Positions 1-64,000 of a stretch of DNA of 64,000 bases are shown here, piece by piece. Numbering within the stretch: the stretch's first letter is position 1; every line of letters begins with the position of its first letter. A program made the translations under genes and the position numbers. Below the pieces are notes generated by a model. That model was not told where the DNA came from, made no database searches, and saw only the letters and a list, made by a program, of their open reading frames with translations. The DNA is taken from positions 1,952,001 through 2,016,000 of the forward strand of contig OZ244717.1 in the NCBI GenBank assembly GCA_965218975.1. Direction: 5' to 3'. The DNA comes from Candidatus Oxydemutatoraceae bacterium. GTDB lineage: Bacteria; Pseudomonadota; Gammaproteobacteria; Poriferisulfidales; Oxydemutatoraceae.

Positions 1-4
1 AAGC

Positions 5-631
5 TTGCTTCCCGGACTGCTAATCCTGAACTTTACTCTGAGCCGAATGGACGCAGCTTTAATGTTGTTCGTTCTAGGCGGTATTTTATATGCGCTGATA
101 CGTCCGTTTCCACAATCAATAGCCTCATCTTCAGAGATTGAGGATGAAAGTGTGCACCAAGCCGCCGATCGCATCAACCAACCGGAATTGCGGTTACTGA
201 TTAGTCTCGCCGCTTTGTTAATTGGTTGTGAAATTGCGGTACGGACGGCAATTACGATTGCCGAAACTTTAGATATTAGTAAATTGATTATCGGACTAAC
301 CATCATCGCCATCGGCACTAGCTTGCCCGAACTCGCCGCGGCATTGGTTAGCGTTTACCGCAAACAGCATAGCATTGCGATTGGCAATATCATCGGTTCT
401 AATATTTTTAATAGCCTTGGAGTACTTGGATTTGCCACATTGATTCACCCGACAAATGTACCCGCAGAACTTCTCTATCGCGACTTCATCGTCATGTTCG
501 GTATTACGCTACTTGTGTGGCTATTTTTCGCCCTACCTCAAAAACACTGCATGGGCAGGAAGGAAGGGGTATTATTGCTAGCCGGATTTAGCGCATATCT
601 TGTCTGGTTATATTTTTCCGCAACGGCATAA
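5..631 (+). CDS. yrbG: Ca2+/Na+ antiporter (YrbG family), 5' end outside window
   Basis: GTSLPE and GNIIGSNIFN alpha-repeat motifs, multi-pass TM; directly upstream of kdsD. Confidence 0.9.
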   Translation: MLPGLLILNFTLSRMDAALMLFVLGGILYALIRPFPQSIASSSEIEDESVHQAADRINQPELRLLISLAALLIGCEIAVRTAITIAETLDISKLIIGLTIIAIGTSLPELAAALVSVYRKQHSIAIGNIIGSNIFNSLGVLGFATLIHPTNVPAELLYRDFIVMFGITLLVWLFFALPQKHCMGRKEGVLLLAGFSAYLVWLYFSATA

Positions 632-648
632 TACATAAAGCGCGATCA

Positions 649-1620
649 ATGGATAATTTCAAAAAAAATAAAGAACTCGCATTAGAAGTTCTGAAAACAG
701 AAGCGCATGCAATTTTAGCTTTGGAACCCTCATTAAACGAAAACTTCTTTCGCGCATGTGAAAAGCTAGTTGCTTGCGAAGGACGAATTGTTGTAATGGG
801 TATGGGCAAATCCGGCCATATTGCCGGTAAAATAGCCGCAACGATGGCGAGCACCGGCAGCCCGGCATTTTACTTGCACCCAGCGGAAGCGAATCATGGC
901 GATTTTGGTATGCTCCGACGTCATGATATCGTCGTGTTATTGTCACATTCCGGAGAAACCGGAGAAATTATTGGGCTACTACCGGCGTTAAAAAGAATGA
1001 AAATCACTATCATCGCCATTACCGCGGCGCCCGATTCGACATCGGGACAGGCGGCGGATATTCATATCGATACCGGCGTGCGCGAAGAAGCATGTCCGTT
1101 AGGATTGGCACCGACAACCAGCACTACGGCAACACTAGCAATCGGCGACGCGCTTGCACTTGTAGTTTCGCAAATGAAAGGATTTACTGCCGAAGACTTT
1201 GCTAAATCGCATCCGGGCGGTCAATTGGGAAAACAGCTACTGCTCAAAATCAAAGACATCATGCATACAGGGGGGGGGATACCCACAGTTTCGACAGAAA
1301 CTTTACTAGCGGATGCGCTATACGAAATGTCAAGCAAACGATTGGGAATGACGTTGATTGTACAGAACTCAGATCAGGTCGTCGGGATTTTTACCGACGG
1401 AGACTTACGTCGTGCGCTTGATCGCGGAACAGATATTCACGCTACCCCAATTCATACCGTAATGACCAAGCAATTTTATACAATTCCAGCCGACGCGCTT
1501 GCGGTTGAAGCGTTGCATTTGATGGAGCGGCATTCGATCAACGCAATACCGGTACTGGATACGCAACAACGTTTAGTCGGCGCATTAAACATACACGACC
1601 TACTTAACGCCGGAATTTAG
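649..1620 (+). CDS. kdsD: arabinose-5-phosphate isomerase (SIS + 2 CBS)
   Basis: GMGKSGHIAGKIAATMASTG, EACPLGLAPTTSTT, HPGG, C-terminal CBS pair. Confidence 0.95.
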   Translation: MDNFKKNKELALEVLKTEAHAILALEPSLNENFFRACEKLVACEGRIVVMGMGKSGHIAGKIAATMASTGSPAFYLHPAEANHGDFGMLRRHDIVVLLSHSGETGEIIGLLPALKRMKITIIAITAAPDSTSGQAADIHIDTGVREEACPLGLAPTTSTTATLAIGDALALVVSQMKGFTAEDFAKSHPGGQLGKQLLLKIKDIMHTGGGIPTVSTETLLADALYEMSSKRLGMTLIVQNSDQVVGIFTDGDLRRALDRGTDIHATPIHTVMTKQFYTIPADALAVEALHLMERHSINAIPVLDTQQRLVGALNIHDLLNAGI

Positions 1621-2381
1621 ACCTTAAACTCGCTGCCCAAATAAACGCGCCTTACATCATCGTTTGCCGACAAAGATTCGGAATTTCCCTCCGCGATAAT
1701 TTTGCCATGATTCATGATGTATGCTCGGTCACAAATGTGCAAAGCGGCGCGTACGTTATGATCAGTAAGCAATAAGCCGATACCTTTGGCGCGTAGCTGC
1801 ACCATCAATTTTTGAATCTCGAGCACTGAAAGCGGGTCCACATTGGCAAACGGTTCATCAAGCAGAACAAATAATGGTTCGCGCGCAAGCGTACGGGCAA
1901 TCTCAACTCGCCGGCGTTCACCGCCCGAAAGCGACAATCCGATATTATCACGCACTTCTTGCAAATGAAACTCATCAAGCAACGCTTCAAGTTTTTGATC
2001 AATTCCTTGTTGATCAAACTTCGGATTCGCCTCAAGACCCACTCGAATATTGTCGGTAACACTCAACCTGCGAAACACCGACATTTCCTGCGGTAAATAA
2101 CCGATTCCATGATGGGCGCGTTGATGCATAAACATTGTTGAAATGTCGATATCGTCCATCAGAATTTTCCCGGTATCAGAAACTATCAAACCAATCAGCA
2201 TGGAGAAAACCGTAGTCTTCCCCGCACCATTCGGCCCGAGCAAGCCAACAATATCGCCGCTATTCAGATATAAGGAAACCGCATCAACCGCTTTTTTATT
2301 AAAATACTCTTTACTCAGATTAACAACTTTGAGAGTGTGGAACATAAATTGATTATCTTTCCGTTCCGCGCTCGGGATCAA
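1617..2381 (-). CDS. lptB: LPS export ABC ATPase (true start may be a few codons later)
   Basis: GPNGAGKTT, GYLPQE, LSGGERRRVEIAR, LLDEPF, TDHNVR. Confidence 0.95.
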   Translation of the reverse strand: MIPSAERKDNQFMFHTLKVVNLSKEYFNKKAVDAVSLYLNSGDIVGLLGPNGAGKTTVFSMLIGLIVSDTGKILMDDIDISTMFMHQRAHHGIGYLPQEMSVFRRLSVTDNIRVGLEANPKFDQQGIDQKLEALLDEFHLQEVRDNIGLSLSGGERRRVEIARTLAREPLFVLLDEPFANVDPLSVLEIQKLMVQLRAKGIGLLLTDHNVRAALHICDRAYIMNHGKIIAEGNSESLSANDDVRRVYLGSEFKV

Positions 2382-2841
2382 TCGTCAAACGTACTCTTCC
2401 TCGCCGTTTAGGCGCTTGAATAAACTCTTTGTCCATATCGTACACGATATAGTTGCCGCGAAAGATACTCCCGGCATAATTAACCACAACGTCATCATAC
2501 ATACGAATAATCCGATTGCGTCCGTCATAATCAATTTTTTTTGCTTCCATGTAGATATCGCCTTTTGACAAATGATCCTCGAATGTGCTTGGCGTGCCGC
2601 GCAAAATAATTCGTGCCGGATTGTCTCCGTCAAACGTTACTTCCATCATATTCCCGGTCAAATACAAGGAACCTTTACGGATCATTACTTTACCGCGGTA
2701 GATGCTTACCCCGGTCTCATAATCATATTCGGCGCTATCGGCTTCGACCTCAAATGCTTGTTTCGATTCCGCGGCGGAAACTGTAACAAAAGCGCCGCAT
2801 GATAAAGTAATAAGAACGGCAAATAAATGCTTAATTCGCAT
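2353..2841 (-). CDS. lptA: LPS transport periplasmic protein
   Basis: Signal peptide, OstA-like sequence, C-terminal GRVRLTI; between lptC and lptB. Confidence 0.85.
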   Translation of the reverse strand: MRIKHLFAVLITLSCGAFVTVSAAESKQAFEVEADSAEYDYETGVSIYRGKVMIRKGSLYLTGNMMEVTFDGDNPARIILRGTPSTFEDHLSKGDIYMEAKKIDYDGRNRIIRMYDDVVVNYAGSIFRGNYIVYDMDKEFIQAPKRRGRVRLTIDPERGTER

Positions 2842-3379
2842 CTCGCATTTTCACGTTGCGCAACAGTTTCATCTTAGCCTGAACCAAATCAACTTCCAAA
2901 CCGTCACCGGCGAGCACCTGATTCTTCCGTTTAATAATGGTATAAGCGTCAGTCTCGGCCATTTTAGCCGGAGTGTCAATAATGATGTCCCGCGTATTAG
3001 CGGATTCATCAACTTCCACATCGGATAACCGGCGCCGGATAATGACTTCTCCGCGAAGTTCGATAGTATTGCCACCATCCAGTATTTTACCGGAATCAGA
3101 GGCCAACATAATCGTCTTGCCGCCCGTTGCAGTATAAAGCAGACGTAAAGACCCTAAATCCACCCGGCTCTCATCAGTAAAATAGTTAAACCGGTCGCTT
3201 TCTAAAAAATAAAGTCTTTTACCATCGGAAGTGAAAAACACCGACTTGACCCGGCTTAATTCGCCTTCAATCGCACGAGTTTCCGCCGTATGATCCGTAA
3301 CCGTTTCCTTGCGTTCATCCATAATCTGCCACATCATCAAGCCGGTCAGCGTCAAAATGCTAAGAAGGTACACTTTCAT
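2831..3379 (-). CDS. lptC: LPS export protein LptC
   Basis: N-terminal TM then beta-rich domain; ATG at 3379 overlaps the kdsC stop (ATGA). Confidence 0.8.
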   Translation of the reverse strand: MKVYLLSILTLTGLMMWQIMDERKETVTDHTAETRAIEGELSRVKSVFFTSDGKRLYFLESDRFNYFTDESRVDLGSLRLLYTATGGKTIMLASDSGKILDGGNTIELRGEVIIRRRLSDVEVDESANTRDIIIDTPAKMAETDAYTIIKRKNQVLAGDGLEVDLVQAKMKLLRNVKMRDAN

Positions 3380-3945
3380 GTCAAACAATACCGCATCACT
3401 TGATTCCACTGCGATTGTTGTTTGAGAAGCATATCTGCGAATTCGCGCACCGCACCGCAACCACCCGCTGAAGAGGCGACCCAATCGACATAACTCAGTA
3501 TTTCAGGATGCGCATTCGCCGGTGCGCACGTCACACCGCTACGCACCATCAACGGCAAATCGGGTAAGTCATCTCCCATACAGGCAATATGTTCAGAAGC
3601 GATTCGCGTTTCATTCAATAACTGCGCCAATGCTTCGGTTTTATTCCGAAACCCTGGGTAATAATACCGAATTCCCAAATCTTGCATCCGATTCTCAACC
3701 GCTCGCGAAACTCGTCCCGAAATAACCGCTACTTGAATACCATAGTGCAGCAGCAGACGGATTCCATGACCGTCCTTGACGTCAAAGGATTTCCACTCTA
3801 ACCCTTCGGCGGTATAATAAAGCCGCCCGTCGGTCAAAACACCGTCCACATCCAAAATAAGCATGCGAACGGCGGCAATCCTTGCCTGTAACCATTTGTC
3901 CATTTGATCCGAATATCCTAATTGATAGCTAGTCAACCGTGGCAT
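3376..3945 (-). CDS. kdsC: KDO-8-phosphate phosphatase (start may be 3903)
   Basis: LDVDGVLTDG, KDGHGI, GDDLPD, GGCGAVRE. Confidence 0.95.
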   Translation of the reverse strand: MPRLTSYQLGYSDQMDKWLQARIAAVRMLILDVDGVLTDGRLYYTAEGLEWKSFDVKDGHGIRLLLHYGIQVAVISGRVSRAVENRMQDLGIRYYYPGFRNKTEALAQLLNETRIASEHIACMGDDLPDLPLMVRSGVTCAPANAHPEILSYVDWVASSAGGCGAVREFADMLLKQQSQWNQVMRYCLT

Positions 3946-4022
3946 AAGTATAGCAAGTGGCTTAGAACATTATATAATTTAAATTAAAGAATGAATTTAA
4001 TCGCCCTTAACTAGGAGGCATT

Positions 4023-4346
4023 ATGGAAATTCACCTTTCAGGACAACACATAGAGATAACCGATGCATTGCAGAATTACTTGAAACAAAAGCTGGAAAAA
4101 ATCCAAAAACACTTCGATCACTTAGTCGATATCACAATCAATATCCGCGTAGAAAAAAACCAGCATCTTGCCGATGCGACAATTTTAGTTAGCGGCAATA
4201 AAATTTTTGCCATGGCAAGTTCGAATGATATGTATGCTACTTTCGACAGCTTGACACATAAACTGGATCGTCAAATTATTAAACATAAGGAAAAATTAAA
4301 AAGTCATCATAGCAAAGACGTCACACATCACATACCGAACAAATAA
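4023..4346 (+). CDS. hpf: ribosome hibernation promoting factor
   Basis: GQHIEITDAL...DMYA...KLDRQIIKHKEK; AGGAGG RBS upstream. Confidence 0.95.
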   Translation: MEIHLSGQHIEITDALQNYLKQKLEKIQKHFDHLVDITINIRVEKNQHLADATILVSGNKIFAMASSNDMYATFDSLTHKLDRQIIKHKEKLKSHHSKDVTHHIPNK

Positions 4347-4362
4347 TCCACCGACAAACCGA

Positions 4363-4842
4363 TTGATGCCCATACATATTCTGCTCTCCGTTGACCGTAT
4401 TCAATTAATCGAAAATACACTGGCCAGTCGCAAACGGGTGCTGCAAGCGCTTGCTGGTATGCTCGCTAACCCGGAAGACAAGATTTCCGAACAGATGATA
4501 TTAAATCAATTGTTAGAACGTGAAAAGTTGGGCAGCACTAGTCTTGGCGACAGTGTCGCGGTGCCGCATTGCCGAATACCTAATTTACCGCAACCCTGCG
4601 CTGCACTTTTACGCGTGGTGCCGGGAATTGAATACGACGCACCCGATAATGTGCCGGTCAAACTATTCTTTGCGTTGCTGGTCCCGCAGGACGCAGCCGA
4701 AGAACATTTGCAGTTGCTTGCCAATGTTGCAAAAATTCTCACGCAACCCAAAGTGAAAAATGATTTGATGGAAACAAACGACGCGACACAAATTATCTCA
4801 ATACTAAAAAATGCCGATGAACGAACATCCCACTTTGCATAA
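4363..4842 (+). CDS. ptsN: PTS EIIA-Ntr
   Basis: REKLGST-LG-VAVPH motif, D-PD-PVKL. Confidence 0.9.
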   Translation: MMPIHILLSVDRIQLIENTLASRKRVLQALAGMLANPEDKISEQMILNQLLEREKLGSTSLGDSVAVPHCRIPNLPQPCAALLRVVPGIEYDAPDNVPVKLFFALLVPQDAAEEHLQLLANVAKILTQPKVKNDLMETNDATQIISILKNADERTSHFA

Positions 4843-5752
4843 TTTTTATAAAACACAAGCAAATGCCCTGCATCTGAAATGGGTTGCTGGAAAAGGCAAT
4901 GAAAATCGCACTTTTGTCAAAAACCTAAGCAATTCCAAAACCGGCGTGGTCGGTTATTTTAATTTGATTCATTCGAGCCAAGCGCAGATACTCGGTAACA
5001 CCGAGATGCAGTACCTGCAATCTCTAAAGAAACAAGCTTTGGAAGAAAGCCTAGACCGATTATTTGATCAGGAAACCGTACTCGCAATTATCGCCGACAA
5101 TCGCATCCCGTTCCCCAAGATGAAAGAACTAGCAAACCGACGTCAAGTTGCCCTGTTTACATCAGATCTTCCGGGCGAACAGCTGCTTGATGAGCTACGC
5201 TACTACTTTACACAGCTACTTGCAAACAAAGTCAACCTGCATGGAGTGTTTATGGAAGTTTTAAGTATTGGCGTACTGTTGACCGGCGATAGCGGTGTCG
5301 GCAAAAGCGAACTGGCCCTGGAACTAGTCACCCGGGGGCACCGCCTCATTGCAGACGACGCTCCCCTATTTGCCAGAATTGCACCGGACATTATTATCGG
5401 CACTTCACCGCCGGTAATACAAGATTTTCTTGAAGTAAGAGGATTAGGTATCCTCAATATACGGCATATGTACGGAGACAGCGTGATTAAAATGAGCAAA
5501 TATTTAAAATTGATTATTTCTTTACAGGTGGGTAAAGATGGAGTAACCGATAACAACCGTCTGATAGCTCCGAAACAGACACGGAATGTTTTAGGTATGG
5601 AAATCCCCGTATCGATCATCCCGGTTGCGGCCGGGCGTAACCTTGCAGTGTTGGTTGAAGCTGCGGTGCGCAATCACCTTTTGCGGCTCAGTAATTATTA
5701 TGCCGATACCGACATTATCTCACGTCAACAAGAAGTCATGCGAGAATCATGA
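4811..5752 (+). CDS. hprK: HPr kinase/phosphorylase
   Basis: LHGV, GDSGVGKSE, GHRLIADD, LEVRGLGI, PVAAGRNLA. Confidence 0.95.
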   Translation: MPMNEHPTLHNFYKTQANALHLKWVAGKGNENRTFVKNLSNSKTGVVGYFNLIHSSQAQILGNTEMQYLQSLKKQALEESLDRLFDQETVLAIIADNRIPFPKMKELANRRQVALFTSDLPGEQLLDELRYYFTQLLANKVNLHGVFMEVLSIGVLLTGDSGVGKSELALELVTRGHRLIADDAPLFARIAPDIIIGTSPPVIQDFLEVRGLGILNIRHMYGDSVIKMSKYLKLIISLQVGKDGVTDNNRLIAPKQTRNVLGMEIPVSIIPVAAGRNLAVLVEAAVRNHLLRLSNYYADTDIISRQQEVMRES

Positions 5753-6603
5753 GGTTCATCGTTATCAGCGGCTTGTCAGGCGCCGGCAAGTCGGTCGCAT
5801 TGCACACGCTTGAAGATGAAGGATTTCAGTGCATCGATAATTTGCCGGTGGAAATCTTTGAATATATGGTCAATCGCATCATACAAACCATTTCAGCTTC
5901 AGGCCAAAAGATTGCAATCAGTATTGATGTGCGCAGCCTTAGACATAGAGGAAACCATATCATCGAATTGCTAGATAGGCTGAAAAATAAAAATATAGAA
6001 ACGAACTTAATTTTCGTTGATGCAAACACGGAAACTTTAATCCGCCGCTACAACGAAACTCATCGTCCTCATCCGCTAGCTACCGATGGGAGAACCTTGC
6101 AAGAAGCAATTGATGCCGAAATTGAATATTTAATGGGAATTTCACAATATGCCGATACTATCATCACAACTACCGGCTTAAATCAGCATCAATTAAGATA
6201 CCAAATCCGCTCGCAAGTATGCCATTCGCCCAACCGTTTCTGCTTAACTTTACAATCTTTTGGATTCAAGCATAGTATTCCGCCCGACTCAAACCATGTG
6301 TTTGACGTACGTTGCCTTCCCAATCCCTATTGGGAACCGCAATTGAGAGAACTCACCGGCACAGACGAACGAGTTAAAAAGTTTTTGGAAAGCCATCAAG
6401 AATGTGAAAAGATGTCGGAGCAAATTTATACATTTATTAATTTCTGGCTACCAAAGTTTGCGGCGGCGGGACGCAAGACTCTGGCAGTTTCAATCGGCTG
6501 CACCGGCGGGCAGCATCGCTCGGTATACATTGTCGAACGTCTCTATCAATCTCTGCAGAATCATCCGCGTTGCACCATTGAAAAACGCCATAACGATATT
6601 TAA
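5749..6603 (+). CDS. rapZ: RNase adapter RapZ
   Basis: SGLSGAGKS, DNLP, SFGFK, DVRCLPNP, IGCTGGQHRSV. Confidence 0.95.
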   Translation: MRFIVISGLSGAGKSVALHTLEDEGFQCIDNLPVEIFEYMVNRIIQTISASGQKIAISIDVRSLRHRGNHIIELLDRLKNKNIETNLIFVDANTETLIRRYNETHRPHPLATDGRTLQEAIDAEIEYLMGISQYADTIITTTGLNQHQLRYQIRSQVCHSPNRFCLTLQSFGFKHSIPPDSNHVFDVRCLPNPYWEPQLRELTGTDERVKKFLESHQECEKMSEQIYTFINFWLPKFAAAGRKTLAVSIGCTGGQHRSVYIVERLYQSLQNHPRCTIEKRHNDI

Positions 6604-6609
6604 CCGGCA

Positions 6610-6999
6610 ATGGCTGTCGGAATTTTATTGATCACTCATCCGCATGTGGGAAGGATACTGCTGGAAACAGCGGTGTCGCTGATCGGAGATTTACCCGTTT
6701 CGATTGAATACTTGGATGTTCCTCTTGCCAACGATACTGAAACTGTTTTCAAACAAGCCGATGCGTTATGCGCAAAACTTGATGACGGTGCGGGAATTTT
6801 AGTGTTGACGGATTTATACGGCGCGACCCCGAACAATATTGCCAAGCGATTGACCGACAAACGCAACGCCCGTATCGTCAGTGGTGTTAATTTACCGATG
6901 CTAATGAAAACATTGAACTACTGCCGGTTGCCCCTTGCCGAACTAGCACGCAAAGCGTATTCCGGAGGACGCGACAACATTATAAAACACGGAACATAA
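6610..6999 (+). CDS. PTS mannose/fructose-type EIIA
   Basis: ILLITH, LTDLYGATPNN, GVNLPML. Confidence 0.9.
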   Translation: MAVGILLITHPHVGRILLETAVSLIGDLPVSIEYLDVPLANDTETVFKQADALCAKLDDGAGILVLTDLYGATPNNIAKRLTDKRNARIVSGVNLPMLMKTLNYCRLPLAELARKAYSGGRDNIIKHGT

Positions 7000-7121
7000 A
7001 TTTCGTCTCAGTTATACGATGCCACCCTAAATGGGATGTTTGAAGGGCTTCGGGGGAAGAGTTCGGCAGTAACATTCGGATCGGTGCTTTCTGTCCGTTG
7101 CCGGCATGAGGGCGGTGCAGG

Positions 7122-7223
7122 GTGAGACGCGCTCGGAAAACCGATCGGTTTTCAGCGGCGAACGACCCGACAAGGACGTCGGGGCTGGTGCTCATTGACA
7201 GAACCAAGTCTCGTCATGGACGA
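7122..7223 (+). repeat. Structured insert copy 1a (strand given as GTGAG-first orientation)
   Basis: GTGCAGG|GTGAGACGCG...CATGGACGA. Confidence 0.95.
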
Positions 7224-7228
7224 GCAGG

Positions 7229-7344
7229 GTGAGACGCGCCCGGAAAACCGATCGGTTTTCAGCGGCGAACGACCCGACAAGGACGTCGGGGCTGGCGCTC
7301 ATTGACAGAACCAAGTCTCGTCATGGACGACAGGCACTTTGCCG
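7229..7344 (+). repeat. Structured insert copy 1b
   Basis: GAGCAGG|GTGAG...CACTTTGCCG, then transposase sequence GGTTGCGGCCAG. Confidence 0.95.
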
Positions 7345-7710
7345 GGTTGCGGCCAGATCCGCCGACGCCTCTTGCGCGGCGCTTTGCCGCGGTCATGCAA
7401 GGCGCTGAGCCCAGTGCGGCAATAACGTCGGCGCCAGCGGTACAAAGTGCTGCGACCGACCTTGAATGCATCCAGGGTTGCATCTAGTCCGTGTTTCTCC
7501 CAAAATAACAGGGCATCGTGTTTCTGTTGAGCCGTTGTGTTCATAATAGCCTCTATTTTTGAAGCAAAATTGGCTCATATAGAAACCTTTGATGCGGTGG
7601 CCGATGTGCTGATATTGCATATCGGTCACCTTTTCGAGTCGTGCCGTGAGTCCCATATGTATCTGGCACTATACATCAGTAATATAAAATACTAAAAAAG
7701 ACACAGCCCC

Positions 7711-9060
7711 TTGATGTCAACAAATAAACAACAAACTATTCTTGAGCAATTCTCCGGCTTATTAAGCTCCGGGAAAATGGCATCAACCAGGCGAACCTTG
7801 AACAATTTACATCCGACCGAGATTGCTCGGTTGATTGAATCTTTGCCGATTCAAAAACGCCGGATTCTTTGGGGGTTACTGCATCCTGAAAATGCCGGCG
7901 AAGTACTTTTGGAAGTCAGCGATGACGTACGCGACGATTTGATTGATGTCACCGATGCCGATGAATTGATCCGCGCGCTCAAGGACCTGGAAACCGATGA
8001 ATTGGCTGACTTGTTTTCCAATTTGCCGCAAACGGTGACCGACGGGATTTTACAACAGCTTGCCGATCAGGACCGACAACGTTTGGAACAAGTTATCTCT
8101 TATGCCGAAGACAGCGCCGGTGGGCTGATGGATATTGACACTATCTCCATACGGGAAAATATTAGCTTGGATATTGTGCGCCGTTATCTAAGAATGCGAC
8201 AAAATCTTCCTGAGCATACCGACAGCCTTTTTGTCGTCGACCATAAAAATCATTATCTTGGAATCCTATCGCTATCTAACCTGTTGACTAAAAGCCGTAG
8301 TACTCTGGTGCGTGAAGTTATGAACACCGAGATCCGAGGGATCGATGTCAATACACCCGATACCGAAGTTGCCAATTTGTTTCAAGACTTCGACTTAGTA
8401 TCGTCACCGGTGATTGATGTCGATGGCACTTTGGTTGGTCGTATCACCGTTGACGATGTCGTTGATGTGATTCGTAAAGAAGCGCGCCAAGTGGAATTTA
8501 GCGCCGCCGGATTACCCGCGGATGAAAGCTTGTTTAGTGCGACGACTACTTCGGCACAACGACGCGGGGTCTGGCTCGGAATCAACTTGATCACGGCATT
8601 CCTTGCCGCATGGGTTATCAGCTTATTTGAAGGAACGCTGGAAAAATTAATTGCGCTTGCAATTCTACTTCCGGTCGTTGCAAGTATGGGAGGCATTGCC
8701 GGCACACAAACCTTAACTTTGATTATCCGTGGTATTGCGACCGGTCAAGTAGGACAGAGTAACACCTTTCTTATCTTATTGAAGGAACTGCGTATCGGCG
8801 CATTGAACAGCCTTGTTTGGGGACTAATCGTCGGACTATTAGCCGCATATTGGTTTGATAATATATTTTTGGGAGTCATGATCACCATAGCGATGATTGT
8901 CAATTTAATTTCTGCTGCTTTGGCCGGTGTTTATATACCGGTACTGATGAAAAAACTTGGAATTGATCCCGCGGTTGCCGGCGGTGTCGTTCTGACCACT
9001 ATTACCGACATCATTGGAATTTTTACTTTCCTTGGTTTAGCAACATTATTCTTGTTATAA
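7711..9060 (+). CDS. mgtE: magnesium transporter MgtE
   Basis: YAEDSAGGLM, CBS pair, GRITVDDVVD, SMGGIAGTQT, DPA, TTITD. Confidence 0.95.
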   Translation: MMSTNKQQTILEQFSGLLSSGKMASTRRTLNNLHPTEIARLIESLPIQKRRILWGLLHPENAGEVLLEVSDDVRDDLIDVTDADELIRALKDLETDELADLFSNLPQTVTDGILQQLADQDRQRLEQVISYAEDSAGGLMDIDTISIRENISLDIVRRYLRMRQNLPEHTDSLFVVDHKNHYLGILSLSNLLTKSRSTLVREVMNTEIRGIDVNTPDTEVANLFQDFDLVSSPVIDVDGTLVGRITVDDVVDVIRKEARQVEFSAAGLPADESLFSATTTSAQRRGVWLGINLITAFLAAWVISLFEGTLEKLIALAILLPVVASMGGIAGTQTLTLIIRGIATGQVGQSNTFLILLKELRIGALNSLVWGLIVGLLAAYWFDNIFLGVMITIAMIVNLISAALAGVYIPVLMKKLGIDPAVAGGVVLTTITDIIGIFTFLGLATLFLL

Positions 9061-9116
9061 TTGTTCTGAAATTTGATTTAACCTAACCAATATCCAACCC
9101 AAACGACCGAAACGAC

Positions 9117-10799
9117 ATGGCTGACGCACTTGTCAAAGAAGCTTCACAGCATCCATTTTGGGTGCTGAATCAACGCCAACTACATGATATCGAACTGATT
9201 TTGAATCGCTCTTTTGCGCCTCTGAACAGTTTTATGGGCAAACAGGATTATGACTCCGTTGTCCATAATATGCGGCTTGCGGACGGTACATTATTTCCGA
9301 TTCCGGTTACATTGGATATCCCCCCAAGACTCGCGGAAATTATATCCGTCGGCAAAAAAATCACCTTGCGGGATGCCGAATTATTCAATATCGCAGTTAT
9401 GACTATTACTGACATCTGGGAGCCTGATCTCATGCTCGAAGCAGAAGCCGTCTACCGCACAACCGATGATCAACATCCCGCGGTCAATTATTTATTACAC
9501 GAATCCAACTCGGTTTATATCAGCGGCACGTTACAATCTATCACGCCGATGCGCCACCATAGTTTTCAATATCTACACCATACACCGGCACAAATTAAAG
9601 AAATTTTCAAACAAAAAAACTGGCGCTGTATTGCCGCTTTTCAAACAAGAAACCCACTGCATCGCGCACATCTTGAGTTGACACTACACGTGCTACGCGA
9701 ACATGATGTAAAACTATTGCTGCACCCCGTTACCGGTCCTACCAAACCCGGCGATATCGATTATTACGTACGGGTACGTTGTTATAAGGAAATTATGCGT
9801 CACTATCCGAAAAACTCGGCGATACTGTCTTTGTTACCGCTGGCAATGCGATTGGGCGGCCCGCGCGAAGCATTGTGGCATGGGATTATCCGCAAAAACT
9901 TCGGCTGCAGCCATTTAATTATCGGGCGAGATCATGCGGGACCGGGGCATAATAGCCAAAACCAAGATTTTTACGGTGAATTTGAAGCGCAAGAGTTATT
10001 CGCACAGCATCAAGAAGAAATTGGTATAAAAATGGTGCCCGTTGAGAAATTGGCTTATTCAATGCAAAAAAAAACGTATGTTTTCACGCGGCAGAAATCC
10101 GCAGAAGAAGATACAGCATATATTTCAGGAACAAAGTTGCGCACAATGTTAGCGAATAATGATTCGATACCCGAATGGTTTTCTTTCCCGGAAATAATCG
10201 CGGAATTAAAGAAAGCTTATCTGCCGTTGCACAAACGCGGCTTTACCGTATTTTTTACCGGACTCTCGGGCGCCGGTAAATCGACGATCGCCCACATACT
10301 CGTATCTAAACTTAAGGAACTCGAACATTTTAACGTTACGCTGCTTGACGGTGATATCGCACGCCATCATTTATCCAGCGAATTAGGCTTTTCAAAAGAA
10401 CATCGCTCTATTAATGTTCGACGCATCGGTTATGTAGCAAGTGAGATTACCAAGAGTAACGGCATTGCAGTCTGTGCACTCATTGCACCATACGCAGAAG
10501 ATCGTCTGGCAAACCGCAAATTAATTTCTGAATATGGCGGTTACATCGAAGTTTATGTCAACACGCCTCTGAGCGTATGTGAAGAACGCGATGTGAAAGG
10601 CTTGTACCTGAGCGCACGCGAAAATCTCACCCGGCATTTTACCGGCATTAGCGACATATATGAAGTTCCGGAGAACCCTGAAGTGACAATTGAAACCGAA
10701 AGCACCGCCACTTCAGAAGCGATAGCAATTATCATCAAAAAGATTCAATCTATGGGGTACCTAAAATTCGTCAACGAATCAACGCCGCGAACCTTGTGA
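9117..10799 (+). CDS. sat/cysC: bifunctional sulfate adenylyltransferase / APS kinase
   Basis: AFQTRNPLHRAH, GPREALWH, GRDHAG followed by FTGLSGAGKST, LDGD, RDVKGLY. Confidence 0.93.
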   Translation: MADALVKEASQHPFWVLNQRQLHDIELILNRSFAPLNSFMGKQDYDSVVHNMRLADGTLFPIPVTLDIPPRLAEIISVGKKITLRDAELFNIAVMTITDIWEPDLMLEAEAVYRTTDDQHPAVNYLLHESNSVYISGTLQSITPMRHHSFQYLHHTPAQIKEIFKQKNWRCIAAFQTRNPLHRAHLELTLHVLREHDVKLLLHPVTGPTKPGDIDYYVRVRCYKEIMRHYPKNSAILSLLPLAMRLGGPREALWHGIIRKNFGCSHLIIGRDHAGPGHNSQNQDFYGEFEAQELFAQHQEEIGIKMVPVEKLAYSMQKKTYVFTRQKSAEEDTAYISGTKLRTMLANNDSIPEWFSFPEIIAELKKAYLPLHKRGFTVFFTGLSGAGKSTIAHILVSKLKELEHFNVTLLDGDIARHHLSSELGFSKEHRSINVRRIGYVASEITKSNGIAVCALIAPYAEDRLANRKLISEYGGYIEVYVNTPLSVCEERDVKGLYLSARENLTRHFTGISDIYEVPENPEVTIETESTATSEAIAIIIKKIQSMGYLKFVNESTPRTL

Positions 10800-10860
10800 A
10801 AAAACCACGTCCCCGGTCATTCCGCAAAATCCCTATCGTTTCGTTGTTGGCGACGGGAAG

Positions 10861-11649
10861 TCAAATATCCTTTTTAGCTTGCTCCCACGCCACCTGCATC
10901 TCCCTCATTGTCGCATCTTCGATACTACGTTGGTTTTGCGCAAGCAATTCTTCCATTTTCTCGAAACGCCGCATAAACTTACGGCTGGCGCTACGTAATG
11001 CAAACTCGGCGTTTAACGAAAAATGACGCGCCAAATTAACAACGGTGAATAATAAATCGCCAATTTCTTCTTGAACACAATCATTATCGTTATGCGTTTT
11101 AGCAGCAATTATCGCCTGTTTGATTTCCGCCACCTCTTCGTCAATTTTTTTCAATACAGCTGTGGCGTTCTCCCAATCAAACCCGAAATAAGCGGCACGC
11201 AATTGTAGTTTTTGAGCAAAATGCAGCGCCGGCAAGTTTGTGGTCAAACCGTCCAGCGAACCGACAGATTCTCGAGTCTGTCGTTGTTGCTGTTTATTGT
11301 ATTCCCAATGCCGCTTTCCGGCTCGATCAGCTTCATGCGTTCGCTCTTGACGCAAATGCGGATGACGCTGATTCAATTTCTTGCGAATACTTGAGACGAC
11401 ATCATTGAAGTTAAATAAGCGGTCTTCGGAAGCGATTTGCGCATAGAAAATAACTTGCAGCAGTAAATCCCCCAACTCATCTTGTAACGCGACGTAGTCA
11501 TTGCGCTCAATTGCGTCCAATACTTCGTATGCTTCTTCTAACGTGTAAGGCGCAATGCTTGCAAAGCTTTGCCGGCAATCCCATCGGCATCCGTTTGCCG
11601 GGTCGCGCAAATATGCCATTGTATTTAGTAATTCGGTTAACTCCCGCAT
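10861..11649 (-). CDS. mazG: nucleoside triphosphate pyrophosphohydrolase
   Basis: LRDP-GC-WD, EEAYEV, ELGDLLLQ, EEIGDLLF. Confidence 0.95.
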   Translation of the reverse strand: MRELTELLNTMAYLRDPANGCRWDCRQSFASIAPYTLEEAYEVLDAIERNDYVALQDELGDLLLQVIFYAQIASEDRLFNFNDVVSSIRKKLNQRHPHLRQERTHEADRAGKRHWEYNKQQQRQTRESVGSLDGLTTNLPALHFAQKLQLRAAYFGFDWENATAVLKKIDEEVAEIKQAIIAAKTHNDNDCVQEEIGDLLFTVVNLARHFSLNAEFALRSASRKFMRRFEKMEELLAQNQRSIEDATMREMQVAWEQAKKDI

Positions 11650-11663
11650 AAAACGTTACTCGC

Positions 11664-14264
11664 TTAACCGGCAGAACCGGAAACAGCTTGCTTGAAAACC
11701 AACTCTCCTTCGGCAACATCGGCATGAATCGTGCTACCACCAATAAAATCTCCTTGTAGCAATCGCCTCGATAGCGGATTTTCGAGCATTTGCTGTAAAG
11801 TACGTTTCAAAGGACGCGCCCCGTATAACGAATCAAATCCCCGTTCGGTTAACAGATCCGTCGCTTGACCCGAAACCTGTAGCGAGAGATCATGCTCGGC
11901 AAGGCGCTGATTTAACGCACGCATTTGAATCCGGCAAATCTGTCTTAACTCTTCCTTGCGTAGCGGATAAAAAATCAATGTTTCATCAATGCGGTTAATA
12001 AACTCCGGACGAAAACTTCCACGTACAACTTCCATGACTGCCGTCTTGATTTGATCGTGCGAATTTGTGTCAGCCATTTCACGAATTAATTCATTGCCGA
12101 GATTAGAGGTCATCATAATGACACTATTGCGGAAATCAACCGTCCTACCCTGTCCATCAGTCAAACGTCCGTCATCTAAAATTTGTAACAGGATATTGAA
12201 TACTTCCGAATGCGCTTTTTCAATTTCGTCAAGCAATACAACGGAATACGGTTTACGGCGAACAATTTCAGTCAAATATCCTCCTTCTTCGTATCCGACA
12301 TAGCCGGGCGGTGCGCCTATTAGCCGCGCGACCGAATGTTTCTCCATAAATTCCGACATATCCACTCTCACCATCGCCGCTTCAGTATCAAATAAAAATT
12401 CCGCAAGCGCTTTACATAACTCGGTTTTACCGACACCGGTCGGGCCTAACAACAGAAACGAACCGTTCGGACGATTCGGGTCCGACAGTCCGGCACGCGC
12501 ACGACGAATCGCATCGGAGATAGTGGCAATCGGCCGTTTCTGACCAATCACACGTTTACCGATTTCCTCTTCCATTCTAAGTAGCTTTTTACGCTCACTC
12601 TCTAACATCTTATCCATCGGTATTCCAGTCCATCGCGACACCACTTCGGCGACCTCTTGTCCGGTAACGCGGCTACGACATAAAGTCGCTTCTTGGTTCC
12701 GTACTTCCTTACCGGCGCTTTCGGCAATTTGTTTTTCTAACTCCGGAATTGTGCCATACTGCAGTTCGGACATACGATTTAAGTCGTTTGCGCGTCGTGC
12801 AGTTTCCATCTCAATTCGCGCCTGCTCCAAGCGTTCTTTCAAGCTGGCAGTGCCTTGAATCACCGCTTTTTCGGCTTTCCATATCTCATCCAGGTTTGCA
12901 TACTCGCGCTCAATTTCAGTAATTTCTTGTTGTAAATCTTCACGTCGCTTATTTGATGCTTCATCCACTTCTTTTTTCAGCGCTTCCAGCTCGATCTTCA
13001 ATTGGATCAATCGTCGCTCCAATTTATCCATCTGTTCGGGCTTTGAATCCATTTCCATACGAATGCGTGCCGCCGCCTCATCAATCAAATCAATCGCTTT
13101 GTCGGGCAATTGTCGGTCGGTGATATAACGGTAAGATAACTGTGCCGCCGAAACGATCGCCGGGTCGGTAATTTCAACTCCGTGATGCACTTCGTAACGC
13201 TCTTTTAAGCCGCGTAAAATCGCAATCGTTGCTTCAAGCGTCGGTTCATCTACTAAGATTTTCTGAAACCGGCGTTCCAAAGCGGCATCTTTTTCTATGT
13301 GGCGACGATACTCGTCCAATGTAGTTGCCCCTAGGCAATGCAATTCTCCGCGTGCCAAAGCAGGCTTGAGCATATTGCCCGCATCCATGGCACCTTCCCC
13401 CTTACCGGCACCGACCACCGTATGAATTTCATCAATGAATAAGATTATATTTCCCGCTTGCCGAGAAATTTCCTGCAAAACGGATTTTAATCGCTCTTCA
13501 AACTCGCCGCGATACTTCGCTCCGGCAATCAGCATTCCCATATCTAGCAACAACAGACGTTTGCCAATCAATCCTTCGGGTACTTCGCGGTTGACGATTC
13601 TTTGGGCAAGCCCCTCAACAATGGCAGTTTTACCGACTCCCGGCTCACCGATTAATACCGGATTGTTCTTGGTGCGCCTTTGTAGAACCTGTATCACTCG
13701 ACGCACTTCGTCGTCGCGTCCGATGACAGGGTCCAATCGGCCTTGTTCGGCGCACTCTGTTAAATCCAACGTATATTTCTCTAATGCTTGATGCTGATCT
13801 TCAACGTTGCCGGAATCGACGGTTCTACCTCCACGTACTTCATCAACAAGATCATTAAGCATCGCTTCATTCAAACCAATGTCTTTGAGCAATTTTGCGG
13901 CGGATACATCGCTCTTCAGCACCGCCAATAAAAACAAGTCGGAGGATACGTATGAGTCCTTGCGCTCCTGCGACAATCGATCACAAATATTCAAAACCTT
14001 GCTCAAATCGGGAGACAAATGCACTTCTCCTTCAGCGCCCTCCACTCGCGGAATATGTTGCAACGCTTCATCAATCCGACCGTTCAATTGCCGAAGATCA
14101 ATTTCCGCCTTGCGCAACAAACTGCTTACCGTACCAGCTGCATCCGAAACGAATGCGGATAATACATGCAGCGGCTCAACATACTGATGATGCCGACCGA
14201 TTGCAATCGAGTGGGCATCATTGATTGCATCAATAAACTTTTTAGTTAACTTTTCAAGTCTCAC
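11664..14264 (-). CDS. clpB: chaperone ClpB
   Basis: Two AAA+ modules ([16 protein letters not shown]) with coiled-coil middle domain. Confidence 0.97.
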
Positions 14265-14362
14265 CAGCAGGTATCCCCTCGCAATGGTTTGTTTACTATA
14301 GTGTTTGGAAATTCATAAAAATTTAGGGCCACTCTTCATATATAAGGGAACATCCACGTTTT

Positions 14363-15109
14363 TCAATATGTCCCGCGACTCAACCAAATTAAATTTGCCA
14401 TTCGTCCTGTTGTACCGTCACGACGAAAAGAATAGAAACGACGTTGATCGGTATACGTACAATAAAAACTACCGGATACTCGCATTACACCACAACGATG
14501 CAGCTCGGTGTGCGCAATTTGGCATAAATCAACAGCCCAAGTGCCATTATGATCAGGTAAAAAAGCCAACAGATGATCTTTATTTTGTTGTAGAAATGCG
14601 GTGCGCACCGCATCATCAACGCTATAGCTGTGTGCGCCTATGCACGGTCCGATCCATGCCGCGAGCTGCGCCGGGTCGCATTTTAACGCTTGAACAGTCG
14701 CTTGAATAATCCCGCTGACCAGACCACGCCAACCCGCATGAGCAATGCTGACCCGATCACCTTCACAATTACAAAAAAATATCGGCAAACAATCGGCAGT
14801 TAAAACAACGCATACTTTATCCGGTACAAAACACACTGCCGCATCGGCACGTAAATCGGATGACTCGGATATGTCAATCACGCGATTGCCATGGACTTGT
14901 TCCAACCAAACCGGCGTGTCGGGAAGCGACAGAGCCGCCTTTAACCGATTTCGATTAGCGATGACATTTGCCGGCACATCACCGACACGAACGGAAAGAT
15001 TACAGCTTTGATAATCTCCCTGACTGAAACCGCCAAGACGCGTCGTCGTGCATGCTTTAATTTGTGCAGGCACTTTCCAGTCCGGGAAAATAAATTGCAC
15101 GGAACTCAT
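14363..15109 (-). CDS. pgeF: peptidoglycan editing factor / purine nucleoside phosphorylase YfiH
   Basis: QVHG, TADCLP, HAGWRG, FYSFRR-TGRM. Confidence 0.93.
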   Translation of the reverse strand: MSSVQFIFPDWKVPAQIKACTTTRLGGFSQGDYQSCNLSVRVGDVPANVIANRNRLKAALSLPDTPVWLEQVHGNRVIDISESSDLRADAAVCFVPDKVCVVLTADCLPIFFCNCEGDRVSIAHAGWRGLVSGIIQATVQALKCDPAQLAAWIGPCIGAHSYSVDDAVRTAFLQQNKDHLLAFLPDHNGTWAVDLCQIAHTELHRCGVMRVSGSFYCTYTDQRRFYSFRRDGTTGRMANLIWLSRGTY

Positions 15110-16059
15110 CTGCCGATAACAGCAAGCGCATCAAGCACGGCTTGCATATCTTGGGGAAGCGCACTATGCCACATACAGGGTTGTCTCGTTGTCGGATGCA
15201 GCAACTCAAGTTCACATGCATGTAATGCTTGTCGATTAAAATCCTTTAATATAGTCGCAGATGATTTAGTTCCGGTACGGGACGGCTTCCGTTTACCATA
15301 AACCGGATCACCAAACACCGGATGACGAATAAACGCCATGTGCACACGTACCTGATGAGTGCGGCCGGTCTCAAGACGGACTCGCAGCAAAGTGTAACCT
15401 TTAAATCCAGCGACTACGCGATAATGCGTGATCGCTGTTCGACCATGGGACACAACTGCCATTCGCTTACGATCTTTCGGATGGCGGCCTATATTAGTTT
15501 CTATTCGATCGTCGGCAATCACTTCCCCATGCACTAAACAAAGATATTCTCGACGTATTTGACGCATCTGCATTCGGCGAACTAAATATTGATGCGCAGT
15601 ACGCGTTTTGGCGACCACCAATAATCCCGTCGTATCCTTATCCAAACGATGCACAATACCCGCTCTCGGTAACTGACTGAGTTCCGGACAATGATAAATC
15701 AACGCATGGACCAATGTGTCTTTACTATGACCAATAGCAGGATGTACCACTTGTCCCGCCGCCTTGTCGATAACCAACAAATCGTCATCTTCATGTATAA
15801 CATGGATCAGTTGCGCCGGCGCACTCCATTCATCATTAGTGTCAGACGCATCTTTCCGAATAGTAAAAACGATACGCTCACCGCCCATAACCTTATCCCG
15901 GGGACGCGGGATTTTCTCGTTAATGACAATCCATCCCCGCCGAATAGATTCTTGAAGAAAAGAACGGGAAAAATTAGTGAATAAATCTGCAAGCGCTCTA
16001 TCCGTCCGCTTGCCGACATGTTCCTGAGTGAAAGTGGCCTGCAAAATTTCTGCTTTCAT
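15106..16059 (-). CDS. rluD: 23S rRNA pseudouridine synthase
   Basis: S4 domain, GIVHRLDKDTTG, LETGRTHQVRVH. Confidence 0.95.
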   Translation of the reverse strand: MKAEILQATFTQEHVGKRTDRALADLFTNFSRSFLQESIRRGWIVINEKIPRPRDKVMGGERIVFTIRKDASDTNDEWSAPAQLIHVIHEDDDLLVIDKAAGQVVHPAIGHSKDTLVHALIYHCPELSQLPRAGIVHRLDKDTTGLLVVAKTRTAHQYLVRRMQMRQIRREYLCLVHGEVIADDRIETNIGRHPKDRKRMAVVSHGRTAITHYRVVAGFKGYTLLRVRLETGRTHQVRVHMAFIRHPVFGDPVYGKRKPSRTGTKSSATILKDFNRQALHACELELLHPTTRQPCMWHSALPQDMQAVLDALAVIGR

Positions 16060-16172
16060 GCGCTACTTAGTCCGGTCTTTTGATTCAAGCCAATCAATTA
16101 TATTCCAACCATTGAACGGCATATAAATTGATTAAACTGCATACCGACGACCAAGTATAATAGGCTTGTCCA

Positions 16173-17045
16173 ATGCCACATTCGATACGTCAAAATTTTA
16201 GTACATTATTACTCGGATATACGCTAATCGCTCTGCCGACGGGGTGCAGTTTCCTGGAAAGCAACGAAGAAAAAAGTGAACAGCGAGCCGAAGATTTGTT
16301 TATCGCCGCAGACAATGCGATGCGCCAAGGTCGTCGACAACAAGCGATGGAGAATTTCGAAACACTTGAAGCAACATATCCTTTTAGTCCGCACGCACAA
16401 CAAGTAACATTGGCCCTCGCTTATCTCTATTATAAAAGTTACAGATATACGGAAGCTGAAGCAGCGCTGGAAAAGTTTATCCGCTTAAATCCCAAAAACC
16501 TCAACTTAGATTACGCCTACTATCTCAAGGGGCTTACACATTATAACCACGCAAAAGATACTATTAACATCATCATTAAACGAGATCGCAGCAGTAAGGA
16601 TCCGACTTTTATGATTAAGGCTTTTAATGCTTTCAAATTATTGCTGGAGCAATATCCGCAAAGCAAATATGCGCAAAGTGCGCATGCTTATATTATCGTA
16701 CTGCGCAATATTCTCGCAGTTTATGAAGTTCGTATCGCGGATTTTTATATGCGCCGCGGCGCGTATGTCGCCGTGGTGAATCGTTGCAAGTATGCCCTTG
16801 AGCATTATCCGGGAGCACAGCATACCCCACAGATAATCACATTGTTAGCGGAAGCGTATCGTCAATTGGGTCTGGAAAGTTTATCGGTAGACGCCTTGGA
16901 AGTACTTGCCTTAAATTATCCTGAGTATTATCAGACAAAAATTGTCGGGGAAGTCACCGCAGCGGACAAAAGGAATTGGTTTGAAAATTTACAAGACCTT
17001 GCCGACACCATTGCCGAAAAACTAAAAATTAAGCCGCGCTATTAA
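16173..17045 (+). CDS. bamD: outer membrane assembly lipoprotein BamD
   Basis: Lipobox-like PTGC, YPFS, DYAYYLKGL, AYVAVVNR; divergent from rluD. Confidence 0.92.
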   Translation: MPHSIRQNFSTLLLGYTLIALPTGCSFLESNEEKSEQRAEDLFIAADNAMRQGRRQQAMENFETLEATYPFSPHAQQVTLALAYLYYKSYRYTEAEAALEKFIRLNPKNLNLDYAYYLKGLTHYNHAKDTINIIIKRDRSSKDPTFMIKAFNAFKLLLEQYPQSKYAQSAHAYIIVLRNILAVYEVRIADFYMRRGAYVAVVNRCKYALEHYPGAQHTPQIITLLAEAYRQLGLESLSVDALEVLALNYPEYYQTKIVGEVTAADKRNWFENLQDLADTIAEKLKIKPRY

Positions 17046-18670
17046 TCTCGATACCCCGAAGAAATCGGGTAGCGCCAGTCCTTGCCGAAAGCGCTGCGAG
17101 TAATCTTAGTCCCGACCGGCGCCTGGCGACGTTTATACTCATAACGCATTACCATACGTTTAACTTCTTCAACCGCCGCCGGATCAAACCCTTGATCAAG
17201 TATCTCTTTACTTGAAGCATTCATTTCAATAAATTGCTGCAAGATCGCATCCAATTCTTCATACGGCAACAAGCGATCTTGATCAATCTGTCCCGGCGCA
17301 AGTTCGGCGCTGGGAGGGCGATGCAAAATTCTTTCGGGAATACGCATATCATTGCGATTGCAAAACCGAGCAAGACGATAAACTAATGTTTTAACAACGT
17401 CTTTCAACGGAGCAAATGCGCCGGCCATATCACCATACAAAGTGGCATAACCAACTGCCATCTCGCTCTTATTCCCGGTTGCGAGCAAAGCAAGTTTTAA
17501 TTTATTTGAAATCGCCATCAACAACAAACCGCGGATACGGGCCTGAATATTTTCTTCGGTCACATCGGTTCCGGCGCCGACAAACACAGGCGCCAATTGC
17601 TTAAGAAAAAGATCAAAAATTTCGTCAATTGAAATTTCATGCAACCGCACTCCACAACGGCCTGCAAGTGTGCGTGCATCCTCAATACTTGCCGCTGATG
17701 TATAACGCGACGGCATCATTACCGCCGCAACATTTTCCGCACCTAACGCTTCCACCGCAAGCAATAGAGTCACCGCAGAATCAATCCCGCCGGATAAACC
17801 AACCACCGCTCCGGAAAATCCGTTCTTCTCAAGGTAGTCTTTTACCCCCACCCATAACGCTCGCCAGATTAACTCGTCGGACTCCAACGGAACTGCCGGA
17901 ATGTCGTCGCACTGTAAACGAATACCCGGTTCTTCCTTAGCGATTCGGCAACTATAAATCCCCGCTTCAAACTCCGGTGCGACAAACAGAATTTCACCAT
18001 TGGCGTCAATAATAGCGGAAGCGCCGTCAAATACCAACTCATCTTGACCACCCAACTGATTGATATATATGATCGGGAGGCCGGCCTCATGGACACGTTG
18101 ACGTAAAACTTCCATGCGTTGCTGCCGTTTACCAATGTGAAAAGGCGAAGCATTGATATTAATGACGATATCGACACCGGCAGCACGTAATGCACGAATC
18201 GGCTGCGGTTCCCAAATATCTTCGCAAATGGTAATCCCAATCCTTAAATCCTCAAATTGAATCACGCAAGGTCGATGACCTTGATTGAAGTAACGGGCCT
18301 CGTCAAATACCGCATAATTAGGTAGTAGCATCTTATAGTATTCATCTGCCAATTTCCCTTTTTCAAAATATAAAGCTGCATTGTATAGCTTGCCGTCGCT
18401 TTGCCGCGGTGCGCCTGCAATAATTGCAATGTCGCGAGAAGCATTCGCTAATTCAGAAATTCCGCGCCCGGTTGCATCAAGAAAATCTTTGCGGTGCAGC
18501 AAATCTTCCGGCGGATAACCGGTTACGGATAATTCGGAAAAAATAATCAATTGAGCGGATTTCTCGCGTCGCGCCTGCTGTGCCGCAGAAATCATCTTGG
18601 CGACATTGTCGGCAATATTTCCGACGCTAAGATTCAGTTGGGCAAATGCGACACAGATAGGCTGGCTCAT
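17042..18670 (-). CDS. nadE: glutamine-dependent NAD+ synthetase
   Basis: Nitrilase domain (GYPPEDL, ICEDIW) plus GLSGGIDS, ENIQAR, TGNKSE. Confidence 0.95.
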   Translation of the reverse strand: MSQPICVAFAQLNLSVGNIADNVAKMISAAQQARREKSAQLIIFSELSVTGYPPEDLLHRKDFLDATGRGISELANASRDIAIIAGAPRQSDGKLYNAALYFEKGKLADEYYKMLLPNYAVFDEARYFNQGHRPCVIQFEDLRIGITICEDIWEPQPIRALRAAGVDIVININASPFHIGKRQQRMEVLRQRVHEAGLPIIYINQLGGQDELVFDGASAIIDANGEILFVAPEFEAGIYSCRIAKEEPGIRLQCDDIPAVPLESDELIWRALWVGVKDYLEKNGFSGAVVGLSGGIDSAVTLLLAVEALGAENVAAVMMPSRYTSAASIEDARTLAGRCGVRLHEISIDEIFDLFLKQLAPVFVGAGTDVTEENIQARIRGLLLMAISNKLKLALLATGNKSEMAVGYATLYGDMAGAFAPLKDVVKTLVYRLARFCNRNDMRIPERILHRPPSAELAPGQIDQDRLLPYEELDAILQQFIEMNASSKEILDQGFDPAAVEEVKRMVMRYEYKRRQAPVGTKITRSAFGKDWRYPISSGYRD

Positions 18671-18779
18671 AAATATTTTTATTTGCTTATCATGAATTTG
18701 ATACCGTTCATCTGTTGCTTAGAGTATAGGTGGTAAAAATATTTTATGCTATGGATGTTTTAATCACAAATACAGAACA

Positions 18780-19229
18780 GTGACCTTTATAAGATATGCC
18801 CGGCTTGGCGGATTTAGCCTTTTGGAACTGATGATTAGCATTACCATCGTTGGTATTCTAGCGGCGATCGCTATCCCTAACTATCAAGACTATACGATAC
18901 GTGCAAAAGTCAGTGAAGCCTTAAACCTGACCGGCGCAATGAAACTTGCGGTTTCCGAGTATTACATCGCCAACGGAAACTTGCCAGCAGATGCAACGCA
19001 AGCCGGCATTGATAATATAAGCACTGATTATGTTGCCAGCACCGCTTATACTGGCAATGATACCACAGGAGATATTATTATCACCTTAGGTGAAGATATT
19101 AATCCCGCCGTCAACGGAAAAAAAATGATGCTAAGAGTAACCGTTGTCAACGGGTTTTTAGACTGGGACTGCAAATCAGCCGATGAAGACGGTCTGGCTG
19201 CAAAATTTCTTCCGGCGAGTTGCCGATAA
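18780..19229 (+). CDS. pilA: type IVa major pilin
   Basis: G|FSLLELMI...AIAIPNYQDY, C-terminal Cys pair (C..PASC). Confidence 0.93.
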   Translation: MTFIRYARLGGFSLLELMISITIVGILAAIAIPNYQDYTIRAKVSEALNLTGAMKLAVSEYYIANGNLPADATQAGIDNISTDYVASTAYTGNDTTGDIIITLGEDINPAVNGKKMMLRVTVVNGFLDWDCKSADEDGLAAKFLPASCR

Positions 19230-19233
19230 CACC

Positions 19234-20415
19234 ATGGCGACCTTATTTGAGTGGGAAGGTGTCCAAAACAATTCCCGAATACGTGGAAAATGTTTTGCCG
19301 AGAGTATGACCGACTTGGCAAATCAACTAGGTGAACGGAAAATTCTCCTGTGTTCAGCGCGTCGACGTATCACAAAACATAAGCTATCCAATAAGCAAGC
19401 CAACTTTGTGTTGGAACAATTGTTCGCACTGTTACGTGCGGGAATTCCAATACTCAAAACACTGGAAATCATAACAAGTAACGAAAAGTCGCCCCGTTTA
19501 GTCAATGCTTTGGAGCAAATTAAACAAGAAATTTCAGCCGGCAGTAAACTGTCCGACGCCATCGCAATGCAATTACCGGACAGAGAAAAAACGACCGCCA
19601 AAATTTTAGCGTTGGGAGAACACAATGGTTGTTTAATTATAACGATGGAACGTCTGTTAAAACAGAAACAGAAAGAGAGGGAAATTCGTGATCAATTTGT
19701 ACAGGCGACGATTTATCCGCTGTTCCTCGGCATCGTATCCTTCAGTGTCATGTTGCTGTTGACGGTTTGGGTCGTTCCGGAATTTAAGCAAACCTATTCC
19801 GGAATGGGTGCGGAATTACCTTTTTACACCCGCGTAACAATCGCTATTTCAGAAATAATTGTGGAGCGATGGCTATTCGTCGTGACTATCATCGGCATGG
19901 CAATTATGATAATTATGGCGCTATTACGCTATTCCAAATCGGCAAAGTGGTTCCTTTCACGGCTGCAGCTTCAACTACCAATCCTAGGCAGCTTGCTAAG
20001 CAGCTACTTCTGCCATCACTTTGCCAGTAATATGCGCACCGCGTACCAATCCGGTATGCCACTCAGCGATTCATTAGCATGGCTGCCCCAGACAAGTGCG
20101 CATCCCGGATATCGTGCTGCCTTAAAATCAATACAAGCTGACACACATCGCGGTGTCAGCTTACACCAAGCGATTAAAAATAGCGCTTTTTTCCCTACGA
20201 TTGTCGAACAATTTATCAGTATCGGCGAACATAGCGGTTCATTGGATGATGCATTGAAGCGTATTGAGCAACATTTTGCCGAACGTCTCGAAATTACGAC
20301 CAAACACTTCTTGAAAATATTTGAACCCGCAATGATTACCTTGATCGCATTATGTGTGGGATGGATTGTGATTACAATGTACTTACCCATATTTAATTTA
20401 GGCTACGTCTTATAA
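19234..20415 (+). CDS. pilC: type IV pilus platform protein (T2SS F family)
   Basis: Two T2SSF repeats (AGIPIL, GE-SG-LD, EP, MYLPIF); ATG at 19234. Confidence 0.88.
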   Translation: MATLFEWEGVQNNSRIRGKCFAESMTDLANQLGERKILLCSARRRITKHKLSNKQANFVLEQLFALLRAGIPILKTLEIITSNEKSPRLVNALEQIKQEISAGSKLSDAIAMQLPDREKTTAKILALGEHNGCLIITMERLLKQKQKEREIRDQFVQATIYPLFLGIVSFSVMLLLTVWVVPEFKQTYSGMGAELPFYTRVTIAISEIIVERWLFVVTIIGMAIMIIMALLRYSKSAKWFLSRLQLQLPILGSLLSSYFCHHFASNMRTAYQSGMPLSDSLAWLPQTSAHPGYRAALKSIQADTHRGVSLHQAIKNSAFFPTIVEQFISIGEHSGSLDDALKRIEQHFAERLEITTKHFLKIFEPAMITLIALCVGWIVITMYLPIFNLGYVL

Positions 20416-20445
20416 TAATCAAGCGCTAGAAATATTTGTTTTCGA

Positions 20446-21273
20446 ATGACTGATTTTTCACTATTTTCTGAGAACCCTTTGCTGCTGTATGTATTGATTG
20501 CAATCATTAGTCTTATCGTCGGCAGCTTTTTGAATGTCGTGATTTATCGCTTACCGTTAGTCTTGCGAGAACAATATAACCCCGGCAATTCTACCGCTTC
20601 CAGTCTATCCTTGGTTCATCCACGCTCACACTGCCCGCACTGCGGACAAACGCTACGTGTCATTGACAATATTCCGATTATCAGCTACTTATTGCTGCGC
20701 GGGAAATGCGCTTTCTGCAAAGCCAAAATTCATTACCACTATCCGTTGGTCGAGATGCTAAGCTTAGTGCTGTCACTTGCGGTTGTGGGGCATTGGGGGT
20801 TTAATTTTACTGCGGTTGCCGGATTAATCTTCACTTGGACTTTGATCGGACTGACTGTCATTGATCTCCAAAAAATGATTCTACCGGATGAAATGACGTT
20901 GGGACTGTTATGGACCGGGATGCTACTTAGCTTAAACAAGACATTTTCGGATCCGGCATCCGCAATTATCGGCGTTATATCCGGGTATGGATTTTTCTGG
21001 ATGCTCAATCATGTTTTCTCACTTGTCGCAAAAAAACACGGGCTCGGAAACGGCGATATGAAATTACTTGCCTCTTTCGGCGCTTGGTTCGGTTGGCAGG
21101 CGCTACCGGCAATTGTAATACTTGCCTCCGCTAGCGGACTATTGGTAGCAGTTCCGTTACTACTTGCAGGAAAAATAAACCGTGGACAACCGATTCCTTT
21201 CGGGCCTTATTTATGCTTGGCCGCATGGATTGTAATGATGTCACCCAACTTACTAGAACTTATTTACGGCTAG
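20446..21273 (+). CDS. pilD: prepilin peptidase
   Basis: GSFLNVVIYRLP, CxxC pairs, G-GDMKL, IPFGPYL. Confidence 0.95.
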   Translation: MTDFSLFSENPLLLYVLIAIISLIVGSFLNVVIYRLPLVLREQYNPGNSTASSLSLVHPRSHCPHCGQTLRVIDNIPIISYLLLRGKCAFCKAKIHYHYPLVEMLSLVLSLAVVGHWGFNFTAVAGLIFTWTLIGLTVIDLQKMILPDEMTLGLLWTGMLLSLNKTFSDPASAIIGVISGYGFFWMLNHVFSLVAKKHGLGNGDMKLLASFGAWFGWQALPAIVILASASGLLVAVPLLLAGKINRGQPIPFGPYLCLAAWIVMMSPNLLELIYG

Positions 21274-21280
21274 CCTTAAC

Positions 21281-21877
21281 GTGTTCAAAGTCGGATTGAC
21301 CGGAGGCATTGGTACCGGCAAAAGCCGGGTCGCAAAAATCTTTCAGCAAATGGATATACCGATCGTCGACACAGACTCCATAGTACGTGATCTATCAAGA
21401 CCCGGCACTGCCGAGTTTAACCGTATCCGACAGGAATTCGGCGATCAAGTTATTACCGACCAAGGACGACTGAATCGTGAAAAAATGCGTGAAATCGTCT
21501 TCAATAGCGCGATAGAGAAAAAAAAACTTGAATCAATCATACACCCGGCAGTCAGACACAAACTACTGGAATGCGTTCAAGCGATTAATGCGCCTTACTG
21601 TATATTGGTCATACCATTACTCCTCGAAGCACGAATGTCGGATTTAACGGATATAATCATCGTTGTTGATTGCCAAGAAGATAAGCAACTTCAACGCATC
21701 ATGCAAAGAGACCATTGCGATGAAAAACATGCGCTAAAGATTATACGTAACCAGATTGATCGTAGACAGCGCTTAGCGGCGGCGGATATTGTGATTGAAA
21801 ATAACGGTACGTTACAGCAGTTGAGAAAAGCAGTTGAAATTGCATATAGCGATCTAAAAATAAAATTTGAACGATAG
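21281..21877 (+). CDS. coaE: dephospho-CoA kinase
   Basis: GLTGGIGTGKS, IHP, IPLLLE. Confidence 0.95.
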   Translation: MFKVGLTGGIGTGKSRVAKIFQQMDIPIVDTDSIVRDLSRPGTAEFNRIRQEFGDQVITDQGRLNREKMREIVFNSAIEKKKLESIIHPAVRHKLLECVQAINAPYCILVIPLLLEARMSDLTDIIIVVDCQEDKQLQRIMQRDHCDEKHALKIIRNQIDRRQRLAAADIVIENNGTLQQLRKAVEIAYSDLKIKFER

Positions 21878-22162
21878 GTTCCACCGATACGAAGCAATTG
21901 ATAAGTTCCCGTCGAATAATCAGGTGGGTGACTTTTTACGCGGCGAATATTGAATTCAATTTTAATGGTTTACACGATGATTCGTGCCGGGCGGCTACGA
22001 AAATTGGATTTATCGTATGCCGAAATTCGTGCAAATAAACAGCATCTAAGAGTAAATTTTCTCCGGAGTAGCAGGATTGAGCCATGCCTTAATCAGGCAC
22101 AGAGAATTTTGACTTCCGACCGACATATTATGATTCGTAACCGAGCAATCCGGCATACTGAA

Positions 22163-23371
22163 TCAATCCAAACTCGAAAACTGCTTCAGCTTAATTTTCT
22201 TAAATTTGCGTTTGCCGATTTGATAAACATGTTCACTATTGACCGCAAGACATAAATCTCTGTCGGTAATCTTCTCTCCGTCAATTCTAACACCACCTTG
22301 CCGAATCATACGTATCGCTTCCGCTGTCGAAGGAGTCAAACCACTCGTTTTCAATAATTTAACCAAAGGTATCCTGCCGGAATCGATCACTAACTCAACT
22401 ATCTCAACATCATCAGGTATTTGCCGGCCTTGAAATCTAAGAACGAAATCCTGTTCAGCCGCATTCGCAGCTTGCTTGCTATGAAAACGTCCGACTAGCT
22501 CCTTTGCCAACAACAGCTTAACATCGCGCGGATTCATTCCTTCGTCTACCATCCGCTTTAATTGCCCAATATCCCGTTTCGACTTAAAGCTCAACAAATC
22601 AAAATACCGCCACATTAAGTCATCCGACAAAGACATCATCTTCCCAAGCATTTCTTGCGGAGGGTCTTCAATTGCGATTGTATTGCCTAGCGACTTTGAC
22701 ATCTTCCGCTCACCGTCTAAGCCTTCAAGCAAAGGCATCGTCATCACAATTTGGGGGGGGTGACCGTAGTCTTTTTGCAATTCGCGCCCGACAAGCAAAT
22801 TAAATTTTTGATCGGTGCCGCCAAGTTCAACATCTGCTTGCAGTTGAACGGAATCATACCCTTGTATCAAGGGATATAAAAACTCATGGACGGCAATCGG
22901 CTTATTGGAGAAATATCGCTTGCTGAAGTCATCTCTTTCAAGCATTCTTGCCACTGTATACTTTGCCGAAACTTTTATGAGATCTTCAGCGGTTGATCTT
23001 TCCATCCATTCGGAATTAAATCGAATCTCGGTCTTTTCAGGATCCAGTATTTTATAAATTTGCTCTTCATACGTTTTAGCATTGGCAATTACTTCATCAC
23101 GGGTCAACGGAACGCGCATAGCGCTCTTGCCGCTAGGATCGCCAATCATGCCGGTAAAATCACCGATTAAAAATATGCCGCGATGACCTTGATCTTGAAA
23201 TTGGCGCAGCTTATTCAGCAAAACTGTGTGCCCGAAGTGCAGGTCCGGCGCGGTGGGATCAAACCCCGCTTTGACCACTAAAGAACCTTTTTCATTCAGA
23301 CGTTGCTGTAAATCCTGCTCGCGAATGACTTCTTCAGCGCCACGGATCAATTCCTCAAAGTTGAATTTCAT
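22163..23371 (-). CDS. tyrS: tyrosyl-tRNA synthetase
   Basis: [24 protein letters not shown]-terminal S4 domain. Confidence 0.97.
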
Positions 23372-23465
23372 CGTATTGTGATAGAATATTGTGTTTGAGT
23401 ATTGTAATGAATTTCATTCAGGCGTATTAAAAAATATTGTAGCAAAATAATAGCAGTATCAAGGA

Positions 23466-24968
23466 ATGAAAGCTGATACTAAAATAAAGACTGCGGTTCA
23501 ACTTGGCATACAAAAAAAATACCAAGAATATGGCACCGACGATAATCTTCAGATAGAACGTATCAAGTTGCGCTGGGTCGGATTACTTTTCTTTTCAATA
23601 CTCACTTTTATACTGCTTTCTAATTCGCACTATATACGCCTTCAGAGCGAAGCGGCCGCCATGGAAAAACCGGATTCAATCAAATTGGAGCCGCCGCCGC
23701 GGAACAATGTGGCATTGCTCGAAAAATCGCCCGGCGTGAATGAAACATCTGCTGCTACAGAGTTAACCAACAACGTACAGAACAACAACCATCTTTTGCC
23801 CGAACAAACGCTTGCGCTCCATACGTTGTTGCCTAATAAAATCACTTCAAATACTTCCGCCGATACTTCAGATCTTAAACAACACTCATGGGTGGTACGC
23901 TCCGGAGACACACTCTCCGAAATTCTTAGCCGTTTTGGTGTTTATGCATCGTTAGGCTTGATATTGGAGCTTGGCAGACAAGCAAAACCCCTACTCTACC
24001 TACGCACCGGAAAACAAATGCACTTGGATATCGAATCAGGTATCTTGCAAAAAATCACTTATGAAGTCAGTCAGACAGAGCATTTTATTGTAAAACGCTC
24101 TGCCGATGGCAGAATCTCAACCGAGCATTACCATTTGCCGATTGAAAAACGCGAAGCGTTTACGGCTAGTTTTATTGACGGTTCTTTTTATCATGCCGGA
24201 CTAAAAGCTGGCCTATCGGACAAGTTGATCGTTGAAGCGGCATATATTTTAGGGTGGGATATTGACTTTGTGCTTGATATTCGAAGCGGTGATTTCTTCA
24301 ACGTAATCTATGAGGAAGAGTTCTTAGACGGTATAAAAATCGGTACCGGTGATATTCTCGGCATTGAGTTAATCAACCGCGGAAACTCTTACCGCGCAAT
24401 TCGCTACACCGATGCAAAAGACAAAGTCGGGTATTTTTCTCCCGAAGGCAAAAATGTTAAAAAACCGTTCCTCAGAACACCGTTAGAATTTACTCGCATT
24501 AGCTCAAAATTTAATCCTAAAAGACTCCATCCGATATTAAATACGGTGCGCCCGCACCGCGGCGTCGATTATGCTGCCGTAAGCGGTACTCCAGTCCATG
24601 CTACCGCCAAAGGCAAAGTGATTTTTCGCGGATGGAAAGCAGGTTACGGAAATGTCTTGATCCTACGCCATCACGGGGCTTATACGACACTGTACGCGCA
24701 CTTGTCAAAATTTGCACGAAGTATCAAAGTTGGCAGTTCGGTGCAACAAAGACAAGTCATCGGATATGTCGGTATGACCGGATATGCAACCGGTCCCCAT
24801 TTGCATTACGAATTCCGCATTAACGGCACGCACAAAAATCCGCTGACAGTCGCCTTACCGGACAGCCGACCGCTACCGCAATCTCAACTCACCGCCTTCA
24901 AACAAAGCATTCAACCAACACTTCAAAAGCTTAATTCTTTAAACAGAAGCTACATAGCTGCAAAGTAG
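23466..24968 (+). CDS. M23 peptidoglycan DD-endopeptidase (MepM-like)
   Basis: HRGVDY, YAHLS, TGPHLHYE; between tyrS and anmK. Confidence 0.9.
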   Translation: MKADTKIKTAVQLGIQKKYQEYGTDDNLQIERIKLRWVGLLFFSILTFILLSNSHYIRLQSEAAAMEKPDSIKLEPPPRNNVALLEKSPGVNETSAATELTNNVQNNNHLLPEQTLALHTLLPNKITSNTSADTSDLKQHSWVVRSGDTLSEILSRFGVYASLGLILELGRQAKPLLYLRTGKQMHLDIESGILQKITYEVSQTEHFIVKRSADGRISTEHYHLPIEKREAFTASFIDGSFYHAGLKAGLSDKLIVEAAYILGWDIDFVLDIRSGDFFNVIYEEEFLDGIKIGTGDILGIELINRGNSYRAIRYTDAKDKVGYFSPEGKNVKKPFLRTPLEFTRISSKFNPKRLHPILNTVRPHRGVDYAAVSGTPVHATAKGKVIFRGWKAGYGNVLILRHHGAYTTLYAHLSKFARSIKVGSSVQQRQVIGYVGMTGYATGPHLHYEFRINGTHKNPLTVALPDSRPLPQSQLTAFKQSIQPTLQKLNSLNRSYIAAK

Positions 24969-24975
24969 AACAACT

Positions 24976-26106
24976 ATGGACGATGTTTATATTGGAGTCC
25001 TATCGGGAACCAGCGTTGATGCTATCGATGCTATTGCCGTCTCTTTCGAACAAAAACGAATTAATATTATCGAATGGCATACCGAATCGTTACCGCATGA
25101 AATCAAACAATCAGTCATAGAACTACAAAACCACTCAACCGATATTGCGCAACTTTCCAAGTTAGATGTACAATTCGGCAATCGCTTCGCTTTTGCAGCC
25201 AACCAACTACTGAACAAGGCGTCATTATCCGCTGACCGAATCAGCGGCATCGGACTACATGGTCAAACAATTTTACATCAACCGTCGGTAAACCCAGCTT
25301 TTACTCTACAAGTCGGCGACCCAAACATTGTTGCAGTGAAAACACACTGCACAACCGTCGCAGACTTCAGACGAGCGGACATGGCGGCGGGAGGTCAAGG
25401 CGCTCCTTTAGCTTGCGCTTTTCATGCCGAATTTCTATCGGTACCCGATAAGAACCGCGCCATTGTCAATGTCGGCGGCATTTGCAGCATCACAATTCTT
25501 ATGCCCAATAAACCAACTATAGGATTTGATTGCGGTCCCGGCAACACTTTGATGGACAATTGGGCGCAACGGCATATCCGCCAGCGTTACGATCGGAATG
25601 GCGCATGGGCAGCCAGCGCATCAAAATACAATGAAATGCTACTTGCAGAATTTTTGAAAGATGAGTTTATACAACGAATCCCGCCAAAAAGCACTTGCAC
25701 CAGCCACTTTAACTCGGCATGGCTAGATGGAAAGCTTGCGCAAAACCAATGCTATGCAAAACTTGAACCTGCGATAGTGCAAGCAACTTTAGCTGAACTG
25801 ACCGCAACTTGCATTGCTCAAATTGTACAAACTTATGTCAAAAATACACCAGAAGTATTTGTTTGCGGCGGCGGCGCGAATAATGATCACTTGATGCGCC
25901 GTATCAAGGCCAATATTAATGTCCGTACAGAATGTGCTCAGGTAGAAAAAATCGATGCACTTAATATTCACCCGGATTGGGTTGAAGCGTTGGTATTCGC
26001 TTGGTTGGCCAAACAACGATTATCAAATAAACCGATGCATATTCCAGAAGTAACCGGAGCTGACAAAAAAGTTGCTCTAGGCGCGATTTATCAGCCGGTT
26101 AGATAA
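24976..26106 (+). CDS. anmK: anhydro-N-acetylmuramic acid kinase
   Basis: SGTSVD, HGQT, DFRRADMAAGGQGAPL, DCGPGN. Confidence 0.95.
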   Translation: MDDVYIGVLSGTSVDAIDAIAVSFEQKRINIIEWHTESLPHEIKQSVIELQNHSTDIAQLSKLDVQFGNRFAFAANQLLNKASLSADRISGIGLHGQTILHQPSVNPAFTLQVGDPNIVAVKTHCTTVADFRRADMAAGGQGAPLACAFHAEFLSVPDKNRAIVNVGGICSITILMPNKPTIGFDCGPGNTLMDNWAQRHIRQRYDRNGAWAASASKYNEMLLAEFLKDEFIQRIPPKSTCTSHFNSAWLDGKLAQNQCYAKLEPAIVQATLAELTATCIAQIVQTYVKNTPEVFVCGGGANNDHLMRRIKANINVRTECAQVEKIDALNIHPDWVEALVFAWLAKQRLSNKPMHIPEVTGADKKVALGAIYQPVR

Positions 26107-26119
26107 TGTTCGAGTCCAA

Positions 26120-26458
26120 TCAAGGAGAAAAGGAAGAACCGCAACCGCAAGTTGTCGTCGCATTAGGATTACGAATAACAAACTGCGCCCCCTCAAGCCC
26201 TTCGCTGTAATCAATCTCGGCCCCAACTAGATACTGATAACTCATCGGATCAATTAGCAGTGTAACACCGCCATTTTCAATTTGAGTATCGCCTTCTTGA
26301 ATCGTTTCATCGAAAGTAAAACCATATTGAAACCCCGAACAACCGCCACCACTGACAAACACGCGCAGCTTGAGATTCACATTCTGCTCTTCTTCAATTA
26401 AAGATTTGACTTTCAGTGCGGCGGCATCGGTAAATAATAAGCTCTGTAGTGCATTCAT
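26120..26458 (-). CDS. erpA: Fe-S cluster insertion protein
   Basis: [19 protein letters not shown]. Confidence 0.95.
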
Positions 26459-26489
26459 ATCAACTTCCTCATTGGTTAATAATAAGCAT

Positions 26490-27248
26490 TTAACCGTCTG
26501 AAAGTATTATATCAGAAGCGACCTCATCCCATGCGTACGTTTTAATCAATGGTGCAAACCGACTCGAGACCACTGTCACGGTTAATCGTTGGGGGATAAA
26601 ATCCTCTTGCAGACGCACAATGCCTTTTACTCGTTGAAAATATTTAAAAGAGAAATCCATATTTCCATCAGTCAAGCCGATTAAATCCTTCTTTTGCTGA
26701 TGCATTATGCCGGACACAGATATTTCAATATGCCCGTTCATCACTTGCTTAGGCTTGCCTATCTTGCGCAAGATAACCTCAATAGGGTACTCACTGGGCT
26801 GAGTCGGCATTGAAATAGCCGTTGAAAAAATAACAAGTCCTTCTCCTAGTTCTTCAGGAGCAACAACACTTTTGTAGAAATAAATCTGCTCTTTCAAGTC
26901 TTCAATGGTGAAAAAATTATCGTCTAATAAATTTTCCAATTGCCAGACTTTTTCATGCACGACGTTCACTTCCTGCTTCAACATTGCAAAACGCATGTGC
27001 CATGAATCATCTTCTCGCCACTTGATGTCGAGGTCTTGCATAAAATCTCCGAATGCAATTTCAAACTCGCGGTAAGATGACTTCACAGAAAAATAACCTA
27101 TGCCGAAAAATAGCACTGCTACTAAAACAATCCCCCATCCGACAACCAAAACTTTGCGATTAATGTTTGAAAATAAATAAAACCAGGCAAGACTCAACCA
27201 TGCACTGATTTGTTCTTTGCAATAATGCAATCGGTGAAACCGTATCAT
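26490..27248 (-). CDS. hypothetical membrane-anchored coiled-coil protein
   Basis: TM segment, coiled coil, FYKSVVAPE and FSFKYFQ motifs; between argC and erpA. Confidence 0.7.
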
Positions 27249-28282
27249 GGCAATGGCGCGATCGCTTGAAGACCTGCGGTCTCTTTTTGCTCAAATAGCA
27301 AATTCATGTTCTGAACCGCCTGTCCGGCGGCGCCTTTGACTAAATTATCAATCACTACTAACACCTTGGCAATCGGACTCTCCACCGATCGATGCACTGC
27401 AATATGGCAGTAGTTGGTTGCACGCACATCATGTGTCTGCGGATGACTCCCTAGCGGTAAAACCCGGACAAATGGTTCGTTTACATAATAATCTTCAAAA
27501 ATGCACTGTAACTCAGCTTGCGTATACTCGCTAGTAAAATAAAGTGTTACAAAAATTCCCCTGTTCATCGGCGCCAGATGCGGAGTAAAGCTGAAAGTAA
27601 GATCATCGGCAAACAAATGATCCTTGCCAAAGGCTTGCAACTGCGACATAATTTCCGGAAAATGCCGGTGGGCGGTAACTTTATATGCCTTGAAACTATC
27701 ACTAATTTCAGAAAAAATCAGTCCGACATCTTCCCGCCTGCCGGCACCGCTAACCCCCGATTTTGCATCGGCAATCAGAAACGAGTTTTGTATTGCCTCC
27801 TCTTTAACCAAAGGATAACAGGCTAATAACACCGCCGTCGGATAACATCCGGGGTTTGCAATCAGCTGCGATTGCTTAATAACCGTACGGTATACCTCCG
27901 GCAAACCATAAACCGCTTTAAGCAAAAGTTGCGGACAAGCATGTTTGGTTTTATACCAATGCTCCCAAACGGATATATCGCGTAGTCTAAAATCCGCAGA
28001 TAAATCAATTACCTTCTTTCCTTCATTAAGTAAAGCGGAAACTTGTTTCATTGCCACACCATTCGGTGTTGCAAAAAAAACAATGTCGCAATCATGACCT
28101 AACTCAGCATCAAAGTAAATTTCACTGCCGCCTATAAAACTTGGGAAAACGTCACTCAATTTTGAGCCGGCATGAGTCCGCGAACAAATCGCGACTAATT
28201 CTACCGCCGGGTGTCGCAACACCAAGCGAATCAGTTCTAATCCGGTATAACCGCTACCACCAATAATCGCTGCGCGAATCAT
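27245..28282 (-). CDS. argC: N-acetyl-gamma-glutamyl-phosphate reductase
   Basis: GGSGYTG, DLSADFR, ANPGCYPT, DNLVKGAAGQA. Confidence 0.95.
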   Translation of the reverse strand: MIRAAIIGGSGYTGLELIRLVLRHPAVELVAICSRTHAGSKLSDVFPSFIGGSEIYFDAELGHDCDIVFFATPNGVAMKQVSALLNEGKKVIDLSADFRLRDISVWEHWYKTKHACPQLLLKAVYGLPEVYRTVIKQSQLIANPGCYPTAVLLACYPLVKEEAIQNSFLIADAKSGVSGAGRREDVGLIFSEISDSFKAYKVTAHRHFPEIMSQLQAFGKDHLFADDLTFSFTPHLAPMNRGIFVTLYFTSEYTQAELQCIFEDYYVNEPFVRVLPLGSHPQTHDVRATNYCHIAVHRSVESPIAKVLVVIDNLVKGAAGQAVQNMNLLFEQKETAGLQAIAPLP

Positions 28283-28452
28283 AGCGTGCCTCCACACTGA
28301 TCTCGTAAAAAGTACACATTATATAAAATAATCCGAAATCTCTTGTTCGTTACATTTGTTCCGGATCGCAATTCATCTAAAACAGGTCAAGAATGAGCAG
28401 CATCGTACAGTAAGATGTTTCACCGAAAGTTTAATGCTATCATTGATTCGTC

Positions 28453-28878
28453 ATGCTTTGGCTTCAATCTTTCCACATTATTTTCATGGTGACCTGGTTT
28501 GCGGGATTGTTCTACCTGCCTCGGTTGTTCGTATACCATGCGATGGCAAATGATGCGGCCGGCATCAAGCGGCTCCAAATAATGGAACACAAGCTGTTTT
28601 GGGGAATTATGACACCCGGCGGCATATTAACCTCGCTATTTGGATTCTGGATGCTAATCCTAAACTGGGGAATCTATATGCAGCAAACATGGATATACAT
28701 CAAACTAGGATTGATCATGCTTTTAGTGATCTACCATATTTGGTGCGGTATGATTATGATACGATTCAAACATTGTGCCAACCGGCATAGCCATACCTGG
28801 TACCGCTGGTTCAACGAAATACCGACAGTTGCTTTAACTGGTATCGTATTGTTAGCAGTCTTAAAACAACCGAACTAA
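28453..28878 (+). CDS. hemJ: protoporphyrinogen oxidase HemJ
   Basis: HIIFMVTWFAGLFYLPRLFVYH, R-FNEIP. Confidence 0.92.
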   Translation: MLWLQSFHIIFMVTWFAGLFYLPRLFVYHAMANDAAGIKRLQIMEHKLFWGIMTPGGILTSLFGFWMLILNWGIYMQQTWIYIKLGLIMLLVIYHIWCGMIMIRFKHCANRHSHTWYRWFNEIPTVALTGIVLLAVLKQPN

Positions 28879-28890
28879 TGCCAACCGGAA

Positions 28891-31800
28891 TCAATCAACT
28901 TGCACATGCACTTTTTCATCCGGTTCTTTCGTCGCTGAATCGGCAACAATAGGATCATGCTCTTTCACCTCCTTTTCCGGAGAAAGATCAAACTGTGGCA
29001 TTGCATGCGCTGATCGCTGTTCGTGTGCCACGCGACCGGTTCCCGCCGGAATTAAACGCCCGACAATCACATTTTCTTTCAGCCCGTATAAACGATCTTT
29101 TTTGCCGCGCACTGCCGAATCGGTTAGTACCCTTGTGGTTTCTTGGAAAGAAGCGGATGAAATAAACGAATCGGTTTCGAGAGACGCTTTAGTGATACCG
29201 TATAAAACTCTTTGGTAAGAAATCGGTTTTTTATTCTCCTTCTCAGTCCGGGTGTTCTTTTCACGCACATCACTATACTCAACAATCTCATCAACCACGT
29301 AGCTACTGTCTCCGGGGTCAATTACTCTCACTTTACGCAACATTTGTCGAATGATAGTTTCAATATGTTTATCGTTAATCCGCACGCCTTGCAAGCGGTA
29401 AATATCCTGAATGCCTGTAACCAGATACTCAGCAAGCTCCTCAACACCACGCAGCGCTAAGATATCATGCGCATTAAGCTCACCATCTGATATAACATCG
29501 CCTTTTTCAACATACTCACCGTCAAACACATCAATCCGTCGCGACTTTGGAACCAACAATTCAGTCGTATTCTCTTTGGAGTCTTCAATAATTAATCTCT
29601 GCTTTTGTTTGGTCTCCTTACCGTACCGGAAAACTCCGGACCGTCCGGCAAGAATCGCGTTATCCTTAGGTTTTCTCGCTTCGAATAAATCAGCAACACG
29701 CGGCAAACCGCCAGTGATATCGCGCGTCTTAGACGATTCTTGCGGCACTTTCGCGATCACATCACCCGCCTTGACTTTGGATCCTTCGTTTAAGGTAATA
29801 ACAGTGCCCACATTCAGACGATAAGAAGCGGGACGCTCGCCCGCAATCTTAACTATTTGCTTTCTGGCATCAAGTAATTCAATTGTCGGCGGGTTGTCTC
29901 CCGAGTCTTTAACGACATATGACTTAATTCCGGTAATTTCATCGGTTTGATCGGTAATACTCCGGCTGTCAAAATTTCTAAACACGACACGCCCCGCCAC
30001 TTCAGAAATAATCGGGTGCGCATGCGGGTCCCAGCTGACAATCAGCTGTCCGTAAGACACTTTATCTCCTTCTTTAACACTCAAATAGGCGCCATAATCA
30101 AGCTTATAACGCTCGCATTCGTTGCCGTGATCATCGGTCATAATAATCTCGCCTGTTCTTGATACTACAACCGAAGTGCCGTCGCTACGCTCAATCGCTC
30201 GCACATTATACAGGCGCACTTTACCTCCGATTTTAGTCACAATGCTACTTGCAGCAACCGATCGACTAGCGGCACCTCCGATGTGAAAAGTACGCATAGT
30301 GAGCTGAGTTCCCGGTTCGCCGATTGATTGTGCCGCAATCACGCCAATCGCTTCACCAACATTAACCTGATAGCCTCGCGCAAGATCACGACCATAACAC
30401 ATACTACAAACACCATGTAATGTTTCACAGGTAATCGGAGAGCGCACTTTAACTTCGGTAATGCCGTACTCTTCAAGCAGATCTACCAGCTTCTCATCAA
30501 GCATTGTGTTCTTATCAATCAGCTTTTCATCGCCGTTCGGAATAAATATGTCTTCAGCATTGACTCGACCCAGTACCCGAGCTCTGAGCGGTTCAACAAT
30601 ATCGCCGCCTTCAATATGCGGGCGCATCGTAATACTCTTGTCAGTGCCGCAATCTTCTTCGGTAATAACCAGCCCTTGTGTCGCATCAACCAAACGCCGT
30701 GTCAGATAACCTGAGTTTGCCGTTTTCAATGCGGTATCCGCCAAACCTTTACGAGCGCCATGGGTAGAAACAAAGTATTGCAATACATTCAGCCCTTCAC
30801 GGAAGTTAGCGGTAATCGGCGTTTCAATAATAGACCCGTCCGGCTTTGCCATCAGACCGCGCATCCCCGCCAACTGCCGTAACTGAGCTTCCGAACCGCG
30901 CGCACCCGAATCCGACATCATAAATACCGGATTAAACGACGCTTGAGTGATTTTCTTGCCCGATTCATCCTCAACTTCTTCCTTACCCAGCTTGTCCATC
31001 ATTGCCGCAGCAATTTGATCGTTCGTATGTGACCAAATATCAACTACCTTGTTGTAACGTTCGCCGCCGGTAATCAATCCCGAAGAAAACTGTTGTTCAA
31101 TTTCTTTTACTTTGCGTTCGGCATCAGCAAGAATTAACTCTTTGTCCCGTGGCACGACCATATCGTCAACACTGAAAGAAATACCACCTTCCGTAGCGTA
31201 TTTAAATCCTGTGTACATCAGCTGATCGGCAAAAATAACGGTTTTCTTCAAGCCGCTGCGTCGATAACAAGCGTCAATTAATTGCGACACGCGGCGTTTG
31301 TCCAATGTCTGATTAATCAGGCCAACCGGTAATTCCTGCGGTAATATCCGTAGCAATAAACCGCGTCCAGCGGTCGTTTCAATAATGGTTGACCGTGTCG
31401 GCTGCATATCCTTAGTTTTAAGAAGTCGGTCTTTGATACGAATCTTCACTCGTGTATGCAACCGAACAATACCTGCCTGATAGGCACGCTCCAACTCATC
31501 AACATCGGCAAAAATTGTCGTAAAATTGTCACAACTAATCCGCTCACGAGTCATATAGTAGAGACCGAGCACAATGTCCTGCGACGGAACGATAATCGGA
31601 TTCCCGTTTGCCGGCGACAAAATATTGTTCGTAGACAACATTAAAACACGCGCTTCCATTTGAGCTTCAATTGATAATGGAATATGCACTGCCATTTGGT
31701 CACCGTCAAAATCAGCATTAAACGCAGCACATACCAACGGATGCAATTGAATTGCTTTACCTTCGATCAAAATCGGCTCAAATGCCTGAATGCCTAAACG

Positions 31801-33090
31801 ATGCAGCGTCGGTGCGCGATTGAGTAGTACCGGATGTTCGGTAATCACTTCGTCAAGCGCATCCCAAATTTCAGGCCCTTCCTGTTCCACCATCCGCTTG
31901 GCAATTTTAATGGTGCTTGCATAACCTCGCGCTCGCAACTTACCGTAAATAAACGGCTTAAATAGCTCCAATGCCATTTTTTTAGGTAGCCCGCATTGAT
32001 GTAATTTTAGTGTCGGACCTACAACAATGACCGAACGTCCCGAATAATCAACGCGCTTGCCGAGCAAGTTTTGACGAAATCTTCCTTGCTTGCCTTTTAT
32101 CATATCGGATAAGGATTTCAGATGACGCTTGTTACTGCCCGTAACGACTCGTCCGCGACGACCGTTATCCAGCAACGCATCAACCGCTTCTTGCAACATT
32201 CTCTTTTCGTTGCGCACAATAATGTCCGGAGCGCTGAGTTCAAGTAAACGTTTTAGGCGTTTGTTGCGATTAATGACTCTACGGTACAGATCATTCAAAT
32301 CGGAAGTTGCAAAACGTCCGCCGTCTAACGGTACTAAAGGTCTCAAGTCCGGCGGTAAAACCGGCAAAACGGTCAAAATCATCCACTCCGGCTTATTTTT
32401 TGATTCGATGAATGATTCGACCAACTTTAATCTTTTATTTAATTTCTTACGTTTCGTTTCAGATTTAGTCGCAGTAATATCTTCTCGAATCTGCACCGAT
32501 GTTTTTTCCAAATGAAGGTTCTGTAGCATTTGCATAAACGCTTCAGCACCCATCTTGGCAGTGAACTCGTCGCCATATTCCGACAAAGCTTCATAATATT
32601 CCTCTTCATTCATCAACTGACCTTTCTCAAGATCGGTCATGCCCGGATCAATAACGATGTAGTTCTCAAAATATAGGACCCGCTCGATGTCACGCAGCAT
32701 AATGTCTAGCAACAACCCAATACGTGAAGGTAAAGATTTGAGAAACCAGATATGCGCAACCGGGCTAGCCAGTTCAATATGGCCCATACGCTCTCGTCTG
32801 ACTTTAGCAAGTGTTACATCCACCCCACATTTCTCGCAAATTGCACCGCGATGTTTCGGGCGTTTATATTTGCCGCATAGACACTCGTAGTCTTTGATCG
32901 GACCGAAAATTTTGGCACAGAACAAACCGTCGCGCTCTGGCTTCAAAGTGCGATAATTAATCGTTTCAGGCTTTTTCACTTCCCCCCACGACCATGATCT
33001 GATTTCCTCAGGCGAGGCAAGACCGATACTAATATAATCAAAGTTACCGCTTTGTTCTTGTTGCTTATGATAATGCCATAATTCCTTCAT
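28891..33090 (-). CDS. rpoC: RNA polymerase beta' subunit
   Basis: NADFDGD catalytic motif, Zn ribbon. Confidence 0.99.
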
Positions 33091-33105
33091 GCATCTACTC
33101 CTGAC

Positions 33106-36100
33106 TTAATTACCGAAACGAATATCTTTACGCGATTCCAGCTCAATATTGATCCCCATTGATCGCACTTCTTTAACTAAAACATTAAAGGATTCCGGTA
33201 TGTTGGCTTCAATACTGTAGTTGTTGTTCGTAATGTTCTTATACACTCGGCTACGCCCGCTCATATCGTCCGACTTAACGGTCAGCATTTCCTGCAATAA
33301 ATACGCCGCGCCGTACGCCTCTAATGCCCACACCTCCATTTCACCAAACCGCTGTCCGCCTAATTGTGCTTTACCGCCTAACGGTTGCTGTGTGACCATG
33401 CTATAAGGTCCTGTGGAGCGTGCATGCATTTTGTCATCAACAAGATGATTTAATTTCATCATATACATGTAGCCGACCGTCACCGGATGATCAAATGGCT
33501 TACCTGTTCGCCCGTCAAACAAACGAATCTGACCGGAAATCGGGAAACCCGACATTTCAAGCATTTTCTTGACTTCTTGCTCATGCGCACCGTCAAACAC
33601 CGGTGTCGCCATCGGCACGCCAGCCACCAGATTCTTTGATAAGGTGATCACTTCACGATTCGTCAACGTATCAATCGCTTCTTTTCTACCCTCGCTCGTG
33701 TTATATATTTCATTTAACAACTTGCGTACTTCAGTCTGCCGTGTATTCTCGTCAATAAGCTTTTTAATTTTCTTGCCAAGATGTTTTGCAGCCGCACCGA
33801 GATGTGTTTCCAACACTTGCCCGACATTCATCCGCGAAGGCACTCCCAAAGGATTCAGTACAATATCAACCGGTGTTCCATCTTCCATGTGAGGCATATC
33901 CTCAACCGGAACAATCATTGAAACAACCCCTTTATTGCCGTGGCGTCCGGCAAGCTTGTCACCCGCCTGCAGGCGACGCTTCACCGCAAGATGAACTTTA
34001 ACAATTTTGATTATTCCCGGCGCAAGATCATCCCCCGCTGTAAGCTTTTCTTTTTGCGCTTCGAGTTTCTTCTCAAATCGCTGACGCTGTATCCTGATCC
34101 GTTTGATTAAAGCTTCAAACTGCTTGCTGATCTTCTCGCTCTTCATCCTGATTTTGAGCCATTGAGCGCGCTCCAACCCATGCAAGTACTCACGAGTTAT
34201 TTTGGTTGAGGCTGACAAACCTCCAGGCCCTCCGGCAGCAATTCGGCCAACAAGCAATTTTTCAATCCGGTCGTAAATATCGTTCTCATAAATCCTTAAC
34301 TCATCATTCATGTCCTTACGAATTCTTTCGATTTCCACCTCCTCGATATTCAATGCACGCGAGTCTTTCTCTGTTCCTTCGCGAGTAAATACTTGAACAT
34401 CAATCACTGTCCCTTCAACTCCGGACGGGACTTTTAAAGAGGTGTCTTTCACATCGGAAGCTTTTTCGCCAAAAATGGCACGCAGAAGTTTTTCTTCCGG
34501 TGTCAATTGACTTTCACTCTTCGGCGTAACTTTCCCGACAAGAATATCGCCGGTTTTAACTTCAGCGCCGATATATACAATTCCGGATTCATCCAGCTTC
34601 TTCAAAAACCCTTCGCTGACATTAGGAATGTCGGCGGTAATTTCATCCGGACCAAGCTTAGTGTCCCGAGCAATACATGTCAGTTCTTGAATGTGGATTG
34701 TCGTAAAACGATCCTCTTCAACTACTCGCTCAGAAATAAGGATGGAATCTTCAAAATTGTATCCGTTCCATGGCATAAACGCGACTAATACATTTTGCCC
34801 CAACGCAAGCTCGCCCAAATCGGTTGCCGAACCGTCCGCAAGCACATCCCCGGTAACCACACGATCACCTCGACTGACCAAGGGGCGTTGATTGATACAG
34901 GTGTCTTGATTGGACCGCCGGTACTTAGTCAATTGATAAATATCCACCCCCGAATCATCGGCAGTATTCTTCTTTTCATCAACGCGTACAACGATGCGTC
35001 CCGCATCAACCATATCCACCACACCGCCACGATGAACAATCACAACGGTTCCCGAGTTTACTGCCACCGCACTTTCAATCCCAGTGCCAACTAAAGGTTT
35101 CTCCGGACGTAGTGTCGGTACCGCCTGCCGTTGCATATTGGACCCCATCAATGCGCGGTTGGCGTCATCATGCTCAAGAAAAGGAATCAATGACGCGGCA
35201 ATTGAAACAATCTGCTTAGGCGATACATCCATGTATTCGACACGTTCCGGCGGAAGTAAAGAAAACTCGTTCTTATGCCGGCAAGAAACCAACTCGTCAA
35301 CAAGTTTGCCTTTGTCATCAACAATGGCATTCGCTTGAGCAATCACATAATCGCTTTCTTCAATTGCCGAAAGATACATGATTTTATTAGTGACTTTGCC
35401 ATTGGAAACTCGTAAATAAGGTGTTTCTAAAAATCCATATCGATCTGTTCTTGCGTAAACCGCCAATGAATTGATCAAGCCAATATTCGGCCCTTCAGGG
35501 GTTTCAATCGGGCACAATCTGCCGTAGTGCGTAGGATGCACGTCACGCACCTCAAAACCGGCATGTTCGCGCGTCAGCCCTCCAGGCCCCAGCGCTGAAA
35601 TTCGGCGCTTATGAGTCACTTCCGACAACGGATTATTTTGGTCCATAAATTGCGACAACGGACTGGAGCCAAAAAATTCTTTGATGACGGCGGAAACTGG
35701 CTTCGGATTAATCAAGTCTTTCGGACTCAGATCTTCGGTTTCCGCCAGCGTCAGACGCTCCTTTACCACTCGTTCAATCCGCGTCAATCCGTTTCTGAAA
35801 ACATTTTCCACCATCTCACCGACACAACGGACTCGGCGGTTGCCCAGATGATCAATATCATCAACCTTCCCCTCTCCGTTACGCACCGCAATAATCTTTT
35901 TCATCACATCAATAATGTCTTGCTTATTCAACGTGCTATTGCCGGTTACTTTCTTATAGCCTACTGCCGTATTGAATTTCATCCTACCGCAAGCAGATAA
36001 ATCATAGCGTTCCGGATTTTGAAACAAATTGTAAAATAAAACTTTAGCGGAATCTCTTGTCGGCGGTTCGCCCGGTCTGATCACACGGTAAATGGCCTCT

Positions 36101-37209
36101 TGCGCTTGCTCCTCATTTTCGGTTTTATCCAGCCTTAGAGTGTTAGAAATATACGGCCCTCGATTGATCTCATTCACGAAAATCGTGTCAATTTTCTTAA
36201 TTCCCGCCGATTGTAAGGCAGTCACTAAAGCTGCGGTGATTTCAGTATTTACCGGAGCTAAAATTTCACCGGTCTTTTTGTCAACAATCGCACTGGCAGT
36301 TACTCTCTCATATAAATACTCATACGGTACTTCCAAAACTTTGAGGTGAAACTCCTTCATCCGTTTGACATGGCGCTGGGTGATACGATTACCGGATTCA
36401 ACCACAGTTTTACCTTTGATCTCAATATCGAACTGCAACAACTCGCCCAGCAGACGATCAGGGCTCAATTCCATTTTGCAACTATCTTTGCCCAGCCTGA
36501 TACGATCCTTTTCAAAGAATGTATCTATGATTTCGTCGTTGCTCATACCCAAAGCATGTAACAGAATTGTTGCCGGTTCTTTACGTCGTCGATCAATGCG
36601 GATGAATAGGTTGTCGTTGATGTCAAACTCAAAGTCTAGCCAGGAACCACGATAAGGAATAATACGTGCGGAGTAGAGTAATTTTCCCGAAGCGTCGGTT
36701 TTACCCTTGTCGTGCTCAAAGAAGACTCCGGGAGAGCGATGTAACTGTGAGATGACTACCCGTTCAGTGCCGTTGACAATGAACGTGCCGGTCTCAGTCA
36801 TCAGCGGAAGATTACCTAAGAATACTTTGTCTTCTTTAACTTCTTTCACTTTCTTGACATCGTCTTTCTTCGTTGACTTCTCATACACAACCAACTTCAA
36901 TGTCACGTATAATGGTGCTTCATAGCTTTTGCCCCGTAGCTTACATTCCTTCACCTCAAGTTCAGGTTCGCGCAATTCATAACCGCTATAAAGCAATTCA
37001 ACATTACCCGAATGACTGACAATCGGAAACACGGAATGGAATGCGTTGTTTAAACCAACTTTTCCTCGTTTACCGGGTTCTTTATCCGCTTGTAAAAAAT
37101 GTGCAAAAGAATCTGTTTGAATCTGTAAAATCGGAGGTATTGCAAGCTTCTCAACCCGCTTGCCAAAATTCTTCCGTATCCTTTTTTTCTCAGCATAAGT
37201 ATATTTCAT
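33106..37209 (-). CDS. rpoB: RNA polymerase beta subunit
   Basis: [30 protein letters not shown]. Confidence 0.99.
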
Positions 37210-37305
37210 AGGTCACTATTGGGTTATCAATTAAAAATAAGCGCCCTTGCCGGATATTTGCCGCAAATGCACAATAATTTAACATCCGATCCGGCGATGC
37301 CTTTA

Positions 37306-37683
37306 TTACTTTAATTCAACCGTCGCTCCGACTTCCTCAAGTTGCTTCTTAACCGTCTCCGCTTCTTCTTTTGCAACACCCTCTTTGATTGTAATCGGGA
37401 CTCCTTCAACCATTTCTTTAGCCTCTTTTAGCCCGAGGCCGGTAACAGTACGTACCACTTTAATTGCTGCAACTTTATTATCGCCAAATGCGTTCATTAC
37501 GATATCGAACGCATCTTTTTCTTCAGCAACGGCGGCAGAATGATCTCCGGCAGGGACAGCCGAGGCAACCATCGTTGCAGCTGATACTCCAAATTTTTCT
37601 TCCATTGAAGAAACAAGATCAACAATATCCATTACCGACATGTTTGAAATCGTTTCAATAATTTCCTCTTTTGACAAGGACAT
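37306..37683 (-). CDS. rplL: 50S protein L7/L12
   Basis: [17 protein letters not shown]; AGGAGG RBS before ATG at 37683. Confidence 0.97.
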
Positions 37684-37719
37684 AACAACCTCCTTTAGGT
37701 AAATGTTTAAAAACAATAA

Positions 37720-38262
37720 TTATTTTTCTGGTAAGGCGCTTTGCTCTTTTTGTTCCTTGACCGCCGCAAAGACACGTACTAACTTTGATGGCACATCTGT
37801 TAAGACGCGAACGAACTGCGTAATAGGCGCTTTCATAGTCGCCATCAGCATTGCAATAGCCTCATCGCATGTCGGCAAATTAGCCAAACGGTCAACCATG
37901 GATATATCCATCAACATCCCTTCGACAGCAACCAACTTGACCTCAATGCTATCGTGTTCTTTAGCAAATTCTTTGAATAATTGAGCCGCCGCACCAGGAT
38001 CTTCTTGCGAAAACGCCCACACTAAGGGACCAGTCAATTTATCACTCATGCACTGGTAACTAGTGCCGCTGAGACCGCGACGCGCCAAAGTATTTTTTAT
38101 CACACGTAAATATATATTTTGCTCGCGCGCACGAGAACGTAATTGGGTCATTTCAGAAACAGTGAGTCCCCTATAGTCAGCCGCAATCGCCGAATGCGCA
38201 TTTGCCGCGATTTCATTGAGATCCGAAACAATCCGCTGTTTCTCTTCCAGAGTCTGTGCCAT
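37720..38262 (-). CDS. rplJ: 50S protein L10
   Basis: DYRGLTV, KNTLARR. Confidence 0.97.
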   Translation of the reverse strand: MAQTLEEKQRIVSDLNEIAANAHSAIAADYRGLTVSEMTQLRSRAREQNIYLRVIKNTLARRGLSGTSYQCMSDKLTGPLVWAFSQEDPGAAAQLFKEFAKEHDSIEVKLVAVEGMLMDISMVDRLANLPTCDEAIAMLMATMKAPITQFVRVLTDVPSKLVRVFAAVKEQKEQSALPEK

Positions 38263-38350
38263 TAAATTGTCCTCCTGAGCGTCAAAAACAGACTATCCGG
38301 GCTAAAGAGCGATGCCTTGTCACAAGACACAACTTGTAGCAAGTAATACA

Positions 38351-38398
38351 GCGTCTGCGCAAGCATGAAGTATTAAGCATCAAATAGCATGCGGCTTT
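38351..38398 (-). promoter_or_regulatory. probable degenerate L10 leader (rplJ autoregulatory RNA)
   Basis: Minus strand AAAGCCGCATGC..CTTAAT..GCTTGCGCAGACGC in the rplA-rplJ gap resembles the L10-leader core. Confidence 0.45.
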
Positions 38399-38482
38399 TA
38401 ACAACTCCAGAGCCTAGCCTCCGGAGAAAAAGTCTGTCATTTTTTTGGTGTTGCTGATCCACTGTCGTACCGGCTTCTTATC

Positions 38483-39178
38483 TCAATAAGCTAATGCACT
38501 GCGATCAATCGTCAAACCCGGTCCCATCGTCGATGAAACTGTAACTTTCTTAAGATAAACCCCCTTCGCTGTCGCCGGTTTTTCTTTTAATACGGCGCTA
38601 AGCAGTGCATTTAAATTGTCGACGAGTTGGTCGGTCGCAAAGCTCAACTTACCGATAGTTCCATGAACAATACCGCCTTTATCGGCACGAAATTGCATCT
38701 GCCCGGCCTTAGCATTTTTAACCGCAGCAGATATATCGTCGGTCACCGTGCCGATTTTCGGATTCGGCATTAATCCTTTCGGGCCAAGTATTTGGCCAAG
38801 CTTTCCAAGCGTAGGCATCGCATCCGGTGAAGCAATAGCCACATCGAAATCAAAGTCACCCGATCTTACACGTTCGGCGAGGTCCTCTAAGCCGACGACA
38901 TCAGCGCCGGCTTCTTTGGCAAGCGCAACTCGATCACCTTCGGTAAATACCGCAACTTTCACAGTCTTACCTAAACCATGCGGAAAATTGATAGAACCGC
39001 GTACCGTTTGGTCGCCTTTTTTCGGATTGATGCCTAAATTAATACTCGCATCTACTGATTCAATAAATTTTACCGCTCCGCATTCTTTCAATAAATCAAA
39101 AGCTGCGACTGGCATATATGCTTTTTTTGCTTCTAATTTCTTAGAAATATTGCGCATTCTTTTCCCCGATTGACTCAT
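38483..39178 (-). CDS. rplA: 50S protein L1
   Basis: KFIESVD, LGPKGLMPNPK, SSTMGPG. Confidence 0.97.
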   Translation of the reverse strand: MSQSGKRMRNISKKLEAKKAYMPVAAFDLLKECGAVKFIESVDASINLGINPKKGDQTVRGSINFPHGLGKTVKVAVFTEGDRVALAKEAGADVVGLEDLAERVRSGDFDFDVAIASPDAMPTLGKLGQILGPKGLMPNPKIGTVTDDISAAVKNAKAGQMQFRADKGGIVHGTIGKLSFATDQLVDNLNALLSAVLKEKPATAKGVYLKKVTVSSTMGPGLTIDRSALAY

Positions 39179-39182
39179 GGTT

Positions 39183-39614
39183 TTATCCTTCCTCAACATT
39201 AAGTCCCATACTACGAGCGCTACCGGCTATGGTACGAACTGCCGCCTCAAGATTAGCAGCAGTCAAATCCGGCTTTTTTGTTTTAGCAATTTCTTCAAGC
39301 TGCCGCCGGGTAACGGTACCAACTTTCTCGCTGTTCGGTTTGCCACTGCCTTTGTCAACCCCTGCCGCTTTCTTTAACAACACCGATGCGGGCGTTGTTT
39401 TGACAACAAAAGTAAAACTCTTATCTTCATACACGGAAACTACCACAGGCACCGGCATTCCTTTGTCAAGCGTCTGAGTTTGCGCATTAAACGCCTTGCA
39501 GAAATCCATGATGTTTAAACCATGCTGCCCTAATGCGGGGCCGACCGGCGGACTTGGATTGGCATTGCCTGCCGGAACTTGCAATTTCACGTATTTGTCA
39601 AACTTAGCTACCAT
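39183..39614 (-). CDS. rplK: 50S protein L11
   Basis: [22 protein letters not shown]. Confidence 0.97.
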
Positions 39615-39641
39615 TGTAATCAGCGCTTTCCATATTGAACG

Positions 39642-40178
39642 TCAAATCTTTTCAACCTGACCGAATTCAAGCTCGACCGGGGTTGAGCGTCCGAAAATTT
39701 GAACAGACACAAGCAACTTATCTTTTTCATAGCTCACCTCTTCAACCACTGCATCAAAATCATTAAACGGACCGTCTATCACCCGTACCGCTTCACCTGC
39801 TTCAAAAAGGACTTTGGGCTTGGGTTGTTCGGCGCCAGCCTGAATGCCCTGCAGGATCGCTCGCACTTCCGCCTCCGAAAGCGGTATCGGCTTATCCCGG
39901 TTACCGCCGATAAACCCTTTAATTTTCGGCACACTATTCACCAAATGCCATGTTTCATCAGTCATGTCCATATCTACCAAAATATAACCCGGAAACAACT
40001 TGCGCGTCGTACGTCGTTTTTTACCCGAACGCATCTCAATTACATCCTCACAGGGCACTAAAATGTCACGGAACCGATCGCTCATGCCTGAATTGGCAAT
40101 TCTTTGCTCAAGCACGGTTTTCACCTGTTTTTCAAAACCAGAGTATGCCTGTACTACAAACCATCCGAATGCCATCAT
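39642..40178 (-). CDS. nusG: transcription factor NusG
   Basis: [21 protein letters not shown] domain, [10 protein letters not shown]. Confidence 0.97.
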
Positions 40179-40186
40179 CCATACCC

Positions 40187-40549
40187 TCAGTAAATAACTA
40201 AACCCATGAACCAACTTAAAAACAAATCAACCATCCACAAAAATATCGCAACAACAATGACCGCAACAAACACGATCAACGTTGTCTGCAAAGTTTCGGT
40301 CTTAGTCGGCCATATCATTTTGCGCAACTCAAGCCGTGCCGCCTGCAGAAAATCAGCGGCGAATTTGCCTTTCTCAGTTGTAAAAAAGATGCTTGCGGCA
40401 ACTACAAAAGCAGCAACCAAACCCAACACGCGGAAAAGAAAAGAAACTTCACTAAAGTAATAAAATAATACAGTGGAAACCGCAAGCAAACCGCTCATGG
40501 TAACCCACTTAATTCTATCTACCGCCGATATCTTTTCCGCTTGCGCCAT
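40187..40549 (-). CDS. secE: preprotein translocase SecE
   Basis: Three TM segments, ELRKMIWPT. Confidence 0.95.
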
Positions 40550-40601
40550 TTTGGTTACCTCTTAATTAATCTCTACAAAAGCGCTGACATCAACTCTATT
40601 G

Positions 40602-40677
<76 letters not shown>

Positions 40678-40704
40678 TCGTCACGACACTTACCTCTGCC
40701 ACCC

Positions 40705-41889
40705 TTATTCGATCACTTTTGTGACAATACCCGCACCGACTGTGCGGCCCCCCTCGCGTACCGCAAAACGCAAACCCTCTTCCATCGCAATCGGCGCGAT
40801 CAGATTCACTACCATCTTGATATTGTCTCCCGGCATCACCATCTCAACATCCGACGGTAACTCTACTTCACCCGTTACATCCGTTGTCCGAAAATAAAAC
40901 TGCGGACGATAACCCTTGAAAAAAGGTGTGTGTCGCCCCCCCTCTTCTTTCGACAAAATATAAACCTCCGCCTCAAACTTCGTATGCGGCGTAATACTGT
41001 TCGGCTTACATAATACTTGACCGCGTTCCACTTCATCGCGCTTCGTGCCACGCAATAATATCCCAACATTGTCACCCGCTCGACCCTCATCCAATAACTT
41101 CCGAAACATCTCGACTCCGGTACACGTCGTCTCTTGAGTCGATTTAATTCCTACGATCGATACCGTATCTCCAATCTTTACCATGCCGCGCTCTATACGC
41201 CCCGTGACAACCGTCCCGCGACCCGATATCGAAAAAACGTCTTCCACCGGCATCAAAAAGTCTCCGTCTATCGCACGCTCCGGTTCCGGAATATAACTGT
41301 CCATCGCCACCACCAACTTCTCGATTGATTCCTCCCCCATACCGTCGCCTACCAAAGCCTGCAATGCCGAACCGGAAATAATCGGCGTCTCATCTCCAGG
41401 AAACTCATAACGGCTCAATAAATCACGCACTTCCATTTCCACTAACTCCATTAACTCCGCATCGTCCACCATGTCCGACTTGTTCAAATACACGACAATA
41501 TACGGAACGCCAACCTGACGCGCCAACAAAATGTGCTCACGCGTTTGCGGCATCGGACCGTCCGCAGCGCTTACAACCAGAATCGCACCGTCCATTTGCG
41601 CCGCACCCGTAATCATATTCTTGACATAATCCGCATGCCCCGGACAATCCACATGCGCATAATGACGCCGGTTCGATTCATACTCAACATGCGCCGTCGC
41701 GATTGTAATCCCGCGTTCGCGTTCTTCCGGCGCATTATCAATATCTTCATACGGCTTGAATTCACCGCCTTGCTTTGCCGACATCACTTTCGTCAGCGCC
41801 GCCGTCAATGTTGTTTTGCCATGGTCAACATGACCTATCGTGCCTACATTAATATGCGGCTTCGTTCGTTCAAATCTCTCTTTAGACAT
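40705..41889 (-). CDS. tuf: elongation factor Tu
   Basis: [18 protein letters not shown]. Confidence 0.99.
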
Positions 41890-41909
41890 TACGGTTCTCC
41901 TTGTAAAAC

Positions 41910-44012
41910 TTATTTAGTAAACTTATTCTTTATGACTTCTTCGGCAACATTGTTTGGCACCTCAACATACTTGGAAAACTCCATCGTATAGGTTGCTCTA
42001 CCTTGTGTCGCCGAACGTAAGTCAGTTGCGTAACCGAACATCTCTTTTAGCGGTACTTCTGCGGCGATAACTTTACCGAGTTGGGCATCCTCCATGCCGT
42101 TTACTAACCCGCGACGGCGATTTAAATCGCCAACGACATCTCCCATATAATCTTCAGGCGTAATCACTTCAACTTTCATCATCGGTTCAAGCAAAACCGG
42201 TAATGCCTGTATCGCACCCTGCTTAAAACATTGAGCGCCGGCAATTTTAAAAGCAATTTCAGACGAATCAACCTCATGAAAGGAACCATCAAATAAAGTA
42301 ACCTTAACGTCAACCAGCGGATAGCTTGCAAGCACGCCGTTTTCCATTTGCTCACGCACACCTTTATCAACCGCAGGAATATATTCGCGAGGGATAACAC
42401 CGCCTGCGATCTTATTCACAAACTCATAACCAGCGCCTCTCTCACGAGGTTCAACTCTAAGCCAAACATGCCCATATTGGCCACGCCCGCCGGATTGCCT
42501 AATGAACTTCCCTTCGTTCTCAACTGTTTTACATATTGTCTCACGATAAGCAACTTGCGGCGCACCAATATTGGCATCCACATTAAACTCACGTTTCATT
42601 CGGTCAACAATAATTTCGAGATGCAATTCGCCCATACCGGAAATAATCGTTTGCCCGGATTCCTCATCCGTCGCAACTTTGAAAGACGGATCTTCTTGCG
42701 CCAACTTCTGCAAGGCAATCCCCATCTTCTCCTGGTCCGCTTTAGTCTTCGGCTCCACTGCCACGGAAATAACCGGTGCGGGAAACTCCATCCGCTCCAA
42801 TACAATATGATTGTTAACGTCGCATAAAGTCTCGCCGGTGGCAATATCCTTTAATCCGACTGCCGCTGCAATGTCGCCGGCACACACTTCCTTGATTTCT
42901 TCGCGTGCATTGGAATGCATCTGCAACAGTCTTCCGACCCGTTCTTTTCTTTTCTTATTTGGATTGTATATTGAATCACCGGATTTCAACACACCTGAAT
43001 AAACCCGGAAAAAAGTTAATGAACCGACAAAGGGATCGGTGGCAATTTTAAATGCAAGAGCAGCAAAATCTTCATCATCGGATGATTGTCTTATGGGAAC
43101 TCTCTTACCATCTTCGGCAACACCCTTCACCGGCGGAATATCAATTGGGGAAGGAAGATAATAAACAACCGCATCAAGCAACGCTTGCACGCCCTTGTTT
43201 TTAAAAGCCGAACCGCATAGTACCGGAACCACCTCATTTGCCAAAGTACGTAACCTCAAACCTTGGCGAATTTCATCCTCAGATAATGTTTCCGATTCAA
43301 GGTATTTATCCATTAAGTGCTCATTAGCTTCAGCAGCAGCTTCTATCATCAGATGCCGCCATCGGCTACATTCCGCTTGCATCCCTTCTGGAATATCCTT
43401 TGTTTGATAGCTGACGCCTTTGTCACTATCATTCCATAAAATCGCTTTTTGGCCAACTAAATCGACAACACCCACAAAATCACTTTCTTTGCCTATCGGC
43501 AACTGCACCGGAACGGGGTTAGACCCGAGACGATTCCGAATTTGATCAACCACCCTTAGAAAATCAGCGCCCGAACGATCCATTTTATTGACAAAAGCAA
43601 TGCGCGGAACATAATACCGCTCCGCTTGCCGCCAAACTGTTTCGGATTGGGGTTCAACGCCGCCAACTGCACAGAAAACGGCGGTCGCCCCATCCAATAC
43701 ACGTAACGATCGTTCAACCTCGATAGTAAAATCAACGTGTCCCGGCGTGTCAATGATATTAATCCGATATTCCTTAAACTTCTGATCCATCCCTTTCCAA
43801 AAACAGGTCGTTGCGGCGGAGGTGATAGTAATTCCACGCTCCTGTTCCTGTTCCATCCAGTCCATTACCGCAGCCCCATCATGCACTTCACCAATCTTAT
43901 GCGAGATGCCGGTATAAAATAAAACGCGCTCGGTAGTAGTGGTTTTACCCGCATCAATGTGTGCCATAATGCCTATATTGCGGTAATTATCTATGGGGGT
44001 TGTTCGCGCCAT
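41910..44012 (-). CDS. fusA: elongation factor G
   Basis: [21 protein letters not shown]. Confidence 0.99.
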
Positions 44013-44061
44013 TGCTTAATTTCTTAATTTGCAGTTTGTATTGTCGAGCCAAACGGTAAAT

Positions 44062-44538
44062 CTACCAGCGATAATGTGAAAACGCTTTGTTGGCTTCGAC
44101 CATTTTCATGGTATCTTCGCGCTTCTTAACAGCCATTCCTTTATTTTCCGCCGCACTCATTAACTCTTGCGCTAATTTTAAACCCATAGACTTATCGCGA
44201 CGTTTGCGTGCCGCCTCGATCAGCCAACGCATCGCTAGAGTACCCTGACGGGTAGGACGCACCTCAACGGGTACCTGATAAGTTGCTCCGCCAACTCGTC
44301 TTGACCGCACTTCAACTTTGGGCTTCACGTTATCCAACGCAGCATTAAATGCTTGTATAACTTGTTCATCGGTTTTACATGTTTTCAGCATGTGGTCAAA
44401 TGCTCCATAAACGATGCCTTCTGCGATCGATTTTTTGCCGTTTTTCATCACAATATTGATGAACTTGGCAACCGTTACATTCTTATATTTAGGGTCATGC
44501 GTGACCTCCCTCTTAGGGACTTCTCGACGCCGTGGCAT
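44062..44538 (-). CDS. rpsG: 30S protein S7
   Basis: [22 protein letters not shown]. Confidence 0.98.
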
Positions 44539-44550
44539 ACTCTCTATCCT

Positions 44551-44925
44551 TTACGCCTTTGTTCTCTTAGTGCCGTACTTAGAGCGTCCCTGCTTGCGAT
44601 CTTCGACACCTTGCGTGTCAAAACTCCCGCGTACAGTATGGTACCGAACTCCCGGTAAATCTTTGACTCGACCACCGCGAATCAACACTACCGAGTGCTC
44701 TTGAAGATTATGCCCCTCTCCTCCGATATAAGCAGTCACTTCGTAACTGTTTGTTAAGCGAACACGCGCAACTTTGCGTAAAGCCGAATTTGGCTTTTTA
44801 GGCGTCGTCGTATAAACGCGGGTACAAACGCCCCGCCTTTGCGGACACCCCTCTAATGCCGGCACATTACTTTTAATAGTTTTTTGTTTCCGCGGTTTAC
44901 GCACTAACTGATTAATAGTTACCAT
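44551..44925 (-). CDS. rpsL: 30S protein S12
   Basis: [21 protein letters not shown]. Confidence 0.99.
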
Positions 44926-45182
44926 ATTGTCATATCATAGTGGTAGAGGTATTTTCAGTGGCTGAACCCTACGGGCAAATCCAACTCCTTAAGGTGCCAA
45001 ATTCAGGACCACCTCTGTCGATAAATAAAAGCAGAATATTCTATTAAAAAAAAGTTAAACAGTCAATATGCTTGTACGATGCCACCCTAAATGGGATTTC
45101 TGAAGGGCTTCGGGGGAAGCGTTCGGCAAGTAACATTCGGATCGGTGCTTTCTGTCCGTTGCCGGCATGAGGACGGCGCAGG

Positions 45183-45284
45183 GTGAGACGCGCCCGGAAA
45201 ACCGATCGGTTTTCAGCGGCGAACGACCCGACAAGGATGTCGGGGCTGGCGCTCATTGACAGAACCAAGTCTCGTCATGGACGA
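45183..45284 (+). repeat. Structured insert copy 2a
   Basis: GGCGCAGG|GTGAG...CATGGACGA. Confidence 0.95.
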
Positions 45285-45289
45285 GCAGG

Positions 45290-45437
45290 GTGAGACGCGC
45301 TCGGAAAACCGACCGGTTTTCAGCGGCGAACGACCCGACAAGGATGTCGGGGCTGGCGCTCATTGACAGAACCAAGTCTCGTCACGGATGACAGACACTT
45401 TGCTGATAACACACCAACAAACACAAAACGGTTTCAT
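45290..45437 (+). repeat. Structured insert copy 2b
   Basis: GAGCAGG|GTGAG...AAAACGGTTTCAT. Confidence 0.93.
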
Positions 45438-45641
45438 AACCGGTCATTGAATGCTTCCGTATCGGCGAATAGCAGGTCTTCTGCATGATCGATACAATCT
45501 TCTTGGACGGTGCGGTTGAAGCGCTCGATGTGCGCGTTCATTTTTGGACACTTGGGATAGGTCAGCCACTGCTCAATCACGGGTGATTCCCGGATGAGCC
45601 GGGCAAACTGTCCTTGAAACTCACTCCCGCCGTCCGTCAGG

Positions 45642-45820
45642 GTGAGACGCGCCCGGAAAACCGATCGGTTTTCAGCGGCGAACGACCCGACAAGGACGTC
45701 GGGGCTGGCGCTCATTGACAGAACCAAGTCTTGTCATGGACGACAGGCACTTTGCTGAAAATCCGGCAGCAAACACAAAATGGTTTCATCAGCTCAAAGA
45801 CTTTACTGCTGCCGAAATTC
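45642..45820 (+). repeat. Structured insert copy 2c (long form)
   Basis: CGTCAGG|GTGAG...TGCTGCCGAAATTC. Confidence 0.93.
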
Positions 45821-46131
45821 TGCCAGGCGCAGGAATGCGGCTGCGTTGCGGCTGTTACAGCGGTTGGTTGCCACTGCTATTGCCATTCGGGTATAGACAT
45901 CAATGGCCATTAAGACGTAGCGGCGCACTCCGTGCTGATAACGCACAATCGTATCCAGGGCGATGCAATGCCCCGGATACTGTGCTTTGAAGTGTTTCGG
46001 CTTGCGTGCCCTGCAACGGCGCTTGAACAATCGTTTTGTTTGTCCTTTGGCATTCAGCCGCTGCGGAATACAGCGCATTTCATCCGGCGCATCCGCGATC
46101 AGGCGCGCAATCGCGCGGACACTCGGGCAGG

Positions 46132-46310
46132 GTGAGACGCGCCCGGAAAACCGATCGGTTTTCAGCGGCGAACGACCCGACAAGGATGTCGGGGCTGAGG
46201 TTCATTCGCAGAACCAAGTTTCGTCACGAACGACAGACACTTTACTGACAACACGGCAACAAACACAAAACGGTTTCATCAGCTCAAAGATTTTACTGCT
46301 GCCGAGATTC
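46132..46310 (+). repeat. Structured insert copy 2d (long form)
   Basis: GGGCAGG|GTGAG...TGCTGCCGAGATTC. Confidence 0.93.
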
Positions 46311-46328
46311 GGATAAGCCTGGCACAGG

Positions 46329-46452
46329 GTGAGACGCGCCCGGAAAACCGATCGGTTTTCAGCGGCGAACGACTCGACAAGGACGTCGGGGCTGGCGTTC
46401 ATTGACAGAACCAAGTCTCGTCATGGACGACAAGCACTTTGCTGACAATCCG
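46329..46452 (+). repeat. Structured insert copy 2e
   Basis: GCACAGG|GTGAG...GCTGACAATCCG. Confidence 0.93.
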
Positions 46453-46842
46453 CTGGCACCTCTTACGCGGCACTTTGCCGCGATCATGCAAGGCGCTGAG
46501 GCCAGTGCGGCGATAACGCCGGCGCCAGCGGTACAAAGTACTGCGACCGATCTTGAATGCGTTCGGGAGTTACAACCCTCCCAAAATAATAGGGCATCAT
46601 ATTTCTGTTGAGCTGTTGTGTTCATAATAGCCTCTATATAGCCTCTATTTTTGAAGCAAAATTGGCTCATATAGAAACCTTTGATGCGGTGGCCGATGTG
46701 CTGATATTGCATATCGGTTACCTTTTTGAGTCGTGCCGTGAATCCCACATGTATCTGGCACTGTACACTGGATAAAAATGGGCTAAAATTAAGGTTTTAA
46801 TCCGGTTATCCGTACATTTCCGGAGATCAGATTGGATGGAAT

Positions 46843-47538
46843 ATGAGAATTCAGCATGTAAATCCGAGCACTACCCCGATGCAGAGACAAGCCAATCTGG
46901 TCTTATTCGACTTAGACAATACTCTGTTGGATGGCGATAGTGACTACGAATGGGGGATATTTCTCTGCAATCATCAATTAGTGGATGCGGATGAGTACCG
47001 GAAACAAAACGCGATCTTTTACTCGGAATATTCCTCAGGAAATCTTGATATTCATGATTATCTACGGTTTGTTCTGAAAACTTTTACACAGCATTCGAAA
47101 GAACAATTATTGGAATGGCGAAAACAATTTGTCAATGAGGTTATTGAACCCTTAATCTCACCGGCAAATAAAGCTCTAGTGAGCCGGCACAAAGAAAACG
47201 GTGATATAACAGTAATTATTACTGCGACTAATCAATTTATCACAGAGCCTATCGCAGAAATCTTTGGCGTTGACGATTTGATCGCGACAGAACTGGAAAT
47301 AGTCAATGGGCAGTTTACCGGCCATCCGCAAGGAACGCCCTGCTTCAAAGACGGTAAAGTCATTTGCTTCAAACAATGGCTAAAACGAGTCCGAACACAG
47401 TTTAGGCAACTCTGGTTTTACAGCGACTCAATAAATGATCTGCCTTTACTTGAATACGCGGACAAACCAATTATAAAAAATGGCGAGGCGGATATCGTTG
47501 CGATTGCCAAGCAACGTAATTGGTCTGTCCTGAGATAA
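46843..47538 (+). CDS. HAD-IB hydrolase (SerB-like / histidinol-phosphatase-like); start may be 46879
   Basis: FDLDNTLLDGDSD, ITATN, YSDSINDLPLL. Confidence 0.88.
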   Translation: MRIQHVNPSTTPMQRQANLVLFDLDNTLLDGDSDYEWGIFLCNHQLVDADEYRKQNAIFYSEYSSGNLDIHDYLRFVLKTFTQHSKEQLLEWRKQFVNEVIEPLISPANKALVSRHKENGDITVIITATNQFITEPIAEIFGVDDLIATELEIVNGQFTGHPQGTPCFKDGKVICFKQWLKRVRTQFRQLWFYSDSINDLPLLEYADKPIIKNGEADIVAIAKQRNWSVLR

Positions 47539-47791
47539 CACCATTATTAAGAAAATCTCCTATTTAATATATAAAAAGAACTCAAGTGGCTATCTGTGGA
47601 AAACGAGGCAAAGGTTTTTTGTCTTTGACAGAAATTCTTCGGGCAAAACATGACGGATTTCATTAAACATTGATTTGCTCTTAAAAAACTGTCGTACTGA
47701 ACAATATCGTTTAGACACGATATACCACCAAGAATTAATCGAATTAATTATCCCGATATCGGACATAACCCATAAAAAAAACAGGAAGCTA

Positions 47792-48727
47792 TCAACAGAA
47801 ATCATAGCCAAATGCTTTATTGAACTGCGTAAAAAAATCTTCTTGCAAGAAAAAATGATGTTGCGTTCCTTTGCAGCTTACTTTGATCGCACCCATCAGG
47901 GAGGCAATTCGTCCGGTCGTTTCCCAATCCAAATCTGCAAGTAGACCATATATCAAGCCGGCACGATAAGCATCGCCGCAACCGGTGGGGTCCACTACCG
48001 CCGTCGGCGTTGCCGGTGGAATCTCCACTTTTTTCCCTTCTATATAAATTGCTGACCCTTTGCTACCATAAGTAACAAATACTGCCCTTACCCGTGTCGA
48101 TAGCTGCGTTAAAGGTAAACCTGTTACTTTCATAATTACATTAGATTCATAGTCATTGCATGCCAGCCAATCGGCGCCCGCAATCAGCGTATCCATCTCA
48201 ACGGGATCAAATAGCGAAACCCCTTGTCCCGGATCAAATATGTAAGGAATTTTAGCATCTCTAAGTTGTCGGGCATGAAGCAACATCCCTTGGCGCGCTT
48301 CAGGAGAAACTAACCCGATACGGATGCCCACATCAGTCGGCACATCCACCAAATGACAATACTTCATCGCACCGGTATGAAATGCGGTAATCTGATTGTT
48401 GTCCAGATCGGTCACAATGAAGCTACATGCCGTAAATTCATCATTGATTTGTTTAACATACTTACGACAAATTAACCGTCGATCCAGCCATCGTGCATAC
48501 TCGCTGAAATCTTTACCGACAGTCCCCATCGGATATGCTTCTATCCCCAATAAATTAAGATTATAGGCAATATTTCCCGCACATCCGCCAAATCCTCGGT
48601 GCATTTCCGGAACTAGAAAAGAAACGTTTAAAATGTGTGATTTTTCCGCGACAATATGGTCCTTAAACTGGCCCGGAAAAACCATAATATTGTCGAATGC
48701 CAATGAACCGCAAATCAGTACAGACAT
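47792..48727 (-). CDS. PfkB-family carbohydrate/nucleoside kinase
   Basis: GGCAGNIAY, FDPGQ, DPTGCGDAYRAG. Confidence 0.9.
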   Translation of the reverse strand: MSVLICGSLAFDNIMVFPGQFKDHIVAEKSHILNVSFLVPEMHRGFGGCAGNIAYNLNLLGIEAYPMGTVGKDFSEYARWLDRRLICRKYVKQINDEFTACSFIVTDLDNNQITAFHTGAMKYCHLVDVPTDVGIRIGLVSPEARQGMLLHARQLRDAKIPYIFDPGQGVSLFDPVEMDTLIAGADWLACNDYESNVIMKVTGLPLTQLSTRVRAVFVTYGSKGSAIYIEGKKVEIPPATPTAVVDPTGCGDAYRAGLIYGLLADLDWETTGRIASLMGAIKVSCKGTQHHFFLQEDFFTQFNKAFGYDFC

Positions 48728-48732
48728 CGCCC

Positions 48733-48921
48733 TTACTCTTCATCAAGCTCAACCATATCAAAGTCAGTTTTGCCTGCACCGCAATCCGGACATACCCATG
48801 TATCGGGGATATCCTCCCAATAAGTGCCCGGTGCAATTCCTTCGTCAGGAAGGCCTTGCTCTTCATCATACACCCAGCCGCAAACCAGGCATACATATTT
48901 GTGATATTTACGAGTTTCCAT
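48733..48921 (-). CDS. rubredoxin
   Basis: [28 protein letters not shown]. Confidence 0.95.
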
Positions 48922-48935
48922 GCCTCGATTTAATT

Positions 48936-49568
48936 ATGCTCTTATCGGGTCTCTACATCATTGCCGACACTTCTTTCCCCGTGTTACAGCCATTCACTGA
49001 AAAAGCGGTTTCCAATCTACTCCAGCCTGGCGTAAAGTTGCTGCAATACCGTGACAAGCATTTATCTATGCGGGAGCGCAAGAAACACGCAACCGTACTC
49101 CGATCTTGTTGTAGGGAACATAGTATACCACTGATTATTAATGATGACATCTACCTAGCGCAAGAAGCCGATGCCGATGGAGTACATCTTGGCAAATTCG
49201 ATATGCCGGTTGCGCAAGCGCGTTTATTACTAGGTAAAGAAAAAATTATCGGGGCATCTTGCTATCAATCATTGAAGCGAGCGCAAGCGGCGCAAAACGA
49301 TGGCGCCGACTATGTCGCATTCGGTGCGGTATTTCCTTCCTCGACCAAACCCGAAGCAAAAGAAATCTCACTCTCAACAGTTACAAAGTACCAATGCCAT
49401 CTAAACTTGCCTATTTGCGCAATCGGCGGCATCACATCCGTTAACATTGCCAAAGTCTTCAATACGGGCATTGATATGGTAGCGATTGCAAGCGATATTC
49501 TTGCAGCGCCCGATCCAATCCGGCAAATAAATCTATGCCTGGAAGCGATTAAAAAGATGGAAAATTAA
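48936..49568 (+). CDS. thiE: thiamine-phosphate synthase
   Basis: QYRDK, IINDD, GVHLG, GASC, FPSSTK, AIGGI; ATG at 48936. Confidence 0.93.
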   Translation: MLLSGLYIIADTSFPVLQPFTEKAVSNLLQPGVKLLQYRDKHLSMRERKKHATVLRSCCREHSIPLIINDDIYLAQEADADGVHLGKFDMPVAQARLLLGKEKIIGASCYQSLKRAQAAQNDGADYVAFGAVFPSSTKPEAKEISLSTVTKYQCHLNLPICAIGGITSVNIAKVFNTGIDMVAIASDILAAPDPIRQINLCLEAIKKMEN

Positions 49569-50389
49569 TGGCGATACGCTTGTACCGCGGCTATGACTTC
49601 CAATGTTTGGCGATGTTCAAATATGTCATGGACTCGAAAAATATGCACTCCCGCGGCCAAACCGATTGCTGTCGTTGCGCAACTTCCGGCAACTCGTTTT
49701 TTGGGGTCCGACGACTGATAAATAGAATCAATAAAACGTTTGCGGCTAGCGCCTATCAAAACAGGAAAACCAATCTCAACGATACGCTTGAGATTGGCCA
49801 ACAGCAGCAAATTATGTTTCAATGTCTTGCCGAAACCGATACCCGGGTCCAGAATAATCCGGTTGGCTGTGATTCCAAATTGTATCGCAGCCTTGGCACG
49901 TTCGCGTAGAAAATCGCACACTTCAACCACGACATCATCGTAGTGGGGGCGATCCTGCATCGTCTGCGGATTATTCTGCATATGCATTAAACAAATCGGC
50001 GCTTCTCTATCCGCGACAAGACGCAAAATCTCAATATCATCACGCCCTGCGGAAATGTCATTGATCATTTCGGCGCCAGCATCAAATGCGGCAGTCGCGA
50101 CTTCACATAGTGTCGTATCGACACTAATCAATGTGTCGGGCAATGCCGTTGAAATCGCTTTAATAACCGATACGACACGCCTTTTCTGCTCAGTTGCCGA
50201 TACTCGCTTCGCCCCGGGGCGCGTTGACTCCCCGCCGACATCAATGATATCGGCTCCTTGCCGAACTAACTTGATTGCATGCGCCACGGCACTTTCATCA
50301 TTAATATAATCGCCGTCATCGGAGAAACTATCCGGAGTCAAATTTAAGATCCCCATCAAACGAGGTTTAGAAAAATCGAGTGAATTCAT
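49565..50389 (-). CDS. folP: dihydropteroate synthase
   Basis: LNLTPDSFSD, GGESTRPG, DPGIGFGK, SRKRF, RVHD. Confidence 0.96.
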   Translation of the reverse strand: MNSLDFSKPRLMGILNLTPDSFSDDGDYINDESAVAHAIKLVRQGADIIDVGGESTRPGAKRVSATEQKRRVVSVIKAISTALPDTLISVDTTLCEVATAAFDAGAEMINDISAGRDDIEILRLVADREAPICLMHMQNNPQTMQDRPHYDDVVVEVCDFLRERAKAAIQFGITANRIILDPGIGFGKTLKHNLLLLANLKRIVEIGFPVLIGASRKRFIDSIYQSSDPKKRVAGSCATTAIGLAAGVHIFRVHDIFEHRQTLEVIAAVQAYRH

Positions 50390-51309
50390 CTGGGGCGTTG
50401 ATACTCGACAACCGTGTCGCCGATATCGAATGCCATCAAATCACGACCCACTTTCACCGGAACTCTGTGTCCTTTGGAAACTCTTTGCAATAATTCCTCA
50501 TCCGACGCATCGAAGACAATTTTGTGTGTGAGAACGACTTGCTTCGGCTTTGCTGCTGCTAAGATAATTGCCAAATCTTCGGGATGGGTGTGATAATGCA
50601 AAATATCTCGTAAGCGCGGATTATTTTTTTTTAAAGATTCGTTAATTAAAGCAACCTCATGGATTAGTAAATCGGCGTCGACAGCATGTTTCAGCACTGC
50701 CGGCGAATATCGAGTGTCGCCTGAAATAACCACCGATCGCCCGGCATATTCAATCCGAAATCCGAACGCATGTTTGACCGGTTGATGATTGACCGAGAAA
50801 GCAATAACTTTGAGTCCGTCACGCTCATAAATAATCCCGCCGGAGATTTCATATACTTGATAAGTAATTCCTTCAGGAGGTAGCTTACTGTAATCTTTGC
50901 GTAATTGAATATCAACCTCATAAGCGCGGGTTAAATAATCAAGATGCGCCGAAATTCCAACCGGCCCCCATACCTCCAACGGTTTTTTGCGCTGAAATTC
51001 CCAGCCGGACAACATCAAATCCGGTAATCCGATCAGATGGTCATAATGTAAATGTGTGATAAAGATTTTTGTCACTTCAGGGAAAGGAATATATAACTGA
51101 TAAATGCGTTGCGCTACACCTCGCCCGGCATCAAATACCAACTTTTGATTTCCCGCTTCAACCAATACCGCAGGTCCGAAACGTTCCACCTCAGGCTGAG
51201 GCATTCCGGTACCGAGCAAAGTAACGCTTAAAATCTGCGCCGTAAGCACTGTGGGAAAGATACAGAACAACAACGCCATAGTTCCATAAAGAAACAAATA
51301 TTTCTTCAT
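50386..51309 (-). CDS. MBL-fold hydrolase (RNase Z/arylsulfatase-like) with predicted signal peptide
   Basis: LLGTG, DAG, THLHYDH, SGDT, HEV, HT, LTH; hydrophobic N-terminus. Confidence 0.85.
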
Positions 51310-53105
51310 TGCTGTACTTTCAGCATTGAAAGAAACGCTTCTTGCGGAACATCAACTTTACCTAATCTTTTCATGCGTTTTTTCCCAGCCTTTTGTTTTT
51401 CCAAAAGTTTACGCTTGCGTGTAACGTCACCGCCATAACACTTTGCAGTGACATTTTTTCTCAATGCTTTTACCGTAGCGCGTGAAACAACCTGTGAACC
51501 AATTGCCGCTTGGATTGCAACGTCAAACATCTGCCGCGGAATTAGGTCTTTCATTTTCTCAACAAGGTCTCTTCCTAGCGCATGTACTTTATCACGATGA
51601 ATAACTGCAGCGAGCGCGTCCACCGTATCGCCGTTGATTAAAATATCCAATTTGACCAACGATGCGCTCTGGTAATCCGATAAACGGTAATCAAACGAAG
51701 CGTAGCCGCGAGTTACAGAATTGAGCCGATCAAAAAAATCAAAAACCACTTCATTCAGAGGTAATTCAAATTCAATTGCGACTTGCCTTCCGGTATATCG
51801 AATCTTCTTTTGTTGCCCTCTCTTGGAAATGCACAATTGAATCACACTGCCAAGATAATCCTTTGGGAGCAAAATCGAGGCCTCTATCATCGGTTCATAG
51901 ACTTCCGCCAACACGCCGGCCGCCGGAAAATCCGACGGGCTATGCACTTCAACCTCTTCACCGGATCGCGTCACTACCCGATACACCACCGTCGGGGCAG
52001 TAGTAATCAAGCTCAATCCATACTCCCGCTCAAGTCGTTCCCGAATAATTTCCATGTGCAAAATCCCTAAAAAGCCGCAGCGAAAACCCAAACCTAAAGT
52101 TTGCGAAGACTCCGGCATGTAATGCAGCGACGCATCGTTCAAACTCAATTTATCCAATGCATCACGCAGGGAAGCATATTGATTGACATCAGTGGGGAAA
52201 ACTCCAGCAAACACCCGAGGCTTCACCGCTTTAAATCCCGGTAGTGGTATCTGCGCCGGGACTGTAGCTGAGGTCAGCGTATCGCCGACCCGCATCGCAT
52301 GTATATCCTTTACTCCGGTAATCACAAACCCCACCTCGCCCGTTTCAAGCACTTGCTTCTCAAGCCGGTCCGGAGTAAAAATACCGACTGCTTCAGCCGC
52401 ATAAACTTCGCCGCTTGAAATCAATTGTATCTTTTCTCCTGAAATAATTCGGCCATCAAATACCCTCACCAAAGCAACTATGCCGATATAATTGTCAAAC
52501 CAAGAATCAATTATCAATGCGCGCAACGGTTGATCTATACTACCCCGCGGAAAAGGCACTTGCGTCACAATATTTTCTAGCAATTGAGAAACTCCCGCAC
52601 CTGTTTTTGCACTGATCGCAACTGCCGCGGAAGCATCAATTCCAATAATATTTTCAATCTCACGCTTTACTCGCTCCGGATCGGCGGCAGGCAAGTCGGT
52701 TTTATTCAGTACCGAAATAATTTCAAGCCCTTGATCAATTGCCGCATAGCAGTTTGCCACGCTTTGCGCTTCGACTCCTTGCACTGCATCAACGACTAAC
52801 AAAGCTGCTTCACAAGCAGACAAGGAACGTGAAACCTCATAACCGAAATCAACATGCCCGGGAGTATCAATGATATTGAATTGATATTCTTGACCATCTT
52901 TTTGATAACGTAGCGAAACAGATTGCGCTTTGATGGTAATGCCCCGTTCGCGCTCAATATCCATGGAATCTAAGACTTGAGATTCCATCCTCCTTTCACT
53001 CAATCCGTTACACAGTTGAATAAAACGATCGGCTAAAGTCGATTTGCCATGATCAATATGTGCAATAATGGCAAAATTACGGATGTGTTGCATGGATAGT
53101 TGCAA
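51306..53105 (-). CDS. lepA: elongation factor 4
   Basis: [27 protein letters not shown]. Confidence 0.97.
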
Positions 53106-53133
53106 AAAATTTAGAGGATGCAGCTACTCTTCA

Positions 53134-54549
53134 TTAAGGAATTTTAATTGCCAAAAAACGCGTCATACCATCGCGCATGATTAAAACAGTAAGAAATTTC
53201 CCTCTGGGTAAATCTTCAACAATGTCAACAAACTCGCCAAGGTCATCAAACTTGCGATTATCGATTGACTGTATCAAATCGCCCGACCGTATGCCCGCCC
53301 TGTATGCGATACCGTTTACCGTAACTTTTTTAACCCTCAATACCGTATCTTCAATCTCCATCCGCTCATATTCCTCCTTGATCAATTCCTCTACAATCAT
53401 TCCTAAATCTTCCAACTCCGCAAGTCTATCTTCCTTCGGAAATTGTGAATCTTGCGAGGATTCTTCTTCTGACGGCAGTACGCCAACCTCCAAGGAAAGC
53501 TTAATGACTTCCCCGCCGCGCAAAACCGAAACCGATACTTTTTTACCGGGTTTAGTCCGTCCGACAATCGGCGGCAATTCGCCGACGCGTGTAATCGTAT
53601 GACCATCAAATTCCAATACCACATCGCCAACTTTCATATCGGATTCTATCGCCGGGCTATCGGGCAACATGCCGGAAATCAAAGCACCCTGAGGCTTATC
53701 CATACCTAATGATTCGGAAAGTTCTCGGGTAATCTCCTGAATATAAACCCCAAGCCATCCGCGTGTCACAAGCCCGTCGGTTTTCAATTGATCAATCACA
53801 TGAACCGCCAACTCAATCGGAATTGCAAACGATAACCCCATAAATCCGCCGGTTCGGCTGTAGATATGCGAGTTGATTGCGACAACTTCGCCTTGCATAT
53901 CGAATAAAGGTCCTCCGGAATTACCCGGATTAACCGCAACATCGGTTTGGATAAAAGAAATGTAGTTTTCAGAAGGTAAAGTTCTGCCGATTGCACTGAC
54001 AATACCGGCGGTAACCGAATGCTCAAAACCAAACGGAGAGCCGATTGCCATCACCCATTGACCGACTTTTAGCTTTTCCGAAGAACCGATCTTGATGACC
54101 GGCAAGTTATCAGCATCTACTTTTAGCAGCGCAATATCCGCTTGTTTATCCAATCCGATGACCTCCGCAGGTAGTTCACGACGGTCACTTAGCTTTACAA
54201 GAATTTCCTGTGCTTGATCCACTACATGCGCATTGGTCACGACATAACCATCCGAAGAAAAAATAAATCCCGAACCAACCGTCTGGGTATCAAAAGGCGG
54301 CGGCACGCTTTCTCCATGTTCTTCAAAAAACTTTTTCAAAAAATCAGACCACGGACTATCTTCTGGAATCGGCCAATTCGGTAGAACCGGAATACCATTT
54401 TTACCGGATGCCTTCGGAACAATACTAACATTCACTACCGCATCCGAGATTTGAGTAACAAGATCGGAAAAATCCGGCAGATTGCGTGCCATACTTTCGA
54501 CCGGAATATACAGCAGGCAAATCAATGAAAGAAATAAGCGAAATTTCAT
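53134..54549 (-). CDS. mucD: HtrA/Do serine protease (MucD/DegP-like)
   Basis: TNAHVV, GNSGGPL, two PDZ domains; between rseC and lepA. Confidence 0.9.
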   Translation of the reverse strand: MKFRLFLSLICLLYIPVESMARNLPDFSDLVTQISDAVVNVSIVPKASGKNGIPVLPNWPIPEDSPWSDFLKKFFEEHGESVPPPFDTQTVGSGFIFSSDGYVVTNAHVVDQAQEILVKLSDRRELPAEVIGLDKQADIALLKVDADNLPVIKIGSSEKLKVGQWVMAIGSPFGFEHSVTAGIVSAIGRTLPSENYISFIQTDVAVNPGNSGGPLFDMQGEVVAINSHIYSRTGGFMGLSFAIPIELAVHVIDQLKTDGLVTRGWLGVYIQEITRELSESLGMDKPQGALISGMLPDSPAIESDMKVGDVVLEFDGHTITRVGELPPIVGRTKPGKKVSVSVLRGGEVIKLSLEVGVLPSEEESSQDSQFPKEDRLAELEDLGMIVEELIKEEYERMEIEDTVLRVKKVTVNGIAYRAGIRSGDLIQSIDNRKFDDLGEFVDIVEDLPRGKFLTVLIMRDGMTRFLAIKIP

Positions 54550-54975
54550 TTAGGAGCACTCCTTTGTCAAAGCAAATCGATCGCTTAAACACTTCATTCT
54601 GCCCGCAGCATAAACTTGACACAAAAATAGCATAGCGAACCCGATTGCAGCACAAATCATATCGCTATACCCTGCGAACATTGCTCCCAAACTACCGGCA
54701 AATAGCGCAAATAATGGCAGACCATAGCAATAAAATGCCATACCAATCAAAGTAGGTTCGGAGACTATTATGGTTGCTTCTTGCGGAACTTGCGCGCTAC
54801 AGGATATCGAATAGCTTATTTTATTCAATGCATTCGGAATGGAATAGTTTGGGGGCATGAAAATTTTTTGTGATAATGCGCACTGATTTTTGCAGACCGC
54901 ACAATCCGATGCTATAGAACAAAACTGAATAGCCTCCGGAGTGTATTGAATGATTTGGACACGTTTCTGAATCAT
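54550..54975 (-). CDS. rseC: RseC/MucC-family protein (divergent)
   Basis: CxxCxxxC, YGLPL, two TM segments; upstream of mucD. Confidence 0.7.
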   Translation of the reverse strand: MIQKRVQIIQYTPEAIQFCSIASDCAVCKNQCALSQKIFMPPNYSIPNALNKISYSISCSAQVPQEATIIVSEPTLIGMAFYCYGLPLFALFAGSLGAMFAGYSDMICAAIGFAMLFLCQVYAAGRMKCLSDRFALTKECS

Positions 54976-55042
54976 GAATTAGTACTTACATTAAAATACA
55001 GATAATAACCTAAAACCGAAGTGATAAGAGAAAAAGAAACAG

Positions 55043-56653
55043 ATGAGTACAATAACTAAATTCGGTAGTTCCGCAGAGTATCAATTTGACGTTTTAATCA
55101 TCGGTTGCGGCGCTGCAGGGCTTAGTTTAGCGCTTAAACTACCCGACACGCTGTCAATCGGCCTGTGCGTTAAAGGAGACCTGAAGCAAAGCAGCACATA
55201 CTTAGCACAAGGCGGCATTTCCGCGGTTGTCAGCGATGAAGATTCGCTTGAATCGCATATCGACGACACCATCAATACCGGCGCCGGTTTATGCGATCCT
55301 AAAGTGGTTGCAGCGGTAATTAGTCAAGCGCCATCCACAATTGATTGGCTATGCAAAATCGGAGTGCCTTTTACAACATCACAGGACCAATCCGCCACAC
55401 TGCATCTGCATCAAGAAGGGGGGCACAGCCGAAGGCGCATTGTGCATAGCTATGACCGAACCGGCAAAGCAGTACAAACAGCTTTATATGATTGTGTAGG
55501 TAAAAAAAATAATATCCGCATCATCAATAATCATATTGCCGTCGATTTAGTATTAAATGAAAAAAATGTTTGCGTCGGCGCCTATCTATTCAACTCTGTT
55601 GAACGACAAGTAGAATCGGCGATTGCTCGTATTGTCGTTCTTGCAACCGGCGGCGCGGGCAAAACATATTTATACACGAGCAATTCCGACGGGGCGTCGG
55701 GTGATGGAATCGCAATGGCATGGCGGGCCGGCTGCCGTATCGCTAATATGGAATTCATGCAGTTTCATCCGACTTGCCTCTACCACCAGAAAGCAAAATC
55801 TTTCTTGATCAGTGAGGCATTGCGTGGGGAAGGAGCAAAGCTTCTATTGCCGAACGGCGAGAAATTTGTGCATAAGTTTGACTCACGCGGTGAAACAGCG
55901 CCACGCGACATTGTCGCACGTGCAATCGACTTTGAAATGAAACGACTTGGGCTAAACTATGTTCTCTTAGATATCTCTCACAAAACAAAAGTTTTTCTAA
56001 CCGAACACTTCCCCGCCATTTACCGCCGTTGTCTTAAATTCGGTTATGACCTTGCTAAAGAGGCAATTCCGATAGTGCCCGCAGTACACTATACCTGTGG
56101 CGGCATTATGACTGACCTTACCGGACACACCGATGTTAAAAATTTATATGCGATCGGTGAGACTGCGCATACCGGTTTGCATGGAGCAAACCGAATGGCT
56201 AGTAATTCTCTGCTGGAATGTATTGTTTTTGCGCAATTTGCCGCAGAGTCAATTGCTCACAATATTAATCGGACAAAAACAGCCGGCAATTTCGTCGCCT
56301 GGGATGAAAGTCGCGTTACCTCATCTGAGGAAGAGATAATGATCACACAAAACTGGTCTGAACTCAGACAAATCATGTGGAACTACGTTGGCATTGTACG
56401 CACGCAACAACGCTTAACCCGAGCCCGGCAACGAATCGAATTGCTGCATGCCGAGGTCAACGAATATTATAAAAATTTTCGTCTTAATAAAAACTTAATT
56501 GAACTAAGAAACTTGTGCTTGGTTGCAAGCTTGATCGTTCAATCGGCACTGTCCCGGCATGAAAGCAGAGGATTGCACTATGTCAAAGACTACCCCAATC
56601 TCAACTCGGAACTAAACGGTATTATCACAATATTGAAACCACCTGCTCGCTAA
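55043..56653 (+). CDS. nadB: L-aspartate oxidase
   Basis: AQGGI, EGGHS, QFHPT, HYTCGG, GLHGANRMASNSLLE. Confidence 0.96.
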   Translation: MSTITKFGSSAEYQFDVLIIGCGAAGLSLALKLPDTLSIGLCVKGDLKQSSTYLAQGGISAVVSDEDSLESHIDDTINTGAGLCDPKVVAAVISQAPSTIDWLCKIGVPFTTSQDQSATLHLHQEGGHSRRRIVHSYDRTGKAVQTALYDCVGKKNNIRIINNHIAVDLVLNEKNVCVGAYLFNSVERQVESAIARIVVLATGGAGKTYLYTSNSDGASGDGIAMAWRAGCRIANMEFMQFHPTCLYHQKAKSFLISEALRGEGAKLLLPNGEKFVHKFDSRGETAPRDIVARAIDFEMKRLGLNYVLLDISHKTKVFLTEHFPAIYRRCLKFGYDLAKEAIPIVPAVHYTCGGIMTDLTGHTDVKNLYAIGETAHTGLHGANRMASNSLLECIVFAQFAAESIAHNINRTKTAGNFVAWDESRVTSSEEEIMITQNWSELRQIMWNYVGIVRTQQRLTRARQRIELLHAEVNEYYKNFRLNKNLIELRNLCLVASLIVQSALSRHESRGLHYVKDYPNLNSELNGIITILKPPAR

Positions 56654-56655
56654 AA

Positions 56656-57213
56656 TCAATCCGATAACCGACGCTTTAGAAAGTGTTCCCGGTAATATTT
56701 CAGTTCGGCAATCGAATCGCGAATGTCATCCAAGGAACGATGCTTGCTTTTTTTGCTGACTTGCAATTCCGGCATCCAGCGTTTTACCAACTCTTTCAGA
56801 GTACTAATATCTAAATTTCGATAATGAAAAAACCTTTCCAGATTCGGCATCAAACGTGCTAAAAATCGGCGATCTTGACAGATACTGTTACCGCACATCG
56901 GCGATTTCATAGGCAATACATAGGAATTTAAAAATTCCAGCGCATGTCGTTCGGCTTGCTGACAATCCAACACACTCTCACGTACCTGCGCAAGCAAACC
57001 GGATTGGGTGTGATGGGATTTATTCCATTCATCCATCCGACCTAAAACGTCGTCCGTTTGATAAATCACAAAAGATGGGCTCTCTGCTACAATTTCAAGC
57101 GCATTATTCGTTACAATTAACCCCACTTCTAAAATGACATCGTTGACCGTATCAAGTCCCGTCATTTCCAAGTCTATCCAAGCAAGGTTATTTTCAATAT
57201 TATTGCGCTGCAT
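56656..57213 (-). CDS. orn: oligoribonuclease
   Basis: [28 protein letters not shown]. Confidence 0.96.
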
Positions 57214-57279
57214 TTCAAACTTAATAAGACCTTATGATAAAGTTACTGAAAATCATTCTAACAGTTTCCGACAAACAAC

Positions 57280-58023
57280 TGTACGATGCCGATACATTCC
57301 GGATTTTTTAGGGTTGTTTGGGATCAACATCCGGCACGGCGGCTGTCAACCTAAACCGGCATGCGGTCGGCGCATATTGTACCACTTCGAATATGACCAT
57401 AAACACTGTCCCGTCCTAGTGGGATATCTTAGGCGCAGACGACGGATTTCCCTAATCAGGTTTGCGGCCGGATAAAATGCGCTGTATTCCGCAGCGTCTG
57501 AATGCCAAAGGACAAACAAAACGACCGTTCAAGCACCGTTGCAGGGCACGCAAGCCGAAACACTTCAAAGCACAGTATCCGGGGCATTGCATCGCCCTGG
57601 ATACGATCGTGTGTTATCAGCACGGAGTGCGTCGCACCATCTTAACGGCCATCAATGTCTATACACGTATGGCAACAGCAGTGGCAACCAACCGCTGTAA
57701 CAGCCGCAGTGCTGCCGCATTCCTGCGCCGGGCAGAATTTCGGCAGCAGTAAAGTCTTTTGAGCTGATGAAACCGTTTTGTGTTTGTTGCCGGATTTTCG
57801 GCAAAGCGTCTGTCGTCCATGACGAGACTTGGTTCTGTCAATGAGCGCCAGCCCCGATGTCCTTGTCGGGTCGTTCGCCGCTGAAAACCGATCGGTTTTC
57901 CGGGCGCGTCTCACCCTGCACCGCCCTCATGCCGGCAACGGACAGAAAGCACCGGTCCGAATGTTACTGCCGAACTCTTCCCTCAAAGTGCTTCAAAAAT
58001 CCCATTTAGGGTGGCATCGTACA
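57280..58023. mobile_element. Hybrid IS481 remnant (locus 3): related-subfamily fragment on - (57280-~57470) fused to main-family fragment on + (~57467-58023) with one insert
   Basis: Both outer ends read TGTACGATGCC. Minus part encodes LIREIRRLRLRYP and LWSYSKWYNMRRPHAGLG*; plus part encodes PDKMR..ALDTIV..FLRRA, insert, LHRPHAG..WHRT. Confidence 0.8.
57735..57914 (-). repeat. Structured insert copy 3 (long form)
   Basis: + strand GAATTTCGGCAGCA...GCGCGTCTCAC|CCTGCAC. Confidence 0.93.
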
Positions 58024-58102
58024 AAGACGATAACCTGTCGCGTTCGTGTGATATAATGTTGATCTGATTGTTACCCCATTCCTAGCGGTGTGGTTGTACA
58101 CA

Positions 58103-59269
58103 ATGAAACCGACCAAGCCTATGTCGCATCCTGAGCTGACAGTTTTGATTCCTTGTTTGAACGAAGAGGGCGGAATTGCCGAGTGCGTACTTAAAGCACG
58201 GAAGTTTATACAGAACAATGCAATTAACGGGGAGGTTTTAGTAGTTGACAACAACAGTGACGACCGTTCTCCCGAACTGGCGAAAGAAATGGGAGCAAGG
58301 GTTATTTATATTGTGGACCGAGGTTATGGGAGGGCTCTCATCGGTGGCATTGAAGCGGCTCAAGGACAATTCATCATCATGGGAGATGGCGACGGAACAT
58401 ACGACTTCAATGCGCTGGAGCCATTCCTGGAGAAGCTGCGTAACGGCTATGACTTTGTGATCGGCAACCGGTTTAGAGAAAAAATGCATTCCGGCACTAC
58501 AATGTCGTTGCTGCATCGTATCGGCAATCCGTTGTTGTCGGGTATCGGGAAATTATTTTTTCGTTCGCACGTAAATGATTTTCACTGCGGGTTGCGCGGA
58601 TTCAGAACAGCAAGTGTGCGCGCTCTTGCATTGCAGTGCCCGGGCATGGAATTTGCCAGCGAGATGATCATTAAAGCCGTCTAAAGAAACATGCGTATCG
58701 CTGAAGTACCGACTGTGCTGCACCATGCAACCGATACTCACCGCACCGCTCACTTGAGGACTTGGAGAGACGGATGGCGTCACCTGGTTTTGATGTCGGT
58801 ACTGTCTCCCCGCTGGCTGTTTTTATATCCCGGTTGCATCTTATTCTCGATGGGCGGTTTAATAGCGACGGTTGCTCTTACGGATACTGCAGAAAACAGG
58901 TTCGGGGAATATACCCTGATATTCGGACTCGGGGCTATGACCGGCGGATTGCAAATCGTGGTTTTTTCATTGATAGCAAAGGTTTTTTATGAACGTATCG
59001 GCCTGGCCGTTGAAACACGGTGGCTGAATAGATTGCAACAGTACCGCACGCTTGCAATGAGTCTGTTGCTGGGTTTGCTGCTGCTGCTGCTTGGAGGAAT
59101 AGGCAGCGCATGGAGCTTTTTTATATTGACGCAACTCGTGGAGAGCGATTACGAAATAAGACGGCGTGTTTTAGCTGTTTCCATTATGCTAATGGTCGCT
59201 GGCCTGCAGATTATTTTTTCCAGTTTTCTGCTGACTTTATTGGCGACGCAGAAGCCTTTCAAGAACTAA
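58103..59269 (+). pseudogene. GT2 glycosyltransferase (DPM1-like, C-terminal TM region) split by one in-frame TAA
   Basis: IPCLNEE, DNNSDD, GDGDGTYD, DFHCGLRGF, EFASEM; GTC TAA AGA AAC ATG at 58679-58693 continues in frame into AEVPT..HLRTWRDGWRHL. Confidence 0.85.
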
Positions 59270-59311
59270 GTCCCCCGTCAATCGTTATCGTAGCGCTGCT
59301 TTATTTATGGT

Positions 59312-59680
59312 ATGAAAACAATCAATTATTTTTATCTGGTTTTACTTCCCCTGCTCTTATCGGGGGGACAGTTTTGCTTCAAGAAAGCGTCAATGTCCGT
59401 CGTCTTCCACTCCTTTACGCGTTTTCTGATCTCGGTCGTCACTAACCAGTATTTTTGGATCGCGCTGTTTATCTATGGCATGGCCACATTATTGTGGTTA
59501 TTTATTTTGTCGCGCGTTCCCCTGAGCAAAGCCATTCCTTTTATTGCGTTGACATACGTGATTGTGCCCGTCATGGCTGCGGTTTTTTTTGACGAGAAGC
59601 TACATTTGATGTACTGGATGGGCGTACTGATCATCATAGCTGGAGTTTATATCGCGGCGTCAAATGTATCTGCCGCCTAA
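59312..59680 (+). CDS. small DMT/EamA (ArnE/F-like) membrane protein
   Basis: Four TM segments, GQFCFK, LSRVPLSKAIPF, FFDEK. Confidence 0.8.
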   Translation: MKTINYFYLVLLPLLLSGGQFCFKKASMSVVFHSFTRFLISVVTNQYFWIALFIYGMATLLWLFILSRVPLSKAIPFIALTYVIVPVMAAVFFDEKLHLMYWMGVLIIIAGVYIAASNVSAA

Positions 59681-59775
59681 ACTTGTACGATACCACCCTA
59701 AATGGGATTTTTGAAGCGCTTTGAAGGAAGCGTTCGGCAGTAACATTCGGATCGGTGCTTTCTGTCCATTGCCGG

Positions 59776-59918
59776 GTGAGATGCGCCCGGAAAACCGATC
59801 GGTTTTCAGCGGCGAACGACCCGACAAGGACGTCGGGGCTGGGGCTCATTGACAGAACCAAGCCTCGTCATGGACGACAGACGCTTTGCCGAAAATCCGG
59901 CAGCAAACACAAAACGGT
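59776..59918 (+). repeat. Structured insert copy 4a
   Basis: TTGCCGG|GTGAG...AAAACGGT. Confidence 0.92.
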
Positions 59919-60125
59919 CCCATAACCGGTCATTGAATGCTTGCATATCGGCGAATAGCAGATCTTCTGCATGATCAATACAATCTTCTTAGACCGTACG
60001 GTTGAAGCGCCGATGTGTGCATTCATTTTCGGACACCTGGGATAGGTCAGCCATTGCTCAATCACGGGTGATTCCCGAATGAGCAGGCAAACTGTCCTTG
60101 AAACTCACTACCGCCGTCCATCAGG

Positions 60126-60304
60126 ATGAGGCGCGCCCGGAAAACCGATCGGTTTTCAGCGGCGAACGACCCAACAAGGACGTCGGGGCTGGTGCTCATT
60201 GACAGAACCAAGTCTCGTCATGGACGACAGACGCTTTGCCGAAAATCCGGCAGCAAACACAAAACGGTTTCATCAGCTCAAAGACTTTACTGCTGTCGAA
60301 ATTT
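60126..60304 (+). repeat. Structured insert copy 4b (long form)
   Basis: CATCAGG|ATGAG...TGCTGTCGAAATTT. Confidence 0.92.
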
Positions 60305-60317
60305 TGCCCGGCGCAGG

Positions 60318-60431
60318 GTGAGACGCGCTCGGAAAACCGACCGTTTTCAGCGACGAACGACCCGACAAGGATATCGGGGCTGGGCTCATTGACAGAACCA
60401 AGTTTCGTCATGGACGACGGGCGTTTTACCG
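60318..60431 (+). repeat. Structured insert copy 4c
   Basis: GGCGCAGG|GTGAG...GTTTTACCG. Confidence 0.92.
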
Positions 60432-60763
60432 GGTTGCGGCCGGACGCGCTAGCGCCTCTGGCGCGGTGCTTTGCCGCGGTCATACAAGGTGCGCTGAGTC
60501 CAGTGCGGCGATAACACCGCCGCCAACGGTACAAAGTACTGCGACCGACCTTGAATGCGTTCGAGATTACACCCCTCCCAAAATAATAGGGCATCATATT
60601 TCTATTGAAGTTTAGAGCGCTCATGAGCCTCCATTTTGTTAGCTGAATTGGCTATTTTATAGAAACCTTTGATGCGGTGGCCGATGTGTTGATATTGCAT
60701 ATCGGTCACCTTTTTGAATTAAGCCGTGAGTCCCATATGTATCTGGCACTATACAGTTAAACA

Positions 60764-60867
60764 GGCTATTCTATAGAAACCTTTGATGCGGTGACCAATG
60801 TGCTGATATTGCATATCGGTCACCTTTTTATTGAAAAGTATTTGTCCGGTATGTATCTCACTATGCA
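60764..60867 (-). mobile_element. second, degenerate IS481 left-end fragment
   Basis: Repeats TATAGAAACCTTTGATGCGGTG..GATATTGCATATCGGTCACC and a decayed terminus ATGTATCTCACTATGCA. Confidence 0.75.
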
Positions 60868-60879
60868 CCGGCCAAGGTT

Positions 60880-61170
60880 ATGAAATACTTATCCGCCATA
60901 CTAATATACATTTTTTTTACAGCAACCGGGTGGGCTGAAAAATTACCTGCACCGCTACACTATACACAAAACTGCATCGCCTGCCACGCACGTATGACCG
61001 GTGGCGACGGGAGCATTCTGTACGGCAGAAAAAATGGGCGAGTGCATAACTTGCAAGCGCTGCGTCAACAAGTTAATTACTGTCGCACATCGCTGAACTT
61101 AGATTGGAGTAAGAGCGAAGAAACGCAAGTCATTAATTATTTAAATCAAAATTTCTATCGGTTCCGATAG
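60880..61170 (+). CDS. small monoheme c-type cytochrome
   Basis: Signal peptide, CIACH, YLN..FY.F C-terminus. Confidence 0.8.
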   Translation: MKYLSAILIYIFFTATGWAEKLPAPLHYTQNCIACHARMTGGDGSILYGRKNGRVHNLQALRQQVNYCRTSLNLDWSKSEETQVINYLNQNFYRFR

Positions 61171-61184
61171 TCCTCCGAGTCAAA

Positions 61185-61787
61185 CTAGGATGATGAATAA
61201 TCGCGACGTGTGTCAAATGCCCATGAAAGAGTTGTCGCATCAATAAACTCCAGATCACCGCCAATAGGCATTCCTTGTGCCAACCGAGTTACTTTAATTT
61301 TGAATCCCGCTGCTAACTCACTAATGACATGCGCCGTTACATTCCCTTCAACTGTTGATCCGGTCGCAAGCACTAGCTCTTGAACTGCATTTTTCTCCAA
61401 GAGAATTTTTAACATGTCCAATTTAATTTCTTCCGGCCCAATGCCATCAAGCGGCGACAAACATCCATGTAACACAAAATAAATTCCTTGAAAATTCGTA
61501 CTGGACTCTATTGCCGTTAAACTTGCCGGGGTTTCAACAACACATAGCAATTTCTTATTACGTGATTTATCGCAACAGATTGAACAAATTGCTTCTCCGC
61601 TAAACATTCGGCAGTTTTGGCATTCGACAATTTTCTCTAAGGCAGTTCGAATTATCAGTGACAAATGATCTCCTCCTTGACGATCACGTTCAAGCATAAA
61701 ATAAGCAAATCGCTGTGCAGTCCTACGTCCGACTCCCGGTAAAAAAGTAAACGCCTTTATTAACTGTTGCAATAAATCATCTTTCAT
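61185..61787 (-). CDS. recR: recombination mediator RecR
   Basis: LPGVGRRTAQR, Cys4 Zn finger, LSPLDGIGP, EG..TA. Confidence 0.95.
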   Translation of the reverse strand: MKDDLLQQLIKAFTFLPGVGRRTAQRFAYFMLERDRQGGDHLSLIIRTALEKIVECQNCRMFSGEAICSICCDKSRNKKLLCVVETPASLTAIESSTNFQGIYFVLHGCLSPLDGIGPEEIKLDMLKILLEKNAVQELVLATGSTVEGNVTAHVISELAAGFKIKVTRLAQGMPIGGDLEFIDATTLSWAFDTRRDYSSS

Positions 61788-61807
61788 CGCTGATCCGGAG
61801 GCTTCAC

Positions 61808-63535
61808 TTAACCGGCATCGGACTTGGAAGGCTTAATTGAGCCGGGTACGATCGTCGCCCCCATCTGTTTTTGCAACTCTTTGATCTGCGGATTGCTTTC
61901 GATTAATTTACGTACTTGCATATCTTGTTCATACGCTTGACGTTGGTACCGCTGCGCCGGAATTTCTTCTTCAGAAACTCCAACTTTGATTCGTATTACA
62001 ATCTGCCTGCCAAAAAACCGTTTGAACGCTTCCTCAATTTCAGCTTCGCGTTCGCTAGAGCAAAGAGATTCAAACTGAGGATCAACGGTTAAACAAACTT
62101 CCGATGGCGAATTTACCGTAAGCGACGCCCCATAGCATAATTGACGCACCGAATCCTGTAATTGTAATAAATCAATCAATCGAATCCACCCTTCCACGCC
62201 GACAAATGCATCCAATTGCATTGGTGTAACGTTCGTTGTCTTTATTTCGACTGCTTCTTCGGGGGAAGCGGCAGCAGAAGCTGTTGTCGGCGCTTGCGTC
62301 TGCATAACACTCGAAGTCACTACAGGCTTACGATCAGTACATTCGGCACTGCTCTCAGCCATCAATGGGTTCACACTATTTTTAGACGAAACCTGCGACA
62401 CTTTCGAAGTTGACGAGGATGCATTTTCGGTATTGTCTGCATTCGTCAATGGTTTAAAACTAAGCATACGTAACATTGTCATTTCAAAGGCATCCTTAGG
62501 ATCGGGTAAAACCGGTAAATCACGCCTACCTTGAAGAGCAATTTGATAAAATAGTTGCACGTCTTCGGGTGTCAACATTTCAGCAAAGGCAGTCACCTCT
62601 TCCGCTTTGAATCGACCGCTTAAATCAGTCACCGAAGCGGCTTGATAAACAGCGATCTCATGCAACAAAACGATTACATCTCCCAGCAGATTTTCGAAAT
62701 TCACTGCACGAGCGTACAACATTGCAATTTTCTCGAGCAAAGGACCTGATTCATTCTGCACGATCCGACGCAATAATTCCGTCACACAACCATGCGAGGC
62801 GATGCCTAGCATCGCTTCAACTTCAGCAAGCTTGAGTTCACCGTCACCGTAAGCGATCGCTTGATCAAGCAGACTCAATGCATCGCGCACGCTTCCTTCG
62901 GCGGATAAAGCAATTTGGTGTACTGCTAATTCTTCGAATGGCACCGATTCGGATTCGAGTAGATGCATCAAATGCTGTTTTAATTCTGATGGAATCAAGC
63001 GAATCAGGTTAAATTGCAAACAGCGCGATAAAATTGTTACCGGTAACCGCTGCGGATGTGTTGTCGCAAAAAAGAATTTAACATGCTTCGGTGGCTCTTC
63101 AAGTGTCTTAAGCAGTGCATTAAAGCTGTTAGTTGACAGCATGTGAACTTCATCGATTAAGTAAATCTTGAATCTTCCTACCGCCGGAAGGTACTGAACA
63201 TTGTCCAACAGCTCACGCATATCATCAATTCCGGTTCGCGAGGCGGCATCCACTTCAACCAAATCTACAAATTTTCCTTGGTCAATATGGGTACACGACG
63301 AACACTGACCGCAAGGTGTAGCGGTAAGACCTTTCTCACAGTTCAAACACTTGGCAAGAATGCGTGCAAGCGTGGTTTTGCCGACACCGCGCGTACCGGA
63401 AAACAAATATGCGTGATGCAGGCGATTGAGCTGAAGCGCATTGCTTAATGCACGCACCACATGTTCTTGCCCGACAACGGCGTCAAACGTTTTTGGTCGC
63501 CACTTTCGCGCTAATACTTGGTAACTCATCCGCAC
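61808..63535 (-). CDS. dnaX: DNA polymerase III gamma/tau
   Basis: YQVLARKWRP, GTRGVGKTT, IDEVHML, SRC. Confidence 0.97.
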   Translation of the reverse strand: MRMSYQVLARKWRPKTFDAVVGQEHVVRALSNALQLNRLHHAYLFSGTRGVGKTTLARILAKCLNCEKGLTATPCGQCSSCTHIDQGKFVDLVEVDAASRTGIDDMRELLDNVQYLPAVGRFKIYLIDEVHMLSTNSFNALLKTLEEPPKHVKFFFATTHPQRLPVTILSRCLQFNLIRLIPSELKQHLMHLLESESVPFEELAVHQIALSAEGSVRDALSLLDQAIAYGDGELKLAEVEAMLGIASHGCVTELLRRIVQNESGPLLEKIAMLYARAVNFENLLGDVIVLLHEIAVYQAASVTDLSGRFKAEEVTAFAEMLTPEDVQLFYQIALQGRRDLPVLPDPKDAFEMTMLRMLSFKPLTNADNTENASSSTSKVSQVSSKNSVNPLMAESSAECTDRKPVVTSSVMQTQAPTTASAAASPEEAVEIKTTNVTPMQLDAFVGVEGWIRLIDLLQLQDSVRQLCYGASLTVNSPSEVCLTVDPQFESLCSSEREAEIEEAFKRFFGRQIVIRIKVGVSEEEIPAQRYQRQAYEQDMQVRKLIESNPQIKELQKQMGATIVPGSIKPSKSDAG

Positions 63536-63556
63536 CGTTTATTCGCTGCAAGCTGC

Positions 63557-64000
63557 TTATAAGCCCAACACATCTTCCATTCCATATAAACCCGCAGGTT
63601 TATTATGTACCCATTGTGCCGCACGTGCCGCACCTCGGGCGAAAGCAAGGCGACTCAACGCACGATGTGTAATTTCAATACTTTCGCCATCTAAAGTAAA
63701 TGCAACGGTATGTTCGCCGACGGCATCGCCTGCTCGAATGATTTGGAAACCCAATTTATCTTTCGTTCGCGGAATTGGCATATTACGCAAATCATAAACC
63801 GCCGCGTCCGAGAGGTTTAATCCTAACTGCTCGGCAACAATGCCCCCCATTTTCAAAGCAGTCCCGGACGGAGAATCAACTTTGTTGCGATGATGCATAT
63901 CGCTAATGTCAATGTCGGCAATACCTTTTAATGCGGCAGCGGATTGTTCAATCAGACGAAAGCATAGAGCAACTCCCAAACTCATATTCGGCGCAAATAC
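63557..64000 (-). CDS. dapB: 4-hydroxy-tetrahydrodipicolinate reductase, 5' end outside window
   Basis: HHRNKVDSPSGTAL, GEHTV, FARGA, GLYGMEDVL. Confidence 0.93.
   Translation of the reverse strand, partial: VFAPNMSLGVALCFRLIEQSAAALKGIADIDISDMHHRNKVDSPSGTALKMGGIVAEQLGLNLSDAAVYDLRNMPIPRTKDKLGFQIIRAGDAVGEHTVAFTLDGESIEITHRALSRLAFARGAARAAQWVHNKPAGLYGMEDVLGL

What the first reader, a model, noticed from the sequence alone, without database searches (positions are those of the whole stretch)
45073..46767. Candidate new element: a small structured insert that repeatedly invades and fragments IS481 transposases
Seen: 11 copies of one non-coding sequence (about 102-180 bp, starting GTGAGACGCGCCCGGAAAACCGATCGGTTTTC) occur in four loci, and I found none outside IS481 remnants. 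Locus 2 shows it best: the transposase pieces (HTH, YPNLG, ALDT, LTDGGSEF/ERFNRT, RPHAG) remain in order between intact IS ends, separated by five inserts. The inserts have one fixed end and one variable end, no terminal inverted repeats and no target duplication. Established: MITEs have TIRs and TSDs, REPs are short and intergenic, and CRISPR repeats are short and uniform, so none of these fits. A fixed end with a ragged end is typical of target-primed reverse transcription (non-LTR retroelements, abortive group II intron homing) and of one-ended HUH/IS91-type transfer. Inference: a non-autonomous RNA/ssDNA-templated element that parasitises or disarms IS481, driven by an enzyme encoded elsewhere.
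Basis: partly seen in the sequence, partly recalled or inferred. Interest (0 to 1): 0.92.

Follow-up and report, generated by a model that had tools for sequence, protein, structure and literature searches.

The report
Structured repeat trapped inside dead IS481 copies
The small insert is real, but it belongs to a widespread, uncatalogued family of folded repeats that became lodged in one IS481-type jumping gene and multiplied with it, so it is not a dedicated parasite of IS481.

Summary
The window has 11 copies of the unit (R) in four IS481-derived elements. The 2.08-Mb genome has about 335-355 copies in 146 arrays, and 137 of those arrays lie within 200 nt of IS481 sequence.

- The variable end is not ragged. 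It falls into discrete, junction-specific classes shared by dozens of elements.
- The 179-184-nt 'long form' is R plus 48 nt of native IS481 coding sequence, so there is no longer master copy.
- Each insert replaces 13-48 nt of the transposase gene next to a native CAG. All inserts lie antisense to the transposase.
- The genome has no reverse transcriptase, Y1 or Y2 HUH, IS110 or TnpB gene, and no intact IS481 transposase.

R is not IS481-specific as a family. A covariance model built only from copies in three Pseudomonadales MAGs finds all 11 window copies (E 1e-12 to 1e-17). It also finds members in 33 of 150 other sampled families of the class. There the element is dispersed, forms tandem arrays and often supplies the TGA stop codon of the upstream gene. 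It has covarying stems and two invariant GGA hairpin loops that match the CsrA-binding consensus.

Best reading: one primary insertion, then DNA-level template switching, tandem expansion, and amplification and recombination of the disabled composite. How the family itself moves remains unknown.

The parts
45073..45178 (-). IS481-type element, right terminal repeat plus the C-terminal piece of the transposase (RRPHAGNGQKAPI...), module 'C'
   Evidence: tblastn with P0001 residues 314-344. Element end TGTACGATGCC shared by 22 full copies. 93 blastn hits genome-wide.
45181..45287 (+). R copy 1 at junction J1, a 107-nt tandem unit
   Evidence: Model R1: 50.0 bits, E 4e-13. Left boundary GCGCAG|GGTGAG.
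45288..45437 (+). R copy 2 at J1. Its tail ends in ...ACAAAACGGTTTCAT, which is 15 nt of the IS flank of the J3 copy.
   Evidence: R1: 63.6 bits. Together with copy 1 it replaces 22-23 nt of native IS seen in empty copies. Exit microhomology CAT.
45438..45636 (-). Transposase piece 'M2' (LTDGGSEF...ERFNRT...FNDRL)
   Evidence: tblastn P0001. 59 blastn hits.
45637..45772 (+). R copy 3 at junction J2
   Evidence: R1: 64.6 bits, E 2.5e-17 over 45640-45759. Left boundary CCGTCAG|GGTGAG. Empty J2 sites exist at G000 279650 and 1256918.
45773..45820 (-). 'X' copy: 48 nt of IS481 coding sequence (NFGSSKVFELMKPFC) carried along with R copy 3.
   Evidence: tblastn P0001 residues 91-121 hit 45867-45775. 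It is a duplicate of the native X at 46263-46310.
45821..46127 (-). Transposase piece 'M1' (PSVRAIARLIADAPDEMR...ALDT...AAFLRL)
   Evidence: tblastn P0001. 35 blastn hits.
46128..46262 (+). R copy 4 at junction J3, the probable source copy for J1 and for the J2 'RX' form
   Evidence: R1: 59.5 bits over 46130-46247. Its downstream flank X recurs attached to the R copies at J1 and J2.
46263..46324 (-). Native IS481 segment (X plus a 14-mer) encoding CQAYPNLGSSKIFELMKPFC, left standing between two inserts
   Evidence: Aligns to P0001 'MEHPNLGPAKINVLLKPFC'.
46325..46452 (+). R copy 5 at junction J4
   Evidence: R1: 66.1 bits, E 9.1e-18 over 46327-46446.
46453..46767 (-). Transposase N-terminal HTH piece plus left terminal repeat, module 'H'
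   Evidence: tblastn P0001 residues 1-87. Element end ...GGCACTGTACA.
7015..7675 (+). Window locus 1: a short composite made of C, two R copies (7120-7226 and 7227-7346) and H, with no M1 or M2
57463..58023 (-). Window locus 3: composite in the opposite orientation, made of C, R+X (57735-57918) and M1; truncated
59684..60829 (+). Window locus 4: composite made of C[1-93], R, M2, R+X, R and H. Its first junction is a deletion variant (C position 93|GGGTGAG).

Best explanation
R is the local lineage of a widespread multi-hairpin repeat family of this bacterial class. The family unit is about 105-135 nt. The local lineage lacks helix P2.

Shown: R is homologous to that family, shares its structure, and is not tied to IS481 elsewhere.

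Inferred history in this genome:
1. One copy entered an IS481-family element antisense to the transposase, probably at J3.
2. It was copied to further sites of the same element by DNA-level template switching or illegitimate recombination. Entry was at a native CAG or G-run next to R's GGGTGAG start. Exit was at variable points, once at a 3-nt CAT microhomology.
3. Each event deleted 13-48 nt of the transposase gene. Two events dragged along 15 or 48 nt of the J3 flank.
4. Slippage between CAGG or GG repeats produced tandem arrays with periods of 98, 107 and about 197 nt.
5. The disabled composite, still bounded by intact IS ends, was multiplied. The likely route was mobilisation in trans by a transposase that is now lost, as happens with MITE-like derivatives.
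6. The copies then recombined with one another.

The result is about 335-355 R copies, 1.7% of the genome. R therefore looks like a hitch-hiker on IS481, not a specialised parasite of it. How the family makes primary insertions is unknown.
For: Family membership:
- Model R1 was built from 26 Pseudomonadales copies only. Its structure is 96.9% paired, 12 of 29 pairs show compensatory changes, and 0 of 500 shuffles reach this.
- R1 hits all 11 window copies over the full model length, on one strand only.
- It hits 33 of 150 other sampled families of the class.
- The exact 25-mer is found in 3 other genomes and 1 metagenome contig. Those three genomes hold at least 86, 41 and 45 matches.
- No IS481 homolog occurs in 78 external element-bearing loci.

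Single origin of junctions:
- Boundaries are identical in 25+20 (J1), 23 (J2), 17 (J3) and 36 (J4) elements.
- End classes are discrete.

Template-switch signature:
- Filled versus empty sites show replacement of 22-23 nt at J1 and 13-37 nt at J2.
- CAG is native at the left of J1 and J2, and also of J3 and J4 by my reading of the frames aligned.
- X is native IS sequence, yet it recurs attached to R at J2 (48 nt) and J1 (15 nt).
- 333 of 335 R hits are co-oriented with their element.

No dedicated enzyme: RT, Y1, IS110 and TnpB give 0 hits with controls positive.

Carrier amplification and recombination:
- About 93 right-end pieces exist; 69 of 79 are followed by R and 6 by native sequence.
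- Element sizes range from 378 to 2012 bp with internal modules lost.
- 5-bp target duplications are intact in only 5 of 22 full copies.
- All four combinations of J1 and J2 filled or empty exist.
Against: - No intact IS481 transposase is left. The best rve hit is 34.7 bits and partial, and the longest reading frame is 246 aa. Trans-mobilisation is therefore inferred, not shown.
- The order of events (R first, then amplification) is not resolved. R copies at different junctions are no more alike within a junction than between junctions, at 0.91-0.93 identity. Gene conversion among pre-existing copies would give the same picture.
- R's 5' end is exact (GGGTGAG) at every independent junction, including non-IS sites, and is sharply defined family-wide. 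This could point to an end-specific enzymatic mechanism instead of microhomology.
- No empty J3 or J4 site exists in this genome, so those two target deletions rest on alignment to a homolog that is only 55% identical.
- The family's dispersal to some 100 sites per genome elsewhere needs a real mobility mechanism, which I could not identify.
Confidence: 0.55

Rival explanations
1. R is a non-autonomous RNA- or ssDNA-templated element, moved by target-primed reverse transcription or by one-ended HUH rolling-circle transfer. An enzyme encoded elsewhere drives it, and it actively targets and disarms IS481.
For: - One end is exact and the other variable, with flank carried along at the variable end. 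This is formally what 3' transduction or one-ended transposition gives.
- Every insert has the same orientation relative to the transposase.
- A native CAG lies next to the fixed end at all four sites.
- The association with IS481 in this genome is extreme.
Against: - No RT, Y1, IS110 or TnpB gene in a 99.4%-complete single-contig genome, with positive controls. Y2 also gave 0, but its control rang nowhere.
- No Y1 gene in three other genomes that are rich in the family.
- Junctions are shared by descent, not re-created.
- None of the secondary copies ends at the natural 3' end. They stop at 119 or 129, or run on to +15 or +48.
- Elsewhere the family is not associated with IS481.
Confidence: 0.12
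2. Gene-conversion or homing-like spread. An intact IS481 first multiplied to about 90 copies. R then entered one copy and was spread to the others, site by site, by homologous recombination or gene conversion between IS copies.
For: - All four combinations of filled and empty J1 and J2 exist.
- 17 of 22 full copies lack matching target duplications, which shows frequent recombination between copies.
- R copies are homogenised across junctions.
Against: - Conversion would have had to reach about 90% of copies at J1 (69 of 79 filled) and leave no intact or R-free full-length copy. The R-free copies are few and truncated.
- Many short derivatives look like amplified non-autonomous elements.
- The two models are not exclusive. 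Conversion is part of my best explanation.
Confidence: 0.2
3. A selected RNA function. R arrays are kept because the transcript acts as a CsrA-binding module or sponge, or as an antisense RNA that silences the IS481 transposase. On this view copy number reflects selection, not only hitch-hiking.
For: - The two hairpin loops, ACAAGGAYGU and CAUGGACG, have GGA invariant in 26 of 26 aligned Pseudomonadales copies while the stems covary.
- They match the SELEX consensus RUACARGGAUGU, with GGA in a hairpin loop (passages of PMC4347634).
- The genome has one csrA gene and no hit to the Rfam CsrB or RsmZ models.
- R is always antisense to the transposase.
Against: - No expression data. No listed run is on record as RNA.
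- No promoter or terminator belongs to the unit. The consensus scan found 4 promoter-like sites against 1.9 expected, none inside R.
- Hundreds of copies inside dead mobile DNA are typical of neutral amplification.
- The match to the CsrA motif rests on sequence resemblance only.
Confidence: 0.15

Closest known systems
REP/BIME and ERIC-type dispersed structured repeats of Gammaproteobacteria (family definitions recalled, not from a call)
   Same: Short (about 100-135 nt), non-coding, hairpin-rich and high-copy. Mostly at the 3' ends of genes in other genomes. Combines with other small repeats into mosaics and tandem clusters.
   Different: Five helices with a fixed 5' GGGTGAG and two GGA loops. 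No GTAG tag. No RAYT or Y1 gene in this genome or in three genomes rich in the family. Not in Rfam 15. Here it is confined almost wholly to one IS family.
MITE-like non-autonomous IS derivatives (this applies to the carrier, not to R)
   Same: The composite keeps both IS481-type terminal repeats and 5-bp target duplications in 5 of 22 copies. It lacks a working transposase, is shorter than or rearranged relative to the parent, and far outnumbers any autonomous copy.
   Different: The interior is not a simple deletion. It is a transposase gene cut at four sites by a foreign structured repeat and by its tandem arrays. No autonomous partner remains.
Csr/Rsm-family CsrA-sequestering sRNAs (CsrB, RsmX/Y/Z)
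   Same: GGA motifs presented in hairpin loops that match the CsrA consensus. Repeated units. Multi-copy or tandem rsm genes exist in some pseudomonads (recalled).
   Different: No match to the Rfam CsrB or RsmZ models. No promoter or terminator of its own. Only two GGA loops per unit. Tens to hundreds of dispersed copies. Binding not tested.
L1-type 3' transduction and IS91/ISCR one-ended transposition
   Same: One constant end, one variable end, and co-transfer of adjacent donor sequence.
   Different: No RT or HUH gene. Target deletions and microhomologies at both joints. Some copies stop inside the unit. All events lie within the same 1.3-kb element and in direct orientation. This fits polymerase template switching better.

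Membership tests
Structured repeat family defined here by covariance model R1 (built from Pseudomonadales copies) | Full-length match to sequence plus the 5-helix structure | tested here: met
   All 11 window copies score 47.6-66.1 bits, E 2e-12 to 9e-18, over model positions 1-132, on one strand only. R lacks helix P2; 11 model positions are deleted.
Structured repeat family defined here by covariance model R1 | Structure supported by covariation | tested here: met
   96.9% of cells are paired, against 25-44% when partners are slid. 12 of 29 pairs show compensatory changes. 0 of 500 shuffles reach this.
Retroelement (non-LTR TPRT or group II intron derived) | Reverse transcriptase available in the genome | tested here: not met
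   PF00078 gave 0 matches in the genome (99.44% complete, 1 contig). The control rang in 3 of 14 genomes.
Retroelement (non-LTR TPRT or group II intron derived) | Intron or ribozyme RNA domains | tested here: not met
   Rfam 15 cmscan at E<=1 on window 44000-48000 gave no match.
IS200/IS605-derived PATE or REP/RAYT system | Y1 HUH transposase gene | tested here: not met
   PF01797 gave 0 hits in this genome and 0 in G041-G043. Controls were positive.
IS91/ISCR one-ended rolling-circle element | Y2 HUH transposase gene | tested here: inconclusive
   PF04986 gave 0 hits, but the control rang in none of 14 genomes.
IS110 or TnpB (bridge or omega RNA) associated element | IS110 transposase or TnpB gene | tested here: not met
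   PF02371 and PF07282 gave 0 hits with controls positive.
MITE | Terminal inverted repeats and target-site duplication of the unit | tested here: not met
   The ends GGGTGAG... and ...GCAGCAAACAC are not inverted repeats of each other. Filled versus empty sites show deletion of 13-23 nt or more, not duplication.
IS481 family (the carrier element) | DDE transposase of the IS481 type | tested here: met
   NF033577 matches at 75.3 bits, E 5.6e-21, on a 181-aa fragment. This is below the whole-protein cut-off of 224 because it is a fragment. 119 full-length homologs carry PF00665+PF13683, the best at 55% identity.
IS481 family (the carrier element) | Terminal inverted repeats and short target duplication | tested here: met
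   Ends TGTACGATGCCA.../...TGGCACTGTACA in 22 full copies. Intact 5-bp direct repeats in 5 of 22. The usual duplication length for the family is recalled, not checked.
Csr/Rsm sRNA | GGA in hairpin loops matching the CsrA consensus | tested here: met
   Loops ACAAGGAYGU and CAnGGAyG have GGA invariant in 26 of 26 copies. Consensus taken from passages of PMC4347634.
Csr/Rsm sRNA | Homology to known Csr/Rsm RNA models | tested here: not met
   No Rfam hit on R. RF00018 and RF00166 gave 0 hits in the genome. RsmY was not tested.
Csr/Rsm sRNA | Transcribed and bound by CsrA | not testable with these tools
   No listed run is on record as RNA. There is no RNA-protein docking tool.

The most novel reading that the evidence does not exclude
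The R family is a mobile RNA module and not mere junk. It is a five-helix, roughly 120-nt cassette that lands at the 3' ends of genes, often supplying their TGA stop codon. It displays two CsrA-type GGA hairpins, so its spread rewires or buffers the Csr/Rsm regulon. In this genome hundreds of copies inside dead IS481 elements would act as a dispersed CsrA sponge, an antisense silencer of the transposase, or both. The family would move by an end-specific mechanism that uses no known transposase, RT or HUH enzyme.
Probability: 0.15. Interest if true: 0.85.

Novelty: new variant of a known kind. Interest (0 to 1): 0.6.

Why it matters
For the finding as stated, this removes a tempting but unsupported claim of a new retro- or HUH-type parasite of IS481. 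It replaces that claim with a concrete history supported by the junction sequences: template switching, tandem expansion and carrier amplification.

The by-product may matter more. A conserved multi-hairpin repeat occurs in about a fifth of the sampled families of the class, in tens to hundreds of copies. It has covarying stems and two invariant GGA loops, and it tends to sit on stop codons. It is absent from Rfam 15 and from the papers I could search. If it is undescribed, it is a good subject for two open questions. One is how enzyme-less small repeats move in bacteria. The other is whether dispersed repeats can carry binding sites for a global regulator.

Tried and rejected
- Rfam at E<=1 on the locus, and at E<=0.1 on five external loci, gave only tRNAs.
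- blastn of R in 40 relatives gave no hit outside the window's own genome. The pattern gave one hit in G004, a genome of the same family.
- The look-up of sequencing runs listed no RNA holder.
- Read laying on four contig-only runs mostly shows the other genomic copies. For example, a joint skipping 45181-45435 carries the 22 native letters of the empty J1 sites. It gave no information on expression or on ongoing change.
- The G004 IS481 homolog is too distant to serve as an uninterrupted reference, at 72-80% nucleotide identity in short patches only.
- I looked for an empty orthologous site between G043 and G042 using one 14-kb stretch. Of its three elements, two were present in both genomes and the third fell at a contig end. 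No empty site was obtained.
- I tested whether R copies cluster by junction. They do not, beyond the 98-nt tandem class. The nearest neighbour has the same label in 75 of 266 cases, against a shuffled mean of 39.9 and maximum of 61.
- The weak R1 hit at window 55810-55932 (E 0.094) lies inside a 536-aa ORF and was dismissed as chance.
- The promoter and terminator scan gave nothing usable.
- Single-sequence folding gives z about -2 to -2.5 on both strands, so it does not tell the strands apart.
- Paper searches: 'IS481' with tandem-repeat and MITE terms gave 2 irrelevant papers, one of which I read in passages. CsrA with REP terms gave no listed paper holding both. Four sequence motifs of the element gave 0 papers. 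I therefore found no description of this family in those searches. ISfinder, Dfam and supplementary files could not be consulted.
- I considered a spliceosomal-like GT...AG intron, an integron attC site, a SECIS element, a tmRNA or 5S rRNA relic, and an IS630 fragment (on the peptide 'VVHDETWF'). I dropped all of these for lack of any supporting test.
Full report
1. THE OBSERVATION

The region 45073-46767 was read directly.

None of 100 dinucleotide-preserving shuffles gave any match.
- blastn with the 184-nt long form (window 45637-45820) against the whole genome gave 365 hits, 355 after removing short palindrome-induced hits. They fall in 96 loci. The genome is 2,081,000 bp, one contig, 47.7% GC.
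- A finer module annotation counts 335 R hits in 146 arrays. R makes up 36.1 kb, or 1.74% of the genome.
- In Logan contigs of four public runs, contigs join both unique flanks to the IS ends. Summed contig depth over R is far above the flanks. Summed depth is not a copy number, but the repeat is not an artefact of this assembly.

2. THE CARRIER

The pieces between the inserts are an IS481-family transposase on the minus strand.

- A 181-aa uninterrupted stretch from another copy matches NCBIfam NF033577 (IS481 family) at 75.3 bits.
- The closest intact homolog found, P0001, has 349 aa and 55% identity. By tblastn it aligns along the window copy in order, at residues 1-87, 92-308 and 314-344.
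- The element ends are TGTACGATGCCA... and ...TGGCACTGTACA. Intact 5-bp target duplications remain in 5 of 22 full-length copies.
- The genome holds about 93 right-end pieces and 88 left-end pieces but no intact transposase. The best rve match is 34.7 bits and partial, and the longest open frame is 246 aa.

3. ASSOCIATION WITH IS481 IN THIS GENOME

- 135 of 146 R arrays lie within 50 nt of IS481-derived sequence, and 137 lie within 200 nt. Only 4 lie more than 1 kb away. IS-native modules cover about 2% of the genome.
- Of 79 right-end pieces that reach the junction region, 69 are followed by R, 6 by native sequence and 4 by something else.
- Some apparent orphans still abut a stump of the IS end. 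At G000 699183, for example, R follows the first 19 nt of the IS.
- A few sites (405341, 393283, and the pair at 149159 and 153094) show no IS sequence next to R.

4. THE JUNCTIONS ARE FEW, EXACT AND SHARED

- The right ends of R are not ragged. Blast end points pile up at 103 (87 hits), 111 (32), 119 (13), 129 (16), 136 (57), 153 (21) and 184 (60).
- Each class belongs to a particular context: tandem joints at 103 or 111, J1 at 153, J2 at 119 or 184, J3 at 184, and J4 at 129 or 119.
- The left boundary is identical in 45 elements at J1, 23 at J2, 17 at J3 and 36 at J4. R always starts at GGGTGAG.
- Further left junctions inside the right-end piece, at positions 19, 26, 39 and 93, sit at native G-runs. 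They read as secondary deletions that end at R's GGG.
- Identical boundaries, including identical target deletions, in dozens of copies mean that each junction arose once and was then copied with the element.

5. FILLED VERSUS EMPTY SITES

Copies without an insert exist at J1 (G000 551700, 450434, 1500859 and the element at 118432) and at J2 (279650, 1256918).

- At J1 the native ...GCAG|GTTATATCAGGTTAAATACTCCC|ATAACCGG... becomes ...GCAG|GGTGAG...GGTTTCAT|AACCGG.... So 22-23 nt encoding W-E-Y-L-x-W-Y-N are replaced.
- At J2 either 13 nt (the R119 form) or about 37 nt (the R+X form) are replaced.
- At J3 and J4, alignment to P0001 indicates loss of about 7 and about 15 codons.
- The CAG left of R is native sequence at J1 and J2. 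It is also native at J3 and J4, by my reading of the frames aligned.
- There is no target duplication and no inverted repeat.

6. THE 'LONG FORM' IS R PLUS IS481 FLANK

- P0001 reads ...MEHPNLGPAKINVLLKPFC-EVQGLAC-PSTRTIARIIADAPDKMR.
- The window copy reads ...[R at J4]-CQAYPNLGSSKIFELMKPFC-[R at J3]-PSVRAIARLIADAPDEMR.
- So the 14-mer and the 48-nt segment X (46263-46324) are native IS sequence standing between two inserts.
- A second copy of X (NFGSSKVFELMKPFC, 45773-45820) is attached to the R at J2. The R at J1 ends with the first 15 nt of X (...ACAAAACGGTTTCAT) and rejoins the IS at a shared CAT.
- Extending past ...GCCGAAATTC therefore finds IS481, not a master element. The J1 and J2(RX) inserts were templated from the J3 copy together with its flank.

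7. NO CANDIDATE ENZYME

The genome is 99.44% complete. It has no match to the following:
- RVT_1
- Y1_Tnp
- IS110 Transposase_20
- the TnpB zinc-ribbon domain

These four searches had positive controls. Y2_Tnp was also negative, but its control rang nowhere.

8. R BELONGS TO A WIDESPREAD FAMILY

- A conserved 25-mer of R hits three other genomes exactly: an uncultured Pseudohongiella MAG and two Pseudomonadales MAGs. It also hits one metagenome contig.
- Those three genomes hold at least 86, 41 and 45 matches to a 131-nt copy. The copies are dispersed and also form tandem arrays with a period of about 134 nt.
- The hairpin pattern GAACG-N6-CANGGAYG-N6-CTGG occurs in 17 of 400 other sampled genomes of the class. 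The reversed control pattern occurs in none. The N6 arms are almost always complementary, though different in each genome.
- I aligned 26 Pseudomonadales copies and proposed five helices. 96.9% of cells pair, against 25-44% with partners slid. 12 of 29 pairs show compensatory changes. 0 of 500 shuffles reach this.
- The model built from these copies alone finds all 11 window copies at E 2e-12 to 9e-18. The matches run over the full model length and only on the R-sense strand.
- The model also finds members in 33 of 150 other families sampled from the class. At most 22 candidates per genome were scored, so copy numbers are floors.
- R differs from the model by loss of helix P2.
- Relatives of the window's genome lack R by blastn, 0 of 40.
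- In 78 external element-bearing loci (234 kb) tblastn finds no IS481 transposase.
- Rfam 15 has no matching family.
- Four sequence motifs of the element occur in none of the papers searched.

9. FEATURES OF THE FAMILY

- The 5' end is sharply defined as GGGTGAG.
- I examined 36 element starts in Pseudomonadales loci. In 12, the frame of that TGA is open for at least 200 codons upstream, so the element supplies the stop codon of a co-oriented gene. The other two frames reach this length in 4 and 2 cases. This count includes one orthologous pair and three nested starts in one locus.
- One confirmed case is an ORF of 331 aa ending ...KRAVRG-TGA at L013 5393-5395.
- In G068, seven units form an array in which each unit is followed by the first 28 nt of a tRNA-Met gene. 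The intact tRNA follows the last unit. This parallels the unit-plus-flank arrays seen here.
- In G042 and G043 the module is embedded in a larger mosaic with other small repeats.
- The loops of helices 4 and 5 read ACAAGGAYGU and CAnGGAyG. GGA is invariant in 26 of 26 copies while the stems vary.
- This matches the CsrA/RsmA SELEX consensus RUACARGGAUGU, with GGA in a hairpin loop (passages of PMC4347634; the term occurs in 23 papers).
- The genome has one csrA gene and no hit to the Rfam CsrB or RsmZ models.
- The CsrA link is a lead, not a demonstration.

10. MECHANISM

Shown:
- homology of R to the family
- the structure of the unit
- shared junctions
- target deletions
- carried flank
- direct orientation (333 of 335 R hits co-oriented with their element; R antisense to the transposase)
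- absence of the proposed enzymes

Inferred:
- Entry at a short homology, exit at variable points (119, 129, +15, +48), loss of the intervening target, co-copying of donor flank and strictly direct orientation within one 1.3-kb element together form the signature of polymerase template switching or illegitimate recombination. This is established knowledge of slippage at hairpin-forming repeats. It is not the signature of transposition, which would give complete ends.
- Tandem periods follow from repeats inside and beside the unit. The 107-nt period comes from CAGG at the left joint and CAGG at unit positions 107-110. The 98-nt period comes from ...ATGG|GTGAG. The roughly 197-nt period comes from unequal exchange between the J3 and J4 copies that flank the 62-nt native segment.
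- The composite then multiplied. Sizes run from 378 to 2012 bp, many copies lack M1 or M2, and the ends are intact.
- The copies recombined. All four J1/J2 filled-or-empty combinations exist, and 17 of 22 full copies lack matching duplications.

Still open:
- I cannot tell whether the spread was by trans-mobilisation or by gene conversion. R copies are equally similar within and between junction classes.
- The exact 5' end at every junction leaves room for an unknown end-specific mechanism. The family's primary mobility is unexplained.

11. VERDICT

- The locus is a dead IS481-family element riddled with a structured repeat.
- The repeat is a member of a broad, apparently uncatalogued family and not an IS481 specialist.
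- The evidence favours DNA-level copying plus carrier amplification over an RT- or HUH-driven parasite.
- Interest is moderate to high, because of the family and not because of the IS481 story.

12. LIMITS

- There are no expression data.
- ISfinder, Dfam and paper supplements could not be consulted.
- The tallies each include one unpublished genome (G337 or G183).

Noticed in passing
L013 5390-5396; L011, L012, L022, L024, L027, L041, L051, L056, L061, L069 (other genomes): In Pseudomonadales MAGs the element's conserved 5' GGGTGAG often supplies the Gly-TGA end of the upstream co-oriented gene. This holds for 12 of 36 starts with at least 200 open codons upstream. The other two frames reach this in 4 and 2 starts.
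   Followed up: partly
L033 1452-2516 (G068:C1:1015893-1016957): A seven-unit tandem array of the family lies directly upstream of a tRNA-Met(CAT) gene. Each unit is followed by the first 28 nt of the tRNA, and the intact tRNA follows the last unit.
   Followed up: partly
G000:C1:149159-153848 (outside the window): Two R arrays of a divergent subtype (GGGTGAGCC..., period 152 or 98) face each other. They share an outer flank and enclose about 3.3 kb. That segment carries nucleotidyltransferase/HEPN-like and HNH-like ORFs and an IS left-end fragment. No IS481 sequence adjoins either array.
   Followed up: partly
whole genome G000: R-sense lies on the lagging-strand side in 65 of 101 R-bearing clusters. 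Origin and terminus were placed from cumulative GC skew at about 0.27 and 1.50 Mb. The bias is modest and its cause unknown.
   Followed up: no
G000:C1:841276-842098 and 879555-880374: Two composite elements have the same flanks on both sides, which suggests a segmental duplication about 38 kb apart.
   Followed up: no
window 44551-45072: The composite at 45073 sits 147 nt upstream of the rpsL start (44925, minus strand). This is the promoter region of the rpsL-rpsG-fusA operon (ORFs at 44551-44925, 44062-44538 and 41910-44012).
   Followed up: no
L099 935-1215 and 12005-12277; G042 loci L105-L107: In G042 and G043 the roughly 125-nt module is part of a repeat of about 270 nt. The larger repeat also contains another palindromic small repeat (ATTCTGCG...CGCAGAAT), giving a BIME-like mosaic.
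   Followed up: partly
G000:C1:325316-326008: A second, more divergent IS481/IS3-like transposase remnant (33.6% identity to P0001 over residues 126-346) lies next to an R array at 326216-326545.
   Followed up: no

Follow-up and report, generated by a model that had tools for sequence, protein, structure and literature searches.

A three-hairpin repeat with one fixed end behind GG has multiplied within dead IS481-like elements of a gammaproteobacterial symbiont

Hairpin-forming repeats that encode no protein are already known. REP/REPIN sequences and the hairpin elements derived from IS200/IS605 are moved by Y1 HUH transposases. Elements of the IS200/IS605, PATE and REP-RAYT kinds have two fixed ends, each of which carries a hairpin and a cleavage motif of its own. 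Target-primed reverse transcription produces truncated LINE-1 insertions in which the template end sets one terminus, with microhomology at the other, variable end, small target deletions and flanking sequence carried along. IS91/IS801 elements have a fixed end with subterminal palindromes beside a target tetranucleotide, produce no target duplication, and show a variable other end and co-mobilised DNA (PMC13181058, PMC3189936). Ssn nucleases act on single-stranded DNA and are partnered with NTS/SRM hairpin repeats that occur as hundreds of oriented copies; the authors looked in many genomes for a gene bordered by the repeat (Chenal et al. 2025, PMC11893778).

Here we describe a repeat unit from Candidatus Oxydemutatoraceae bacterium, based on a stretch of 64,000 nucleotides (contig OZ244717.1, positions 1,952,001 to 2,016,000; hereafter the window) and on the surrounding genome, a single contig of 2.08 Mb rated 99.4% complete. 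The unit is a discrete, protein-less, three-hairpin module of ~98 bases with a fixed left end, and it has multiplied to about 300-330 copies, nearly all of them within dead IS481-like elements. Its differences from the protein-less hairpin repeats already known are the single fixed end, a GG rule ahead of this end, the replacement of target bases, and the habit of its relatives to reside in tRNA genes.

Two conserved short GGA-loop hairpins, found across the family and in the window units, have the shape of CsrA binding sites (csrA is present in the genome) and thus liken the element to sponge RNAs of the Csr/Rsm type such as CsrB or RsmY/Z through putative CsrA binding; the element differs from these in having no Rfam match to any Csr/Rsm family and in being dispersed, multi-copy and mostly located inside IS or tRNA gene fragments. 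With REP/REPIN sequences it shares being small, protein-less, hairpin-rich, multi-copy and strand-specific beside a short motif, as well as inverted pairs in some carrier genomes. However, it is about 100 bases long with three hairpins and only one fixed end, the far end being variable and including donor flank; a Y1 gene is absent here, and none of eight Y1 loci in other carriers has a family member. Unlike MITEs moved by DDE transposases, the unit has no target duplication, and no intact IS481-like transposase accompanies it (longest open reading frame 246 residues). The LINE-1 type of insertion is matched in the one fixed end, the variable end with microhomology, the target deletions and the carried flank, but not in the bacterial setting or in the absence of reverse transcriptase and A-tail. 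From group II introns the unit is set apart by the lack of an Rfam match (44900-46900, E up to 1) and of RVT_1 in the genome. The likeness to IS91/IS801 comprises the fixed end with palindromes by a tetranucleotide, the missing target duplication, the variable far end, the carrying of neighbouring DNA, and the existence of very short derivatives that share the fixed end (PMC13181058, PMC3189936), whereas on the side of the unit no HUH transposase was found, 12-45 bases are lost, far joints overlap, the target core is only GG, and copies are confined to repeated DNA, i.e., IS here and tRNA genes elsewhere. Finally, the unit resembles the NTS/SRM repeats (PMC11893778) in consisting of hundreds of oriented hairpin repeats, but it has another sequence and size, the sole GIY-YIG protein here has 617 residues, and the small GIY-YIG genes of other carriers are unflanked (0/4).

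The window contains 11 copies of the unit in four IS-derived loci (Table 1; letters denote insertion sites within the IS481-like elements), and their first base is identical in all 11. The copy in focus begins at 60318, directly behind a CAGG. CAGG precedes 10 of the 11 copies and CCGG (59772-59775) the remaining one; the distinct junctions listed in an initial annotation of this DNA are confirmed, and the minus-strand copy is added to them.

Table 1. Repeat units, host sequences and joints in the window
Feature	Coordinates	Strand	Basis or remark
Repeat unit, 96 bases, three hairpins	60318..60413	+	letters; nhmmer unit model
CAGG ahead of the unit, host transposase sequence	60314..60317	+	empty forms of the site read CAGG or TAGG
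Tail of the preceding unit and transposase piece (~codons 100-125, minus-strand reading), native between two units	60224..60317	+	
Repeat unit behind CAGG 60122-60125 (site C flank)	60126..60223	+	
Repeat unit behind CCGG, site A'	59776..59873	+	sole window copy without CAGG
Joint of carried-in transposase piece (left) and native transposase (right), 9-base overlap	45826..45840	+	
Repeat unit at site C, behind CAGG 45638-45641	45642..45739	+	
Repeat unit at site D, behind CAGG 46128-46131	46132..46229	+	
Native transposase piece between sites D and E, CAGG at its end	46280..46328	+	
Repeat unit at site E	46329..46426	+	
Two tandem units, site A, 107-base period	45183..45387	+	second unit behind CAGG of the first unit's own tail
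Two tandem units, site A of another IS copy	7122..7326	+	
Repeat unit, site A of an inverted IS copy	57817..57914	-	
Dead IS481-like element hosting five units	45073..46770	-	best NCBIfam match IS481 family, fragments below cut-off
Transposase fragments of the IS481-like element	45437-45637, 45834-46127, 46427-46620	-	

Across the genome, the unit was found 303 times with a core motif, 306 times with a start motif, and in 328 matches to an nhmmer profile. The profile matches start at model positions 1-4 in 317 cases and end at positions 94-98 in 311, so the unit is a discrete module. Two or three palindromes begin 13 bases from the fixed end, and hairpins with a GGA loop lie, e.g., at 45686-45703 and 45728-45745 of the window. 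The first hairpin (45658-45677) is a perfect 20-base palindrome with a GATC centre, and in variant unit copies both halves are altered together, which preserves the palindrome. Bases 3-8 of the unit (e.g., within 45642-45651, and at every unit start) would correspond to the six-base recognition site of a type IIS restriction enzyme that cuts at an offset, with one cut to either side of the boundary, though this may be chance. Inverted ends were sought on the unit by eye only, and at this level the fixed end bears only weak resemblance to the terminal repeat of IS481-like elements. The plus strand of unit-bearing loci is on the lagging side in 59 of 94 cases, a weak bias of a kind that genes show anyway.

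The sequence ahead of the unit is strongly biased. Over the 306 starts, the preceding tetranucleotide is CAGG in 160 cases and ATGG in 92 (these being unit-to-unit joints), and it ends in GG in 289, far beyond chance at background frequencies of 0.25% of positions for CAGG and 5.2% for GG. Among 33 flank clusters, which were counted by hand and several of which are variants of one site, CAGG is the commonest tetranucleotide in 16 and a GG ending prevails in 29. By our own count, at least 15 distinct flanks meet the unit exactly at base 1, compared to ~5 breakpoints inside the unit and 2-3 a few bases upstream of it. On our reading of the window IS copy, the unit is present at four of the six CAGG on that strand of the backbone; over 974 bases, the backbone has four CAGG on the unit-bearing strand and one on the other. 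The near-invariant part of the rule is GG, while CAGG is a preference of this genome only. Of the target rule of 4-5 nucleotides that had been proposed initially, the host motif ahead of the unit is thus real, yet its core is only GG, and CAGG precedes none of 28 copies in other genomes.

The initial annotation had regarded 45826-45840 as the empty form of the site that is filled at 60318. Its letters were correct: 60310-60317 is followed by the unit start at 60318, and 45826-45840 reads the same eight bases followed by different sequence. As an empty allele, this stretch does not hold, and it is instead a secondary joint between a carried-in piece and native transposase. On the left of the joint (45790-45833) lies a second copy, 5 bases shorter, of the transposase piece that is native to 46280-46328, and on the right lies native transposase about 130 codons downstream of where the carried-in piece belongs. 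From 45638 onward, site C reads host sequence to CAGG, the unit (45642-45739), its tail, the second copy of the D-E transposase piece and, through the 9-base overlap, native transposase. The 15-mer of the joint is present twice in the window, at 45826 (+) and 57715 (-); the latter instance (57715-57729) follows the unit at 57817..57914 (-) after its tail and carried-in piece, and the same joint is seen in 16 of 31 genome-wide copies of that flank. At the locus of the 60318 unit, from which the transposase core between sites C and D is absent, the transposase piece has the site E unit, its native neighbour, on the right; what had been compared was therefore a native right-hand neighbour with a secondary joint.

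True empty sites were found elsewhere in the genome, with the native order taken from a copy at about 279.4-280.1 kb that has an uninterrupted transposase core and from three other empty copies. Directly ahead of the position at which filled copies have the unit, the host sequence reads CAGG twice, CAGC, TAGC and CAGA in five empty copies of site A; CAGG twice, CAAG and CAGA in four of site C; CAGA in one of site D; CAGG twice and TAGG twice in four of site E; and CAGG in one empty copy of a fic-type gene in unique DNA. The site filled at 60318 is therein represented by its empty form four times, with quite different sequence behind CAGG (two copies) or TAGG (two copies). Empty copies hence carry CAGG in 7 of 15 cases, the other eight being variants by one or two bases. 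The outcome under which the initial annotation would have assigned CAGG to the insert, its absence from intact copies, is thus not borne out, and the four bases ahead of the unit are therefore host sequence with the unit beginning at its G, as had been proposed with an insert start at GTGAG.

Filled and empty sites, when aligned, give no sign of target duplication, and it is the host bases right of CAGG that are replaced: ~24 at site A, about 18-25 at site D, 21-33 at site E and, at site C, 12 in a simple form (two genome copies) or about 36-45 in a long form, for which the window unit at 45642..45739 with its tail and carried-in piece (45740-45833) stands in. The far joints overlap by 1-9 bases and head-to-tail arrays share a 2-base overlap. 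A short common tail always stands behind the last unit of an array, and beyond it the far end differs, consisting of an 11-base motif in one to five copies, of sequence native to the flank of site D, or of the whole D-E piece. This piece, native at 46280-46328, is found again behind units of site C, at 45790-45833 and, on the minus strand, at 57730-57773, and also within a copy from another IS481-like subfamily. Unit copies thus carry flank pieces of other copies, with a fixed start and an open end. Several far ends finish in GG, and several others (at site A and in the above-mentioned copy from another subfamily) do not stop at a tetranucleotide resembling the target. The 11-base motif forms a small minisatellite of one to five copies in tails (window 45740-45790 and 46230-46280, and genome-wide) and resembles the host flank of site E.

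One further case lies outside the window and outside any IS. In the fic-type gene (genome 1,034.5-1,035.7 kb), a segment of ~300 bases is present three times in tandem; it opens with base 1 of a truncated unit and closes with a native CAGG that lies twelve codons inside the gene, and the third repeat runs into the intact gene. This triplication shows a CAGG end joined to base 1 of the unit without IS homology. Contigs from the raw reads of four runs contributed only short pieces of many paralogous copies for 59300-61100, with no independent filled or empty allele among them.

The host elements are IS481-like copies whose transposase is read on the minus strand of the window; we mapped its fragments with a 358-residue relative (P0001) and NCBIfam. 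Both P0001 (1.2e-52) and two window fragments (1e-06 and 1.9e-08) match the IS481 family profile NF033577 best, and each scores below its curated cut-off. A transposase match lies within 1.5 kb at 63 of 93 unit-bearing loci, and the upstream flank is itself multi-copy in 174 of 188 unit arrays. Genome-wide, no IS481-like reading frame is intact, with the longest ORF at 246 residues, though about 100 copies remain. The units are antisense to the nearest transposase match in 206 cases and sense in 7, an excess that is inflated by the copying of whole IS and partly explained by the four versus one CAGG per backbone strand. At least four IS481-like subfamilies carry units, one of them in the opposite orientation.

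By plain sequence comparison, the unit is hardly traceable elsewhere: an exact-pattern scan of species-representative genomes gave no match, a BLAST-type search found it in none of 30 relatives, and in 9 of 400 other genomes of the class a wider DNA search yielded partial matches, all of them short and covering one and the same stretch of 35 bases. The family link is detectable only by a structure model, for which a covariance model was built from these partial matches aligned with three window copies. With E up to 0.001 as the threshold, it has matches in 35 of the 150 other genomes sampled from the class, or in 33 of 148 when the unpublished genomes G069 and G170 are set aside, and in a phylum-wide sample it matched 4 genomes of the same class along with one weak match outside the class. 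Several carrier genomes contain over 20 copies, or show them as tandem arrays or inverted pairs; in one carrier (G142), many copies form overlapping inverted pairs, like REPIN doublets. The shared architecture comprises the same first five bases, a first stem made of bases 1-9 with their partner ahead of a conserved single-stranded stretch (the first bases pair about 50 bases downstream), and two further hairpins with GGA in both loops. The GGA-loop hairpins are kept in 29 aligned matches from 19 loci of other genomes (L021-L039), and compensatory changes are seen in 9 of 16 predicted pairs. By this model, the unit is not specific to the present genome but belongs to a wider structured family of the class that often resides within tRNA genes.

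At these 19 loci, GG precedes 25 of 28 matches. By our reading, 14 of the 28 stand behind the first 17-20 bases of a tRNA gene that end at the D-loop GG, and another four are preceded by the final 16-17 bases of such a gene in reverse complement. At 10 of the 19 loci, the element borders with its far end on an intact tRNA gene, meaning that a piece of the gene is present twice and the working gene is kept. In three larger genomes of the class, five copies follow directly behind reading frames (L058-L062), with element bases 2-4 serving as the stop codon on our reading; two of these frames presumably end like a Xer-type recombinase. In the present genome, no unit abutting a tRNA gene was found, the nearest being 156 bases away. 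Rfam gave nothing at E up to 1 in 44900-46900 and only tRNA or noise for the family loci of other genomes, and a description of the family is absent from Rfam 15 and from the literature searched, including that on IS481 in sponge symbionts.

Searches for an enzyme that might move the unit found none. RVT_1 (reverse transcriptase) has no match in the genome and matched in three control genomes. Y1_Tnp (PF01797), Resolvase (serine recombinase) and TnpB-type proteins likewise have no match in the genome, with positive controls for each, while the Y2_Tnp (PF04986) and IS91 (NF033538) profiles matched neither this genome nor the control genomes. The sole GIY-YIG gene is the 617-residue ORF, and no small GIY-YIG nuclease was found in the genome; recA is present. 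Y1 genes exist in all five other carrier genomes examined, where none of eight loci has a family member within ~1.5 kb (E below 0.5), and at none of four loci with a small GIY-YIG gene in other carriers is a family member alongside (E up to 0.01; one weak match at E 0.023).

How did the copies come about? One-ended rolling-circle mobilisation by an HUH-type nickase that is now lost or unrecognised, as for IS91/IS801 or Helitrons, would involve a nick between GG and the first base, displacement of the strand up to a variable stop, and joining of the 5' end behind another GG or CAGG. It would account for a fixed end beside a preferred tetranucleotide, the absence of target duplication, palindromes from 13 bases off the fixed end, the carrying of neighbouring DNA, and tandem arrays that all start at base 1 and end in GG; IS91/IS801 show the same traits, including miniature derivatives sharing one end (PMC13181058, PMC3189936). 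We nevertheless consider it unlikely, because IS91-type insertion removes no target bases while 12-45 are lost here, several far ends lack a target-like tetranucleotide, Y1_Tnp has no match in the genome despite positive controls, and no family member lies near any of the eight Y1 loci of five carriers; the blank Y2_Tnp/IS91 result comes with silent controls. The IS91- or IS200/IS605-like target suggested in the initial annotation accordingly retains its fixed end beside a tetranucleotide and the missing target duplication, but it does not fit the lost target bases and no HUH gene was found. Retro-type spread, in which an RNA of the element (minus sense ending, or plus sense starting, at the fixed end) would be copied by a GG-primed reverse transcriptase with template jumps yielding tandem arrays, strikes us as a still more remote prospect. 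One fixed end, a variable end with microhomology and small target deletions would be the pattern of truncated LINE-1 copies, and the head-to-tail arrays with their 2-base overlap as well as the RNA-like structure with its compensatory changes speak for it, but RVT_1 is absent from a single-contig genome of 99.4% completeness, as is any Rfam ribozyme or intron match. Effectively refuted, with barely any probability remaining, is the suggestion of a group II-type intron 5' remnant with CAGG as an IBS1-like site: only the first five letters would resemble the intron 5' consensus, while Rfam intron match and reverse transcriptase are lacking, the unit is only about 98 bases long, retrohoming truncates the 5' end and not the 3' end, and the first bases pair with their partner ~50 bases downstream. 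By eye, none of a group II domain-5 look-alike (minus strand), hammerhead or HDV-like folds fits, and none is backed by a tool.

It is also possible to do without any dedicated process, with one or few old insertions followed by unequal recombination, microhomology deletions and exchange among the ~100 IS copies, and with CAGG as an inherited flank. Many structures are indeed simple products of unit recombination (the 60318 locus without its C-D stretch; arrays of 197 bases), microhomology deletions are seen, RecA is present, and 174 of 188 arrays have a multi-copy upstream flank. Even so, we see little chance that this suffices: at least 15 flanks meet the exact first base, against ~5 breakpoints inside the unit and 2-3 just upstream; sites A, C, D and E are still in the order of the transposase gene, which calls for two illegitimate joints at every one of them; and unrelated genomes also have GG ahead of the first base, be it in a tRNA, gene-end or IS context.

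We tentatively favour, at somewhat less than even confidence, polar, end-primed copying over cut-and-paste as the origin of new copies. A DNA 3' end that terminates in GG, ideally in CAGG, would anneal to the complementary bases beside the terminus of the element in single-stranded form and be extended from the element's first base. Synthesis would then pass through the unit and a variable distance into the sequence neighbouring the donor copy, until the new strand returns to its own locus at a short homology slightly further on, so that 12-45 target bases drop out. Such rejoining requires homology, which would account for the accumulation of copies in repeated DNA (IS copies here and tRNA genes elsewhere). 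The proposal builds on the observed constancy of the first base, the GG or CAGG that empty sites carry as host sequence, the overlaps at either joint, the replaced bases, donor flank at the far end, and the fic-type triplication; from them we infer the copying itself and a template end, or a bound protein, at that position. The template may have been DNA or RNA, and copying in this general form corresponds to the primed 3' end offered as one option in the initial annotation. That option agrees with the short overlaps, with the replacement of target bases and with a far end that varies, but no reverse transcriptase is present here. Several points count against end-primed copying: no polymerase or nuclease defining the template end was found, an RNA template would be without an enzyme in this genome (no RVT_1 match), host replication slippage alone fails to explain a switch at one nucleotide, and the far ends that finish in GG fit a nickase cutting both ends equally well. 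Moreover, the copies have all had time to diverge, and since many sites multiplied together with whole IS or through recombination between units, independent events are far fewer than copies and not exactly countable. The copying process may be extinct in the present genome.

We give only a small chance to a broader proposal, in which the unit would be a local bloom of a widespread, RNA-shaped gammaproteobacterial element with two CsrA-type GGA hairpins that copies itself from a fixed first base onto GG-ending DNA, possibly with RNA as template. In most lineages this element would reside in tRNA genes, splitting the gene at the D-loop GG and bringing a replacement piece, and in the symbiont it would have entered the transposase genes of IS481 and contributed to the inactivation of every one. 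The present genome illustrates how an entire IS family became disabled. If polar, GG-primed spread is real, a protein-less repeat multiplies in a way that matches no standard class, given that REP/RAYT, MITE, IS91 and retroelement each fail at least one tested feature. The family link makes this question testable, since the same first base follows GG in about a quarter of the sampled genera of the class and some of the hosts may be cultivable, and the conserved GGA hairpins revive the question of whether the element acts as an RNA.
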